From: a virus
Strand: one strand, 5' to 3'
Virus genome (UHGV): UHGV-0017033
DNA length: 21,783 nucleotides
Shown here: positions 1 through 21,783 of the stretch, one piece after another
Position numbering within the stretch: the stretch's first letter is position 1
How the letters are laid out: the number at the start of each line of letters is the position of its first letter
Notes under the pieces: model-generated
Seen by the model: only the letters and a program-made list of their open reading frames with translations
The model's database searches: none
Told to the model about the DNA's origin: nothing
Position numbers and translations under genes: made by a program

Positions 1-402
1 TCAGGACGCAATGCCTTCGATGATAGCGATAATTTTACTCATCATCCTTCACATCTGGCTCTGTAGACAGGGTGGTGATCACTTCTGGAGTGAATCCAGA
101 TTAAACATCTCATTGCTGATGCTTGATATTGAGCATCTGGCGCGCGGTAAGGGGCTGCGTTGAGATAAGAGCCAGTTCATTACAAAGCCTATCTACTGGT
201 GGGCTTGATAATGAAACCGGAATTTATTCTGGGTAACCAGTTACGGCAGTACAGCGAAACAACCCAAGCCAGTAAGTGGGGAAATAACACTGGCAGCCAC
301 TGAAAGATGAACCTCCTGCCTTATGGCAAAAAAAGATTCTTTGTGGTGGCGGACTGATGGAAAGACATCCTAATCAAGCAACCACTCCACAGGGTCATAA
401 TT

Positions 403-783
403 ATGAACGACCAGCAAATCGAAAAAGAAATCGTTGAGAAAGGAAAAACCGCTCCGAGAATCACTCAGCAGCACATCGAAGACGTGATTAAAAGCGAGCA
501 TTACTTTACTGCTTATGATGGACGTAATGGTGCCATTTCCAGCAACGAATATTGTGGCAGGGAAAAACCAGAAGAAGGCGATCGTGATTTATCACCATTG
601 AAGTTGCTCACTTTCTGCGTACTGGTGCTGAAGAATGGCTTCACCGTCACCGGAGAGAGTGCCTGTGCAAGTCCGGAAAATTTTGATGCAGAAATTGGTC
701 GGAAGATTGCCCGGCAAAATGCTGTAAACAAAATCTGGATGCTAGAAGGTTACTTGCTGAAGCAGAAGCTAAGCGAACAGTAG
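403..783 (+). CDS. Conserved phage protein of unknown function; possibly Gp49/Gp66-like family (family name recalled, uncertain)
   Basis: 126-aa ORF with ATG at 403 and a weak AGGG Shine-Dalgarno upstream. Motif LTFCVLVLKNGFTVTGESACASPENFDAEIGRKIA resembles small phage proteins I recall upstream of terminase genes. Not verified by search. Confidence 0.55.
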   Translation: MNDQQIEKEIVEKGKTAPRITQQHIEDVIKSEHYFTAYDGRNGAISSNEYCGREKPEEGDRDLSPLKLLTFCVLVLKNGFTVTGESACASPENFDAEIGRKIARQNAVNKIWMLEGYLLKQKLSEQ

Positions 784-886
784 TTATTACAAAAGCCATT
801 CCCTACAGAGTGGCTTTGATAATGGCTTATACCCTACACGGGATAACTTAACTGATATCCCTTTTAACGGATAAACGGAGCCAACA

Positions 887-1129
887 ATGGCAGAGATTAC
901 CCCCATGACTGAAGAACAGAAATTCCAGTTAGAGATTTACAAGCTGGTCATGAACCAGAACGCAGCCGCAGAAGAAGCATTTCAGTTCATTGGCACTGAC
1001 GAGCTGAAGCTTGAGCTATTCAAAATTCACTTCCAGTCAGGTGGCGCTAATTCAGATATCACGACCCGCACTATCGAAGCGGTGCGTAAATCGAAGGAAG
1101 CGTTAGACCTGTTCACCACCGGAGCATGA
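887..1129 (+). CDS. Hypothetical small phage protein (80 aa)
   Basis: ATG at 887 preceded by ACGGAG about 7 nt upstream; same strand and position as the terminase-upstream small genes of lambdoid phages. No recognisable motif. Confidence 0.5.
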   Translation: MAEITPMTEEQKFQLEIYKLVMNQNAAAEEAFQFIGTDELKLELFKIHFQSGGANSDITTRTIEAVRKSKEALDLFTTGA

Positions 1130-1158
1130 TGCTCAACCTGAAATAACGATTAAGTGAG

Positions 1159-1653
1159 ATGAATATGGCAGCACCAAAGGGCAACCGATTCTGGGAGGCC
1201 CGCAGTAGTCATGGGCGAAACCCTAAATTCGAATCGCCTGAGGCGCTGTGGGCTGCTTGTTGTGAATACTTCGAGTGGGTAGAAGCTAACCCGCTATGGG
1301 AGATGAAGGCGTTCTCGTATCAGGGTGAAGTGATACAAGAGCCTATCGCCAAGATGCGAGCGATGACTATTACAGGCCTCACTCTGTTCATTGATGTGAC
1401 GCTTGAAACATGGCGCACATATCGCCTGAGAGAAGATTTATCTGAAGTCGTTACGCGAGCAGAACAGGTCATCTACGACCAGAAATTCTCTGGCGCAGCC
1501 GCTGACCTTCTCAACGCTAACATCATCGCCCGTGATTTGGGCCTCAAAGAGCAGTCGCAAGTTGAAGACGTGACACCTGATAAGGGAGATCGCGATAAGC
1601 GACGCTCTCGTATCAAGGAGCTATTCAACCGTGGAACTGGACGCGATTCTTGA
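1159..1653 (+). CDS. Terminase small subunit (P22 gp3-like)
   Basis: Translation [50 protein letters not shown]... matches my recollection of P22 gp3. An alternative start at the second ATG (1165) gives the MAAPKG N-terminus. The 3' end overlaps the large terminase start. Confidence 0.85.
1432..1453 (+). other. Putative P22-type pac site (headful packaging initiation) embedded in the small terminase gene
   Basis: Sequence GAAGATTTATCTGAAGTCGTTA inside the gp3-like ORF closely matches the P22 pac sequence as I recall it (P22 pac lies within gene 3). The exact consensus is recalled, not checked. Confidence 0.45.
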
Positions 1654-3130
1654 TAACCTGAGCGACGAAGAGCAAATAGAATTGCTCGAGCTACTCGAAG
1701 AAGAAGAGAACTACCGGAACACACACCTGCTATATGAATTTACGCCATACAGCAAACAGCGTGAGTTCATCGACGCCGGGCATGACTATCCAGAGCGCTG
1801 TTTTATGGCTGGTAACCAGCTTGGTAAGTCATTTACTGGTGCTGCTGAAGTCGCGTTTCACCTTACCGGGCGTTATCCGGGCACAAAAGGCTATCCTGCT
1901 GATGGTAAATATGGCGGGGAGTGGAAAGGTAAGCGTTTCTATGAGCCTGTTGTCTTCTGGATTGGTGGCGAGACAAACGAGACTGTAACCAAAACGACTC
2001 AACGCATCCTGTGCGGTCGTATCGAAGAGAATGATGAACCTGGCTACGGTTCCATACCGAAAGAAGACATCATTAGCTGGAAGAAGTCTCCTTTCTTTCC
2101 GAACCTTGTTGATCACCTTCTGGTTAAGCATCACACGGCTGATGGCGTTGAAGATGGCATTTCAATCTGCTACTTCAAACCATACTCGCAAGGCCGCGCT
2201 CGCTGGCAGGGTGACACAATCCACGGCGTGTGGTTTGACGAAGAGCCACCATACAGCATTTATGGTGAAGGCCTTACCCGTACCAACAAATACGGGCAAT
2301 TCTCAATTCTGACGTTTACCCCGCTGATGGGGATGTCTGACGTTGTTACCAAGTTCCTGAAGAATCCCAGCAAGTCGCAGAAAGTCGTCAACATGACCAT
2401 CTATGACGCCGAGCACTACACAGACGAGCAGAAAGAGCAAATCATCGCATCCTATCCTGAGCATGAGAGAGAGGCGCGTGCTCGCGGTATTCCTACGATG
2501 GGTAGTGGTCGAATCTTCCAGATACCGGAAGAGACTATTAAGTGTCAGCCGTTCGAGTGTCCTGATCACTTCTACGTAATTGGCGGGATGGATTTCGGAT
2601 GGGATCACCCACAGGCGCAGGTTCAACTTTGGTGGGATAAGGACGCAGACACAATCTACGTTTCACGCGTGTGGAAGGCGAAAGAAAAAACAGCCGTTCA
2701 GGCATGGGGAGCTGTTAAATCATGGGCGCATAAAGTGCCAACAGCATGGCCTCATGACGGAAACCAGCACGAGAAGGGCGGCGGTGAGCAGCTCAAAGGA
2801 CAGTATGCAGATGCTGGTTTTATGATGTTGCAGGAGCATGCGACATGGCCTGATGGCGGTAACGCGGTGGAGCCTGGAATCACTGAATTGCGCGACATGA
2901 TGCTTGATGGTCGCTTCAAAGTATTCAACACCTGTGAACCATTCTTTGAGGAGTTCCGCCTCTATCACCGTGATGAAAACGGGAAGATCGTCAAGCTTAA
3001 CGACGACGTGCTATCCGCCGTTCGCTATGCATACATGATGCGCCGCTTCGCCAAAATGATGCGCGACATCAAAAAACCAAAAGAGAAAAAGATACCAGCC
3101 CCAATCAGGCCCATCGCACGGAGAACTTAA
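1631..3130 (+). CDS. Terminase large subunit (P22 gp2-like)
   Basis: 499-aa ORF directly after and overlapping the small terminase; nuclease-region motif [15 protein letters not shown] is consistent with a phage large terminase; the position matches P22 gene 2. Confidence 0.92.
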
Positions 3131-5296
3131 ATGGCCGACGAAAACAGACTCAATTCCATTCTGTGTAAGTTTGACGCAGACTGGATGGCGAGCGATGAAG
3201 CCAGAACCGAGGCGACAAATGACCTGTATTTTAGCCGAGTGTCGCAATGGGATGACTGGCTATCAAACTACACCACCCTGCAATATCGCGGACAATTCGA
3301 TGTTGTCCGCCCGGTTGTCAGGAAGTTGGTCGCAGAGATGCGCCGGAACCCTATCGACGTTCTCTTCCGACCAAAAGACGGTGCTAATCCTGATGCTGCC
3401 GATGTGCTGATGGGGATGTATCGTACTGATATGCGCCATAACACGGCAAAAATTGCCGTTAATGTTGGCGTTCGTGAGCAGATAGAGTCAGGCGTTGGTG
3501 CATGGCGTCTGGTCACGCAGTACGAAGACAACGACCCAACAAGCAACAATCAGGTAATCCGACGCCTGCCAATCCATGAAGCCTGCTCACACGTCATATG
3601 GGACGCCAACAGCAAGCAGATGGATAAGAGCGACGCTAAGCATTGCACGGTGATTAACGCTTTGTCACGCAATGGTTGGAAAGAGTTCGCAGAGGATTAC
3701 GGTATTGATCCGGACACCTTGCCATCTTTCCAGAATCCAAACGATACATGGCTGTTTCCGTGGGTATCAAATGATGTCGTCTACGTCGCTGAGTATTACG
3801 AGGTCGAAGAGAAGAAAGAGAAAGTCTTCATCTACCGCGACCCGCTGACAGGTGAGCCGGTCAGCTATTACCAGCAGGATATCAAAGACGTTATCGACGA
3901 CCTTGCTAATCGTGGATTCATTAAGGTAGCAGAGCGCAAGGTGAAGCGTCGGCGTGTGTATAAGTCGATCATCACCTGCACGCAGATACTGAAAGACCGC
4001 GAGAAGATAGCTGGAGAGCATATCCCAATCGTTCCAGTGTATGGCGAATGGTCATTCGCTGGTGACAAGGAGTGCTACGAAGGTGTAGTAAGGCTGACGA
4101 AAGACGGTCAACGCCTTCGTAACATGATCATGTCATTCAACGCCGATATTGTTGCTCGTTCACCGAAGAAGAAGCCGACCTTCTTCCCTGAGCAAATCGA
4201 AGGCTACGAATACATGTACGGTGGAAATGATGACTATCCGTACTATTTGCAGAACAAGACCGATGAAAACGGCAACGACCTGCCGATTGGTCCAATCTCC
4301 TACATGGAAAACCCTGAAGTGCCGCAAGCCAACGCTTACATGCTTGAGGCTGCCACCAACGCAGTGAAAGAGGTGGCTAGTCTTGGCGTGGATGCGCAGG
4401 CGGCAAATGGTCAGGTCGCTTTCGATACCGTCAATCAACTGAACATGCGGGCAGACCTTGAGACATACGTGTTTCAGGATAACCTGGCTACCGCAATGCG
4501 ACGTGATGGCGAGATTTATGCCTCAATGGTCAATGATATTTATGACGTTCCTCGTCATGTAACGCTGACACTTGAAGATGGAAGCGAGAAAGACGTTCAA
4601 CTCTATGCGCAAGTTGTCGATTACCAGTCCGGCAATGTGGTCACACTCAACGACATTCGCGGTCGCTATGAGTGCTATACAGACGTTGGACCATCCTTCC
4701 AGAGTATGAAGGAACAGAATCGCGCAGAGATTCAGGAGTTGCTAACAAAGGTTCCGCAAGGTACTCCAGAGTTCCAGATGCTGATGCTGCAATACTTCAC
4801 GCTGCTTGACGGTAAAGGCGTCGAGATGATGCGAGAGTACGCGAACAAGCAACTGGTGATGATGGGGCTGAAGAAACCAGAAACACCTGAAGAGATGGAG
4901 ATGGTACAGCAGGCTCAACAGCAGCCGCAGCAGCCATCAGCAGAGCAAATTCAGGCGCAGGGTATCCTTCTGCAAGGTCAGGCTGAATTGCTCAAGGCAG
5001 AGAACCAACAGGCGCAGATTCAGGTTGAAGCCGCCAAGGTTGAAGCTCAAAACCAACTCAACGCCGCGAAGATTGCAGAAATCTTCAACAATATGGACCT
5101 CGACAAGCAGGCAGAACTGCGTGAGTACCTCAAGCTCGTAGGTCAATTCCAGCAACAGCGCAGCAAAGACGCTCGCGCTAACGCTGAGCTGCTTCTTAAA
5201 GATGCAGACCAGACTCATTCACAACGCATGGATTTCGCGAATCTTATGCGTCAAGTTCAAATCCCCTCCGGCGGAGTAGCCGAGACACCTCAATAA
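3131..5296 (+). CDS. Portal protein (P22 gp1-like)
   Basis: 721-aa ORF; long stretches match my recollection of P22 portal ([53 protein letters not shown]-rich C-terminal barrel region). GGAGAA Shine-Dalgarno before the ATG. Confidence 0.93.
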
Positions 5297-5309
5297 GAGA
5301 GAGTTAATC

Positions 5310-6221
5310 ATGAACCCAACCACCGACATTCAGGCTTCTGAAGAATTAACCCTGCCCGGCAATCATGCAGCGGCATCTGCTGATGGCTTAGTTGTCGATA
5401 ATGCCAACGACAACGCAGGTCAGGAAGAAGGCTTCGAGATTGTCCTGAAAGACGATGAGAAACCAAAACAAGACCCGGCAACTAATGCTGAATTTGCCCG
5501 CCGCCGCATCGAACGCAAACGCCAGCGTGAGCTTGAGCAACAGATGGAAGCGGTTAAGCGTGGAGAGTTGCCGGAGCACCTGCGGGTGAACCCTGAGTTA
5601 CCAAAACAACCAGACCCTAACGATTATCTTTCCGAAGACGCACTGGCTAAGTATGACTATGACCAGAGCCGCGCACTGGCTGCCTTCCAGCAGGCAAACA
5701 GTGAATGGCAGATCAAGGCTATGGACGCACGAAGCCAGGCTGTAGCCGAGCAGGGCCGCAAAACTCAGGAGTTCACCCAGCAATCAGCGCAATACGTCGA
5801 GGCAGCCCGTAAGCACTACGACGCAGCGGAAAAGCTCAATATCCCTGACTATCAGGAGAAAGAGGATGCATTCATGCAACTGGTGCCGCCAGCAGTCGGT
5901 GCCGACATCATGCGCCTCTTCCCGGAGAAATCCGCTGCTCTCATGTATCACCTTGGTGCTAATCCTGAGAAAACACGCCAGTTGCTGGCGATGGACGGGC
6001 AATCCGCGCTGATTGAACTCACTCGACTGTCAGAACGTTTAACTCTCAAGCCTCGAGCCAAGCCTGTTTCAGAAGCCCCGTTACCTGATGAACCCATTCA
6101 GGGTCACGCTGTTGCTGCAAATATCTCTGCGATTGAAAAGCAGATGGAAGCGGCAGCAAACAAAGGGGATGTAGAGACGTACCGCAAGCTCAAGGCGCAA
6201 CTGAATAAAGGAATTCGATAA
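5310..6221 (+). CDS. Scaffolding protein (P22 gp8-like)
   Basis: 303-aa ORF, same length as recalled for P22 gp8; acidic, helix-rich sequence ending in the coat-binding-like [19 protein letters not shown]; sits between portal and coat. Confidence 0.9.
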
Positions 6222-6743
6222 TTATTTCGATATCGTGATGTTGTTTTCCTCGTCAAACTTTCTGATTACTTCTTTCGCCTCTTCGAATGAAGAACATACT
6301 TTTTGCACTCTTGCATTAAGCAGTCGCTTATGAGCGATCCATCTTTTCCGCGTGTTGCAAAAGTAAACTCCAGATATTCCGCTGGAGTTATTTTTAGATA
6401 GTTTGATTCTATTCCTTTGGTTTGCTGATTTTTTCACAAGACGAAGATTTTCAATTCTGTTGTCGTGGCGAATCCCATTTATATGGTCAATTTCCATGCC
6501 TTCTGGAATATCTCCGTTAAACATCACCCATACGATGCGGTGTGCTAGCCACTTAATGCCGTTAATTCTTATGCGGATATATCCATTGCTTTCTAAAAGA
6601 CCAGCAACTTTCCCAGCGTGTTTTGCATTCCAAACGTTGTGATAGTTGCGATTCTTTTTGTTGTTGAAAAATTCAGGGCTTCTGGCTTTCCAAACCAAAG
6701 AGCCATCGCGGTATTCGAAGTATTCATTCAGTTCCATGTTCAT
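6222..6743 (-). CDS. Free-standing HNH homing endonuclease with a C-terminal AP2-like DNA-binding region
   Basis: 173-aa minus-strand ORF filling the whole scaffold-coat intergenic space. HNH motif EIDHINGIRHDNRIENLRLV...NQRN, and a downstream SGISGVYFCNTRKRWIAHKR segment typical of AP2 domains paired with phage HNH enzymes. The DNA is visibly more AT-rich than the flanking capsid genes. Confidence 0.85.
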   Translation of the reverse strand: MNMELNEYFEYRDGSLVWKARSPEFFNNKKNRNYHNVWNAKHAGKVAGLLESNGYIRIRINGIKWLAHRIVWVMFNGDIPEGMEIDHINGIRHDNRIENLRLVKKSANQRNRIKLSKNNSSGISGVYFCNTRKRWIAHKRLLNARVQKVCSSFEEAKEVIRKFDEENNITISK

Positions 6744-6810
6744 AACCCTAATGCGCTATATGTTGATATAACAATAGTATAGCACATAAAGAAAGTAAGG
6801 TATTCAATAT

Positions 6811-8106
6811 ATGACTCTCAAAGAAGGGCAGTTAGTTACTTACGCTATCGATGAAATCATCGAAACCGTCCAGAACCTGACGCCAATGGCGTCCAAAGTG
6901 ACAAAATACACCCCTCCGGCAGAATCCATGCAACGTTCAAGCAACACCGTGTGGATGCCTGTTGAGCAGGAAGCGCCAACCCAGACTGGCTGGGATTTAA
7001 CTGGCAAAGCAACCGGGATTCTGGAGCTCTCCGTGAAATGCAACATGGGCGATCCGGATAACGATTTCTTCGAGCTTCGTGCAGATGACCTGCGTGATGA
7101 GCGTTCTTACCGTCGCCGCATCCAGGCATCCGCTAAAAAACTGGCGAATAACATTGAGTCAGCAATTGCCAAACAGGCAACTGAAATGGGCTCACTTGTT
7201 GTTCACGATACCCGCGCAATTGGTCCATCTACTGGCCTGTCTGGCTGGGATTTTGTGTCTGATGCAGAGCGCCTGATGTTCTCCCGTGAGCTAAACCGCG
7301 ATATGGGCATCAGTTACTTCCTGAACCCTGACGATTACCGCAAAGCAGGCCGCAACCTGGTAGATGGTGACATCTTCGGGCGCGTTCCTGAAGAAGCGTA
7401 TCGCAACGGTACTATTCAGCGTCAGATTGCTGGCTTTGATGAAATTCTTCGCTCACCGAAACTTCCGGCAGTTACCAAGTCAACCGTTACTGGTGTAACT
7501 GTTTCTGGTGCGCAGAAGTTTAAGCCGCAGGCATACACCCTTGATACCGATGGTAACAAAGAGAACGTCGACAACCGTGTTGCAACGGTGACCGTATCCT
7601 CCACCACCGGATTTAAGCGCGGCGACAAAATCAGTTTCACTGGTGTGAAATTCCTGTCTCAGATGGCGAAGAACGTGCTAACTGATGATGCGACTTTCTC
7701 AATCACCCGTGTGATCGATGGTACTCACATCGAAATCACGCCGAAACCGATTGCACTGGATGACGCGTCACTGACAAAAGAAGAGAAGGCTTACGCTAAC
7801 GTAAACACCTCTCTTGCTGATACCACTCCGGTAAACGTTCTGAACGTGGCAACAACCACCGCTAACGTGTTCTGGGCTGATGACTCAATCCGTCTGCTGT
7901 CTCAGCCGATCCCGGTAACCCATGAACTGTTTGCTGGCATGAAAACGTCTTCCTTCAGCATTCCTGGTATTGGTGTTAACGGCATCTTCGCAACGCAGGG
8001 TGATATCAACACTCTGTCTGGTAAGTGCCGTATTGCTGTGTGGTATTCAGCATGTGCTGTACGACCAGAGGCAATTGGTGTTGGTCTGCCTAATCAGACC
8101 GCGTGA
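6811..8106 (+). CDS. Major capsid (coat) protein (P22 gp5-like, HK97 fold with insertion domain)
   Basis: 431-aa ORF; near-colinear match to my recollection of P22 coat protein ([60 protein letters not shown]). AAGGT Shine-Dalgarno upstream. Confidence 0.93.
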
Positions 8107-8112
8107 TAACCA

Positions 8113-8137
8113 GAGGGAGCTTCGGCTCCCTTTTTAT
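8113..8137 (+). terminator. Intrinsic (rho-independent) terminator-like hairpin immediately after the coat gene
   Basis: GGGAGC-TTCG-GCTCCC perfect 6-bp GC-rich stem with TTCG tetraloop followed by TTTTTAT, 7 nt after the coat stop codon. Confidence 0.6.
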
Positions 8138-8149
8138 CTGGAGACAAGC

Positions 8150-8380
8150 ATGACACACATGGTCTTTCGTCATGGCGACATGAAGAAGTGGAAAGGCGTT
8201 GGATACGACTTTGAAATCGTGAAAGCCGAAGAGCTTCAGGAATATCTGGATGCTGGCTGGTTTGCACATCCTGATGATCTTCTGAAGGATGTTGCAGAGC
8301 CAGAGCCAGAAGAAAAACAGCGTAAAAAGCCTGGTCGAAAACCTAAGGCGGCAGTAGATGAACCTGACAACGAAGGGTGA
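8150..8380 (+). CDS. Small hypothetical protein between coat and gp4 (about 76 aa)
   Basis: ATG at 8150 preceded by GGAGAC; this is the in-frame internal start of track ORF 7970..8380, whose upstream part overlaps the coat gene. Lys/Pro-rich tail [19 protein letters not shown]22 has a small ORF at this position (recalled). Confidence 0.5.
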
Positions 8381-8858
8381 TTTAGTTCTTGCGGCATTAC
8401 GTAAGCTCGGTGTGGCATCAAATGCCACGTTAACCGATGTCGAACCGCAGTCTATGGAAGACGGCGTCAACGACCTTGAAATGATGATGGCTGAATGGCT
8501 TGGCGGTGATGTGTCACCTGGTATCAACGTTGGTTACATTTTCGCTGATGCAGATGTCGCTCCAGATCCGGGCGATGAGCACGGTTTATCAAATAACGCT
8601 ATCAATGCTGTCATTTTCAACCTTGCCTGCCGCATTGCACCGGATTATGCGCTGGAAGCGCCTGCAAAACTTATAACCACTGCCAGATACGGGAAAGAGC
8701 GACTCGTCAAACTGTCTGCAATGGACAGAGCAAAAGCCGCTAAATGTAAGCCCGGTTATCCAAACCGTATGCCTGTTGGTAGCGGTAACCAGTTGGCGAA
8801 GTGGAACGGTTGGAATTACTTCCACCGAAAGGAACCTTGCGATAACGGGAGCGAATAA
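8358..8858 (+). CDS. Head completion / tail accessory protein (P22 gp4-like)
   Basis: 166-aa ORF, same length as recalled for P22 gp4; motifs [28 protein letters not shown] and [14 protein letters not shown] resemble gp4; start overlaps the upstream small ORF. Confidence 0.85.
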
Positions 8859-10276
8859 TGCCTATTCAGCAACTTCCGCTTATGAAAGGTGTCGGCAAAG
8901 ACTTTAGAAACGCCGACTATATCGACTATCTGCCAGTGAATATGTTGGCTACACCCAAAGAAATCCTGAACAGCAGCGGATATCTTCGCTCATTCCCGGG
9001 CATTGCCAAACGTTCTGATGTGAACGGCGTATCGCGCGGCGTCGAGTACAACATGGTGCAGAGTGCTGTTTATCGCGTGTGTGGTGGCAAACTGTACAAA
9101 GGAGAAAGCGAGGTTGGTGATGTTGCCGGAAGTGGTCGCGTATCAATGGCGCATGGGCGGACATCACAGGCGGTAGGCGTTAATGGGCAACTGGTCGAGT
9201 ATCGCTATGATGGCACGGTTAAAACCGTCTCAAACTGGCCTACAGACAGCGGATTCACGCAGTATGAGTTAGGTTCGGTTCGTGACATTACGCGCTTACG
9301 TGGGCGTTATGCGTGGTCAAAAGACGGAACTGATTCATGGTTCATCACTGACCTTAAAGACGAATCACATCCTGACCGCTACAGCGCACAATATCGTGCC
9401 GAGTCTCAGCCTGACGGTATCATCGGCATCGGAACATGGCGAGACTTCATTGTCTGCTTTGGTTCATCGACGATTGAATATTTTTCCCTGACTGGTGCAA
9501 CCACCGTTGGTGCCGCTTTGTATGTCGCACAGCCATCACTGATGGTGCAGAAAGGTATTGCCGGGACTTACTGCAAAACGCCATTCGCTGATTCTTATGC
9601 GTTCATCAGCAATCCGGCAACAGGTGCGCCGTCTGTATATATCATCGGCTCCGGTCAGGTGTCACCAATCGCCAGCGCTAGCATTGAGAAAATTCTCCGC
9701 TCATACACTGCTGATGAACTGGCTGATGGTGTGATGGAATCGCTGCGATTTGATGCTCATGAGTTGCTGATTATCCACCTTCCGCGCCATGTTCTCGTGT
9801 ACGACGCATCTTCAAGCGCCAATGGTCCGCAATGGTGTGTGTTGAAAACTGGCCTGTATGACGATGTGTACCGCGCTATCGACTTCATTTACGAAGGCAA
9901 TCAGATAACGTGCGGCGATAAGCTGGAATCGGTGACCGGGAAATTGCAGTTCGACATCAGCAGCCAGTACGACAAGCAACAGGAACACCTGCTGTTTACT
10001 CCGTTGTTCAAAGCTGAGAACGCCAGATGTTTTGATCTGGAAGTTGAATCATCGACTGGTGTCGCTCAGTACGCTGACCGCCTGTTCCTCTCTGCAACCG
10101 CTGACGGCATCAACTGGGGACGTGAGCAGATGATTGAGCAGAATGAACCGTTCGTTTACGACAAACGCGTTTTGTGGAAGCGTGTCGGGCGAATCAGGAA
10201 AAATGTCGGCTTCAAATTGCGTGTTATCACGAAGTCACCTGTCACTCTGTCTGGCGCTCAGATAAGGATTGAGTAA
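8858..10276 (+). CDS. Tail accessory protein (P22 gp10-like)
   Basis: 472-aa ORF whose ATG overlaps the gp4 stop (ATAATG); length and position match P22 gene 10. Confidence 0.82.
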
Positions 10277-11124
10277 TGGCGGATTCGAATCTCAATGAGC
10301 CGGTAATCATTCAGGCTACACGACTCGACACATCAGTCCTTCCGCGTAATATCTTCTCGCAGTCATATCTGCTGTACGTTATTGCACAGGGTACTGATGT
10401 TGGTAATGTGGCTAACAAGGCCAACGAGGCCGGACAGGGCGCTTATGACGCACAAGTCAGGAACGATGAGCAGGATGTGATTCTGGTCGATCACGAAATT
10501 CGACTGGCATCAGCTGAAGCGAAGATTCAGGACCACGAAACAAGGATCACTAACGCAGAATCGGCGATAGTCGGCCTTGATTCCCGATTAACGACAGCAG
10601 AAAACGATATTGATTATCTGACTGATGAAGTTATCGCCATTCAAAACACGCTTTCAGACCATGAAACGCGCATTGATGCTCTGGAGTATGCCACTACTCG
10701 CAAAAAGTCAGAGGTTGTTTACTCTGGCGTATCTGTAACCATCCCGACAGCGCCGACCAACCTTGTTAGCCTGCTGAAAACGCTCACGCCGTCATCCGGG
10801 ACGTTGGCACCATTCTTCGACACTGTTAACAACAAGATGGTTGTGTTCAACGAGAACAAAACCTTGTTCTTCAAGCTGTCGATCGTCGGGACGTGGCCCA
10901 GCGGAACCGCCAACAGGTCAATGCAGCTAACCTTTTCCGGCTCTGTTCCTGACACGTTGGTCAGCAGTCGTAATGCGGCGACAACAACCGACAACATCCT
11001 GTTAGCTACGTTCTTCAGCGTGGATAAAGACGGCTTTCTTGCCACAAATGGCAGTACGTTAACCATTCAGTCAAATGGTGCGGCGTTTACTGCCACAACC
11101 ATCAAGATAATCGCGGAGCAGTAA
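10276..11124 (+). CDS. Tail needle protein (gp26-like) with extended C-terminal knob domain
   Basis: N-terminus [43 protein letters not shown] matches the gp26 plug region, followed by heptad repeats ([15 protein letters not shown]...). At 282 aa it is longer than P22 gp26 (about 233 aa as recalled), consistent with knobbed needles of Sf6/HK620-type phages. Confidence 0.8.
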
Positions 11125-11579
11125 TGATTCAGTTCAAACCAACGCGAAACATCGACCTGATCGAAGCAGTCGGAAATCACCCTGACATTATTGCCGGGAG
11201 CAACAACGGTGATGGATACGACTACAAACCTGATTGCCGTTACTTTGAGGTGAACGTGCACGGGCAGTTCGGCGGCATTGTTTACTATCAGGAGATTCAG
11301 CCGCTTACATTCGATTGCCACGCCATGTACCTGCCAGAGATTCGCGGATTCAGCAAGGAAATCGGGCTGGCGTTCTGGCGATACATTCTGACTAACACCA
11401 CCGTTCAGTGCATCACATCGTTCGCTGCACGCAAATTCCGCCACGGGCAGATGTACTGCGCAATGATTGGCCTTAAGCGTGTAGGGACCATCAAGAAATA
11501 CTTCAAAGGCGTGGATGACGTGACGTTTTACAGCGCCACACGCGAAGAACTAATCGACTTCCTGAATCACGGGAGATAG
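11124..11579 (+). CDS. gp14-like virion protein
   Basis: 151-aa ORF with start overlapping the needle stop (TAATG); positional equivalent of P22 gene 14 between needle and ejection-protein genes. Confidence 0.65.
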   Translation: MIQFKPTRNIDLIEAVGNHPDIIAGSNNGDGYDYKPDCRYFEVNVHGQFGGIVYYQEIQPLTFDCHAMYLPEIRGFSKEIGLAFWRYILTNTTVQCITSFAARKFRHGQMYCAMIGLKRVGTIKKYFKGVDDVTFYSATREELIDFLNHGR

Positions 11580-11581
11580 CT

Positions 11582-12274
11582 ATGTTATATGCATTTAAGC
11601 TGGGCAGAAAACTGCGCAGCGAGGAACCTTATTGTCCTGAAAAAGGCGGGAAAGGTGGCAGCTCTGATAAAAGCGCAAAGTATGCGGCAGAAGCTCAGAA
11701 GTATGCCGCAGACCTGCAAAATCAGCAGTTCAACACCATCATGAACAACCTGAAGCCGTTTACTCCTCTGGCTGATAAGTATGTCGGCAGCCTCGAGAAC
11801 TTATCGTCTCTGGAGGGGCAAGGTCAGGCGCTAAACCAGTATTACAACTCTCAGCAGTACAAAGATCTTGCTGGTCAGGCTCGCTATCAGATTCTGGCGG
11901 CAGCGGAAGCAACAGGTGGATTGGGTTCCACTGCAACCGGTAATCAGTTAGCAACAATCGCACCAACGCTTGGTCAGCAGTGGCTGTCTGGTCAGATGAA
12001 CAACTACCAGAATCTGGCAAACGTTGGGCTTGGTGCTCTGCAAGGTCAGGCAAACGCAGGGCAGACATATGCCAACAACATGAGTCAGATTTCGCAGCAA
12101 AGTGCGGCTCTTGCAGCGGCAAATGCCAACAGACCATCAGCAATGCAATCTGCTATTGGCGGAGGTGCGTCTGGTGCTATTGCTGGGGCTGGACTTGCGA
12201 AATTAATTGGTTCATCAACTCCGTGGGGTGCTGGTATCGGTGCTGGTCTTGGTCTGCTTGGCTCGTTGTTTTAA
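11582..12274 (+). CDS. Ejection (internal virion) protein, P22 gp7-like
   Basis: 230-aa ORF; Gln/Ala/Gly-rich with glycine-rich hydrophobic C-terminus GAGIGAGLGLLGSLF; position and length match P22 gene 7. Confidence 0.8.
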   Translation: MLYAFKLGRKLRSEEPYCPEKGGKGGSSDKSAKYAAEAQKYAADLQNQQFNTIMNNLKPFTPLADKYVGSLENLSSLEGQGQALNQYYNSQQYKDLAGQARYQILAAAEATGGLGSTATGNQLATIAPTLGQQWLSGQMNNYQNLANVGLGALQGQANAGQTYANNMSQISQQSAALAAANANRPSAMQSAIGGGASGAIAGAGLAKLIGSSTPWGAGIGAGLGLLGSLF

Positions 12275-12284
12275 GGGGTAATCA

Positions 12285-13649
12285 ATGGCTACGTGGCAAC
12301 AGGGTATTAATTCTGGTGGTTTTCTGGCTGGCATCGGTACGCAAAATGAGAATGCGCCAAAGGCAAGCGACATTAACGCAACGCTTGGTCTGATCCGCGA
12401 AAACAATGAACTGGCTCGCTCAGGTGCAAATAACGTTGGCCTGACCGCGTTACGTGGTCTGGCTGGAGTTGCTGATATTTACAATCAGGAACAGCAACAG
12501 AAAGCTATTAGTGCGTTCAATAAGGTTCACGCTGATGCATGGGCTTCTGGTGATCCATCGGGACTATTTAAGTTTGCCCAGGAAAATCCAGCGTTTGTTG
12601 CACAGGCACAACAGGCGTTTTCCGGTCTTAATGATCAGCAACGCAACGATATGGGCGATTTAGCCATGAGGGCTAACGTCGCTCTTTCTCAGGGACCGGA
12701 AGCCTACAGTAAATTCATTACTGATAACAAGGACAGGTTAAATCGCGTGGGGGCGAATGCTGACTGGATGATTCAGACAGGTATTCAGAATCCAGAGCAG
12801 CTATCACACATGCTGACTACTATGTCTCTCGGTGCACTTGGGCCAGAAAAGGCGTTTGCTGTTCAGGACAAGATGGCTGGTCGTGAAATTGACCGAGGCA
12901 GGCTGGCAGAGACAATCCGCAGCAATCAGGCTGGCGAGGCGCTAACAGCACGAGGTCAGAATATCACGATGCGCGGTCAGGATTTATCGATGCAGAGAGC
13001 ATCAATGAAAGGGGCGGTTGGGAATAATGAGCGTACAGTTCAGTTAGCAGATGGCAGAACTGTAACGGTAGGCGGGAAGCTTCACGGCGCTGGGGCTAAT
13101 GCGTTCTACGAAGGTATCGACAACGAGGGGAATATGGTTCGCGTTCCTGCTGGCTCTATTGCCGCTCCGGCTACATCGGCAGCAAGCGCGCAGAATTACG
13201 CAATGAAGAAAGATCTTGATGCAATTTCTGGTGCATCAATTGACGATCTTGGCTTCATGACTGGCATTACAGGCTCTTCAGGTTCTCCTGCTCTTGGTGC
13301 AGATATTCGTAGCCGTGCATCTGGTGGTGATCAGAGGAAACTATACAACGCTGCACAGCGAATCCAAGGAAAGATGCAGAATCAGGGCATTGCAGCAGCC
13401 AGAGACATGGGGGCATCCGGTATCAACACCGTTGCAGAAGCAAAGATGTATTTTCAAGGTATGCCACAGGTTGATTTCTCAAGCCCTGAAGCACTGCAAC
13501 AATCAATGCGCGACATTCAGCAATATACCGACAATTACAACCAACAATATAACGTTAATGTTGGTAAATCTCAGCGGCAGCAATCTCAACCTACACAGGT
13601 ATCACAGCCAGCAGCCAGCAGTAACTTTTCTTCACTATGGGGTGATTAA
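12285..13649 (+). CDS. Ejection (internal virion) protein, P22 gp20-like
   Basis: 454-aa ORF following the gp7 homologue; low-complexity Ala/Gln/Gly-rich composition typical of ejection proteins; positional match to P22 gene 20. Confidence 0.8.
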
Positions 13650-15808
13650 TGGCTAAAGCATGGAAAGATGTTATCGCCTCTCCACAGTATCAGGCGTTAA
13701 CTGAAGAACAGAAAGCACAGGCTCAAGCGCAATATTTTGATGAGGTTGTTGCCCCTAAGGCTGGTGACAAATGGGCTGAAGCAAGAGATCAGTTTTATGC
13801 AGCATACCCTCCGCCTCAGCAGCAGAAAGAAGAACCATCATTGATGCAACAAGCTGGTGATTGGCTCACAGGTGGTCAAAGTGCAGGGCAAATTGCAGAG
13901 CAGGCTGGTCGTGGTCTGGTAAACATACCATTCGACGTATTACAGGGCGGCGCAAGCCTGATTAATGCAATCAGCCAGGGGCTTGGTGGCCCCAAGGTTT
14001 TGGATGATGTTTATCGTCCAGTCGATCGACCGACAGACCCTTACGCGCAAGCCGGTGAAACAATTGGTGGGTATCTCCTGCCAATTGGCACAGCGGCAAA
14101 AGCTGCTGGAGCGCCAGCAAAGCTCGCTGAAAATATCGGTTCCGCAGGAAACATGATTGCAGGCTCTCTTGCTGATGCTGCAAATCAGGAGGGTGATTTT
14201 GCACAAAATGCTGCCATTAACGGTGGTATCAATATTGGTGCTCAAGGCGTTCTTTCAGGTGTCGGGCGCGTTATTGCGCCAAGGGTTTCACAGGCTCTTG
14301 GTGGTGCAGCACTGAATTCTGCTAATGATGTTTCCAGGATGGCAAAGTCAGGTGCTGGGCGTCAGTCAATTGCCAGTCAGGCCGCTAATGTGTCCGAAGA
14401 TGTAGCAAAAGCGGCTGAGTCTGCTGGAATTGATATAAACGCATTAACACCAGGAATGCGATCTGGAAGTCGTGGAATTGCACAAGCCGAAGGCGCATTG
14501 GCATCAACACCAGGGATTGTTCAGGATGCCCATCAGGCAGCATTTAACGAAATATCATCAAAGTTAAGTCGAAACCTTGATGAATTTGGGGCCGCATCTG
14601 GAACGGCATCAGAAAAAAGTGCGGCTATAAAACAAAGGATTCTTAAAAATCTTGATCAGATGAAGGATGCTGAGCGCGCGGCATGGGATGACGTGCGGTC
14701 AACAATGCCAAATCAAAAAGCAAGAATGCTAAATGGTAATGCCGTTATTCAGGCAGAGCGATCTGCTGGCATACCGCTTACTCCTGAAATGAAACAGTTT
14801 GTTCAGGCAAACAATCAAGGTGGAGTAACATTTGATGGCATGAAAGCATGGAGAGCGAAATTTGCTGATGCGGAGCAAAAATATAAGCGTAGCGGAGAGG
14901 CAAATGCGGCAAGGAGAGCAGGGGAAATACGTCGGGCAATTACTGATGATATGCGCACAATGGCGGAAAACGGCGGATTTTTTGATGACTGGCAAAAAGC
15001 TAATGATCTGTCTAAAGCGAGGCTATCCGCACAAGAGAGTGCAGAGTCTGTTTTTGGGCGTGATTTGGCAACAGATGCACTGATTACGAATGGAGTAAAA
15101 TCTCTTCAATCATCGTCAGCTAAAGGTCTTAATGGTCCTGCTGGATTCCATTCTATGATCCGCGCGCTGCCAGAATCAGAGCGTGTTCCTGCTATATCAT
15201 CAATGTTGCAGGATGCTATCTCGCATGGTGTACGTGGTGGCAAATCTGATGCAGCAGGAATTAACCATATCGCAGGGATACTTACACCACAAAATGTAAA
15301 AGCCATTAGCAGATATTCCTCAGAACTTGGAAGAATTGCTGATGCATATGGCACTCTTGCAAGAGCAGCAGTGAAACCTCAGCAGTATATTGAAAGAACA
15401 GGGAGAACTGCCAATGTACTACGCGATCTGGATGCTGGTTTATCCAACGTCACATCAACAGTGTTAAATGCAATTGCCAACTCAACATCAGGTGCCATTG
15501 TTGGTGGCGCTGGAGGGGGCATTGCAGGCGCTGCCGCGGGTGCTTTAGTTGGCGCCGGGTTAAAAGGCGCTGTATCTAAAATTGCCACCACACGTAGTGG
15601 TCGATATGCGATAGAGAAAGCTGTTCAGGAAGCCACCAAAGCAGTAAGAGCTGGCGGAAGTAAAGAAGCATTAGCGGCGGCGGAACGCAGATTTATGGCA
15701 AATAAAGCCGCCGTAAAAGCAATACGTGATGCAGTTGGAAACGAAGAGTTCAATCGCTTAGCGAGGGCTGGCATTGTAGCGTCGCTAAGCGGAATAGCAC
15801 AGGAGTAA
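13649..15808 (+). CDS. Ejection (internal virion) protein, P22 gp16-like, apparently extended
   Basis: 719-aa ORF, last gene of the late-operon block; Ala/Gly-rich with hydrophobic glycine-zipper-like segment [24 protein letters not shown] near the C-terminus; positional match to P22 gene 16. Confidence 0.8.
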
Positions 15809-16132
15809 TTAATCATCCATGGATGGATTGAGCTTATCTCGTGTTGATGTGGCGATTTGTCCTACATTCCTAATCCAAGATTTCAAATCCTTGATATTGT
15901 CATTGATTTCATGAATATCTTCTTTTTTTAGCCTGTTAATATTATTCTCAATAATTTCAATGGATTGCTCAATATCAGATATGGTGAATGATAGTTTGTT
16001 CTTCTCATCTTTTATTGAGTTTTTAAGTGCTTCGTTCTCAGTCTTGAGGTCAGATATCTTTTGTTTTAAAGATGCCAGTTGGTACTGAACCACAATGAGT
16101 GCGATAGCTATCACGATAACTGTTGTATACAC
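15809..16132 (-). CDS. Small membrane-anchored coiled-coil protein (moron; function unknown)
   Basis: 107-aa minus-strand ORF starting at GTG with a strong AAGGAGG Shine-Dalgarno 5 nt upstream. N-terminal transmembrane helix TTVIVIAIALIVV followed by a heptad-rich Lys/Glu/Asn/Ile segment. Lies in a strikingly AT-rich islet, tail-to-tail with gp16. Confidence 0.65.
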   Translation of the reverse strand: MYTTVIVIAIALIVVQYQLASLKQKISDLKTENEALKNSIKDEKNKLSFTISDIEQSIEIIENNINRLKKEDIHEINDNIKDLKSWIRNVGQIATSTRDKLNPSMDD

Positions 16133-16249
16133 ACCAACCTCCTTAGTTTTGAGCAGGATACCATGAAAAAAGTAAACATCTTTTGCCTACTTCACATTTG
16201 AATGGTTTGTCATTAGGATGTTTCCGGTTTTTTAAATATGGAAATTGAT

Positions 16250-16669
16250 ATGAAGAGGATTATTGGCGTCGTTGCTGGCGCTATATTGTTATCTGGGTGC
16301 GCAACTATTGTTGGTGACGAAACGCAGCTTGTGCAAGTGAACAGCAATCCTTCCGGTGCGAGCTTTAAGGTAAAAGACGAATCAGGCGTGATTGTTGCGC
16401 AAGGTAAGACCCCGCAAGGAGTAACTCTTGCCAAGTCAGATGGTAGTTATTTTGGCAAAAAGAGCTACCAGATCACTATGGAAAAGGATGGGTACGAACC
16501 AGTTACCCTGCCAATCAAAGCCAATGCTAATGGCTGGTATATTGGTGGAAACCTTGTGTTTGGTGGGTTAATTGGTTGGCTTGCTGTAGATCCTTTTAAT
16601 GGTGGGATGTATACCTTGAAGCCAAAAGAGGCAAACGCATCTCTTATACCATCAACAAAGCAAGACTAA
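16250..16669 (+). CDS. Putative outer-membrane lipoprotein with PEGA-like domain (moron; function unknown)
   Basis: Signal peptide MKRIIGVVAGAILLSGC with lipobox LSGC; NPSGASFKV...GKTPQGVTL...KDGYEP resembles a PEGA domain (recalled motif); Gly/Trp-rich C-terminal segment. An upstream in-frame ATG at 16238 is an alternative start. Followed by an intrinsic terminator. Confidence 0.7.
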   Translation: MKRIIGVVAGAILLSGCATIVGDETQLVQVNSNPSGASFKVKDESGVIVAQGKTPQGVTLAKSDGSYFGKKSYQITMEKDGYEPVTLPIKANANGWYIGGNLVFGGLIGWLAVDPFNGGMYTLKPKEANASLIPSTKQD

Positions 16670-16677
16670 TAAATAGG

Positions 16678-16700
16678 ACCCACCTTCAGGTGGGTTTTTT
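16678..16700 (+). terminator. Intrinsic terminator after the lipoprotein gene (overlaps the mnt 3' end)
   Basis: ACCCACC-TTCA-GGTGGGT perfect 7-bp stem followed by a T6 run, 9 nt after the lipoprotein stop. Confidence 0.65.
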
Positions 16701-16937
16701 GTACAAATCCTTCAGCGTATCAAACACCATCTTCTTAACAAGCTCTGACTGCTCATCAGCGAGTCGTTCTGCATCGTCGCGATATCCAGTCACAGGCGAT
16801 GGTTTTGATAGAGCATCTTGGACGATTTGTAACAACTCGGAGTTCATTGATCTCCCATTCGCCTCCGCCCTGAATTTTAATTTCTCCCTTACTTCCATAG
16901 GCATACGGAAGTTAAAGTGCGGATCATCTCTAGCCAT
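16686..16937 (-). CDS. mnt: Mnt repressor (ribbon-helix-helix)
   Basis: 83-aa translation MARDDPHFNFRMPMEVREKLKFRAEANGRSMNSELLQIVQDAL... matches my recollection of P22 Mnt almost residue for residue. Confidence 0.9.
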   Translation of the reverse strand: MARDDPHFNFRMPMEVREKLKFRAEANGRSMNSELLQIVQDALSKPSPVTGYRDDAERLADEQSELVKKMVFDTLKDLYKKPT

Positions 16938-16959
16938 GCCATCACTCCAAGTTAGTGTA

Positions 16960-16988
16960 TTGACATGATAGAAGCACTCTACTATATT
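16960..16988 (+). promoter_or_regulatory. Pant-like promoter (-35 TTGACA, -10 TATATT) overlapping the arc operator
   Basis: TTGACA at 16960-16965, 17-bp spacer, TATATT at 16983-16988, directly upstream of arc; matches the known P22 Pant arrangement in which Arc binds between -35 and -10. Confidence 0.55.
16965..16985. promoter_or_regulatory. Arc operator (O-arc)
   Basis: ATGATAGAAGCACTCTACTAT, the 21-bp arc operator sequence as I recall it from P22, located between mnt and arc. Confidence 0.7.
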
Positions 16989-16994
16989 CTCAAT

Positions 16995-17011
16995 AGGTCC
17001 ACGGTGGACCT
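16995..17011. promoter_or_regulatory. Mnt operator (O-mnt)
   Basis: AGGTCCACGGTGGACCT, a 17-bp palindrome symmetric about the central base, matching the P22 mnt operator as recalled; lies between the arc operator and the arc start codon. Confidence 0.75.
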
Positions 17012-17027
17012 ATATTGTGAGGTGAAT

Positions 17028-17189
17028 ATGAAAGGAATGAGCAAGATGCCGCAGTTCAATTTGCGGTGGCCTAAAGAAGTATTGGATTTGGTCCGCAAGG
17101 TGGCGGAAGAGAATGGTCGGTCTGTTAACTCTGAGATTTATCAGAGAGTAATGGAAAGCTTTAAGAAGGAAGGGCGCATTGGCGCGTAA
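17028..17189 (+). CDS. arc: Arc repressor (ribbon-helix-helix)
   Basis: 53-aa translation [53 protein letters not shown] matches P22 Arc as recalled (one conservative difference). The track ORF begins upstream at an ATG inside the operator; the true start is the in-frame ATG at 17028. Confidence 0.9.
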
Positions 17190-17262
17190 AGTTGAAGCCC
17201 CAACTGCGGGAACAGTCAGGGCTTCGGTTGTCAGTAAATCCGTGGAGAAAAACCAACATGAA
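17190..17262 (-). ncRNA. sar: Putative sar antisense RNA (small antirepressor-regulating RNA) in the arc-ant intercistronic region
   Basis: By analogy with P22, where a short antisense RNA is transcribed from the arc-ant spacer and pairs with the ant ribosome-binding site. The minus strand here contains inverted repeats GAAGCCC/GGGCTTC. Exact ends are not determinable from sequence alone. Confidence 0.4.
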
Positions 17263-18193
17263 TAGTATAGCAATTTTAGAAGCAGTGAACACCTCTTACG
17301 TACCATTCAACGGTCAGCAAATTATCACCGCCATGGCTGCCGGAGTTGCATATGTTGCGATGAAGCCAATCGTTGAAAACCTTGGAATGAGCTGGTCAAC
17401 GCAGCAAACAAAACTCATGAAGCAGATTAGCAAATTCAACTGTGTTCATATGAACATGGTTGCCGCTGATGGGAAGCTTCGTAAGCTACTCTGCCTTCCT
17501 TTGAAGGAGTTAAATGGATGGCTGTTCAGCATCAACCCTGAGAAAGTTCGTGCTGACATCCGTGATAAACTGATTCAGTACCAGGAGGAATGCTTTAGCG
17601 TGCTGCATGACTACTGGACTAAAGGCCATGTAGTTAACCCACGCAAAGCTAAAAAGGCGTTGCCGGGTAAAATCACCACTGAACAGCAGGAAGCCATAAA
17701 ACAACTCGTCATGAGTCGCGGTCAGTCTCTGCCAAAAGAAAAACAGGCTAAGGCGATGATCACCATGTGGTCGTCACTGAAATCCCATTTTGGATGTTCG
17801 TACAAAGAAATCAGTGAGGAGCAGTTTACCGAAGCACTATCACTTGCAGCTCGAGTTCCACTTGAAGGTGAGTTCATTGGAAAACAAGAGAAGAAAACCA
17901 ACGAGCTTTCTGCAAAAGAAGCAAACAGCCTTGTATGGTTATGGGATTATGCCAACCGCTCACAGGCATTATTCCGCGAACTGTATCCGGCGCTAAAACA
18001 AATTCAATCGAACTATTCCGGCAGATGCTACGACTACGGTCATGAATTCTCGTATGTTATCGGAATGGCGAGAGACGTTTTAATCAATCACACACGAGAT
18101 GTTGATATCAATGAGCCAGACGGACCAACGAATCTTTCCGCATGGATGAGACTTAAGAATAAAGAATTACCTCCTTCAGTACATAACTACTGA
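17258..18193 (+). CDS. ant: Antirepressor Ant
   Basis: Internal ATG at 17258 gives [33 protein letters not shown]..., matching the P22 Ant N-terminus as recalled; immediately downstream of arc as in immI. The track ORF extends upstream to 17192. Confidence 0.85.
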
Positions 18194-18211
18194 CAGATAA
18201 CCAACGCAACG

Positions 18212-18234
18212 ACCCAGCTTCGGCTGGGTTTTTT
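18212..18234 (+). terminator. Intrinsic terminator after ant
   Basis: CCCAGC-TTCG-GCTGGG perfect stem followed by a T7 run, 19 nt after the ant stop. Confidence 0.7.
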
Positions 18235-18293
18235 TATGCCCAAAATTCACCGTAGCCATGCTGCGGCGATTCCTTGTATCTGGAGCAAATTAA

Positions 18294-20297
18294 ATGACAG
18301 ACATTACAGCCAATGTTGTGGTAAGCATGCCTTCGCAACTCTTCACTATGGCTCGTTCTTTTAAAGCGGTTGCCAATGGCAAAATTTATATCGGTAAAAT
18401 TGACACTGACCCTGTAAATCCTGAAAACCAGATTCAGGTTTATGTGGAGAACGAAGACGGCTCTCACGTTCCTGTATCGCAACCAATCATCATTAACGCC
18501 GCTGGTTACCCTGTATATAACGGACAGATTGCCAAATTCGTAACTGTGCAAGGCCATTCTATGGCTGTTTATGATGCATATGGTGCGCAGCAGTTTTATT
18601 TTCCTAATGTGCTGAAGTATGATCCTGATCAGTTATCTATAAAACTATCAAGTAATATTGGATACAAATACATTGGAATGGTAGAGAGCGCTAACTCCCT
18701 TAAAGATATACAAGGAATGTCGATATCTGATAAATTATATTTAAAATCATACGTATCCGGACTCGAACTTGGTGGTGGGTTTGTTGTAGCTGTAGACAAG
18801 TCAATTGCAGTTGATAACGTAATGGTTTTAGAAGGTAACGGTGTAAATTGGAAGAGAATAAACCCAAGCCTTGAGTTTTCTGTATATGACGCTGGTTACA
18901 GCGGCGCTGGGGATATTGCATTATTTATTAATAAAATAAACTCTCTAGGTTATGATTGCGTTGTTCCATGTAGTGGAGAATTCTCGTCTTTAATTGATAT
19001 TGATTTCGCGAAGGGTGGGTTAAGAGGAACGAATAAATGCGTTTTAACTGAGATTAATGGGATATCAGGTGATTATGCAATTAGGTTAAGCAGCTCTAAT
19101 ATTTCTTATGATAATAGGGATGAAATAAATGCAACATCAATTTTAGATGGCATATCTTTTAAGATGCTAGGATCTAAAAAGATTTTACTTGGAGGTATTG
19201 GCGCTGGTGAATTATCAGAGTTAAGAATAAGTAATTCTTCATTCATATCATCTGCTGGAATTGAGTTTCTTGATAATTCATATAGAATTTTATTTGACAA
19301 GGTAACAATATCAAGATGTCTAAACAACACAATTATATTTAATTCTCCATCAAACTCAGGCGAGGTAATGACATTTAATAATTGTTGGGTTGTTGATAAT
19401 GGAGGTCCATTGACAATTAGAAATGGTCAATTTATTTTTAACTGTTGCTCTATGCCAGCAGGTAAGAAAGAAGGTTATTTTGATTCTACTGTTTTTATTG
19501 AAGATAACGCAACCGTTGTTTACTCAAGTGGAAATATTGAGTTTCAGCCAGGTCAAAGCTTTGTTGCGTTCTCTTCATCTGGAAGCACAAGAATAAGCAT
19601 TAAAGATACAACGCTACTTACTCCCTCTGGATATAGTTCAGTTCCGTTTGTTGTAAATGATGATTCAGTACTTTCATTAACAAATTGCTCATTGCCTTTA
19701 TTTGACCAAATGGATTTGGCGACAGGATCAGCAACTAGACAGGTAGTTGGAGGTAATAGTAAAAAAATAATGTCATATGGATGCTATCCACGATCTGGAT
19801 TTATAACAACTCAGTGGGATAAAGGGAACATAGTTAGTCCATACATAAATTCGCTATCAAATGGAAGTGGACAGTTTTTAAACTACTCTAACTGGAGCCT
19901 TCAACAAACTGGTTCAGGTGTTGTTACAGCAGGAACGGATTCTGATGTTCCAAATGATATTATGTTTTCCAGGTCTTTGTATGTAGCAATACCATCTATA
20001 GGAGCATCTGCAAAATTTTATCAGGAGTGCTCAGACTGCTCACCAGGACGATATTTCCAGTTAGGTTTTTGGGCTAAGAATCAAGTGACAACAATCTCTG
20101 GTATTGAGTTTTTTGATAAAGAAGGGAACTCTGTTCAGGGAAAAGCAACATTTACAATTCCACTAGGCTCCACATGGAATTTCTACGCATTAATAGATAT
20201 TGTTCCTCCTGGAGCAAGCAAAGTTAGGATTGATTTTGATGTTTCCGGTGAAGCAGGCTCTCTTCATTTGCATAATGTTATTTATGGGCTGATTTGA
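18294..20297 (+). CDS. Tailspike protein: conserved P22/Sf6-type head-binding N-terminal domain fused to a divergent, AT-rich receptor-binding body
   Basis: N-terminal ~112 aa ([43 protein letters not shown]...VLKYDPDQ) match the conserved head-binding domain of P22-like tailspikes. Beyond about nt 18630 the DNA becomes visibly AT-rich and the protein no longer resembles P22 gp9 as recalled. 667 aa. Confidence 0.85.
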
Positions 20298-20388
20298 AGA
20301 TTTCACATCTAATGTGACCAAACTTAGACAAAACAAAGCCTTGTCTGGATTGCAAAGCTTTGTACTATCCGATAGTGGTTAAGGTTGG

Positions 20389-21546
20389 TCACTCCACCTT
20401 TTCATCAATCCAATCCGCCCACCATTGCATCATTTCTCTGCGCTTTTCTAGATACTGAGCATGGTTGTAAATCCCACGCACAGATCCGCCGTTGGCATGT
20501 GCCAGTTGCACTTCAATAGCGTCAGCAGGCCATTCGTGCTCGTTCATAATTGTGCTGAATTCATGCCTGAATCCGTGACCGCTTTCCAGACCCTCATAGC
20601 CGATTTGTTTGATCACAAGTAGCACCGCGTTCTCGCAGATTGGCTTCTTCTTATCGTTGCGTCCGGCAAAAACAAACTCTGATACTGGTTTGGTGATGGA
20701 GCTTAGCGTAGTGAGAAGTTCAACCACCTGGTCTGACATCGGGACCACATGAATTTTGCGTCCCTTCATCACACTGGCGTCGATGGTGATAATCCTGTTT
20801 TCAAAATCGACGTTCTTCCATAGCATGGAACGAAGCTCTTTCGTTCTTAGGGCTGTGTAGCGTAAAACTTTGGTCGCAATGAGCGATACGATGCTTCCTG
20901 AAAATGTTGCCAGTGCTTTGTTGAATGCAGGGATCTGGTCTGCAGGAAGAAACGGGAAGTTCTTCTTGCGGTATCCTTTCATGGCGTCAGCAAGGTCAGG
21001 TGCCGGGTTATATTTAGCCCTGCCGGTGACAATAGCGTAACGGAAAACCTCGCCGCATCTTCTGCGGGCTTTATTGGCTCGTTCCATTGCACCGCGATCT
21101 TCAAATCTGCGGATTACTTCCAGCAGTTGCATCGGCTCAATATCCTGAATTTCAAGGCCGCCGATGATAGGTAAAATGTCGTCATCAAACATTTTTGCAA
21201 GTTCAGTCGCATACCCTACTGACCATACTTGCTTCTTGTGCTCGTACCATTCCTTGTAAATCGCACTAAAGGAATTGTTGTTAGACGAAGCCTTTTTCGC
21301 CTTTACCGGATCGATGCCAACCGAGATGTCTTTCCTCGCAGTCCATGCCTTATCCCTTGCCTCCTGCAAAGTCATTAGCGGATATTTTCCTACGGTCAGG
21401 ATTTTCTCCTTACCGTCAATCTTGTAGCGAAGCTGCCATACCTTTTTCCCGGATACAGGGACATAAAGGTACAGGCCATTACCATCGAGAAGGCGGTATG
21501 GTTTTTCTTTCGGCTTTGCTGCTTCAATCTGCTTAACGGTGAGCAT
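20389..21546 (-). CDS. int: Tyrosine site-specific integrase (argW-associated IntS/Sf6-type)
   Basis: Translation from the ATG at 21546 (MLTVKQIEAAKPKEKPYRLLDGNGLYLYVPVSGKKVWQLRY...) has an integrase N-terminal arm-binding domain and a C-terminal catalytic region with HGFRHEF and a downstream RGIY-type tyrosine motif. Same strand as, and directly downstream of, tRNA-Arg. The track ORF extends to a GTG at 21582. Confidence 0.9.
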   Translation of the reverse strand: MLTVKQIEAAKPKEKPYRLLDGNGLYLYVPVSGKKVWQLRYKIDGKEKILTVGKYPLMTLQEARDKAWTARKDISVGIDPVKAKKASSNNNSFSAIYKEWYEHKKQVWSVGYATELAKMFDDDILPIIGGLEIQDIEPMQLLEVIRRFEDRGAMERANKARRRCGEVFRYAIVTGRAKYNPAPDLADAMKGYRKKNFPFLPADQIPAFNKALATFSGSIVSLIATKVLRYTALRTKELRSMLWKNVDFENRIITIDASVMKGRKIHVVPMSDQVVELLTTLSSITKPVSEFVFAGRNDKKKPICENAVLLVIKQIGYEGLESGHGFRHEFSTIMNEHEWPADAIEVQLAHANGGSVRGIYNHAQYLEKRREMMQWWADWIDEKVE

Positions 21547-21707
21547 GGGTAAAAATCCGGTGGGTAAAATTATTTTATCCACTTTTTACCCGTCATGGAG
21601 TGCGGCTGTCAACGATCTGAAGCGAACCATGGCGAACTGTGAATCTACGGAAGGCTTGATATTAAGGGGATTTTGCGGACTGGTACGGATGGGAGCGAAC
21701 TGATAAA

Positions 21708-21782
21708 TGGTGTCCCCTGCAGGAATCGAACCTGCAATTAGCCCTTAGGAGGGGCTCGTTATATCCATTTAACTAAGAGGAC
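21708..21782 (-). tRNA. argW: tRNA-Arg (anticodon CCU), complete 75-nt gene with encoded CCA; argW-type phage attachment target
   Basis: Minus-strand sequence GTCCTCTTAGTTAAATGGATATAACGAGCCCCTCCTAAGGGCTAATTGCAGGTTCGATTCCTGCAGGGGACACCA folds as a cloverleaf (acceptor GTCCTCT/AGGGGAC, anticodon stem with CU-CCT-AA loop, T-loop GGTTCGATTCC) and matches E. coli argW as I recall it. Confidence 0.93.
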
Positions 21783-21783
21783 A

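What the first reader, a model, noticed from the sequence alone, without database searches (positions are those of the whole stretch)
6222..6810. HNH homing endonuclease occupying the scaffold-coat intergenic region on the opposite strand
The scaffold and coat genes are normally near-adjacent in P22-like late operons. Here about 590 bp of AT-rich DNA is inserted between them, encoding a 173-aa protein with a clear HNH motif (DHINGIRHDNRIENLRLV...NQRN) and an AP2-like tail, on the strand opposite the late operon. Its stop codon abuts the scaffold stop. This is the signature of a free-standing homing endonuclease that has invaded a conserved capsid gene junction, where it could promote its own spread during co-infection. 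An antisense insertion inside the late transcript could also perturb scaffold/coat expression.
Basis: partly seen in the sequence, partly recalled or inferred. Interest (0 to 1): 0.6.

Follow-up and report, generated by a model that had tools for sequence, protein, structure and literature searches.

The report
Mobile HNH endonuclease between capsid genes
A selfish, probably self-copying nuclease gene sits between the scaffold and coat genes of this P22-like E. coli phage and brings a rewritten start of the coat gene with it; this is a clean new example of a well-known kind of element, not a new kind.

Summary
A 589-bp, 38% GC insert (6222-6810) lies between scaffold and coat and encodes, on the minus strand, an intact 173-aa HNH_3 endonuclease. 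It has an I-HmuI-like core and an AP2-like C-terminal fold.

Close relatives have an empty site where the scaffold stop and coat start overlap (TAATG). About 9% of E. coli prophages of this lineage carry the insert (20 of 218 genomes), as do 11 of 80 IMG/VR contigs.

Every filled copy also carries a recoded coat 5' end: 14 changes in nt 1-39, 11 of them synonymous, against about 2% divergence elsewhere. So the carrier genome has no intact copy of the empty-site junction.

- The cassette is 2.5-4.5 times less diverse than its flanks, and the flanks do not separate filled from empty genomes.
- Dewey (filled) versus Bas106 (empty) shows a ~3.4-kb conversion-like patch centred on the insert.
- Eight empty genomes carry a chimeric tract.
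- Orthologues of 82, 74 and 58% identity occupy the same junction in diverged P22-like contigs, under strong purifying selection.

Verdict: a free-standing HNH homing endonuclease gene, a new member of a known kind. Cleavage itself is untested.

The parts
5310..6221 (+). Scaffolding protein gene (left flank). Its last 15 nt (6207-6221, AAAGGAATTCGATAA) hold the coat ribosome-binding site in genomes without the insert.
   Evidence: Pfam PF09306, E=4.8e-180. Identical to empty-site relatives up to the stop codon.
6222..6743 (-). Free-standing HNH endonuclease gene, 173 codons plus stop. All 22 copies examined are intact.
   Evidence: PADLOC 'HEase' models, E=1.2e-11.
6414..6548 (-). HNH_3 catalytic core (residues 66-110). 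D86-H87, N95 and N108/N111 are invariant among 13 homologues. It aligns with the DH...N...N core of I-HmuI.
6246..6383 (-). C-terminal AP2-like DNA-binding domain (residues ~121-166). The model shows three beta strands plus one helix.
   Evidence: Pfam AP2 is sub-threshold. Homologues carry a precomputed PF00847 hit. Model pLDDT is 76-91 in this region. Foldseek hits AP2 domain 3IGM with probability 0.85.
6776..6784 (-). Candidate extended -10 promoter element for the HNH gene (minus strand, TGCTATACT). A -10-like element is kept in all four orthologous lineages (TGCTATAAT, TGCTATACT, TTGCAT-17-TATAAT).
   Evidence: Read by eye. It was not called by the two-hexamer scan. Inferred only.
6796..6810 (+). 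Degenerate second copy (11 of 15 positions) of the scaffold 3' end. It supplies a new Shine-Dalgarno sequence (TAAGGT) for coat in place of the TAATG overlap.
   Evidence: Sequence comparison. Conserved in L005, L006 and L010.
6811..6849 (+). Recoded 5' end of coat (nt 1-39). It has 14 substitutions relative to every empty-site relative (11 synonymous; A2T, N4K, L13I). It is present in all filled copies and is the predicted cleavage-resistant version of the target.
6811..8106 (+). Major coat protein gene (right flank).
   Evidence: Pfam PF11651, E=1.3e-163.

Best explanation
The segment 6222-6849 is a free-standing homing endonuclease cassette. It consists of an antisense HNH-AP2 endonuclease gene, a short spacer and a recoded copy of the scaffold-coat junction. 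The spacer carries the gene's own promoter-like element and a replacement ribosome-binding site for coat.

Inferred mechanism: when a carrier genome and a related P22-like genome without the insert share a cell, the enzyme cuts or nicks the empty junction. This could happen in co-infection, or when a phage superinfects a lysogen. The predicted target lies in roughly the first 40 nt of coat, around the conserved GAAGGTCA. The break is then repaired by recombination using the carrier as template, which copies the gene plus flanking markers into the recipient. The carrier is protected because its junction is split by the insert and rewritten at 14 of 39 positions.

Shown here: the gene, its conserved catalytic residues, the precise presence/absence polymorphism, the strict linkage to the recoded tract, the lower diversity of the cassette, and purifying selection on the protein. 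Inferred: cleavage itself, the position of the target, the role of the tract in resistance, and the promoter.
For: - **Enzyme.** Pfam HNH_3 E=3.9e-22. The best solved-structure match is I-HmuI, by sequence (E=8.7e-4) and by fold (probability 1.00). D86/H87/N95/N108/N111 are invariant.
- **Empty sites.** Four sequenced phages have 96-97% identical flanks and an empty TAATG junction. 20 of 218 E. coli genomes are filled, as are 11 of 80 IMG/VR loci. All 22 species-representative prophages across Enterobacterales are empty.
- **Recoded tract.** There are 14 mismatches in coat nt 1-39, then none until nt 171. All 20 filled E. coli genomes and all 11 filled IMG/VR loci carry the tract; none of the 69 empty IMG/VR loci do. 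The window holds no copy of the wild-type junction, even allowing 3 mismatches.
- **Diversity.** In 20 distinct filled genomes, cassette pi is 0.43%, against 1.1% and 1.9% for the flanks. Flank diversity within filled genomes equals that between filled and empty genomes (about 2.1%). Seven of the eight fetched prophage copies encode the same HNH protein (WP_029403254.1) next to differing coat and portal proteins.
- **Conversion-like patch.** Dewey versus Bas106 shows 1 substitution in 3.5 kb, then about 2% divergence from roughly 650 nt left to 2.1 kb right of the insert, then near-identity again.
- **Chimeric alleles.** Eight empty genomes have wild-type coat nt 1-9 followed by recoded nt 10-39.
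- **Orthologues.** HNH genes of 82, 74 and 58% identity sit at the same junction and in the same orientation in diverged P22-like contigs. pN/pS is 0.096/0.679 for window versus L005, similar to coat. All four filled lineages have GGG at coat codon 6, whereas the 21 in-frame empty species representatives have GGT or GGC.
- **Literature.** HNH+AP2 is a described homing endonuclease architecture, and such genes cluster next to essential and capsid genes (PMC10448857).
Against: - No cleavage assay exists, and the target position rests only on polymorphism.
- At deep divergence the HNH gene diverges in step with its flanks (nt identity 79/72/61% against coat 80.5/71/68.5%). This fits long vertical residence as well as repeated homing within lineages.
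- The Dewey/Bas106 patch could be ordinary mosaic recombination; these phages are mosaic elsewhere.
- Lower cassette diversity could partly reflect the lack of diverged alleles to recombine with.
- The recoded tract could be hitch-hiking donor sequence rather than a selected resistance allele.
- The eight chimeric genomes share a distinct coat sub-lineage, so their tract could be native rather than converted.
- The AP2 domain fails Pfam's threshold.
Confidence: 0.78

Rival explanations
1. The gene is kept because it benefits the phage or lysogen. It would be expressed from its own promoter, possibly in the prophage state, and cut the coat gene start of related phages that lack it. That would give interference competition or superinfection exclusion. 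Homing would be a by-product. This rival overlaps with the best explanation rather than excluding it.
For: Purifying selection is as strong as on coat, and all 22 copies are intact with no decayed copies seen. The gene has been associated with this junction across lineages down to 58% identity. It is antisense, with a conserved -10-like element that would be independent of the late operon. An intron endonuclease acting in competition between phages has been reported (PMC11620839, listed), as has marker exclusion by expressed HNH enzymes (PMC12724721).
Against: Only about 9-14% of the lineage carries it, so any benefit is not large or general. There are no expression data. The promoter is a consensus match read by eye, and the scan did not call it.
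Confidence: 0.2
2. The insert is a passive moron. It entered once by illegitimate recombination together with a few donor coat codons, and has since been shuffled among backgrounds by ordinary homologous recombination. The nuclease would play no part in its spread, being inactive or acting elsewhere.
For: P22-like genomes are highly mosaic. The tract resembles the coat 5' end of the L005 lineage, as expected for donor sequence carried along. Low cassette diversity follows from a single recent origin under any mode of spread.
Against: The catalytic residues and the whole protein are under strong purifying selection. The same gene occupies the same junction in four diverged lineages. GGG-CAG at coat codons 6-7 is kept in all four lineages while neighbouring synonymous sites have changed, and GGG is absent from the 21 in-frame empty representatives. 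No filled copy with a wild-type tract exists among 31 filled copies, even though linkage to flanks only tens of nt further out is already broken.
Confidence: 0.1
3. It is a packaging-associated HNH protein, like HK97 gp74, that assists terminase in cutting DNA during head filling.
For: It lies in the head-morphogenesis operon, two genes downstream of portal.
Against: About 90% of near-identical relatives, and all 22 representatives from other species, assemble without it. It is antisense to the operon and not adjacent to terminase. It belongs to HNH_3 and has a sequence-specific AP2-like domain, with I-HmuI as the best structural match.
Confidence: 0.02

Closest known systems
Phage T4 free-standing homing endonucleases: MobE (HNH, between nrdA and nrdB) and SegF/SegG/SegB (GIY-YIG), i.e. 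'intronless homing'
   Same: An independent ORF inserted between conserved essential genes. It is present in some relatives and absent in others, with polymorphism around the insertion site and co-conversion of flanking markers (PMC2790892, PMC2988022 and PMC2330249, listed; mechanistic details are from general knowledge of these papers).
   Different: The host is a temperate P22-like podovirus, found mostly as an E. coli prophage. The gene is antisense inside the late capsid operon. The DNA-binding module is AP2-like. No activity has been shown.
I-HmuI (Bacillus phage SPO1, PDB 1U3E)
   Same: It is the best solved-structure match by sequence (E=8.7e-4, residues 35-120) and by fold (probability 1.00). 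The N-terminal beta region and the HNH core are of the same type.
   Different: I-HmuI is encoded in a group I intron, nicks one strand, and ends in a helix-turn-helix module (own knowledge). This gene is free-standing and ends in an AP2-like domain. Identity is about 19%.
HNH-AP2 homing endonuclease family (Magnani et al. 2004, as cited in PMC10448857; the 'IPA-HNH' genes of vibriophage ICP1)
   Same: An N-terminal HNH domain plus a C-terminal AP2 domain. Members are free-standing and frequently lie next to essential or capsid genes.
   Different: The ICP1 IPA-HNH domains are too divergent for the Pfam HNH_3 profile, whereas this protein is a strong HNH_3 match. Its AP2 domain is the weak part.
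Homing endonuclease insertion between terminase and portal in P22-like Salmonella phage SEN22
   Same: A homing endonuclease gene reported as a unique insertion at another gene junction of a P22-like late operon (PMC5261728). A similar extra HNH gene was seen here in prophage L013.
   Different: A different junction and a different gene. No target-site analysis was reported in the passages read.
I-HmuI-like HNH endonucleases of lactococcal Skunavirus phages
   Same: The enzymes cluster by insertion location, vary in presence between close relatives, and show marker exclusion when expressed (PMC12724721 abstract).
   Different: Virulent Gram-positive siphoviruses. No sequence relationship was tested here.

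Membership tests
HNH (beta-beta-alpha-metal) endonucleases, Pfam HNH_3 | Profile match above the curated threshold | tested here: met
   78.1 bits against a cut-off of 24.8, E=3.9e-22, residues 66-110 covering profile positions 2-46 of 46.
HNH (beta-beta-alpha-metal) endonucleases, Pfam HNH_3 | Conserved catalytic His preceded by Asp, plus the structural and metal-binding Asn residues | tested here: met
   D86, H87, N95, N108 and N111 are invariant in 13 homologues. They align with the DH...N...N core of I-HmuI.
HNH (beta-beta-alpha-metal) endonucleases, Pfam HNH_3 | Metal-dependent DNA cleavage | not testable with these tools
   Requires purified protein.
Free-standing homing endonuclease gene | Own ORF in an intergenic position, not inside an intron or intein | tested here: met
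   It lies between the scaffold stop and the coat start, and both flanking ORFs are intact.
Free-standing homing endonuclease gene | Sporadic presence at one precise site among close relatives, with an identifiable empty site | tested here: met
   20 of 218 E. coli genomes, 11 of 80 IMG/VR loci and 2 of 8 close phage records are filled. The boundaries are identical and the empty site reads TAATG.
Free-standing homing endonuclease gene | The carrier genome lacks the sequence found at the empty site (self-protection) | tested here: met
   The junction is split by the insert and changed at 14 of 39 positions. The window has no match to the wild-type 30-mer with up to 3 mismatches. No filled copy with a wild-type tract exists among 31 filled copies. 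That the change actually confers resistance is inferred.
Free-standing homing endonuclease gene | The gene's history differs from that of its flanks (horizontal spread) | tested here: met
   Cassette pi is 0.43% against 1.1-1.9% for the flanks. The flanks show no differentiation between filled and empty genomes, and the nearest flank neighbours of filled genomes are often empty genomes.
Free-standing homing endonuclease gene | Co-conversion of flanking markers around the insert | tested here: inconclusive
   Dewey versus Bas106 shows a ~3.4-kb patch of about 2% divergence centred on the insert, and there are 8 chimeric empty alleles. Both fit co-conversion, but ordinary mosaicism is not excluded.
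Free-standing homing endonuclease gene | Site-specific cleavage of the empty allele and over-transmission in crosses | not testable with these tools
   Needs cleavage assays and Dewey x Bas106 mixed infections.
HNH-AP2 homing endonuclease architecture | C-terminal AP2 DNA-binding domain | tested here: inconclusive
   Pfam AP2 scores 17.5 bits against 33.3, matching only profile positions 1-19. The model shows strands 126-129, 134-141 and 144-150 plus helix 153-166. Foldseek hits AP2 domain 3IGM with probability 0.85 and E=0.14. Many homologues carry PF00847.
Packaging-associated HNH (HK97 gp74 type) | Conserved partner of terminase, present in all relatives that package the same way | tested here: not met
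   Absent from about 90% of near-identical relatives and from all 22 representatives of other species. It is antisense and not next to terminase.
Intron-encoded HNH endonucleases (I-HmuI type) | Located within a self-splicing intron | tested here: not met
   It is intergenic and neither flanking gene is interrupted. No Rfam intron search was run.

The most novel reading that the evidence does not exclude
The element may be more than a parasite: a long-lived, selectively maintained weapon of temperate P22-like phages. It would be transcribed from its own sigma-70-type promoter even in the lysogen. It would cut the conserved start of the coat gene of incoming relatives that lack it, so the prophage would exclude, or convert, competing phages. 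The recoded coat start would act as the matching immunity allele, and the eight chimeric empty alleles would be escape variants that acquired immunity without the nuclease.
Probability: 0.2. Interest if true: 0.6.

Novelty: new member of a known kind. Interest (0 to 1): 0.38.

Why it matters
Free-standing homing endonucleases have been worked out mainly in T4-like and other virulent phages. This one offers a natural and experimentally convenient case in a temperate P22-like phage of E. coli K-12.

Cultured phages with the insert (Dewey, Louie) and without it (CurroJimenez/Bas106, IME10) already exist. Their flanks are 96-99.8% identical, and natural chimeric junctions are also available. Target mapping, resistance determinants, conversion-tract lengths and any competitive benefit can therefore all be tested directly.

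The case also shows how such an element can reshape the translation start of the most highly expressed capsid gene. It replaces the stop/start overlap with a new ribosome-binding site and a non-preferred GGG codon. In addition, nuclease insertions mark recombination boundaries in the otherwise conserved P22-type head module. For annotation, the practical point is that the mobile unit extends 39 nt into coat.

Tried and rejected
- **RNA hairpins upstream of the HNH start codon.** Short inverted repeats are visible in all four lineages, but their folding energies are no better than shuffles (z from -0.05 to +0.59). Rejected.
- **Terminator-like hairpin on the late-operon strand at 6366-6389.** It overlaps the codons for NSSGISGV. 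It is weaker in L005 and absent in L006 and L010. Judged incidental.
- **23-nt imperfect inverted repeat bracketing the cassette (6214-6236 / 6842-6864, 78% complementary).** It is one of 12 similar pairs in 751 nt. It is built from recurring ATCGA codons and is not evident in L005 (by eye). Judged to be chance.
- **A 102-aa truncated copy (P0005) as evidence of decay.** It comes from the GenBank version of strain EEC_W5, whose RefSeq version has an intact gene. It is probably an assembly error.
- **Two-hexamer promoter scan.** It found no promoter in the spacer. The -10-like element reported here is a by-eye comparison across lineages only.
- **Closer HNH relatives at other genomic sites.** Among 50,697 phage records the next best hit after Dewey and Louie is at most about 50% identical. 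No donor from a different site was found.
- **Defence-system membership.** PADLOC returns only generic 'homing endonuclease' models.
- **Literature.** The announcement paper for Huey, Dewey and Louie does not mention the gene. Four full-text searches found no description of a scaffold-coat HNH in P22-like phages.

Full report
**1. What is in the sequence**

The window is the late and integration half of a mosaic P22-like (Lederbergvirus-type) E. coli phage or prophage. It runs from small and large terminase through portal, scaffold, coat, gp4/gp10/needle, ejection proteins, an antirepressor-like gene and tailspike to integrase. The best overall matches are phages Louie and Dewey, at about 95.7% identity over 65-69% of the window.

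Scaffold (5310-6221) and coat (6811-8106) are separated by exactly 589 bp of 38.0% GC DNA. The flanking genes have 53.1% and 50.7% GC.

The minus strand of this stretch carries a 173-codon ORF (6222-6743). Its stop codon abuts the scaffold stop (TAA|TTA).

**2. The protein**

- It matches Pfam HNH_3 at 78.1 bits (cut-off 24.8, E=3.9e-22).
- It matches PHROG 99 'HNH endonuclease' (E=3.7e-50) and PADLOC 'homing endonuclease' models.
- The best solved relative is the SPO1 intron endonuclease I-HmuI, by sequence (1U3E, E=8.7e-4) and by fold (Foldseek probability 1.00).
- In an alignment of 13 homologues, D86, H87, N95, N108 and N111 are invariant, as is the DNRIENLR block.
- The C-terminal 50 residues reach only 17.5 bits on Pfam AP2 (cut-off 33.3).
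- An AlphaFold model (mean pLDDT 82) places three strands and a helix there. Foldseek retrieves Plasmodium and Toxoplasma AP2 domains (probability 0.69-0.85), and many homologues carry a precomputed AP2 hit.

HNH plus AP2 is a described homing-endonuclease architecture (PMC10448857). I rate the AP2 assignment likely but not proven.

**3. Empty sites and frequency**

Phages IME10, HZ41, APC_JM3.2 and CurroJimenez/Bas106 have flanks 96-97% identical to the window. In them the scaffold stop and coat start overlap (TAATG) and no insert is present. Dewey and Louie carry the insert at 99% identity.

| Sample | With this capsid module | Filled | Empty |
|---|---|---|---|
| 5,426 complete E. coli genomes | 218 (at 95% or better) | 20 | 197 |
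| IMG/VR viral contigs with this coat | 80 | 11 | 69 |
| P22-type prophages from species-representative genomes, Escherichia to Morganella | 22 | 0 | 22 |

The gene is therefore not ancestral to all relatives, and the second refutation criterion also fails.

**4.

Against every empty-site relative, the window differs at 14 positions within coat nt 1-39 (nt 4, 6, 7, 9, 12, 18, 21, 22, 24, 27, 30, 33, 37, 39). It then shows no difference until nt 171, and the background is about 2%. Eleven of the changes are synonymous; the protein changes are A2T, N4K and L13I.

A synthetic 'filled junction with wild-type tract' query shows that all 20 filled E. coli genomes carry the recoded tract. In IME/VR terms the association is 11 of 11 filled against 0 of 69 empty (IMG/VR sample). 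The window contains no copy of the wild-type junction, even allowing three mismatches.

The last 15 nt of the insert (TAAGGTATTCAATAT) are an 11-of-15 copy of the scaffold 3' end (AAAGGAATTCGATAA). They provide a new Shine-Dalgarno sequence for coat.

The unit that travels therefore runs from 6222 to about 6849. It amounts to the nuclease gene plus a rewritten copy of the whole junction from -15 to +39.

**5. Evidence for movement**

- **Diversity.** In 20 distinct filled genomes the cassette has pi = 0.43% (16 segregating sites in 589 nt). The left flank has 1.1% (78 in 1400 nt) and the coat flank 1.9% (105 in 1250 nt).
- **No sweep in the flanks.** Diversity right next to the cassette is as high in filled as in empty genomes.
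- **No differentiation.** In the first set of 10 filled and 8 empty genomes, flank divergence between the two classes (2.1%) equals that within each class. Nearest flank neighbours of filled genomes are frequently empty genomes.
- **Protein identity.** Seven of the eight fetched prophage copies encode the identical HNH protein next to differing portal and coat proteins, and the same scaffold protein accession occurs in filled and empty genomes.
- **Dewey versus Bas106.** These phages have one substitution in 3.5 kb upstream. There are then five substitutions in the last 650 nt of scaffold, the insert, the 14-change tract, and about 2% divergence for 2.1 kb. Near-identity then returns. This is the shape of a conversion tract centred on the insert and skewed towards coat. 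These phages are mosaic elsewhere, however, so it is suggestive rather than decisive.
- **Chimeric alleles.** Eight empty E. coli genomes have wild-type coat nt 1-9 joined to recoded nt 10-39. Outside the tract their flanks are no closer to the window than other empties. Their coat genes do form their own sub-lineage. They could be repair products that gained the tract without the gene, or a naturally variant allele in which the element first settled. Either way, they are predicted to resist cleavage.

**6. Deep history**

Metagenomic HNH proteins of 82, 74 and 58% identity lie in the same place and orientation between P22-type scaffold and coat genes. Their nucleotide divergence tracks that of the flanking genes.

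The protein is under strong purifying selection: pN 0.096 against pS 0.679 for window versus L005, comparable to coat. All 22 close copies are intact.

All four filled lineages share GAAGGGCAG at coat codons 5-7, while neighbouring synonymous sites have diverged. Coat nt 18 is the only position at which all four filled lineages (G) differ from all 21 in-frame empty species representatives (T in 17, C in 4). GGG is a non-preferred glycine codon at the start of a very highly expressed gene (own knowledge). I take this as the best pointer to where the enzyme reads its target, and it is an inference.

**7. Mechanism proposed**

Shown: the points in sections 1-6. Inferred: the enzyme recognises the conserved scaffold-coat junction and coat start of genomes without the insert and nicks or cuts there. 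Phage or host recombination then repairs the break from the carrier genome, copying the gene, the new ribosome-binding site and the recoded tract. The carrier is immune because its junction is split and rewritten.

A -10-like element on the minus strand is conserved in all four lineages (TGCTATACT at 6784-6776; TGCTATAAT, TGCTATACT and TTGCAT-17-TATAAT in the orthologues). This suggests transcription independent of the late operon. The consensus scan did not call it.

**8. Rivals**

- A benefit-to-phage reading (exclusion of competitors) fits the purifying selection and long residence, and is not exclusive of homing.
- A passive-moron reading is disfavoured by the conserved catalytic site, by the recurrence at one junction in four lineages, and by the unbroken linkage to the tract when linkage a few tens of nt further out is gone.
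- A packaging role of the HK97 gp74 type is excluded by its absence from most relatives.

**9. Comparison with known systems and novelty**

The element works like the T4 free-standing endonucleases (MobE, SegF/G/B) and resembles I-HmuI in its catalytic half. A homing endonuclease at another P22-like late-operon junction (terminase-portal, phage SEN22) is already in the literature (PMC5261728). Homing endonuclease genes next to capsid genes are a described trend (PMC10448857).

Databases label this gene simply 'HNH endonuclease'. I found no paper describing it or its recoded target.

It is a new member of a known kind. Interest is moderate, mainly because cultured filled and empty phages and natural chimeric alleles make it directly testable.

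Noticed in passing
L188 (Pantoea eucrina LMG 5346 prophage), about 1486-1512 of the locus: The coat 5' end reads ATGGCACTTTCCGAAGG-CAGATG. This is a 1-nt deletion exactly at coat nt 18, the position that separates filled from empty lineages, and it frameshifts coat. It could be a sequencing error, a dead prophage or a repair scar.
   Followed up: no
L013 (E. coli 19451123 prophage), 1-278 and 6440-7165 of the locus: The same late operon carries two further HNH genes. One lies antisense between terminase and portal. The other splits the gp10 gene, leaving a gp10 fragment beside it. The P22-type head module can therefore hold several nuclease insertions.
   Followed up: no
L026 (phage Dewey, whole genome): Six more CDS are annotated 'HNH endonuclease' in the early, nin and lysis regions. 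One of them gave the second, weaker match to the query protein.
   Followed up: no
window 8107-8357: The short region between coat and gp4 is a variable slot. Relatives carry different small ORFs or a WDGH-domain gene here, and the ungapped comparison of the window with Dewey breaks down from about 8136 onwards.
   Followed up: no
L011, L012 and six other E. coli genomes (ECONIH6, PEC301, NMBU_W05E18, AVS0578, 98195, W46, UID2309220041, LS992166): These empty junctions have wild-type coat nt 1-9 and recoded nt 10-39. Their coat genes carry a 3-nt insertion and form a separate sub-lineage, 2.4-2.7% from the others.
   Followed up: partly
window 17192-18193: A 333-aa ORF with P22_AR N- and C-terminal domains (antirepressor-like) lies between the ejection-protein genes and the tailspike. 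It is preceded by two small ORFs with no Pfam match.
   Followed up: no
window 6366-6389: A terminator-like hairpin followed by a T-run lies on the late-operon strand inside the HNH gene. It is not conserved in orthologues L006 and L010.
   Followed up: yes

What the first reader, a model, noticed from the sequence alone, without database searches (positions are those of the whole stretch)
15809..16132. GTG-initiated membrane-anchored coiled-coil protein in an AT-rich islet at the sieA slot
In P22 the segment between gene 16 and mnt carries sieA (superinfection exclusion). Here that slot holds a 107-aa minus-strand gene unlike anything in the surrounding module. It has one N-terminal transmembrane helix (TTVIVIAIALIVV), a long heptad-rich coiled coil, and a near-perfect AAGGAGG Shine-Dalgarno 5 nt before a GTG start. 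The DNA is far more AT-rich than the flanking virion genes, pointing to recent acquisition. A small bitopic coiled-coil protein expressed from a prophage is a plausible superinfection-exclusion, injection-blocking or abortive-infection effector, but I cannot assign it to a known family.
Basis: partly seen in the sequence, partly recalled or inferred. Interest (0 to 1): 0.72.

Follow-up and report, generated by a model that had tools for sequence, protein, structure and literature searches.

The report
Known hkcB gene in sieA slot
This small gene is real but was already catalogued in 2001 as hkcB, a gene of unknown function in P22-like phages; it sits behind the same expression signals as the P22 superinfection-exclusion gene sieA, which makes it a testable candidate prophage defence protein.

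Summary
The ORF at 15809-16132 (-) is as described: 107 aa, GTG start, AAGGAGG 5 nt upstream, hydrophobic N-terminus, one long predicted helix, and GC 0.34 against 0.48 in gene 16. It is not an orphan. It is HkcB (phrog_5962), 98% identical to epsilon34 gp14, 96% to CUS-3 HkcB and 55% to HK620 HkcB. All of these are annotated as function unknown. The window is a P22-like prophage at tRNA-Arg(cct).

New here: the 34 nt ending in the GTG (16130-16163) form an invariant block. The same block, with one mismatch, precedes P22 sieA, and a diverged copy precedes type-B sieA. In 148 phage loci it heads 12 unrelated AT-rich cargo genes, nearly all encoding envelope proteins, and every one is convergent on gene 16. 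HkcB never co-occurs with sieA. It is always fused stop-to-stop to an HK620/CUS-3-type gene 16, even in remote homologues, and it is under purifying selection (dN/dS 0.28).

Best reading (about 0.45): a prophage-expressed, inner-membrane-anchored blocker of DNA injection by P22-like phages, analogous but not homologous to SieA. The function is untested. "Recent acquisition" is not supported.

The parts
15809..16132 (-). hkcB coding sequence: 107 aa, GTG start, TAA stop. The protein has an N-terminal membrane anchor followed by one long helix.
   Evidence: ORF list. phrog_5962 E 5.6e-58. 98% identical to epsilon34 gp14, 96% to CUS-3 HkcB, 55% to HK620 HkcB. dN/dS 0.28. AlphaFold2 helix 2-101.
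16130..16163 (-). Invariant 34-nt expression block TGGTATCCTGCTCAAAACTAAGGAGGTTGGTGTG. It holds an extended -10-like TGnTATCCT at 16155-16163, the Shine-Dalgarno AAGGAGG at 16138-16144, a 5-nt spacer, and the GTG start at 16130-16132.
   Evidence: One exact match in the window. The same block lies in front of 12 unrelated cargo genes in 148 loci, always with GTG at +5 except in 3 loci with a 7-nt duplication. It lies in front of P22 sieA with 1 mismatch. Conservation collapses on both sides of the block.
16164..16180 (-). A further 17 nt (ATGTTTACTTTTTTCAT) shared with the P22/HK620 sieA-promoter region, with 1 difference. It lies inside the stretch annotated as PsieA in the P22 record.
   Evidence: Upstream comparison of window, P22, HK620 and Salmonella loci. 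P22 annotation of the sieA promoter at 13861-13891.
16076..16129 (-). Codons 2-19: the hydrophobic membrane anchor YTTVIVIAIALIVVQYQL. No homologue has K or R before it, and 2-4 K/R follow within the next 15 residues.
   Evidence: Hydropathy and flank charges for 15 homologues.
15821..15895 (-). Codons 80-104: the family's hallmark C-terminal motif I..LK.W..NVG.IATSTRDK.NPS.
   Evidence: Invariant columns in alignments A1 and A2. Kept as LKxWxxNVG in the remote homologues P0022 and P0024. dN/dS 0.15 with dS 0.90 for codons 71-107.
13649..15808 (+). Gene 16, the ejection / DNA-transfer protein, of HK620/CUS-3 type (719 aa). Its stop codon abuts the hkcB stop codon, giving TAA|TTA with a 0-nt gap.
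   Evidence: phrog_770 E 5.6e-230. 98.6% identical to CUS-3 gp16 and 77% to HK620 gp16. A 0-nt gap in all 31 HkcB loci and in the Leclercia and Salmonella homologues.
16133..16237 (.). Divergent intergenic region between hkcB and the lipoprotein gene (GC 0.34). It holds the block above and a weak plus-strand promoter-like site for the lipoprotein gene.

Best explanation
hkcB is an allele of the sieA expression slot of P22-like prophages. It is most likely made from the prophage as a small inner-membrane-anchored helical, probably oligomeric, protein that blocks DNA delivery by superinfecting P22-like phages. On this reading it interferes with the gp16/gp20 ejection-protein conduit at the inner membrane, specifically the HK620/CUS-3 type of gp16 with which it is always inherited. 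It would therefore be a functional analogue of SieA, not a homologue.

Shown here: the gene is real and under purifying selection. It has a hydrophobic N-terminus followed by one long predicted helix. Its 5' signals are the same as those of sieA. Its position is the same as sieA's, convergent on gene 16. It is mutually exclusive with sieA. It is strictly linked to one gp16 type.

Inferred: that it is expressed in the lysogen; its topology (N-terminus out, helix in the cytoplasm, from the positive-inside rule); the exclusion phenotype; and gp16 as the target.
For: 1. Same slot and signals. The 34-nt block ending in the GTG start (16130-16163) precedes P22 sieA with one mismatch. The 100 nt upstream of HK620 hkcB match the 100 nt upstream of P22 sieA. 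Type-B sieA of prophage HS1 carries a diverged copy.
2. Those signals work for sieA. sieA with 85 bp (P22) or 106 bp (HS1) of upstream DNA is sufficient for exclusion, and sieA is transcribed in lysogens (PMC10883804).
3. Slot contents. In 148 loci the block heads 12 unrelated AT-rich cargo classes, one of which is SieA. All but one class have TM or signal-like hydrophobic segments, and all are convergent on gene 16 with a 0-60 nt gap.
4. Mutual exclusion. 0 of 44 hkcB-bearing loci also hold sieA type A or B. This window has no sieA.
5. Link to the known target of SieA. SieA escape mutations map to the C-terminal regions of gp16 and gp20. HkcB occurs only with gp16 C-terminus type T1 (31 of 31 loci). 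The stop codons abut, and this arrangement persists in homologues at 53-59% identity (Leclercia, Salmonella). In the remote homologues P0022 and P0024 the gap is 3-4 nt.
6. Selection. dN/dS is 0.28 overall and 0.15 on the conserved C-terminal motif.
7. Topology. There is no K/R before the anchor in any homologue (E3 in the HK620 type), and 2-4 K/R follow it. This fits a cytoplasmic helix. The conserved SieA motif is also predicted to be cytoplasmic.
Against: No experiment on hkcB was found in the searchable literature.

There is no sequence or architectural similarity to SieA. HkcB has one TM against three in P22 (type A) SieA, and it lacks the FxRYPxEAxxFNK motif.

The linkage to gp16 could be mere physical adjacency. 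The same gp16 C-terminus type T0 carries at least five different cargo classes, and four T1 loci carry other cargos.

No sigma-70 consensus promoter was found on the minus strand upstream. The extended -10 reading of TGGTATCCT is my inference, and CUS-3 and Leclercia copies keep only the SD-spacer-GTG part.

Sharing a slot does not prove sharing a function, and the other cargo classes are also uncharacterised.

The topology was not predicted with a dedicated tool.
Confidence: 0.45

Rival explanations
1. A prophage-expressed membrane protein that defends against other, unrelated phages by abortive infection or membrane perturbation, not by blocking P22-type injection. It would be a small Abi or membrane effector, or a sensor partner.
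For: It has the same moron features: AT-rich, own expression signals, opposite strand to the late operon. It is a membrane anchor plus a helical domain. Cargo classes in the slot are very diverse, so they need not share one target.
Against: No significant match to any of the 5027 PADLOC models, only sub-threshold coiled-coil hits with E of 5e-4 or worse. The strict, ancient coupling to one gp16 type is not explained by this reading. [quoted passage not shown]
Confidence: 0.15
2. A partner of the phage's own gp16, not a defence against others. For example, it could give self-immunity to the membrane-active gp16 made late in infection, analogous to the immunity genes of pore-forming colicins. 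From my own knowledge, not checked here, those genes also lie convergent to the toxin gene. Alternatively it could regulate late or tailspike transcription by antisense read-through.
For: The 0-nt stop-to-stop junction with gene 16 is conserved across the close family, with a 3-4 nt gap in the two remote homologues. HkcB co-diverges with gp16. No terminator-like site was found after hkcB, so its transcript would run antisense into gene 16. sieA is upregulated on induction, and a sieA deletion is used to ensure robust tailspike synthesis after induction (PMC10883804).
Against: P22-like phages with the same gp16 type exist without hkcB: 4 of 35 T1 loci carry other cargos. Some P22-like phages, such as Sf6, have no genes at all in this region. 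P22 hybrids carrying the CUS-3 or HK620 genes 7, 20 and 16 in place of P22's own give essentially normal phage yields on induction (Table 4 of PMC10883804).
Confidence: 0.12
3. A host-physiology moron that mimics bitopic coiled-coil envelope proteins. For example, it could be an FtsB/FtsL/DivIC-like divisome modulator or an O-antigen chain-length or polymerase modulator.
For: The size and architecture (about 100 aa, N-terminal TM, coiled coil, conserved C-terminal tail) resemble FtsB and FtsL. There are sub-threshold in-register hits to Pfam DivIC (E 2.3e-4, 21.3 bits) and NCBIfam FtsL (E 0.006-0.016).
Against: The scores are below the curated cut-offs (28.9 and 42-55 bits), among dozens of equally weak coiled-coil hits. 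There is no positive charge in the N-terminal flank, so the FtsB-like N-in/C-out topology is not favoured. The family occurs in hosts with unrelated O antigens: E. coli H and K1, Salmonella Anatum, Leclercia.
Confidence: 0.07
4. An Rz-like inner-membrane spanin or other lysis component.
For: Weak PHROG hits to Rz-like spanins (E 1e-3 to 3e-2), and a similar TM-plus-coiled-coil layout.
Against: It lies outside the lysis cassette and on the opposite strand from the late operon. The related prophage in E. coli H6 has its own holin, endolysin and 'lysis protein' genes upstream. There is no same-strand ORF of 30 aa or more nested inside hkcB; the only neighbouring minus-strand ORF (15625-15816) merely overlaps its last 8 nt and lies antisense within gene 16, so no o-spanin partner is evident. 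The N-flank charge pattern argues against a periplasmic C-terminus.
Confidence: 0.03

Closest known systems
HkcB of coliphage HK620 (NP_112088), CUS-3 HkcB (ABQ88389), epsilon34 gp14 (ACF16640); PHROG family phrog_5962
   Same: It is the same protein family. Identity is 55% to HK620 HkcB, 96% to CUS-3 HkcB and 98% to epsilon34 gp14. The profile match is full-length. It occupies the same position, stop-to-stop with gene 16.
   Different: Nothing of substance. This copy is the CUS-3/epsilon34 subtype in an E. coli prophage at tRNA-Arg(cct). All members are annotated as hypothetical or function unknown.
SieA of phage P22, an inner-membrane superinfection-exclusion protein that blocks the gp16/gp20 DNA-delivery conduit (PMC10883804)
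   Same: Same genomic slot and orientation. The same 34-nt block ends in a GTG start. Both genes are AT-rich. Both proteins are membrane proteins. The two are mutually exclusive in the loci examined.
   Different: No sequence similarity. HkcB has one TM and a long helix, whereas P22 (type A) SieA has three TMs. HkcB has no FxRYPxEAxxFNK motif. It is linked to a different gp16 type (T1 rather than T0). Its function is untested.
Immunity proteins of pore-forming colicins (own knowledge; an analogy only)
   Same: A small inner-membrane protein gene is placed convergent to, and immediately after, the gene of a membrane-inserting protein whose C-terminal region is the target. It has its own constitutive expression signals.
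   Different: No homology. The colicin immunity proteins have 3-4 TMs. No interaction between HkcB and gp16 has been shown.
Other prophage inner-membrane injection blockers, such as HK97 gp15 and T4 Imm (own knowledge)
   Same: They are small membrane proteins encoded by morons that stop DNA entry.
   Different: They are unrelated in sequence and belong to a different phage type with a different injection machinery. None of them came up in any search run here.
Cargo class E109 of the same slot (109 aa, MLEIIV...)
   Same: The same block, the same layout of acidic or uncharged N-tail, TM and helix, and weak similarity over the N-terminal half (hhalign probability 65%, 43% identity over 49 columns).
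   Different: It has an unrelated C-terminal half and is linked to gp16 C-terminus type T0.

Membership tests
HkcB / phrog_5962 | Full-length profile match to the family | tested here: met
   E 5.6e-58, residues 1-107 on profile positions 3-109 of 109. 55-98% identity to named members.
HkcB / phrog_5962 | Position immediately after gene 16, on the opposite strand, in a P22-like genome | tested here: met
   A 0-nt gap to gene 16 in the window and in all 31 IMG/VR HkcB loci, in HK620, CUS-3 and epsilon34, and in the Leclercia and Salmonella prophages.
SieA (P22 superinfection exclusion A) | Sequence similarity to SieA types A, B or C, including the FxRYPxEAxxFNK motif | tested here: not met
   The motif is absent from the HkcB alignment. 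tblastn with SieA A and B finds no hkcB locus.
SieA (P22 superinfection exclusion A) | Polytopic inner-membrane protein (three TMs in P22 type A; an extra predicted TM in types B and C) | tested here: not met
   HkcB has one hydrophobic segment; P22 SieA has at least three by the same scale.
SieA (P22 superinfection exclusion A) | Located between genes 16 and 9, behind the PsieA region | tested here: met
   The same 34-nt block with 1 mismatch. The HK620 hkcB upstream 100 nt are nearly identical to the P22 sieA upstream.
SieA (P22 superinfection exclusion A) | Blocks DNA injection by P22-like phages when expressed alone | not testable with these tools
   This needs plating, K+ efflux or DNA-entry assays.
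Rz-like i-spanin | Significant profile match; partner o-spanin lipoprotein gene embedded or adjacent; location in the lysis cassette | tested here: not met
   Only E 1e-3 to 3e-2 to spanin PHROGs. No same-strand ORF of 30 aa or more is nested inside hkcB; the only neighbouring minus-strand ORF (15625-15816) merely overlaps its last 8 nt and lies antisense within gene 16. The gene lies after gene 16 on the strand opposite the late operon.
DivIC/FtsB/FtsL (PF04977, TIGR02209) | Score at or above the curated gathering threshold | tested here: not met
   21.3 bits against a cut-off of 28.9. FtsL models give 15-16 bits against cut-offs of 42-55.
Known anti-phage defence systems (PADLOC-DB 2.0) | Significant match to a component model | tested here: not met
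   The best hit is E 4.7e-4, to coiled-coil stretches of JetC, LmuB and PbeC.

The most novel reading that the evidence does not exclude
The site right after gene 16 is a swap-in 'immunity cassette' locus. A conserved 34-nt linker carrying promoter-like, RBS and GTG signals lets P22-like phages exchange at least 12 unrelated small envelope-protein genes, sieA among them. Each cargo travels with a particular gp16 C-terminus. On this reading HkcB is the cognate blocker of the HK620/CUS-3-type gp16 channel, a colicin-immunity-like arms race over phage DNA delivery. The other eleven cargo classes would then include several further undescribed exclusion proteins.
Probability: 0.3. Interest if true: 0.7.

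Novelty: new member of a known kind. Interest (0 to 1): 0.5.

Why it matters
SieA is the only characterised occupant of this slot, and only about a third of sequenced P22-like phages carry it (22 of 66, PMC10883804).

If HkcB and the other cargo classes are alternative injection blockers, that would explain what the remaining phages carry there. [quoted passage not shown]

It would provide a set of small, unrelated membrane proteins that each jam the same trans-envelope DNA conduit. These would be useful probes of a poorly understood step of podovirus infection.

hkcB is common enough to affect phage susceptibility. It is found in 155 of 5426 complete E. coli genomes (72 carrying a near-full-length copy), including ST131 and ETEC strains.

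The experiment is simple and the strains already exist: CUS-3, HK620 and the P22 hybrids.

Tried and rejected
- Curated family assignment. Pfam, NCBIfam, PADLOC, a PDB profile search and Foldseek against viral structures gave only sub-threshold coiled-coil noise or nothing. A single long helix is not informative for fold search, so I ran no further fold searches.
- Profile search of 1.84 billion representatives. It returned only five clusters below E 1e-10. The family is narrow, and no informative distant relative emerged apart from P0022 and P0024.
- Exact 25-mer scan of GTDB species representatives. It found nothing. The block is confined to P22-like (pro)phages that are absent from those representative genomes.
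- Consensus sigma-70 scan. It found no minus-strand promoter upstream of hkcB. I therefore do not claim a mapped promoter.
- Literature. No functional data turned up for hkcB, its accessions or phrog_5962.
- Rejected readings. 'Spurious ORF in AT-rich DNA' fails on the dN/dS value and conserved synteny. 'Recent horizontal acquisition' fails on the co-divergence with gp16. 'Spanin' and 'FtsB/DivIC homologue' fail their membership tests.
- First structure submission. I repeated it without that row.

Full report
**1. The observation**

The minus-strand ORF at 15809..16132 exists. It encodes 107 aa and starts with GTG. AAGGAGG lies at 16138-16144 on the minus strand, 5 nt before the GTG.

The first roughly 20 residues (MYTTVIVIAIALIVVQYQLA) are strongly hydrophobic, with a Kyte-Doolittle 15-mer mean of 2.76. 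AlphaFold2 on a 14-sequence alignment predicts one uninterrupted helix from residue 2 to 101, with mean pLDDT 80.5.

Hydrophobic periodicity near 3.5-3.6 residues is above 97% of shuffles. Dozens of coiled-coil families hit below threshold. 'Coiled coil' is therefore plausible but not proven.

The ORF has GC 0.336, against 0.482 for gene 16 and 0.473 for the whole window. The only other stretch this AT-rich is inside the tailspike gene.

**2. Identity**

The window is the late region of a P22-like (Lederbergvirus) prophage. The gene order is terminase, portal, scaffold, coat, genes 4/10/26/14, ejection genes 7/20/16, then hkcB, a lipoprotein gene, mnt, arc, sar RNA, ant, tailspike, integrase and tRNA-Arg(cct).

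The 107-aa protein matches phrog_5962 ('unknown function') end to end at E 5.6e-58. It is 98% identical to epsilon34 gp14, 96% to CUS-3 HkcB, 93.5% to a SEN22 protein and 55% to HK620 HkcB. Identical DNA occurs in several complete E. coli chromosomes. Overall, 155 of 5426 genomes hold a match, and 72 of those hold a near-full-length one.

The epsilon34 genome paper names this region the 'ant moron'. It states that genes 14 and 15 are of unknown function and that gene 14 is the hkcB homologue (PMC2629481). No paper in the searchable library gives hkcB a function.

**3. The family**

The word-indexed search found 21 clusters. The exhaustive profile search of 1.84 billion representatives found only five clusters below E 1e-10. 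The family is narrow and enterobacterial.

The alignment shows three parts: a conserved anchor, a variable helical middle, and an almost invariant C-terminal motif I..LK.W..NVG.IATSTRDK.NPS. A core LKxWxxNVG survives in the remote homologues P0022 and P0024.

Between the two subtypes (CUS-3-like and HK620-like), dN/dS is 0.28. For codons 71-107 it is 0.15 although dS is 0.90, so the motif is kept by selection and not by recent recombination.

**4. The new observation: a shared expression block**

The megablast showed four phages that match only 34 nt of the query. In JEP4 and E212 those 34 nt precede unannotated, GTG-initiated, two-TM ORFs of 62 and 75 aa. Both lie in the same place, right after gene 16 on the opposite strand.

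An exact scan of IMG/VR with the 25-mer core and its one-base variant gave 147 contigs. With the other loci held, that makes 148 occurrences. Downstream of the block there is a GTG at +5, except in three loci with a 7-nt duplication.

The ORFs that follow fall into 12 unrelated classes:

| Class | Loci | Description |
|---|---|---|
| A129 | 41 | 129-aa protein with a signal peptide |
| HkcB | 35 | both subtypes |
| E109 | 22 | 109-aa TM-plus-helix protein |
| B75 | 14 | 75-aa two-TM protein |
| C62 | 13 | 62-aa two-TM protein |
| D99 | 5 | 99-aa protein with a signal peptide |
| F149 | 4 | 149-aa TM protein |
| I103 | 4 | 103-106-aa TM protein |
| SieA | 4 | includes P22 itself |
| G140 | 3 | 140-aa protein with no hydrophobic segment |
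| H68 | 2 | 68-aa, YobH-like by Pfam |
| J116 | 1 | 116-aa multi-TM protein |

All classes are AT-rich, with GC 0.33-0.42. Eleven of the twelve have hydrophobic N-terminal or TM segments. None except the YobH-like class matches Pfam or PADLOC.

Upstream of the block the sequence comes in at least five unrelated flavours, combined freely with the cargos. Across 92 distinct contexts, conservation is at least 95% for the 34 nt TGGTATCCTGC(T/A)CAAAACTAAGGAGGTTGG(T/C)GTG, apart from the two variable positions marked. It falls below 60% immediately on both sides. The 25 selected positions are conserved by construction. The other 9 positions are not selected and are still conserved.

In the window the block is at 16130-16163 on the minus strand. 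The block occurs in 224 of 5426 complete E. coli genomes and in none of the GTDB species representatives.

**5. Equivalence with the sieA slot**

P22 sieA (13336-13830, minus strand, 22 nt after gene 16) is preceded by the same block with one mismatch. The P22 record annotates the sieA promoter directly 5' of it. The 100 nt upstream of HK620 hkcB are nearly identical to those upstream of P22 sieA. The type-B sieA of prophage HS1 has a diverged copy of the block and an ATG start.

Leavitt et al. showed several things about SieA. It is an inner-membrane protein. The gene with 85 bp (P22) or 106 bp (HS1) of upstream DNA suffices for exclusion. It blocks DNA injection by P22-like phages only. Escape mutations lie in the C-terminal regions of gp16 and gp20. 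Only 22 of 66 P22-like phages carry sieA (PMC10883804).

None of the 44 hkcB-bearing loci held here also carries sieA type A or B, and this window has none. hkcB is therefore an allele of the sieA expression slot.

**6. Linkage to gene 16**

Every cargo lies convergent to a gene 16 homologue with a 0-60 nt gap.

HkcB (31 of 31 loci with a readable neighbour) is found only with gp16 C-terminus type T1 (...[18 protein letters not shown]), always with a 0-nt gap (TAA|TTA). Conversely, 31 of 35 T1 loci carry HkcB. SieA, A129, E109 and C62 go with type T0, the P22-like C-terminus. B75 goes with T2.

The stop-to-stop junction recurs in homologues of 53-59% identity in Leclercia and Salmonella. In the remote homologues P0022 and P0024 the gap is 3-4 nt. 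Their gp16 neighbours are 64% identical to the window's gp16. P22 gp16 shares only its N-terminal roughly 155 aa with the window's gp16.

The HkcB1 subtype goes with CUS-3-like gp16 (15 of 15 loci). HkcB2 goes mostly with HK620-like gp16 (8 of 11).

The pairing is therefore old, which contradicts 'recent acquisition'. Whether it reflects function (cognate recognition of this gp16 type) or only adjacency cannot be decided from sequence. Type T0 carries several cargos, so adjacency alone does not fix the cargo.

**7. Topology**

No homologue has K or R before the anchor, and the HK620 subtype has E3 there. Within the 15 residues after the anchor there are 2-4 K/R. By the positive-inside rule (established knowledge) this favours N-terminus out and helix in the cytoplasm. 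That is the opposite of Rz, FtsB and DivIC.

Within the slot, cargos that start MK(K/R/Q) look like signal peptides or N-in hairpins. Cargos that start MYTT, MLEW, MLEI or MYIS share the HkcB pattern. No dedicated predictor was available, so I put this at about 70%.

**8. Mechanism**

The best-supported reading has four parts:
- HkcB is made from the prophage via the sieA-type signals.
- It inserts into the inner membrane by its N-terminal anchor.
- It oligomerises through its long helix.
- Its conserved C-terminal motif interferes with the incoming gp16/gp20 conduit of P22-like phages, particularly those with HK620/CUS-3-type gp16.

Shown: gene reality, architecture, slot identity, exclusivity with sieA and the gp16 linkage. 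Inferred: expression in lysogens, topology, target and phenotype. I give this reading about 0.45.

The rivals are as follows:
- A defence against unrelated phages (0.15).
- A partner or self-immunity factor for the phage's own gp16, or an antisense regulator of the late operon (0.12). No terminator follows hkcB.
- A host-physiology moron mimicking FtsB/FtsL-type proteins (0.07).
- A spanin (0.03).

**9. Comparison and novelty**

As a sequence this is a known family (hkcB, 2001; phrog_5962), and the copy here is a near-identical member. As a function it would be a further, structurally unrelated kind of inner-membrane injection blocker in a known class, the prophage superinfection-exclusion proteins. 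It fails every defining sequence or architecture test for SieA and passes the positional ones.

I did not find the shared 34-nt block and its 12 cargo classes described in the literature I could search. The HK620 genome paper (J Mol Biol 2001) and the Hofer 1995 sieA paper are not in the library, so prior mention cannot be excluded.

**10. Verdict**

The gene itself is ordinary in the sense of being already catalogued. The finding's value is a sharp, cheap, testable hypothesis plus the slot-wide pattern. Interest is 0.5.

Noticed in passing
window 16130-16163 (-); loci L005-L155: An invariant 34-nt block (TGGTATCCTGCTCAAAACTAAGGAGGTTGGTGTG) ending in a GTG start heads 12 unrelated AT-rich cargo genes in 148 P22-like phage loci. 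P22 sieA is one of them. The upstream flanks come in at least 5 unrelated flavours, so the block behaves as a mosaic junction and shared expression signal.
   Followed up: yes
L005 (phage JEP4, MT740315) 2315-2503 (-); L006 (phage E212, MZ043897) 2276-2503 (-): Two GTG-initiated two-TM ORFs of 62 and 75 aa lie right after gene 16 and behind the same block. Neither is annotated in the deposited records. The same ORFs recur in 13 and 14 loci respectively.
   Followed up: partly
window 16238-16669 (+): The divergent neighbour of hkcB is a lipoprotein: it has the lipobox LLSGC, equals epsilon34 gp15 and phrog_6823, and has only a weak sub-threshold PEGA-domain hit. It is another moron of unknown function. 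Its upstream flank combines with several different cargo classes, so it is not specifically tied to hkcB.
   Followed up: partly
L002 (CUS-3) 3325-5484 vs L003 (HK620) 3280-5448: By BLASTP, CUS-3 and HK620 gp16 are 77% identical over their full length (N-terminal 240 aa above 90%, the middle 47-77%, the C-terminal 60 aa 85% or more). PMC10883804 states that these two gp16 proteins are only 26% identical. I did not resolve the discrepancy.
   Followed up: partly
window 15806-15811: The stop codons of gene 16 (TAA) and hkcB (TTA on the plus strand) abut to form the palindrome TAATTA. No terminator-like structure follows hkcB, so its transcript would run antisense into gene 16.
   Followed up: no
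cargo class E109 (e.g. L016, L053, L080): A second 109-aa TM-plus-helix cargo (MLEIIV...) resembles HkcB over the N-terminal half only (hhalign probability 65%; shared ...EN..LKNSI...). Its C-terminal half is unrelated, and it is linked to the P22-type gp16 C-terminus. This hints at mosaic exchange of C-terminal halves together with the adjoining gene 16 end.
   Followed up: partly
window 17190-17257 (-); 21708-21782 (-): There is an intact sar antisense RNA (Rfam RF00262, 95.6 bits) between arc and ant, so the immI region looks complete. tRNA-Arg(cct) lies at the window end next to the integrase gene (20389-21582, -) and marks the attachment site.
   Followed up: no
window about 18560-19400 (+): The only other strongly AT-rich stretch of the window (GC 0.29-0.36) lies inside the tailspike gene (18294-20297), downstream of the head-binding domain. 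This is consistent with an exchanged receptor-binding module.
   Followed up: no

Follow-up and report, generated by a model that had tools for sequence, protein, structure and literature searches.

A lipoprotein gene in the "ant moron" of a P22-like prophage, transcribed from the repressed prophage Gally of Escherichia coli LF82

The stretch of viral DNA analysed here (UHGV virus genome UHGV-0017033, 21,783 nucleotides, called the window) represents a P22-like prophage of E. coli that is integrated beside intS and tRNA-Arg(CCT). Between the gp16 ejection-protein gene and mnt it carries a gene for a small lipoprotein (16250..16669, plus strand), which encodes 139 aa, ends in a TAA stop followed by a second TAA, and is a homologue of gene 15 of Salmonella phage epsilon34 (phrog_6823). 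In the LF82 prophage Gally the gene for the identical protein is transcribed while the prophage is repressed, independently of the late operon and in a condition-dependent manner. The locus corresponds to what is known as the "ant moron" in P22-like phages, and the gene has been documented since 2008, when the epsilon34 genome paper appeared. A sequence-only reading had called the gene a moron, a label that agrees with the published description of the region (PMC2629481). We are highly confident of the gene identity and of the architecture, which would be that of an autonomous moron consisting of a promoter, one gene and a terminator within the variable ant moron, from the gp16 gene to mnt.

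Envelope lipoproteins are a familiar product of prophage morons, as with Bor, Cor and Llp. The family described here numbers thousands of members, none of them characterised; the literature on its members yielded no phenotype or functional test. In Crohn's-associated E. coli LF82, in cell-culture medium as in macrophages, few genes of a very active prophage are transcribed as strongly as the lipoprotein gene. Independent insertions of family members are found at several positions among tail and ejection genes, two of which are associated with known exclusion genes.

Epsilon34 gene 15 (ACF16641.1, PHROG 6823) is the same gene as that in the window. The DNA identity over positions 15700–17000 is 97.8%, and the epsilon34 gene has the same neighbours, i.e. 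an hkcB homologue, mnt, arc and ant. In E. coli LF82, prophage Gally carries GALLYPH_14, whose product is 100% identical to the lipoprotein; Gally displays another minus-strand neighbour and lacks arc and ant. Protein identity to epsilon34 gp15 and Gally gp14 is 97.8–100%. The three substitutions relative to epsilon34 gp15 all fall within the signal peptide, and the two mature proteins are identical. Nucleotide differences from epsilon34 consist of 19 synonymous and 3 non-synonymous changes (dN/dS 0.04, dS = 0.23), which indicates strong purifying selection. These differences, together with a full-length HMM match to phrog_6823 (E = 6.8e-86; residues 5–143 of the 143-residue open reading frame against profile positions 1–139 of 139), show that the open reading frame is not a chance one.

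The open reading frame had been read as 16238–16669 on the plus strand, with a start at 16238 and 143 aa. The open reading frame itself stands, but its start does not, as the real start is the ATG at 16250. With that start the protein has 139 aa. MKR or MKK is the N-terminus of the PHROG profile and of all homologues, and phage Gally lacks the 16238 ATG while keeping the 16250 ATG and its GGAA Shine-Dalgarno sequence. The signal peptide (16250..16300, plus strand) ends in the lipobox LSGC with Cys17 as the lipidation site, and is followed by Ala at +2. The criteria for a lipoprotein signal were a positive n-region, a hydrophobic h-region and the lipobox pattern [LVI][ASTVI][GAS]C in the first 35 or so residues. 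The sequence MKRIIGVVAGAILLSGC shows all three (MKR, IIGVVAGAILL and LSGC, respectively) and satisfies the PROSITE PS51257-type rule, bearing out the lipoprotein signal that had been proposed. The lipobox Cys is present in 47 of 47 close homologues. In a more distant set of 151 aligned sequences, made up of the query and 150 family representatives (clusters at 50% identity), the Cys is found in 149 and Ala at +2 in 141. In E. coli, Ala at +2 directs sorting of a lipoprotein to the outer membrane by the Lol system. The residue at +2, and a homologue that is fused with an OmpA-like beta-barrel, suggest that the lipoprotein is located in the outer membrane.

Positions 16322..16528 (plus strand, residues 25–93) encode a domain with a predicted transthyretin/PEGA-like beta-sandwich fold. 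The first reading had noted a segment resembling PEGA. The resemblance holds at the level of the predicted fold, but the Pfam PEGA model (PF08308) gives 17.5 bits and E = 0.004, which is below its gathering threshold of 20.8 bits. Sub-threshold PEGA matches are also found in 11 of the 47 homologues, the best with an E-value of 0.0015. A search of PDB sequences with the family profile produced marginal Ig-like matches only, and NCBIfam and PADLOC gave nothing except a weak motif-level match to the uncharacterised LEPBI_I2678 family.

Adjacent to this domain, the family signature WY..GN...GG..G....DP..G.M (16535..16609, plus strand, residues 96–120) forms a Gly/aromatic hydrophobic segment. It is the most conserved part of the family, with 91–99% conservation among 150 representatives of clusters at 50% identity. 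Its hydrophobic peak is VFGGLIGWLAV, and the AF2 confidence is low (below 50) at residues 96–113. The beta-sandwich would face the periplasm, and the almost invariant Gly/aromatic loop would lie next to the lipid anchor, where it may insert into the outer membrane's inner leaflet or grip a conserved envelope component.

SlyB, an outer-membrane lipoprotein under PhoP control, combines a beta domain with a glycine-zipper membrane hairpin. The likeness to it is one of architecture only (lipid anchor, Gly-rich hydrophobic segment, small beta domain), with the domain order reversed. Homology to SlyB was considered and rejected, as hhalign gives a probability of 1.3%, BLASTP no significant alignment and Pfam no Gly-zipper match. 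At about 19 residues, the hydrophobic segment lacks the length for a two-helix hairpin.

The gene is followed by an intrinsic terminator (16676..16700, plus strand), a 9-bp GC-rich hairpin with a TTCA loop and then T6. The hairpin (16676–16697) and T-run (16695–16700) fold with −13.8 to −14.7 kcal/mol (z = −2.5), and the same element is annotated as a Rho-independent terminator in the epsilon34 record; the strong hairpin plus T6 terminator claimed at first is thus supported on both counts. An equivalent hairpin and T-run are found 3′ of homologues in E. coli HK97-like and Proteus prophages. P22, which does not carry the lipoprotein gene, shows only a weaker version of the terminator. The element overlaps the stop and last codons of the convergent mnt gene: the mnt stop codon sits in the loop, and the right arm and T-run are the last mnt codons, an overlap that had been overlooked. 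A terminator scanner called the hairpin on the minus strand only, and the plus-strand terminator rests on the fold and the epsilon34 annotation. We believe that the scanner's G-T pairing rule lets the plus-strand stem absorb part of the T-run.

On its 5′ side the gene is separated from a divergent gene by 117 bp (16133..16249). An exchange of the minus-strand gene leaves this intergenic region attached to the lipoprotein gene: E. coli A35 has an unrelated minus-strand gene, yet the region there is identical to that of the window and of epsilon34 up to the Shine-Dalgarno sequence of the minus-strand gene. It contains a candidate sigma-70 promoter (16191..16219, plus strand) with a −35 hexamer TTCACA, a 17-nt spacer and a −10 hexamer TAGGAT, and a predicted transcription start near 16226. 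The match to consensus is 9 of 12, a weak match that alone is not above chance in shuffled sequences. The intergenic region of Gally is otherwise diverged, and both hexamers lie within its only conserved blocks (as TTCACG and TAAGAT). An Rfam search of the window found only sar and tRNA, and nothing in the 15.8–16.7 kb segment. The lipoprotein gene does not differ in base composition from its neighbours mnt, arc and ant, as a moron may (GC 0.45 in each case; window 0.47); by contrast, GC is lower in hkcB (0.34) and in the intergenic region (0.33).

Expression was assessed from published RNA-seq of GALLYPH_14 in the LF82 Gally lysogen, the gene for the identical protein, and not of the prophage in the window (PMC9928086 S1 Table). 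GALLYPH_14 is transcribed in the lysogen with the flanking late genes at background, as expected from the independent expression that had been proposed. Values of log2(fpkm+5) are 6.2 and 4.8 in LB overnight cultures, 9.8–10.5 in DMEM and 9.4–11.0 in macrophages, or roughly 900–2100 fpkm in DMEM and macrophages, compared with 2.3–4.2 for the adjoining injection-protein genes (PMC9928086). Only the c2 repressor gene ranks higher (PMC9928086). The gene is thus highly expressed in macrophage-resident AIEC LF82. In LB overnight it is only about 3-fold over background, and the LF82 study scored Gally as a prophage without morons because its call used these LB overnight data (PMC9928086). A lambda-like prophage of the same strain, Perceval, carries no homologue that could give a second expression measurement, and the available part of an LF82 CRISPRi preprint contains no data on Gally genes 13 and 14.

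These data bear on a role in the lytic cycle, e.g. in keeping progeny phages from being inactivated by cell debris, in the manner of T5 Llp, or in modulating lysis or the envelope at a late stage. Such a role is conceivable because the gene is co-oriented with the late operon; this orientation is kept in every phage context seen, always within tail or ejection gene clusters. However, expression is high while the late genes are silent, and the gene has its own terminator and a candidate promoter. Most P22-like phages lack it (of 50,697 records, only 4, from 3 distinct phages, contain it), so it is not needed for the lytic cycle. Orphan chromosomal copies exist as well. A lytic-cycle accessory is thus quite improbable.

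The reading that we favour, tentatively and by analogy with Bor and Iss, is that the gene causes a lysogenic conversion of the envelope that would benefit the lysogen under host-associated or stress conditions. Lambda Bor and Iss, outer-membrane lipoproteins that confer serum resistance, are likewise small lipoprotein morons expressed from a repressed prophage and widespread in enterobacterial prophages. Other host-adaptation morons, Bor among them, are induced by DMEM in the same LF82 data set (PMC9928086). The analogy is one of logic and not of fold. Bor has no PHROG match to the lipoprotein, its fold differs, and its locus is the lysis region, in contrast to the tail/ejection region here.

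To the left of the intergenic region lies hkcB (15809–16132, minus strand), which encodes a protein with a transmembrane segment and a coiled coil. The divergent orientation of the lipoprotein gene relative to this membrane protein gene had been read correctly. It had further been suggested that the two proteins form a two-component envelope system. Both are envelope-targeted, and in the window and epsilon34 one 117-bp divergent region is common to the two genes. Among 79 IMG/VR viral loci, 23 show as neighbour either HkcB (12) or a weakly similar second protein with a transmembrane segment and coiled coil (11). However, the two genes have no fixed pairing, and each often occurs where the other is missing. 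Of the 124 E. coli complete genomes that carry the lipoprotein gene, only 10 have HkcB as its left neighbour, as do 12 of the 79 viral loci. Conversely, full-length hkcB is found in 72 genomes, of which only 10 have the lipoprotein gene adjacent, and CUS-3 and SEN22 have hkcB but no lipoprotein gene. The genes that take the place of hkcB in E. coli genomes include those for a phrog_2651-type protein (45 genomes), which looks secreted, and a phrog_6067-type protein (24 genomes), which has its own lipobox. With the second coiled-coil protein, these make three different envelope-targeted left neighbours besides HkcB. No minus-strand neighbour is present in 15 of the 79 viral loci, and the siphovirus and chromosomal copies of the lipoprotein gene stand alone. 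The lipoprotein is independent of HkcB and would act without it; co-occurrence largely refutes the two-component system, which we regard as very improbable. In a comparison with PADLOC models HkcB gave only coiled-coil noise.

The lipoprotein gene has no counterpart at the same locus in P22, CUS-3 and SEN22. The gene and its relatives form a mobile cassette that includes a terminator and is inserted at four different sites within tail or ejection gene clusters. Homologues with 68–78% identity are terminator-flanked inserts in the tail clusters of siphovirus prophages. Outside phages, orphan chromosomal copies occur across Proteobacteria, and the family amounts to 3682 representatives (clusters at 50% identity, E ≤ 1e-3). 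The source names of the distant clusters are all "hypothetical", "PEGA domain-containing" or "lipoprotein". Chromosomal copies in Proteobacteria lie in ordinary neighbourhoods, e.g. with MurJ, ArgS or a lipid A acyltransferase. In 80 species-level genomes there is no conserved neighbour gene, the best candidate being found at 11 of 80 loci in unrelated housekeeping contexts. From this distribution we propose that the phage gene was captured from a widespread chromosomal lipoprotein family. A conserved host target would fit a family that is widespread in Proteobacteria, has ordinary neighbourhoods and lacks a conserved partner gene. More speculatively, and with a low probability for the proposal as a whole, the family may represent a new class of outer-membrane lipoprotein effectors, in which the invariant Gly/aromatic loop would engage a conserved envelope component and which temperate phages of different tail types would have captured repeatedly. 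Lysogens would profit in one of two ways: by a broad, receptor-independent block that stops genome delivery in the periplasm or at the outer membrane, or by a more stable outer membrane while they live inside hosts.

The main alternative to an envelope-fitness phenotype is phage exclusion. In this case the lipoprotein would mask a receptor, or prevent incoming phages from forming their trans-envelope DNA conduit at the level of the outer membrane or periplasm, and would be functionally like Cor and Llp or SieA and HK97 gp15. Its genomic addresses are in keeping with this. In P22-like phages the gene adjoins the slot that holds sieA in P22. A 68%-identical homologue in HK97-like prophages lies between the tail chaperone T and tape-measure genes, which is where HK97 has its gene 15 exclusion moron, according to a commentary (PMC3594210). 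Further copies are found between gpI and gpJ or before the tape-measure gene. Expression in the lysogen and the uniformly envelope-targeted minus-strand neighbours also agree with exclusion. On the other hand, the lipoprotein matches none of the PADLOC defence models (0 families) and has no homology to Cor, Llp or SieA. The podoviruses and several kinds of siphoviruses that carry the gene are unlikely to share one receptor, non-phage chromosomal copies are found in free-living Proteobacteria, and conservation is extreme in place of arms-race diversification. Expression is low in LB stationary phase as well. The broad chromosomal spread and extreme conservation are more in line with a conserved host partner than with a blocker of one specific receptor. 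Thus we regard exclusion as possible but rather unlikely.

Cor (phi80, N15, HK022) and Llp (T5), which inactivate FhuA and had served as the functional model in the first reading, resemble the lipoprotein only in being phage-encoded lipoproteins. Beyond the signal peptide there is no Cor homology, since the phrog_1119 match (E = 0.0036) covers residues 5–24 only. Cor and Llp are phage-restricted and receptor-specific, whereas the present family is mainly chromosomal outside Enterobacteriaceae and is carried by phages with different tails. P22 SieA and HK97 gp15 share a genomic address with the lipoprotein gene or its homologue, but they are not homologous to it and are polytopic or integral inner-membrane proteins that block DNA entry, unlike the predicted outer-membrane lipoprotein. 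Taken as position alone, the sites of the gene, adjoining the sieA slot of P22-like phages and, in siphoviruses, filling that of HK97 gp15, favour exclusion equally well. The true positional equivalent of P22 sieA in the window is hkcB, not the lipoprotein gene.

The open frame at 16238–16669 (+), which the sequence-only reading took for a 143 aa protein, is confirmed, but not its start at 16238. Translation almost certainly begins at the second ATG, at 16250, giving a 139 aa product, because the phrog_6823 profile (E = 6.8e-86) and all homologues begin MKR or MKK, and because Gally, a prophage of E. coli LF82, lacks the 16238 ATG. Gally keeps both the 16250 ATG and the upstream GGAA. The N-terminal sequence of the product is MKRIIGVVAGAILLSGC, with the lipobox LSGC, and satisfies a PS51257-type rule, so that the lipoprotein signal peptide described from the sequence holds up. 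Every one of 47 close homologues has the lipobox cysteine, as do 149 of the 151 aligned sequences of a distant set made up of the query and 150 representatives; alanine follows it in 141.

The lipoprotein gene is a member of the epsilon34 gp15/phrog_6823 family, which is already catalogued but uncharacterised; a gene of this familiar kind will not surprise a phage biologist. Positions 15700–17000 share 97.8% identity with Salmonella phage epsilon34, where the counterparts are gene 14 (hkcB-like) and gene 15, each annotated as conserved hypothetical. Gally encodes an identical protein (GALLYPH_14, 100%), and vB_EcoP-720R6 one with 99% identity. These two and epsilon34 are the only carriers among 50,697 phage records, and the gene is found in 124 of 5,426 complete E. 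coli genomes. Relative to epsilon34, 19 differences are synonymous and 3 non-synonymous (dN/dS 0.04). The 3 replacements are confined to the signal-peptide h-region, and thus the mature protein is identical between the E. coli prophage and the Salmonella phage at a dS of 0.23. The gene is strongly constrained.

A segment resembling a PEGA domain had also been proposed. As a fold class this is a fair description, but the family assignment fails: the Pfam PEGA score is 17.5 bits, below the cut-off of 20.8 bits, which no homologue reaches either. The best conserved part among the 150 representatives is not the sandwich but residues 96–120, a hydrophobic segment rich in glycine and aromatic residues with low AlphaFold confidence. 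Here W96, Y97, G100, N101, G105, G106, G109, D114, P115, G118 and M120 are each 91–99% conserved. Homology to SlyB was considered and rejected (hhalign probability 1.3%).

The window corresponds to the late region of an E. coli prophage of the P22-like (Lederbergvirus) type. Ejection protein genes gp7 (11582–12274) and gp20 (12285–13649), both identified by Pfam, are followed by a gp16 homologue (13649–15808; PHROG "DNA transfer protein" profile), a minus-strand hkcB homologue (15809–16132; phrog_5962) and the lipoprotein gene. Downstream are mnt (16686–16937, minus strand), arc, the sar antisense RNA (17190–17257, minus strand; Rfam 95.6 bits), ant (listed at 17192–18193, +) and the tailspike gene (18294–20297, +), with the P22 head-binding domain at residues 1–113. 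An IntS-type integrase (20389–21582, minus strand) directly follows, and a tRNA-Arg(CCT) gene, argW (21708–21782, minus strand), lies at the window end. This integrase and argW layout after the tailspike matches that of E. coli F374. The element is integrated, since an E. coli chromosome shows the same arrangement beside intS, argW and yfdC. The lipoprotein gene thus sits between gene 16 and mnt, in the "ant moron" of Villafane et al., the single highly variable non-morphogenetic insert of the P22-like late operon (PMC2629481).

Two further observations concern this region. The mechanical ORF list gives ant a TTG start at 17192 and 333 aa. The true start is most likely the ATG at 17291, because the Ant gene of epsilon34 is 903 bases long (300 aa) and translation from 17291 places the start of the P22 antirepressor N-terminal domain at residue 3. 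The sar RNA fills the interval between the two starts. The tailspike gene has a GC content of 36.7% versus 47.3% for the window, which suggests that it is a recently exchanged receptor-binding part.

The lipoprotein gene ends in a double TAA stop, followed after 7 bases by a 9-bp GC-rich hairpin (16676–16697) and a T6 run. The fold energy is −13.8 to −14.7 kcal/mol (z = −2.5), and the epsilon34 record labels the same element a Rho-independent terminator, in agreement with the terminator noted from the sequence. The hairpin at the equivalent place in P22, a phage without the lipoprotein gene, is weaker. In the window, convergent mnt ends inside the hairpin: the mnt stop codon falls within the loop, and the last mnt codons (Y-K-K-P-T) form the right arm and T-run. 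Given this overlap, the element at 16676–16700 may serve both transcripts; its minus-strand tail is only CCTATTTATT. Upstream, a candidate promoter at 16191–16219 consists of a predicted −35 (TTCACA; TTCACG in Gally), a 17-nt spacer and a predicted −10 (TAGGAT; TAAGAT in Gally). It is a reasonable though unproven prediction, since the only conserved blocks of the diverged Gally spacer coincide with these two hexamers.

Expression data are available from the LF82 lysogen RNA-seq re-analysed by Misson et al. (S1 Table, log2(fpkm+5); PMC9928086), and refer to a coding sequence identical to that of the window but with a diverged upstream spacer. GALLYPH_14 values are 6.22/4.79 in LB overnight, 9.82/10.19 and 10.49/10.24 after 1 h and 6 h in DMEM, and 11.03/11.00 and 9.39/9.50 after 1 h and 6 h in macrophages. 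The three injection-protein genes directly upstream stay at 2.3–4.2, and the c2 repressor gives 8.9–12.0 (PMC9928086). Thus the gene is transcribed from the repressed prophage, apart from the late operon, at about repressor level and in a condition-dependent manner, which supports the proposal of a lipoprotein moron expressed from the prophage. A role as an accessory of the lytic cycle is improbable. Misson et al. relied on LB data alone to call morons, applying a 5-fold cut-off, and declared Gally to have none (PMC9928086), because GALLYPH_14 averages 3.3-fold in LB. In the same table GALLYPH_13, its left neighbour, reaches 7.9–10.3 and GALLYPH_14 9.4–11.0 under the DMEM and macrophage conditions, ranking directly behind the c2 repressor. 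Among moron features, patchy presence, an own terminator and prophage expression are all found; an own promoter is partly supported by the conserved −35/−10 blocks, and base composition does not set the gene apart (GC 0.45 vs 0.47 for the window).

The divergent neighbour is, as had been described, a membrane protein: HkcB (107 aa) has an N-terminal transmembrane segment and a coiled coil. That the two proteins form a two-component envelope system had been suggested, but co-occurrence speaks against it. In complete E. coli genomes the lipoprotein gene is found 124 times, full-length hkcB 72 times and the adjacent pair 10 times, so a fixed pair is rejected; pairs with a phrog_2651-type or a phrog_6067-type gene occur in 45 and 24 genomes. 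Among 79 of 80 recovered IMG/VR loci (75 with the gene at least 96% identical, in P22-like context where flanks were recovered), the upstream neighbour is an apparently secreted phrog_2651-type protein in 20, a phrog_6067-type protein with its own lipobox (LLAGC) in 17, HkcB in 12, and a second transmembrane and coiled-coil protein, which shares only 33% identity with HkcB across 67 residues, in 11. Gene 16 directly precedes the lipoprotein gene in 15, and 4 are siphovirus contexts. CUS-3 and SEN22 carry hkcB without the lipoprotein gene. In E. coli A35 the minus-strand gene is swapped relative to the window with a junction exactly at its start codon; the ribosome-binding site is retained and the entire spacer remains with the lipoprotein gene. 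The lipoprotein gene is independent of HkcB, and a functional partnership is very improbable. In P22, sieA fills the minus-strand slot directly after gene 16, and therefore it is HkcB rather than the lipoprotein that corresponds to SieA in position. In this slot (15809–16132, minus strand, in the window; L014 326–820, L003 3614–3982, L023 1881–2396 and L110 4553–4882 in the loci compared) at least five different proteins, all targeted to the envelope, replace one another: SieA, HkcB, the second protein weakly similar to HkcB, and the phrog_2651 and phrog_6067 types.

Siphovirus prophages carry homologues (68–78% identical), each inserted as a single gene that points in the direction of the late genes. 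HK97-like E. coli prophages have the insert between tail chaperone T and the tape-measure gene. In Proteus prophages it comes immediately before the tape-measure gene, with a terminator and promoter-like site on its upstream side and a terminator downstream, and Pseudescherichia lambda-like prophages have it between gpI and gpJ. In those copies from HK97-like E. coli and Proteus prophages that were aligned or scanned, a hairpin and T-run lie 3′ of the gene, and the Proteus hairpin is similar to that of the window. The gene is a mobile cassette carried in the tail and ejection modules of various temperate phages. The HK97-like address is that of the original HK97 gene 15 moron, an exclusion gene (PMC3594210). 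Phage exclusion, argued mostly on such positional grounds, is the main rival explanation of function and is somewhat less likely than the envelope-fitness role favoured below. The match to Cor is confined to the signal peptide, neither Bor nor Llp nor the SieA family is among the PHROG matches of the lipoprotein, and no PADLOC model matches it.

An exhaustive search gave 3,682 representatives of 50%-identity clusters (E ≤ 1e-3), all named hypothetical, lipoprotein or PEGA domain-containing. The family member in Enterobacter is an orphan chromosomal gene. Other non-prophage members are found in many Proteobacteria, among them Photorhabdus, Lonsdalea, Pasteurellaceae, Halomonadaceae, Betaproteobacteria and Zetaproteobacteria, and in one Bacteroidota MAG. 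Chromosomal neighbours are ordinary genes, e.g. MurJ, ArgS and lipid A acyltransferase, and none is shared beyond 11 of 80 loci. Ancestrally the family is cellular, and it is widespread. Because of this, and because the mature protein is not diversifying and expression goes up in DMEM and in macrophages, a rise that these data are reported to show for Bor as well (PMC9928086), we lean tentatively toward a lysogenic-conversion role in envelope fitness. The protein would be exported by Sec, lipidated at Cys17 and, judging from alanine at +2 and a relative fused to an OmpA-like beta-barrel, probably sorted by Lol to the outer membrane. The sandwich would face the periplasm with the invariant Gly/aromatic loop beside the lipid anchor, where the loop may either dip into the inner leaflet or bind a conserved envelope component.

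Longer chromosomal relatives (P0140, 365 aa; P0136 and P0147, 325 and 352 aa; P0109, P0116, P0118 and P0120) show three kinds of addition to the lipoprotein core: an OmpA-like barrel of 8 strands at the C-terminus, long tails rich in Pro and Ala, or a conserved C-terminal extension "SIVLL.DVP..L...M". These architectures may hint at what the family does in the cell. Those HK97-like E. coli prophages that bear the homologous lipoprotein gene also carry a porin gene between tail genes M and L, and one variant has a ClpP-like protease and an Arc/antirepressor module after tail gene L. These genes (10261–11424 in L005 and L007; 10809–11593 in L006) look like further tail-cluster morons.

Follow-up and report, generated by a model that had tools for sequence, protein, structure and literature searches.

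Genes and regulatory sites of the module

Within the window, the whole 21,783-nucleotide stretch of DNA analysed here, a set of immunity genes lies after the last ejection-protein gene and before the tailspike gene, the expected place for the immI region of P22 (Table 1). The neighbour on the left is of gp16 type, the product of the ORF at 13649..15808 carrying PF26808 (Phage_P22_gp16; a precomputed Pfam match on an identical contig). The module consists of divergent mnt and arc–ant units with overlapping, face-to-face Pant and Pmnt promoters, the arrangement that marks a P22-type immI, and all three genes are intact ORFs that retain the DNA-contact residues of Mnt and Arc. The first-pass annotation had read the region as a P22-type immI that is complete and has its operators intact, and this identification is correct. 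In the alignment to P22 immI that it had proposed as a check, with promoters, operators and terminators taken from annotation BK000583, mnt, arc and ant are uninterrupted and the operators are not degenerate: Pant, Pmnt, Oarc and Omnt each agree with their annotated P22 counterparts at 0 mismatches, as had been claimed for both operators and the Pant-like promoter.

Table 1 Features of the immI module and its flanks, in window positions.
Feature	Position	Strand	Remarks
hkcB-like protein, 107 aa, coiled coil	15809..16132	-	PHROG 5962, 5.6e-58; epsilon34 gene 14 counterpart
Predicted lipoprotein, 139 aa, moron	16250..16669	+	PHROG 6823, 6.8e-86; lipobox LLSGC; epsilon34 gene 15 counterpart
Hairpin common to the convergent lipoprotein gene and mnt	16678..16695		Overlaps mnt stop codon
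mnt, 83-aa maintenance repressor	16686..16937	-	Uninterrupted ORF; ribbon-helix-helix N domain and C-terminal tetramerisation region
Pant, arc–ant operon promoter	16960..16988	+	TTGACA-17-TATATT; 11/12 consensus (scan)
Arc operator ATGATAGAAGCACTCTACTAT	16965..16985		21 bp, between Pant -35 and -10 hexamers
Pmnt	16965..16993	-	TTGAGA-17-TATCAT; 10/12 consensus (scan); divergent, overlaps Pant
Mnt operator	16989..17011		Just 3' of Pant -10 hexamer
arc, 53-aa ribbon-helix-helix repressor	17028..17189	+	First gene of ant operon; Pfam Arc (PF03869) 9.8e-31
sar antisense RNA	17190..17257	-	Rfam RF00262, 95.6 bits (gathering score 43), E 1e-19, full length
ant, antirepressor, 311 aa	17258..18193	+	P22_AR_N aa 14-125; P22_AR_C aa 211-283
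Psar	17264..17292	-	Inside ant 5' end; 28/29 versus annotated P22 Psar
ant central segment, aa ~124-205, 11 aa longer	17626..17860	+	Allele other than those of P22 and epsilon34
ant terminator (Tant)	18212..18235	+	Identical to P22 Tant; -14.5 kcal/mol hairpin, then T7
Tailspike head-binding domain, aa 1-113, conserved	18294..18632	+	Pfam Head_binding 2.8e-67
Tailspike receptor-binding body, swapped	18633..20297	+	CBA120 TSP4 (PDB 5W6H), E 1e-212 over aa 113-667

The three genes had been described as almost unchanged relative to P22, which holds for mnt and arc but not for ant, whose product is only 69% identical to P22 Ant overall and has 311 rather than 300 residues. Mnt is identical to its P22 counterpart at 81 of 83 positions (N54D and T82P, in a numbering that includes the initiator Met), conserves the contact residues R2, H6, N8 and R10 and matches both Arc (PF03869, 3.9e-30) and Repressor_Mnt (PF11423, 7.2e-19) in Pfam over the cut-offs. 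Arc matches at 52 of 53 positions and conserves Q9, N11 and R13; its single change, R16K, is also found in epsilon34 and in each E. coli relative examined. The sole promoter region 5' of arc–ant is the Pant/Pmnt region of P22, without a change. The core of the Mnt operator, AGGTCCAC-G-GTGGACCT at 16995..17011, has perfect inverted arms, and these arms reach 10 bp here because position 17012, the sole flanking difference from P22 at this operator, is A (G in P22).

Complementary both to the ant ribosome-binding site and to the stretch between arc and ant, the sar RNA differs from that of P22 at 2 nt, one in the hairpin loop of the Rfam consensus and the other at a terminator-stem column, without a mismatch flag. 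The one mismatch in Psar falls in the -35 hexamer, where epsilon34 has the same base. Terminators had been noted on both sides of the module; the ant terminator is indeed that of P22, but the hairpin on the left is not P22 Tmnt, the mnt-side terminator, for which no match was found here. On the + strand this left hairpin is terminator-like (-14.5 kcal/mol, with a good T6 tail) and would terminate the convergent lipoprotein gene, whereas on the - strand it is weaker (-12 kcal/mol, with a weak T-run). In epsilon34 the same hairpin is annotated as a rho-independent terminator.

Borders of the module and its relatives

Like P22 immI (X01916, BK000583), the module lies between genes 16 and 9, and it has the same gene order and orientation; Pant, Pmnt, Oarc, Omnt and Tant match base for base. 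The two differ in other respects: no sieA or orf59a was found within the window and no hkcC lies upstream, the mnt-side terminator is another one, the spacer of ~110 bp, with repeats, that separates Tant from gene 9 in P22 is absent, the ~82-aa Ant centre is replaced and the tailspike body is unrelated. The tailspike gene begins at 18294, and its product resembles P22 gp9 only over the N-terminal ~150 aa, where identity is 62%. Its body has 35.4% GC and is 58–68% identical to tailspikes from phages that were isolated on O78 hosts.

On its left side the region agrees with the epsilon34 ‘ant moron’ (genes 14–18), with 98% nucleotide identity over 13829..17625, a stretch that begins in the ejection-protein gene (gene 13) and ends with the ant N domain. 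This stretch takes in the hkcB-like gene (33.6% GC), the lipoprotein gene, mnt, arc and sar; beyond it, the ant C domain and the tailspike head-binding domain are 92% identical. Both genomes also have the same hairpin terminator common to the convergent genes. The first-pass statement that both flanks are different is therefore true with respect to P22 only, as the left flank is that of epsilon34. Epsilon34 differs in having a P22-type Ant centre, 23/82 identical to the one here, and in tailspike body, host genus and integrase/att module; gtr genes lie 3' of its tailspike, whereas an IntS-type integrase and argW lie directly 3' of the tailspike here. We considered whether this integrase belongs to a separate island and rejected the idea, as E. 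coli F374 has the same argW–IntS–tailspike junction in a complete prophage whose opposite end carries a TorI-type excisionase.

The lipoprotein gene is convergent with mnt, has an alternative ATG at 16238 and a nearby promoter-like site at 16191..16219 (consensus scan), and is also present in E. coli O111 11128 and F374; its product has a weak PEGA domain match. Scanned against PADLOC and NCBIfam, both upstream morons gave coiled-coil noise only, with no defence system or named family. Upstream morons differ among relatives, with a Rap1a/Tai-family gene in USMARC-50748 and other hypothetical genes in Z1323HEC0422 and UPF_BP1, and tailspike bodies and integration sites likewise differ among E. 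coli P22-like prophages, UPF_BP1 and N7.

We compared the edges of homology with eight relatives (P22, epsilon34, UPF_BP1, N7 and four E. coli prophages). The right edge fell at 18602..18644 in all eight, which is the end of the tailspike head-binding domain, while the left edge varied (16678, 16711, 16717, 16756, 16900, 16130 or 13829) and forms a zone rather than a point, often within the 3' half of mnt; in epsilon34 and F374 homology extends 2.9 kb further left. The picture of a conserved cassette between recombination hotspots thus survives in outline, with qualifications as to its left edge and the integrity of the cassette, and the pattern is a published one: Villafane et al. 2008 (PMC2629481) described the ‘ant moron’ in ten types among sixteen genomes. 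The cassette is itself mosaic, with the centre of ant swapped and with the same Ant centre and C domain paired in N7 with an unrelated protein at the Mnt position, a 68-aa ribbon-helix-helix protein.

The whole module, including the 311-aa Ant, is found at 98.8–99.2% identity among P22-like prophages of E. coli (e.g., O111:H- 11128, F374, ETEC1749 and strain E3), which we compared together with phages UPF_BP1 and N7. Records of roughly 249 phages also carry immI. Copies in complete E. coli genomes, O111:H- 11128 among them, are 99.0–99.2% identical, and at least 80% of the module is present in 83 of 5426 such genomes, which together argue for purifying selection. In ETEC1749, ant is apparently annotated as two pieces, pointing to decay in some lineages; we counted this split gene and the change in the Psar -35 hexamer against the reading of the module as functional that we favour below. 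The closest complete relative is F374, which matches 13829..18634 at 97.5%, shares the argW/IntS junction and has cro, cII and a LexA-family repressor in a full prophage of ~39 kb. This copy of immI is therefore an ordinary one: the circuit has long been studied, and near-identical copies are already known from published phage and E. coli genomes.

Regulation and role of the module

We consider it highly probable, on the strength of these comparisons, that the P22 immI circuit is present here as a functional copy in an epsilon34-type arrangement, carried by a P22-like (Lederbergvirus-type) prophage at argW in an E. coli-type chromosome. If its parts operate as in P22, the paradigm from which we infer each step, Mnt made from Pmnt in a lysogen would bind the operator just 3' of the Pant -10 hexamer and keep arc–ant silent. 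After infection, Pant would fire briefly, Arc would bind the operator between the Pant hexamers and turn both promoters off, and sar RNA, transcribed from Psar within ant, would pair with the ant ribosome-binding site and limit translation. Any Ant produced would bind c2/cI-type repressors non-covalently and inactivate them. By the same analogy, the 311-aa Ant with its alternative centre would probably still target the resident repressor.

The presence of the module had been taken to mean that antirepressor, in addition to repressor cleavage, can drive induction of this prophage, and this we do not find supported. The immC region lies outside the window and also outside the 26.5-kb source contig (ENA metagenome contig ERZ27287145 k141_390837, 100% identical to the window over 7258..21783), which at ~4.7 kb longer than the window is too short to contain it, so that the prophage could be incomplete, a further point that we counted against the functional reading; as proxies for immC we used relatives, namely L008, N7, F374, UPF_BP1 and epsilon34. 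We know of no natural signal that relieves Mnt repression. In P22, Ant is dispensable for induction and for every lytic or lysogenic step (Lemire et al. 2011). Antirepressors do provide a true induction route in Gifsy phages, N15 and 186 (Tum), where a small protein likewise binds the immunity repressor non-covalently and takes it off the DNA, but those genes are under LexA and their proteins are unrelated to the P22_AR family, whereas ant here, by its likeness to P22, would be under Mnt, Arc and sar.

There is about an even chance that immI is carried mainly for roles other than induction of its own prophage, such as tuning lysogeny frequency at infection, modulating late read-through into the tailspike gene or crosstalk in trans with resident or superinfecting lambdoid repressors, in which case a second induction route would be the wrong reading. 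Besides its dispensability in P22, Ant acts on the repressors of L, lambda and 21, and coupling within polylysogens has been speculated on (Lemire et al. 2011); deletion of immI lowers lysogeny frequency (iScience 2024), and the ant moron may influence tailspike expression (Villafane 2008, PMC2629481). Among relatives, the same immI is found beside four or more immC repressors that are unrelated or only distantly related to one another, as would suit an effector of broad specificity. These arguments concern the role of the module and not its identity, and are compatible with a functional P22-type circuit; the sequence discriminates among none of the roles.

The Ant centre and the standing of the module

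The antirepressor itself is readily recognised by its Pfam domains (PF10547, 1.5e-44; PF10548, 5.5e-30) and by PHROG 245 (‘anti-repressor Ant’, 7.4e-98), but its likeness to P22 Ant is unevenly spread: 93/123 residues are identical in the N domain and 97/106 in the C domain, against 24/82 in the centre. Ant has been studied biochemically only in a form whose centre differs this strongly from that of the protein here, an observation that we also counted against the functional reading. Nucleotides ~17626..17860 did not align with either P22 or epsilon34, the two central segments gave no BLASTP alignment to each other at E <= 100, and no homologue of Ant with a solved structure was found by sequence. 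By eye, the two centres have a faint common helical pattern (A-x-A-M-I ... E-[IL]-x-x-x-Q), which leaves room for the possibility that they may be distant homologues. The allele occurs in E. coli prophages too: the centre is 100% identical in N7 and HZ41, 98% in UPF_BP1 and 97% in Ant proteins of Stx phages, with matches at 82/82 positions in N7 and Z1323HEC0422 and at 81/82 in UPF_BP1, O111 11128 and USMARC-50748. That the central allele tracks the type of immC repressor was considered and rejected in the five phages and prophages compared, a small sample.

A centre that cannot be aligned with those of P22 and epsilon34, and that reassorts as a unit (it is identical in N7 despite an N domain differing at 22/123 positions, and recurs in the Stx-phage proteins), could alter the range of repressors that Ant binds, or its regulation, giving a function distinct from that of P22 Ant. 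We regard this as unlikely: the Pfam domains on either side of the centre are both conserved, and P22-like c2 repressors are found with both central alleles, allele A in P22 and allele B, the one here, in N7, whose c2 is 92% identical to that of P22. Allele B is found, moreover, with 238-aa and 276-aa repressors, the former in F374, while the c2 of N7 type has 216 aa. Still less probable, in our judgement, is the fuller proposal that in ant, a three-part mosaic whose ~82-aa centre reassorts between P22-like and Stx-converting E. coli phages, this centre sets repressor specificity. Were it true, Stx-phage repressors or those of other lambdoid phages could be targets of this Ant in trans in polylysogens, and the induction of such phages, and hence toxin production, would be coupled to events at a P22-like prophage independently of SOS.

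That the module is a non-functional, decaying relic in a defective prophage, as a metagenome contig without an early region and the degraded ant or arc genes of HK620 and Scho1 (Villafane 2008, PMC2629481) might suggest, is very improbable: no damage is seen in any of the three ORFs, in both operators, three promoters, sar or the terminators, all late genes within the window are intact as well, and near-identical copies lie in complete prophages.

Taken as a functional P22-type immI, the module has little importance beyond its correct annotation, which is to be amended in three respects: the Ant allele differs from that of P22 in its swapped centre, the upstream neighbours are the epsilon34 set and not new, and possession of immI alone does not imply an Ant-driven induction route. 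For P22-like phages, the region adds one further clean example of recombination, which here has taken place within ant, near the 3' end of mnt and, in the tailspike, at the joint between its head-binding and receptor-binding parts.

Gene and regulatory content of immI

Every immI part is present and intact, and the module is a well-known system that the first-pass annotation had correctly identified. Three-way alignment of the window with the annotated regions of P22 (BK000583) and epsilon34 (EU570103) showed two of 83 residues changed relative to P22 in Mnt and one of 53 in Arc (R16K; K16 also occurs in epsilon34 and all E. coli relatives examined). The DNA-contact residues of both ribbon-helix-helix proteins (R2, H6, N8 and R10 in Mnt; Q9, N11 and R13 in Arc) are the same as in P22.

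We used every annotated P22 regulatory feature as a query against the window. The two divergent promoters, which were also the best sigma-70 matches of the region in a consensus scan, and both operators proved intact as in P22, as had been claimed, with no sign of operator degeneracy. An independent Rfam search recovered sar as RF00262 (95.6 bits; gathering score, 43); one of its changes relative to P22 lies in a hairpin loop of the Rfam consensus, and the other is aligned to the terminator-stem column without a mismatch flag. Terminators on both sides were confirmed in substance, the ant terminator being identical to that of P22, but the left one is a different terminator from that of P22: in the P22-feature search neither the mnt-side terminator nor the sieA promoter had a counterpart in the window. 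On the plus strand, the hairpin at the mnt stop codon would terminate the convergent lipoprotein gene. In P22 itself, the interval from the ant terminator to gene 9 is longer by ~110 bp that contain a repeat of AAAATTCACCGTAGCCATGCTGCGGC, which is single copy in the window (18236..18293) and in epsilon34.

Features of the immI module and its upstream genes
Feature	Coordinates	Strand	Observation
hkcB-like coiled-coil protein gene		-	107 aa; epsilon34 gene 14
Lipoprotein gene		+	139 aa; epsilon34 gene 15
Hairpin	16678..16695		Overlaps mnt stop codon; T6 follows on plus strand, weaker T-run on minus
mnt	16686..16937	-	83 aa, uninterrupted (ORF listing and direct reading)
Pant	16960..16988	+	0 mismatches to P22
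Pmnt	16993..16965	-	0 mismatches to P22
Arc operator	16965..16985		0 mismatches to P22
Mnt operator	16989..17011		0 mismatches to P22
arc	17028..17189	+	53 aa, uninterrupted (ORF listing and direct reading)
sar RNA	17188..17257 (P22-feature search); 17257..17190 (Rfam)	-	2 mismatches to P22
Psar	17292..17264	-	1 mismatch to P22, in -35 hexamer; same change in epsilon34
ant	ATG 17258 to 18193	+	311 aa, uninterrupted
ant terminator	18212..18235	+	0 mismatches to P22

An exchanged central segment in Ant

While mnt and arc are almost unchanged relative to P22, as the annotation had stated for all three genes, ant is not: its product is 69% identical to the P22 protein and exceeds its 300 aa in length. 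(An extension of ant to TTG 17192 by the ORF lister was rejected, since ATG 17258 aligns with the P22 ant start.) Identity to the window Ant is 93/123 for P22 and 121/123 for epsilon34 in the N domain, 24/82 and 23/82 in the centre, and 97/106 and 106/106 in the C domain. Nucleotides ~17626..17860 gave no DNA-level alignment to either phage, and a BLASTP comparison between the two central segments found no match. The swapped segment falls between two conserved Pfam domains, P22_AR_N (aa 14-125) and P22_AR_C (aa 211-283).

The alternative centre was already known from other phages: Escherichia phages N7 and HZ41 carry it at 100% identity, Salmonella phage UPF_BP1 at 98% and many Stx-converting phages, in their Ant proteins, at 97%. 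E. coli prophage copies have the same type of centre. Of 5426 complete E. coli genomes, 83 hold at least 80% of the module length; in several the copy is 99.0-99.2% identical (e.g., O111:H- 11128). In addition, 249 phage records match the module.

Cassette edges and prophage context

We mapped homology end-points around the module against eight comparators (P22, epsilon34, UPF_BP1, N7 and four E. coli prophages). In all eight, the right edge coincided with the end of the tailspike head-binding domain (18602..18644). The left edge varied, from 13829 (epsilon34 and F374) and 16130 (O111 11128) to 16678 (P22), positions inside the 3' half of mnt (16711, 16717 and 16756) and 16900 (N7); the left junction is a zone, not a point. 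The proposed conserved cassette between recombination hotspots thus does have variable neighbours, but its left edge is diffuse, the cassette is itself mosaic, and the pattern is already published: Villafane et al. 2008 (PMC2629481) described this region as the "ant moron" and read ten moron types in sixteen P22-like genomes as high genetic flux. The flanks differ from those of P22, and the whole window lacks homologues of SieA and Orf59a, but the left flank is that of epsilon34 (genes 14 and 15), which matches at 98% from 13829 to 17625.

Phage N7 (14931..16429) has an Ant with this centre and C domain and an almost unchanged Arc, and its Mnt position holds an unrelated 68-aa ribbon-helix-helix protein, indicating that the immI maintenance repressor is itself exchangeable. 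In E. coli USMARC-50748 (3141..3727), a gene of the Rap1a/Tai family (type VI effector immunity-like) lies directly downstream of mnt, overlapping it in the same orientation, and Pmnt may co-transcribe it in the lysogen.

The late operon of the window is of P22 type, with genes for terminase, portal, scaffold, coat, gp4, gp10, needle and ejection proteins. Over 7258..21783 the window is identical to an ENA metagenome contig (ERZ27287145 k141_390837) that is 26.5 kb long. Downstream of the tailspike gene, a convergent IntS-type tyrosine integrase gene (20389..21782, minus strand) adjoins tRNA-Arg(CCT), argW. In the closest complete relative, E. coli F374 (84% of the window matched at 97.1%), one end of a ~39-kb prophage shows the same argW-IntS-tailspike junction; the gene for a TorI-type excisionase lies at the opposite end, which places integrase and excisionase genes on different sides of the att site. 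Unlike P22, epsilon34 and O111 11128, the window has no O-antigen-modification genes between tailspike and integrase. The tailspike receptor-binding body (18633..20297, aa 113-667; 35% GC) matches CBA120 TSP4 (PDB 5W6H, E 1e-212) and is 58-68% identical to tailspikes of the O78-host phages ECOO78, ep3 and EC1-UPM, which points to an O78-like or related O antigen as receptor.

Separately, a 574-bp AT-rich insert (6222..6796, 38.5% GC) fills the exact interval from the scaffold stop codon to the coat ATG and carries a minus-strand 173-aa HNH homing-endonuclease ORF (PHROG 99, 3.7e-50; PADLOC HEase). A close relative (L008) lacks it, its scaffold TAA overlapping the coat ATG. Ahead of the coat gene the insert restores a sequence resembling an RBS, and the adjacent first coat codons differ. 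Of 5426 E. coli genomes, 20 have the same insert.

Accompanying repressors and the probable operation of the module

The annotation had further proposed that the antirepressor offers a route to prophage induction besides repressor cleavage. This goes beyond the evidence, as immC is in neither the window nor its 26.5-kb contig. According to Lemire et al. 2011, P22 Ant is dispensable for induction and for every lytic or lysogenic step, and its targets range widely, taking in the P22 C2, L, lambda and 21 repressors. Among relatives, immI of the window type accompanies at least four different repressors: a 216-aa c2 92% identical to that of P22 (N7 and L008), a 238-aa LexA-family protein (F374), a 276-aa repressor (UPF_BP1) and epsilon34 gp46. 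P22-like c2 was found with both Ant central alleles in this small sample, which argues against a tight allele-repressor link. Besides immI Ant, F374 carries in the nin region another antirepressor-like gene (26267..26989), which has a KilAC domain and is unrelated to ant.

Deletion of immI lowers the frequency of lysogeny (2024 study, PMC11016777). Given its identity with P22, from which we infer the activity of the individual parts, the module most likely operates as it does in that phage: Mnt would repress Pant in the lysogen, a burst at infection would be followed by Arc shutting off Pant and Pmnt, and Ant, its translation limited by sar, would bind and inactivate c2-type repressors.

Follow-up and report, generated by a model that had tools for sequence, protein, structure and literature searches.

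Two groups of described tailspikes come closest to the protein analysed here, each in a different part of the polypeptide. The tailspikes of phages P22, Sf6, HK620, and CUS-3 have in common with it the head-binding domain with the YDPDQ hinge, and their genes, as in our case, follow the immI/ant region and lie beside int, but the bodies of these spikes are unrelated in sequence to the body of our protein. Tailspike protein 4 (TSP4, ORF213; PDB 5W6H) of the Kuttervirus phage CBA120 is, on the contrary, homologous to this body end to end, from the neck through D3' and the beta-helix to D4. In CBA120, these parts are preceded by about 480 N-terminal residues (anchor, XD1-3, and D1-D2), and the protein belongs to a branched complex of four spikes on a myovirus baseplate, whereas our protein has a 113-aa head-binding domain of P22 type in place of those residues. 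The neck of TSP4 precedes D3' (residues 503-557), and its D4 is a beta-sandwich resembling carbohydrate-binding proteins (PMC7506556).

[quoted passage not shown] An O78 subtype of RBPs spanning the phage genera considered here has been defined with a subtype threshold of at least 30% identity, and receptor-binding domains (RBDs) of one subtype have been described as retaining their serogroup down to 30% identity (PMC10408124). The same source assigns to the O78 subtype the RBP of a Lederbergvirus prophage, RHB17-C10 (CP057690.1; Table S1, with the structure in Fig. 7 of that paper), and reports that the flanking DNA motifs conserved in the lytic genera are absent from Lederbergvirus prophages (PMC10408124). 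The RBP of RHB17-C10 combines a Lederbergvirus anchor (to aa 123) with an O78-subtype RBD and is likened by us to our protein by its published architecture. Thus, the joining of a Lederbergvirus head to an O78-type body was already known.

The tailspike gene (18294-20297, plus strand) is complete in the ORF list of the window, that is, of the whole 21,783-nt stretch of viral DNA that was analysed, and encodes 667 aa followed by a stop codon. The same tailspike protein is encoded by two metagenome contigs (L008 and L009), and the window is 100% identical over 13,490 bases to the ENA metagenome contig ERZ27287145 k141_390837. Four minus-strand ORFs that overlap the gene (18234-18557, 18629-18799, 18700-18921, and 19106-19330) were judged incidental.

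Residues 1-113 (18294-18632, plus strand) constitute a head-binding, or virion attachment, domain of the P22/Sf6/HK620 type. The only Pfam family detected in the ORF is Head_binding (PF09008), matched over its whole profile at aa 1-113 (E = 2.8e-67). The amino acid sequence of this part is 97-98% identical to the corresponding sequences of HK620 and CUS-3, and its matches in the PDB search include Sf6 gp14 (7sg7) and P22 (8tvr, 1lkt). The preliminary description of this locus had placed here a P22/Sf6-family head of about 112 residues ending at YDPDQ; the family assignment stands, but the glutamine is residue 113, and the border lies one codon later. In a megablast search of 50,697 phage records, 27 records of Lederbergvirus type, among them HK620, Sf6, CUS-3, epsilon34, and IME10, matched the gene at nt 1-342 with 83-96% identity. 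The matches were confined to these 342 nt, and the complete mosaic gene was absent from all 50,697 records. Since it is homologous to 5W6H and, in its head domain, to P22, the spike is probably a homotrimer on the tail, onto which residues 1-113 would dock it.

The remaining part of the protein had been described as unlike the body of the P22 endorhamnosidase, which agrees with our results. Among the PDB entries, those of P22 and Sf6 matched only the N-terminal part, with the aligned stretches ending at query aa 119-150, and BLASTP comparisons of the body with those of HK620 (E = 0.68) and CUS-3 (E = 4.8) revealed no detectable similarity. By sequence comparison, however, the body is divergent relative to P22, Sf6, and HK620 only, and not relative to known proteins. 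When aa 113-667 were compared with PDB sequences by phmmer, they matched 5W6H, the enzymatically active part of TSP4, with an E value of 1e-212 and 58% identity, and the top Foldseek match of the predicted structure was also 5w6h_A (E = 1.2e-58; 58% identity over 541 columns). These matches place the body in the family of CBA120 TSP4 and the O78-type spikes, and the earlier opinion that the specificity is not recognisable from sequence cannot be upheld. More distant Foldseek matches comprised beta-helix depolymerases, e.g., Klebsiella K2-2 TSP (18% identity), while the last ~150 residues matched carbohydrate-binding modules, such as TmCBM61, CBM11, and others, over ~150 columns.

The structure used in these searches was an AlphaFold2 monomer model built on 37 homologues. 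The body is modelled confidently (pLDDT of 80-95 in most 10-residue blocks). The head has a pLDDT below 50 because few rows of the alignment include it, and with the model being poor in this region, the head was assigned by the Pfam and PDB sequence matches. Directly after the head comes the neck, or linker (aa 114-132; 18633-18689, plus strand), delimited by protein alignment and represented in the model by a low-confidence helix at residues 114-117. It is followed by a probable D3'-like small beta/alpha module (aa 133-187; 18690-18854, plus strand), located by applying an offset of 370 residues to TSP4 residues 503-557. The model of this region contains a helix (134-138) and three strands (147-150, 162-168, and 184-188), with pLDDT values of 84-95. 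The parallel beta-helix D3, whose edges are approximate (aa ~188-519; 18855-19850, plus strand), is evident in the model as repeated short strands at residues 221-495, in accordance with the Foldseek matches. This domain is presumed to be both the glycosidase and the receptor-binding domain. Eleven aspartate and glutamate residues within aa 207-457 (D207, D221, D237, E253, E309, E324, D335, E357, D368, E416, and D457) are invariant in the 37 homologues and are candidates for catalytic residues. In the openly accessible papers, we found neither the catalytic residues nor the cleavage site of TSP4. The C-terminal domain D4 (aa ~524-667; 19863-20294, plus strand), identified with the use of AlphaFold2 and Foldseek, is a beta-sandwich similar to carbohydrate-binding modules; a dip in pLDDT at residues 520-523 precedes it, and its eight strands lie within residues 545-660.

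A tblastn search with the body revealed 49 phage records, each covering at least 80% of the query. The highest identity, 68.5%, was to the spike of ep3/vB_EcoM_ECOO78, while CBA120 orf213 and its counterparts in other Kutterviruses were 58% identical, and about 40 further records, of Gamaleya-, Kaguna-, Justusliebig-, and other viruses, 55-59%. In general, the body is 55-70% identical to the spikes of numerous phages from O78 hosts. For instance, in the Jilinvirus ep3/vB_EcoM_ECOO78 and in PhAPEC5/7, phiWAO78-1, PD06, ESCO41, XT18, and AVIO78A, the identity is 55-68.5% over about 550 aa, and the spikes of ep3 and other O78 phages end with the same C-terminal motif, H-N-x-I-Y-G-L-I, as our protein. 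These phages differ in that their spikes have genus-specific N-terminal anchors and that they are mostly lytic. As to the donor, the best match to the body outside P22-like prophages was ~70% identical.

The limits of the foreign part are sharp on both sides. The KYDPDQ hinge occupies aa 108-113, and homology to HK620 and CUS-3 stops there: their nucleotide identity to the gene in consecutive 30-nt steps is 0.90-0.97 up to gene nt 330 and then 0.2-0.6. In the multiple alignment, the 5' recombination junction is GATCCTGATCAGTT (18621-18634, plus strand; D-P-D-Q-L), the last bases common to P22-like spikes, right after which the window, E. coli ACN001 with its P22-like prophage, HK620, and CUS-3 split. 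The motif KYDPDQ[L/F] is found at the hinge of 11 of the 11 relatives with a PF09008 head. At the protein level, similarity to ep3 and CBA120 starts at aa ~113-118 of our protein, corresponding to aa 128 of ep3 and aa ~483 of TSP4. Aligned with the genes of ep3 and CBA120, our gene stays in register up to the stop codon (20295-20297, plus strand), which marks the 3' edge of the swapped module in the ep3/CBA120 and ACN001 alignments; the similarity ends there. The DNA downstream of the stop codon is unrelated to ep3 and CBA120 and identical to that of the ACN001 prophage. As the similarity extends from hinge to stop only and is followed by DNA of the ACN001 type, the exchanged unit is exactly 18633-20297. 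The module swap proposed in the preliminary description is thus borne out by a head that is nearly that of HK620 and CUS-3, a body unrelated to theirs, and sharp edges, one directly after YDPDQ and the other formed by the stop codon; the mosaic is real and of the published kind.

We propose that the body may have entered P22-like phages through recombination at the conserved YDPDQ hinge and may later have moved among P22-like backbones, diversifying in prophages of E. coli and Salmonella. One body, 99.5% identical, is found on head alleles that are only ~92% identical: between the window and ACN001, the heads (339 nt) differ at 27 positions and the bodies (1665 nt) at 8, which indicates one body on different head alleles and with different immI regions. 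Sequence comparisons show, moreover, that the body is itself a mosaic. In the relative P0001, the head and aa 113-200 are 100% identical to those of our protein, aa 201-520 90%, and aa 521-667 99%, and in P0012, a cluster representative placed with the 765-aa spikes described below, the identity is 64% in the beta-helix and 95% in D4.

Among 5,426 complete E. coli genomes, 14 contain the complete mosaic gene, 13 of them at 98.4-98.7% nucleotide identity and one at 93.3%; when the body is considered by itself, 13 genomes have it at 99.5-99.6% identity. The 13 E. coli orthologues are annotated merely as 'phage head-binding domain-containing protein'. Any match to the gene was found in 1,117 of the 5,426 genomes, in all but a handful of them to the head part only. 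The complete window is present in no complete E. coli genome, the best one covering 84% of it at 97.1% identity. Body variants of 70-81% nucleotide identity are encoded in strains APEC17, E7, H10407, and SEC470 by a different type of prophage, located beside yfgI. Three of these strains (APEC17, E7, and H10407), which are O78 strains, have 765-aa spikes whose bodies are 70-71% identical to ours in amino acid sequence, and which differ from our protein in the N-terminal anchor and the prophage backbone. Downstream of the APEC17 spike gene lie genes for an acyltransferase, a holin, and a lysozyme, and downstream of the H10407 one, genes for a holin and a lysozyme. The protein database search revealed also spikes with a PF09008 head in Salmonella enterica, including subsp. 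diarizonae (77-86% identity), a single PF09008-headed spike of 61% identity (P0014), and related spikes of 765 aa and 678 aa in Salmonella and Citrobacter. The exact protein encoded by the window is without an NCBI accession; it falls into a cluster, formed at 90% identity, of 152 proteins, most of them from E. coli.

Taken as a whole, the gene is, with high probability, a P22-like spike with an O78-type body of the TSP4 family. It would be the only tailspike of its prophage, which is P22-like (Lederbergvirus) and inserted at argW, with residues 114-667 forming a complete foreign receptor-binding body composed of the neck, D3', beta-helix, and D4. The spike is predicted to bind the O78 O-antigen of E. 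coli and to cleave it as an endoglycosidase, which would enable the virion to pass the LPS layer and reach the outer membrane. Cleavage of the O78 O-antigen by this very allele, as suggested by homology and host association, appears to us likely, with two points counted against it: the identity to the one tested enzyme is 58%, and nine of the 14 carriers are not O78.

In order to assess the host association, we relied on ACN001, whose O-antigen cluster contains wzx and wzy of the O78 family. A genome was regarded as O78 when the ACN001-type wzx-wzy segment was present, which was the case for 40 of the 5,426 genomes. Against this background, the segment is present in five of the 14 carriers (Fisher p = 3e-8) and in nine of all 18 genomes with the body type (p = 1e-15), including all four with the 70-81% variants. 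The nine non-O78 carriers were assigned to O100 (seven), O145, and O35. Survcare253 has an O100 cluster and an O154 remnant, NC22 is O145, and XB2 is O35; the O100 type of the other six, isolateD and five human isolates, is deduced, as they are outside the O78 list and were put with Survcare253 on the basis of near-identical match statistics and similar gene positions and genome sizes. The assumption that every carrier is O78 was thereby refuted (5 of 14 only) and replaced by O-antigen switching after lysogeny.

The genomes of ACN001 (O78), NC22 (O145), and XB2 (O35) have no mismatches to each other in 8.5 kb of the chromosomal flank, none in int and in the 10 kb of upstream prophage, and 0-1 in the spike gene, with 0-1 across 22 kb that include the prophage. 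In the comparison of ACN001 with XB2, about 4.5 kb at 100% identity is followed by 94-98% identity toward the his/O-antigen region. The mean identity of the his flank, 97.7%, was initially an argument against a shared lineage, which identical protein accessions had suggested, but it masked the 100% segment and the recombination breakpoint beside the O-antigen locus, which were resolved by one-kb bins, and the argument was overturned. By these comparisons, the three strains are one clone in which the O-antigen cluster was exchanged after lysogeny. As this clone has the same prophage under O78, O145, and O35, the mismatches between spike and serogroup look like later O-antigen switching. Survcare253 has an identical 8.5-kb chromosomal flank but a different, truncated prophage variant; an O78 ancestry of the O100 group is plausible in view of that flank.

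The same carriers might point instead to a TSP4 fold with a shifted specificity, directed to another O-antigen or to a clone-wide glycan (capsule or core) whatever the O type. Apart from nine of the 14 carriers being O100, O145, or O35, the identity to the tested TSP4 of only 58% would speak for it, and so would the greater variability of the central beta-helix compared with the ends, as seen in P0001. We consider this unlikely, since O78 is significantly enriched both among the carriers and among all genomes with the body type, the O145 and O35 carriers are clonal with an O78 carrier and have an identical prophage, with a breakpoint by the O locus, and switching after lysogeny explains them more simply. 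Moreover, RBDs of one subtype are reported to retain their serogroup down to 30% identity (PMC10408124). Still less likely is that the P22-type clade of the TSP4-like body binds a clone-kept glycan across the O78/O35/O145/O100 swaps rather than O78, in which case the spike subtype would no longer predict the serogroup in this clade. To account for the Salmonella relatives, we looked in the literature for a Salmonella O-antigen corresponding to that of O78, with no usable result.

The gene order in the window is P22-like: gp10, tail needle, gp7, gp20, gp16, Mnt/Arc, Ant, tailspike, int, and tRNA-Arg. A consensus scan detected a putative, terminator-like hairpin (18211-18230, plus strand; 8-bp stem with five G-C pairs, and a T run) between the antirepressor and tailspike genes, and the tANT terminator of HK620 is annotated at the equivalent position. 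The scan found no terminator-like site 3' of the tailspike gene, and the promoter scan gave 9 sites where 9.4 would be expected by chance. Downstream lies the gene of an IntS-type integrase (20389-21582, minus strand), present in the window as an ORF; on contig L008, which is identical, its product matches Pfam integrase domains, and in ACN001 the gene is annotated as intS. Unlike HK620, in which an O-antigen modification gene is located downstream of the tailspike gene, the window is without one; the gap between the tailspike and integrase genes, 91 bp, leaves no room for it. The attachment site is argW, a tRNA-Arg (CCT) gene detected by ARAGORN (21708-21782, minus strand), in the same arrangement as in ACN001, where tRNA-Arg is followed by yfdC and mlaA.

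That the gene is a decaying, nonfunctional relic of a defective prophage might be suspected from signs of decay elsewhere, namely an IS2 insertion in VTB97022v, the splitting of the related H10407 spike by an IS66-family element, and the truncated prophage of Survcare253. In the window, however, the ORF is intact and of full length; the neighbouring virion genes of P22 type (terminase through gp16), the integrase gene, and the att tRNA gene are intact as well, and 117 columns are invariant over the 37 aligned sequences, among which the window is included by construction. We regard decay as quite improbable in the case of this gene.

The base composition changes at the same borders as the homology. 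The GC content is 0.43-0.45 at positions 18200-18600, 0.285-0.39 at 18600-20300, and then returns to 0.44-0.49, which confirms the sharp drop from about 18630 noted in the preliminary description. The body (18633-20297) has a GC content of 0.354, the lowest of any 1665-nt window in the sequence; in non-overlapping windows of this size, the minimum is 0.418 and the mean 0.487 (sd 0.025), giving the body a z of -5.4. The GC content of the head-binding domain is 0.428. By codon position, GC3 of the body is 0.238 (z = -3.2 vs. 17 other genes), and z is -2.6 for GC1 and +0.3 for GC2. With GC2 normal and the GC3 deficit largest, the second position, which is tied to the amino acid, is unaffected. 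Homologous bodies are also GC-poor relative to their surroundings: 0.420 in ep3 (anchor 0.520), 0.391 in CBA120 (N-terminal part 0.436), and 0.376 for the APEC17 spike (flanks 0.467). Thus, a low GC content is characteristic of bodies of this type and reaches its extreme in the window copy. That the drop merely reflects the amino acid composition of a beta-helix, with no foreign origin needed, is highly improbable: although S (13.7%), G, I, L, and N are abundant in the body and its GC1 is low, much of the signal is synonymous, the beta-helix bodies of HK620 (0.457) and CUS-3 (0.441) have no AT bias, and the GC edges fall on the homology edges.

For annotation, the body assigns proteins known only by their head-binding domain to the O78-type spike family. 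O78-type spikes are of interest for the typing, detection, and targeting of O78 E. coli, both avian-pathogenic and enterotoxigenic. After O-antigen switching, a serogroup predicted from a prophage spike can be wrong. Since an identical prophage occurs under three O-antigen clusters, a prophage spike might, in turn, preserve a record of the earlier serogroup of its host lineage.

The body of the spike (window 18633-20294) is itself mosaic: its segments differ strongly in their identity to one and the same relative. Our comparison of body identities per segment (aa 113-200, 201-520 and 521-667) included the homologous spike proteins P0001, P0008, P0009 and P0012, and the respective values were 1.00/0.90/0.99 for P0001, 0.90/0.72/0.80 for P0008, and 0.49/0.64/0.95 for P0012. 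The same body is carried by P22-type spikes of Salmonella enterica, including subsp. diarizonae, where its identity is 77-86%. Salmonella and Citrobacter also have spikes of 678 aa and 765 aa with this body (Salmonella/Citrobacter relatives: P0002-P0009 and the P0013 cluster, P0039-P0051).

The AT-richness of the O78-type body is a family-wide feature. In all genomes examined, namely, those of ep3, CBA120, and APEC17 (spike gene loci L002, L011, and L012), the GC content of the body is 0.38-0.42 vs. 0.44-0.52 for its own anchor and flanks. A second low-GC patch of the window, at 13649-16132, suggests the presence of further mosaic segments. It comprises a gp16-like DNA-transfer gene (13649-15808; GC3 of 0.321) and an hkcB-like ORF (15809-16132 (-); GC1/2/3 of 0.41/0.24/0.36), and the other virion genes are well above these two in the relevant GC values.

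The similarity of the spike to WceF of Pantoea stewartii (structure 6TGF, E = 3.9e-22) concerns aa 7-203 (window 18312-18902) and extends beyond the head-binding domain, across the neck and the D3' region. Downstream, only 91 bp (window 20298-20388) separate the spike stop codon from the integrase gene, and therefore this interval contains no O-antigen modification gene. In contrast, HK620 has such a gene in the position between the spike and integrase genes, while in the APEC17-type prophage the spike gene is followed by an acyltransferase gene.

The 8294-21783 region of the window is 100% identical to the ENA metagenome contig ERZ27287145 k141_390837. In its exact form, the spike protein is known solely from ENA and Logan assemblies and lacks an NCBI accession. 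Two spikes with the O78-type body are broken by insertion sequences: that of VTB97022v by IS2 (NZ_CP178670.1 1481770-1485112; H80/H98), and that of H10407 by ISCro1 of the IS66 family (L013 2414-7418).

In Survcare253 (L005 6117-26959; L014 1-2485), two O-antigen clusters are arranged in tandem: that of O100 is complete, and that of O154 is a remnant, which includes a second galF and rfbBDAC set, with IS1, IS30, and IS600 as flanking elements. The argW prophage of this strain is truncated, with its tail-needle gene cut and fused to early genes.

The prophages of ACN001 (L017), NC22 (L015), and XB2 (L016) differ by 0-1 mismatches over their length, and the 8.5-kb chromosomal flank has 0 mismatches among these genomes. 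In the comparison of ACN001 with XB2, a breakpoint is located ~4.5 kb into L004, one of the three O-antigen loci (L004, L006, and L007). ACN001, NC22, and XB2 represent a single E. coli clone whose O-antigen clusters are of three different types (O78, O145, and O35, respectively), yet with an identical O78-type prophage spike.

Follow-up and report, generated by a model that had tools for sequence, protein, structure and literature searches.

A conserved integrase flank with a probable int terminator bounds an optional cargo slot, empty here, in a P22-like Escherichia coli prophage

The closest described counterpart of the junction analysed here is found in phage HK620, whose record (AF335538, 38289..23; annotation of Clark et al. 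2001) places an element right after the integrase gene that GenBank labels 'terminator for prophage excision transcript; XIS'. A promoter-side segment and a wzy-like 'O-antigen modification protein' gene follow this element, so that the gene lies between tailspike and int; HK620 is ruled out as a cassette-less relative by this occupant of its slot. In the E. coli K-12 prophage CPS-53 (KpLE1) the order is argW-intS-gtrA(yfdG)-gtrB(yfdH)-gtrS(yfdI), with ~70 nt of gtrA-upstream sequence ahead of the gtr operon and without an adjacent intact tailspike. The genes gtrA, gtrB and gtrS occupy the same position in LR-21-1 and phage HF4s, and Sf6 carries oac there. A first-pass annotation of the DNA studied here had placed O-antigen genes between tailspike and int in relatives, oac of Sf6 among them, and these records agree with it.

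Two further argW/IntS P22-like viruses, Kapi1 and Dewey, were both isolated as phages; in each the tailspike converges on int across a short gap (171 bp and 239 bp, respectively) that lacks a recognised conversion gene and holds a tiny hypothetical ORF. Kapi1 is a temperate phage in whose genome its authors recognised no seroconversion gene; it is reported to alter the O-antigen of its host, an effect for which none of the genes tested accounts, and neither overexpression nor deletion of the small ORF in its slot affected LPS (PMC8787464). The 171-bp gap of Kapi1 (locus L092, 2419-2589) is annotated with a 34-aa ORF.

We analysed a stretch of 21,783 nt, virus genome UHGV-0017033, hereafter the window, in which a tailspike gene and an integrase gene converge with their stop codons 91 bp apart (spacer 20298-20388). 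This distance, already given by the first-pass annotation, was borne out by the ORF listing of the window and by the RefSeq annotation of E. coli ACN001, which has an identical junction with the same 91-bp gap. The principal features of the region are as follows.

18294..20297, plus strand: tailspike gene, 667 aa, from its ORF; the P22-type head-binding domain is conserved and the receptor-binding part exchangeable
20298..20311, no strand assigned: 14 bp private to this tailspike lineage; int-linked homology elsewhere starts at ~20312
20312..20388, minus strand: conserved IntS 3' flank, from genome comparison; the int-proximal half of the int-to-conversion-gene intergenic region
20389..21546, minus strand: IntS-type tyrosine integrase, 385 aa, as in RefSeq for identical genomes; the ORF reaches 21582
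21708..21782, minus strand: tRNA-Arg(CCU) gene argW, the prophage attachment site, on the 5' side of int, from ARAGORN

Residues 1-113 of the tailspike correspond to Pfam Head_binding, and its PHROG is tail protein / tail spike; the integrase has the Pfam domains Arm-DNA-bind_3, Phage_int_M and Phage_integrase. The window also contains a P22-like (Lederbergvirus-type) late operon encoding large terminase, portal, scaffold and coat, followed among the late genes by a gp10-like head-closure protein, a tail needle, ejection proteins, an Ant antirepressor and the P22-head-binding tailspike. Because argW lies just past the start of the integrase gene, the window represents the end nearest to int of a P22-like E. 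coli prophage sitting at argW, with the same argW/int layout as K-12 CPS-53 and ACN001. The notion of an att site at the tailspike-int junction did not hold: the HK620 and Sf6 records put the attP core and the arm repeats inside hkaB / gene 17, upstream of int or within it, and an attP in the spacer is ruled out by these annotations together with the position of argW on the other side of int. With attP upstream of int, the junction is internal to the phage genome.

The junction is 96-100% identical in ACN001 and 13 other complete genomes. The ACN001 prophage (locus L097, 16952-18227) is defective, with a truncated portal gene fused beside nin-region genes. In the window the terminase, portal and coat genes are intact; the junction is thus found in both intact-looking and decayed prophages.

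Genome comparison assigned most of the spacer to the integrase side. The 77-bp block 20312-20388 adjoins intS, at ~92% identity, in ~1,950 of 5,426 complete E. coli genomes, among them K-12. These genomes have a median of one such place each, with 3 as the maximum, and all places listed carry the annotation intS. Among phage records, HZ41, HK633, HK620, N7 and others match the window from 20312-20353 onward; Kapi1 and Dewey, whose spacers are longer, become nearly identical to the window only within int. The block forms the first ~77 nt of the intS-yfdG(gtrA) spacer in K-12 and LR-21-1, including a hairpin described below, and it opens the HK620 region that leads from int to the O-antigen modification gene. 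The alignment to K-12 and HK620 that had been proposed for this junction therefore found common sequence in the int-proximal ~77 nt, while the distal ~70 nt are absent from the window. Across thousands of E. coli prophages the block goes with intS irrespective of what comes next, and here it is cut ~14 bp from the tailspike stop. We consider it very probable that the spacer forms the conserved 3' terminus of the IntS module and lies in an empty cargo ('moron') slot; the block would then be the 3' UTR of the int transcription unit.

The absence of conversion genes that had been noted here is confirmed, as the 91-bp spacer has no ORF, and tblastn with gtrA, gtrB, gtrS, oac, the HK620 gene and an acyltransferase gave no match in the spacer-bearing loci L004, L035 and L049. 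To place this absence among relatives, we classified the content downstream of int, over 3 kb, in 80 IMG/VR loci encoding the closest IntS relatives.

28 of 80 loci: tailspike directly converging on int, with stops 63-228 nt apart and tailspikes of 573-819 aa
11 of 80 loci: gtrA-gtrB downstream of int
5 of 80 loci: acyltransferase-type genes downstream of int
1 of 80 loci: HK620-type modification gene downstream of int
2 of 80 loci: truncated gtrA (62 of 120 aa) abutting the tailspike

In the remaining loci the reference conversion proteins had no match within 3 kb. The spacer of the window recurs in two of the 28 loci with direct convergence, and most of the 28 keep the hairpin. Among complete genomes, the K-12-type intS-gtrA junction is present in only 538 of the ~2,060 E. 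coli genomes that have the intS 3' end. Direct convergence had been presented as exceptional; the 28 loci, with Kapi1 and Dewey, show it to be common instead. Relatives that are intact and without a conversion gene in this position do exist, then, in essentially the same arrangement, although not with the identical spacer sequence. Since the slot is filled in some relatives and empty in many, the 91-bp gap is ordinary.

On the tailspike side, residues 116-667 (18639-20297) share 70% identity with a 765-aa tail protein encoded by a prophage in E. coli APEC17, an unrelated, non-P22-like element beside yfgI. The last ~190 aa are nearly identical between the two proteins and the homology stops exactly at the stop codon; a search for 3' flanking sequence in common with the tail-gene relatives in APEC17 and strain E7 found none. 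A mosaic junction lies at ~20310-20316. In the 14 private base pairs (20298..20311) there is a weak 6-bp hairpin, TCACAT/ATGTGA. From these comparisons the receptor-binding module of the tailspike appears to have been exchanged, with the stop codon as the boundary. Downstream of the related tail gene, APEC17 has an acyltransferase family gene and E7 does not.

How the slot came to be empty can be read in two ways. The spacer had been suggested to be a deletion scar, in which a cassette (gtrABC or an acyltransferase) would have been lost with its promoter region, the 77 nt next to int joined to the tailspike, and the repeats left as incidental. The spacer does align with the first ~77 of the ~150 nt that precede gtrA in K-12 and LR-21-1, or the modification gene in HK620, and it is the promoter-side distal ~70 nt that are missing; this truncated int-to-conversion-gene region fits cassette loss or replacement, as does the acyltransferase gene that follows the related receptor-binding module in APEC17. 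The window, however, has no remnant of any conversion gene or its promoter region, the spacer is identical in all 14 genomes with the junction and in strain ZY22049, where an int 3' remnant follows it, and no genome was seen to combine this tailspike with a cassette. Recombinational replacement of a whole tailspike-plus-cargo cassette would moreover look the same, and a scar would be compatible with a terminator in the retained block. We therefore hold a simple deletion scar to be a possible, though somewhat unlikely, account of the spacer.

Other lineages show where such events can end. Endpoints lie 63-87 nt past the int stop, just after the hairpin; at ~100-140 nt past it in L007 and L082, which keep varying lengths of gtrA-upstream sequence without gtrA; and inside gtrA in L024 and L077. 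In the last two, the interval 143-339 nt downstream of the int stop holds the truncated gtrA (62 of 120 aa), ~140 nt from the tailspike stop; these loci are true gtr-cassette deletion scars in other prophages. The scatter of endpoints points to deletions or cassette replacements that recurred in the slot, and the junction of the window may well descend from one such event. Its cassette would have been lost either through exchange of the receptor-binding cassette or by deletion, with the endpoint just past the hairpin.

In ZY22049 (locus L087, 3997-4394) a ~55-nt remnant of the 3' end of int comes after the tailspike-spacer unit, and beyond it ~250 bp of unrelated sequence lead to a different intS allele. 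The additional 307 bp are ruled out as a cassette remnant, being the int 3' remnant plus the different int allele. The arrangement is a recombination footprint inside int, so that the tailspike-spacer unit must itself have been moved by recombination.

The spacer had also been described as dense in inverted repeats, and formal repeat finding recovered all four of the repeats listed, at their coordinates. Two of them are longer than first noted: an outer repeat, I1, contains the 8-bp pair, and a central one, I2, contains the 10-bp palindrome CAAAGCTTTG, which is the right arm of the I2 hairpin. The arms of I1 are 13 nt long and 12/13 complementary (20314-20326 with 20380-20392), and those of I2 are 11 nt long and 10/11 complementary (20333-20343 with 20353-20363).

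20314..20326, no strand assigned: left arm of I1, GTGACCAAACTTA, from repeat finding; invariant in the 4 genomes aligned
20325..20332, minus strand: U-rich tail UUUUGUCU on int-sense RNA, immediately 3' of I2, read from the sequence
20333..20363, minus strand: hairpin I2, with arms ACAAAGCUUUG / CAAGGCUUUGU on int-sense RNA; putative intrinsic terminator stem
20380..20392, no strand assigned: right arm of I1, TAAGGTTGGTCAC, overlapping the int stop codon (TGA, 20391-20389)

Against 2,000 dinucleotide shuffles the density of repeats is above chance. The spacer has five perfect inverted repeats of at least 6 nt, compared with 1.05 +/- 0.99 in the shuffles, four of which (4/2000) reached five; a 13-nt arm with one mismatch was reached in 3/2000. 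The predicted fold has an energy of -34.1 kcal/mol on the int-sense strand (z = -4.2) and of -28.6 kcal/mol on the plus strand (z = -2.6).

We read I2 and the U-run behind it as a putative factor-independent terminator of int, homologous to the HK620 element; on homology, position and the predicted stem and U-run, we rate this somewhat better than even. The HK620 feature 38289..23 aligns with 20332-20363 of the window, that is, with I2. In both, the element comes right after IntS genes that are ~95% identical, its arms are the same pair of CAAAGCYTTG copies and a U-rich int-sense sequence follows the hairpin; the window differs in a C.A-to-U.G change in the stem, a loop side one base shorter and the additional outer stem I1. 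What lies beyond differs too, since the tailspike stop stands 14 bp past the block in the window, in place of the promoter-side segment and modification gene of HK620. The comparison with K-12 CPS-53 is similar: attachment site, integrase family and hairpin are shared, and the window differs in having an intact late operon and no gtr genes.

The stem of I2 begins 25 nt past the int stop and consists of 11 bp, of which 4 are G-C pairs and 1 is G.U. A predicted energy of -13.0 kcal/mol on the int-sense strand compares with -10.4 kcal/mol on the plus strand. On int-sense RNA 5 of the 8 nt after the stem are U; on the plus strand ACUAUCCG follows I2 and does not amount to a U-rich tract. The first-pass statement that no T-run follows the repeats therefore stands for the plus strand and fails for the int-sense strand, on which TTTTGTCT comes directly after the hairpin. 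The conclusion drawn from it, that the repeats are not classic terminators, does not stand for I2, given its int-sense U-run and its match to a terminator annotated in HK620. The central hairpin with UUUUGUCU would end int transcripts on the int-sense strand; in combination with the outer stem it may, in addition, hinder the convergent late (tailspike) transcript or make its 3' end more stable.

Promoter and terminator scans made no call within the spacer, and the late transcript, on the plus strand, has no canonical terminator there by the same scan. The I2 hairpin escaped a simple terminator scan in the window, owing to its 9-nt loop, and in K-12 as well; the U-run of the relatives is interrupted. 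The sole terminator-like call near the junction, at 20729-20747 on the plus strand, TGGTCTGACATCGGGACCA then CATGAATTTT, lies 340 nt into int in antisense and would face read-through from the late operon; the number of terminator-scan calls, this one included, is within chance expectation.

The hairpin is kept in most of 58 distinct int flanks. Flanks of the L018/L071 type have a hairpin of another sequence in the same place, GCAAGGCCTG/CAGGCCTTGC, and in the L013 flank a perfect 14-bp stem is restored. Covariation across 50 distinct int flanks gave the pairing no significant support: 83.0% of cells were paired, compared with 82.8% in column shuffles, the covariation score of the hairpin was reached by 70/500 shuffles, and RNAalifold returned no consensus structure for these flanks. 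Stem pairing in the relatives amounts to 91.5% antisense to int versus 83.7% int-sense (G.U cells, 70 versus 16), an antisense advantage that rests mostly on two column pairs; the strand preference of the hairpin is thus inconsistent between the window and its relatives. In L040, L025 and L085 (~7 loci; first 40 nt past the int stop) a deletion between the direct CAAAGCYTTG copies has halved the hairpin, so that some lineages can do without the element or, at the least, can lose it.

These patterns bear on a protein-binding site, another of the functions first proposed for the repeats. The two CAAAGCYTTG near-palindromes, ~20 bp or two helical turns apart, would form an operator-like site bound by a dimeric protein of phage or host, and the RNA hairpin would be a by-product. 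We keep this reading because each arm is near-palindromic and the copies are so spaced; the arms repeat each other, indeed, in both direct and inverted orientation, the sequence is conserved without compensatory change and the pairing shows no consistent strand preference. The different-sequence hairpin of L018/L071 and the perfect stem of L013, however, speak for structure over sequence, variants missing one copy by deletion exist, no known binding motif was recognised and there is no candidate protein. Such an operator seems to us very improbable, and a terminator in I2 remains the preferred reading of the hairpin.

The outer stem I1 behaves differently. Its arms are 12/13 complementary in the window, 7/13 in the consensus of relatives and 10/13 in strain TW14425, which carries the same tailspike; approximately five substitutions separate I1 from the int-flank consensus, all of which raise complementarity, a statistically unusual outcome. 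This pattern is reminiscent of templated quasi-palindrome correction. I1 is specific to this lineage, with templated (quasi-palindrome) mutation or chance as its possible origin. As 13-nt terminal inverted repeats around a 53-nt core, the I1 arms could also suggest the remnant of a MITE or IS end; this is effectively refuted, since the spacer occurs as a single copy that is linked to intS without exception, its inner part and the int flanks of K-12 and HK620 are colinear, and the arms depart from the consensus by point substitutions only.

In lambda, the sib/tI element is a terminator hairpin downstream of int that is extendable in read-through RNA only, and an extension of this kind is predicted in the window. 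The 3' arm of I1 comes immediately past the U-run, so a long duplex would be possible solely in read-through RNA. A sib-like retroregulator would join I1, pairing of the U-tract and I2 into one long duplex of the read-through int RNA, which RNase III would cut and so destabilise, whereas terminated int transcripts would end before the 3' arm and stay stable. Both the int-sense minimum-free-energy fold, a rod of ~28 pairs with the energy given above, and the rarity in shuffles of a one-mismatch arm are consistent with such a device. Its likeness to lambda does not extend to sequence similarity or to genome layout: attP does not lie between the element and int, integration therefore does not part the two, and the classical logic of retroregulation is inapplicable. 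Rfam covariance models matched the spacer at chance level only (E >= 1.7, far below gathering scores). Since integration leaves the element joined to int, and relatives do not conserve the extension, we rate sib-like control as most improbable. It is likewise very improbable, if less extremely so, that the outer stem acts through a read-through-only duplex in either of two ways, as sib-like RNase III control of int or as a barrier, lacking a U-tract, to the late transcript. Were this the case, the outer stem would have evolved after cassette loss, once two transcription units faced each other directly.

Taken together, the observation made in the first pass is correct and the arrangement is one already known, the counterpart of the annotated HK620 feature and of the K-12 intS flank. 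We put at roughly 0.6 the probability of the whole statement, namely that the spacer is the conserved int flank with a probable int terminator, in an optional slot left empty here by exchange or deletion. For argW/IntS P22-like prophages it means that the slot between int and tailspike is an optional cargo space bounded by a conserved block on the int side and, its cargo being optional, that a missing gtr or oac is no sign of prophage degeneration. The hairpin block 25-57 nt past the intS stop is a landmark that delimits tailspike-plus-conversion cassettes; its importance beyond annotation is small, and it is usable when serotype conversion or host range is to be predicted.
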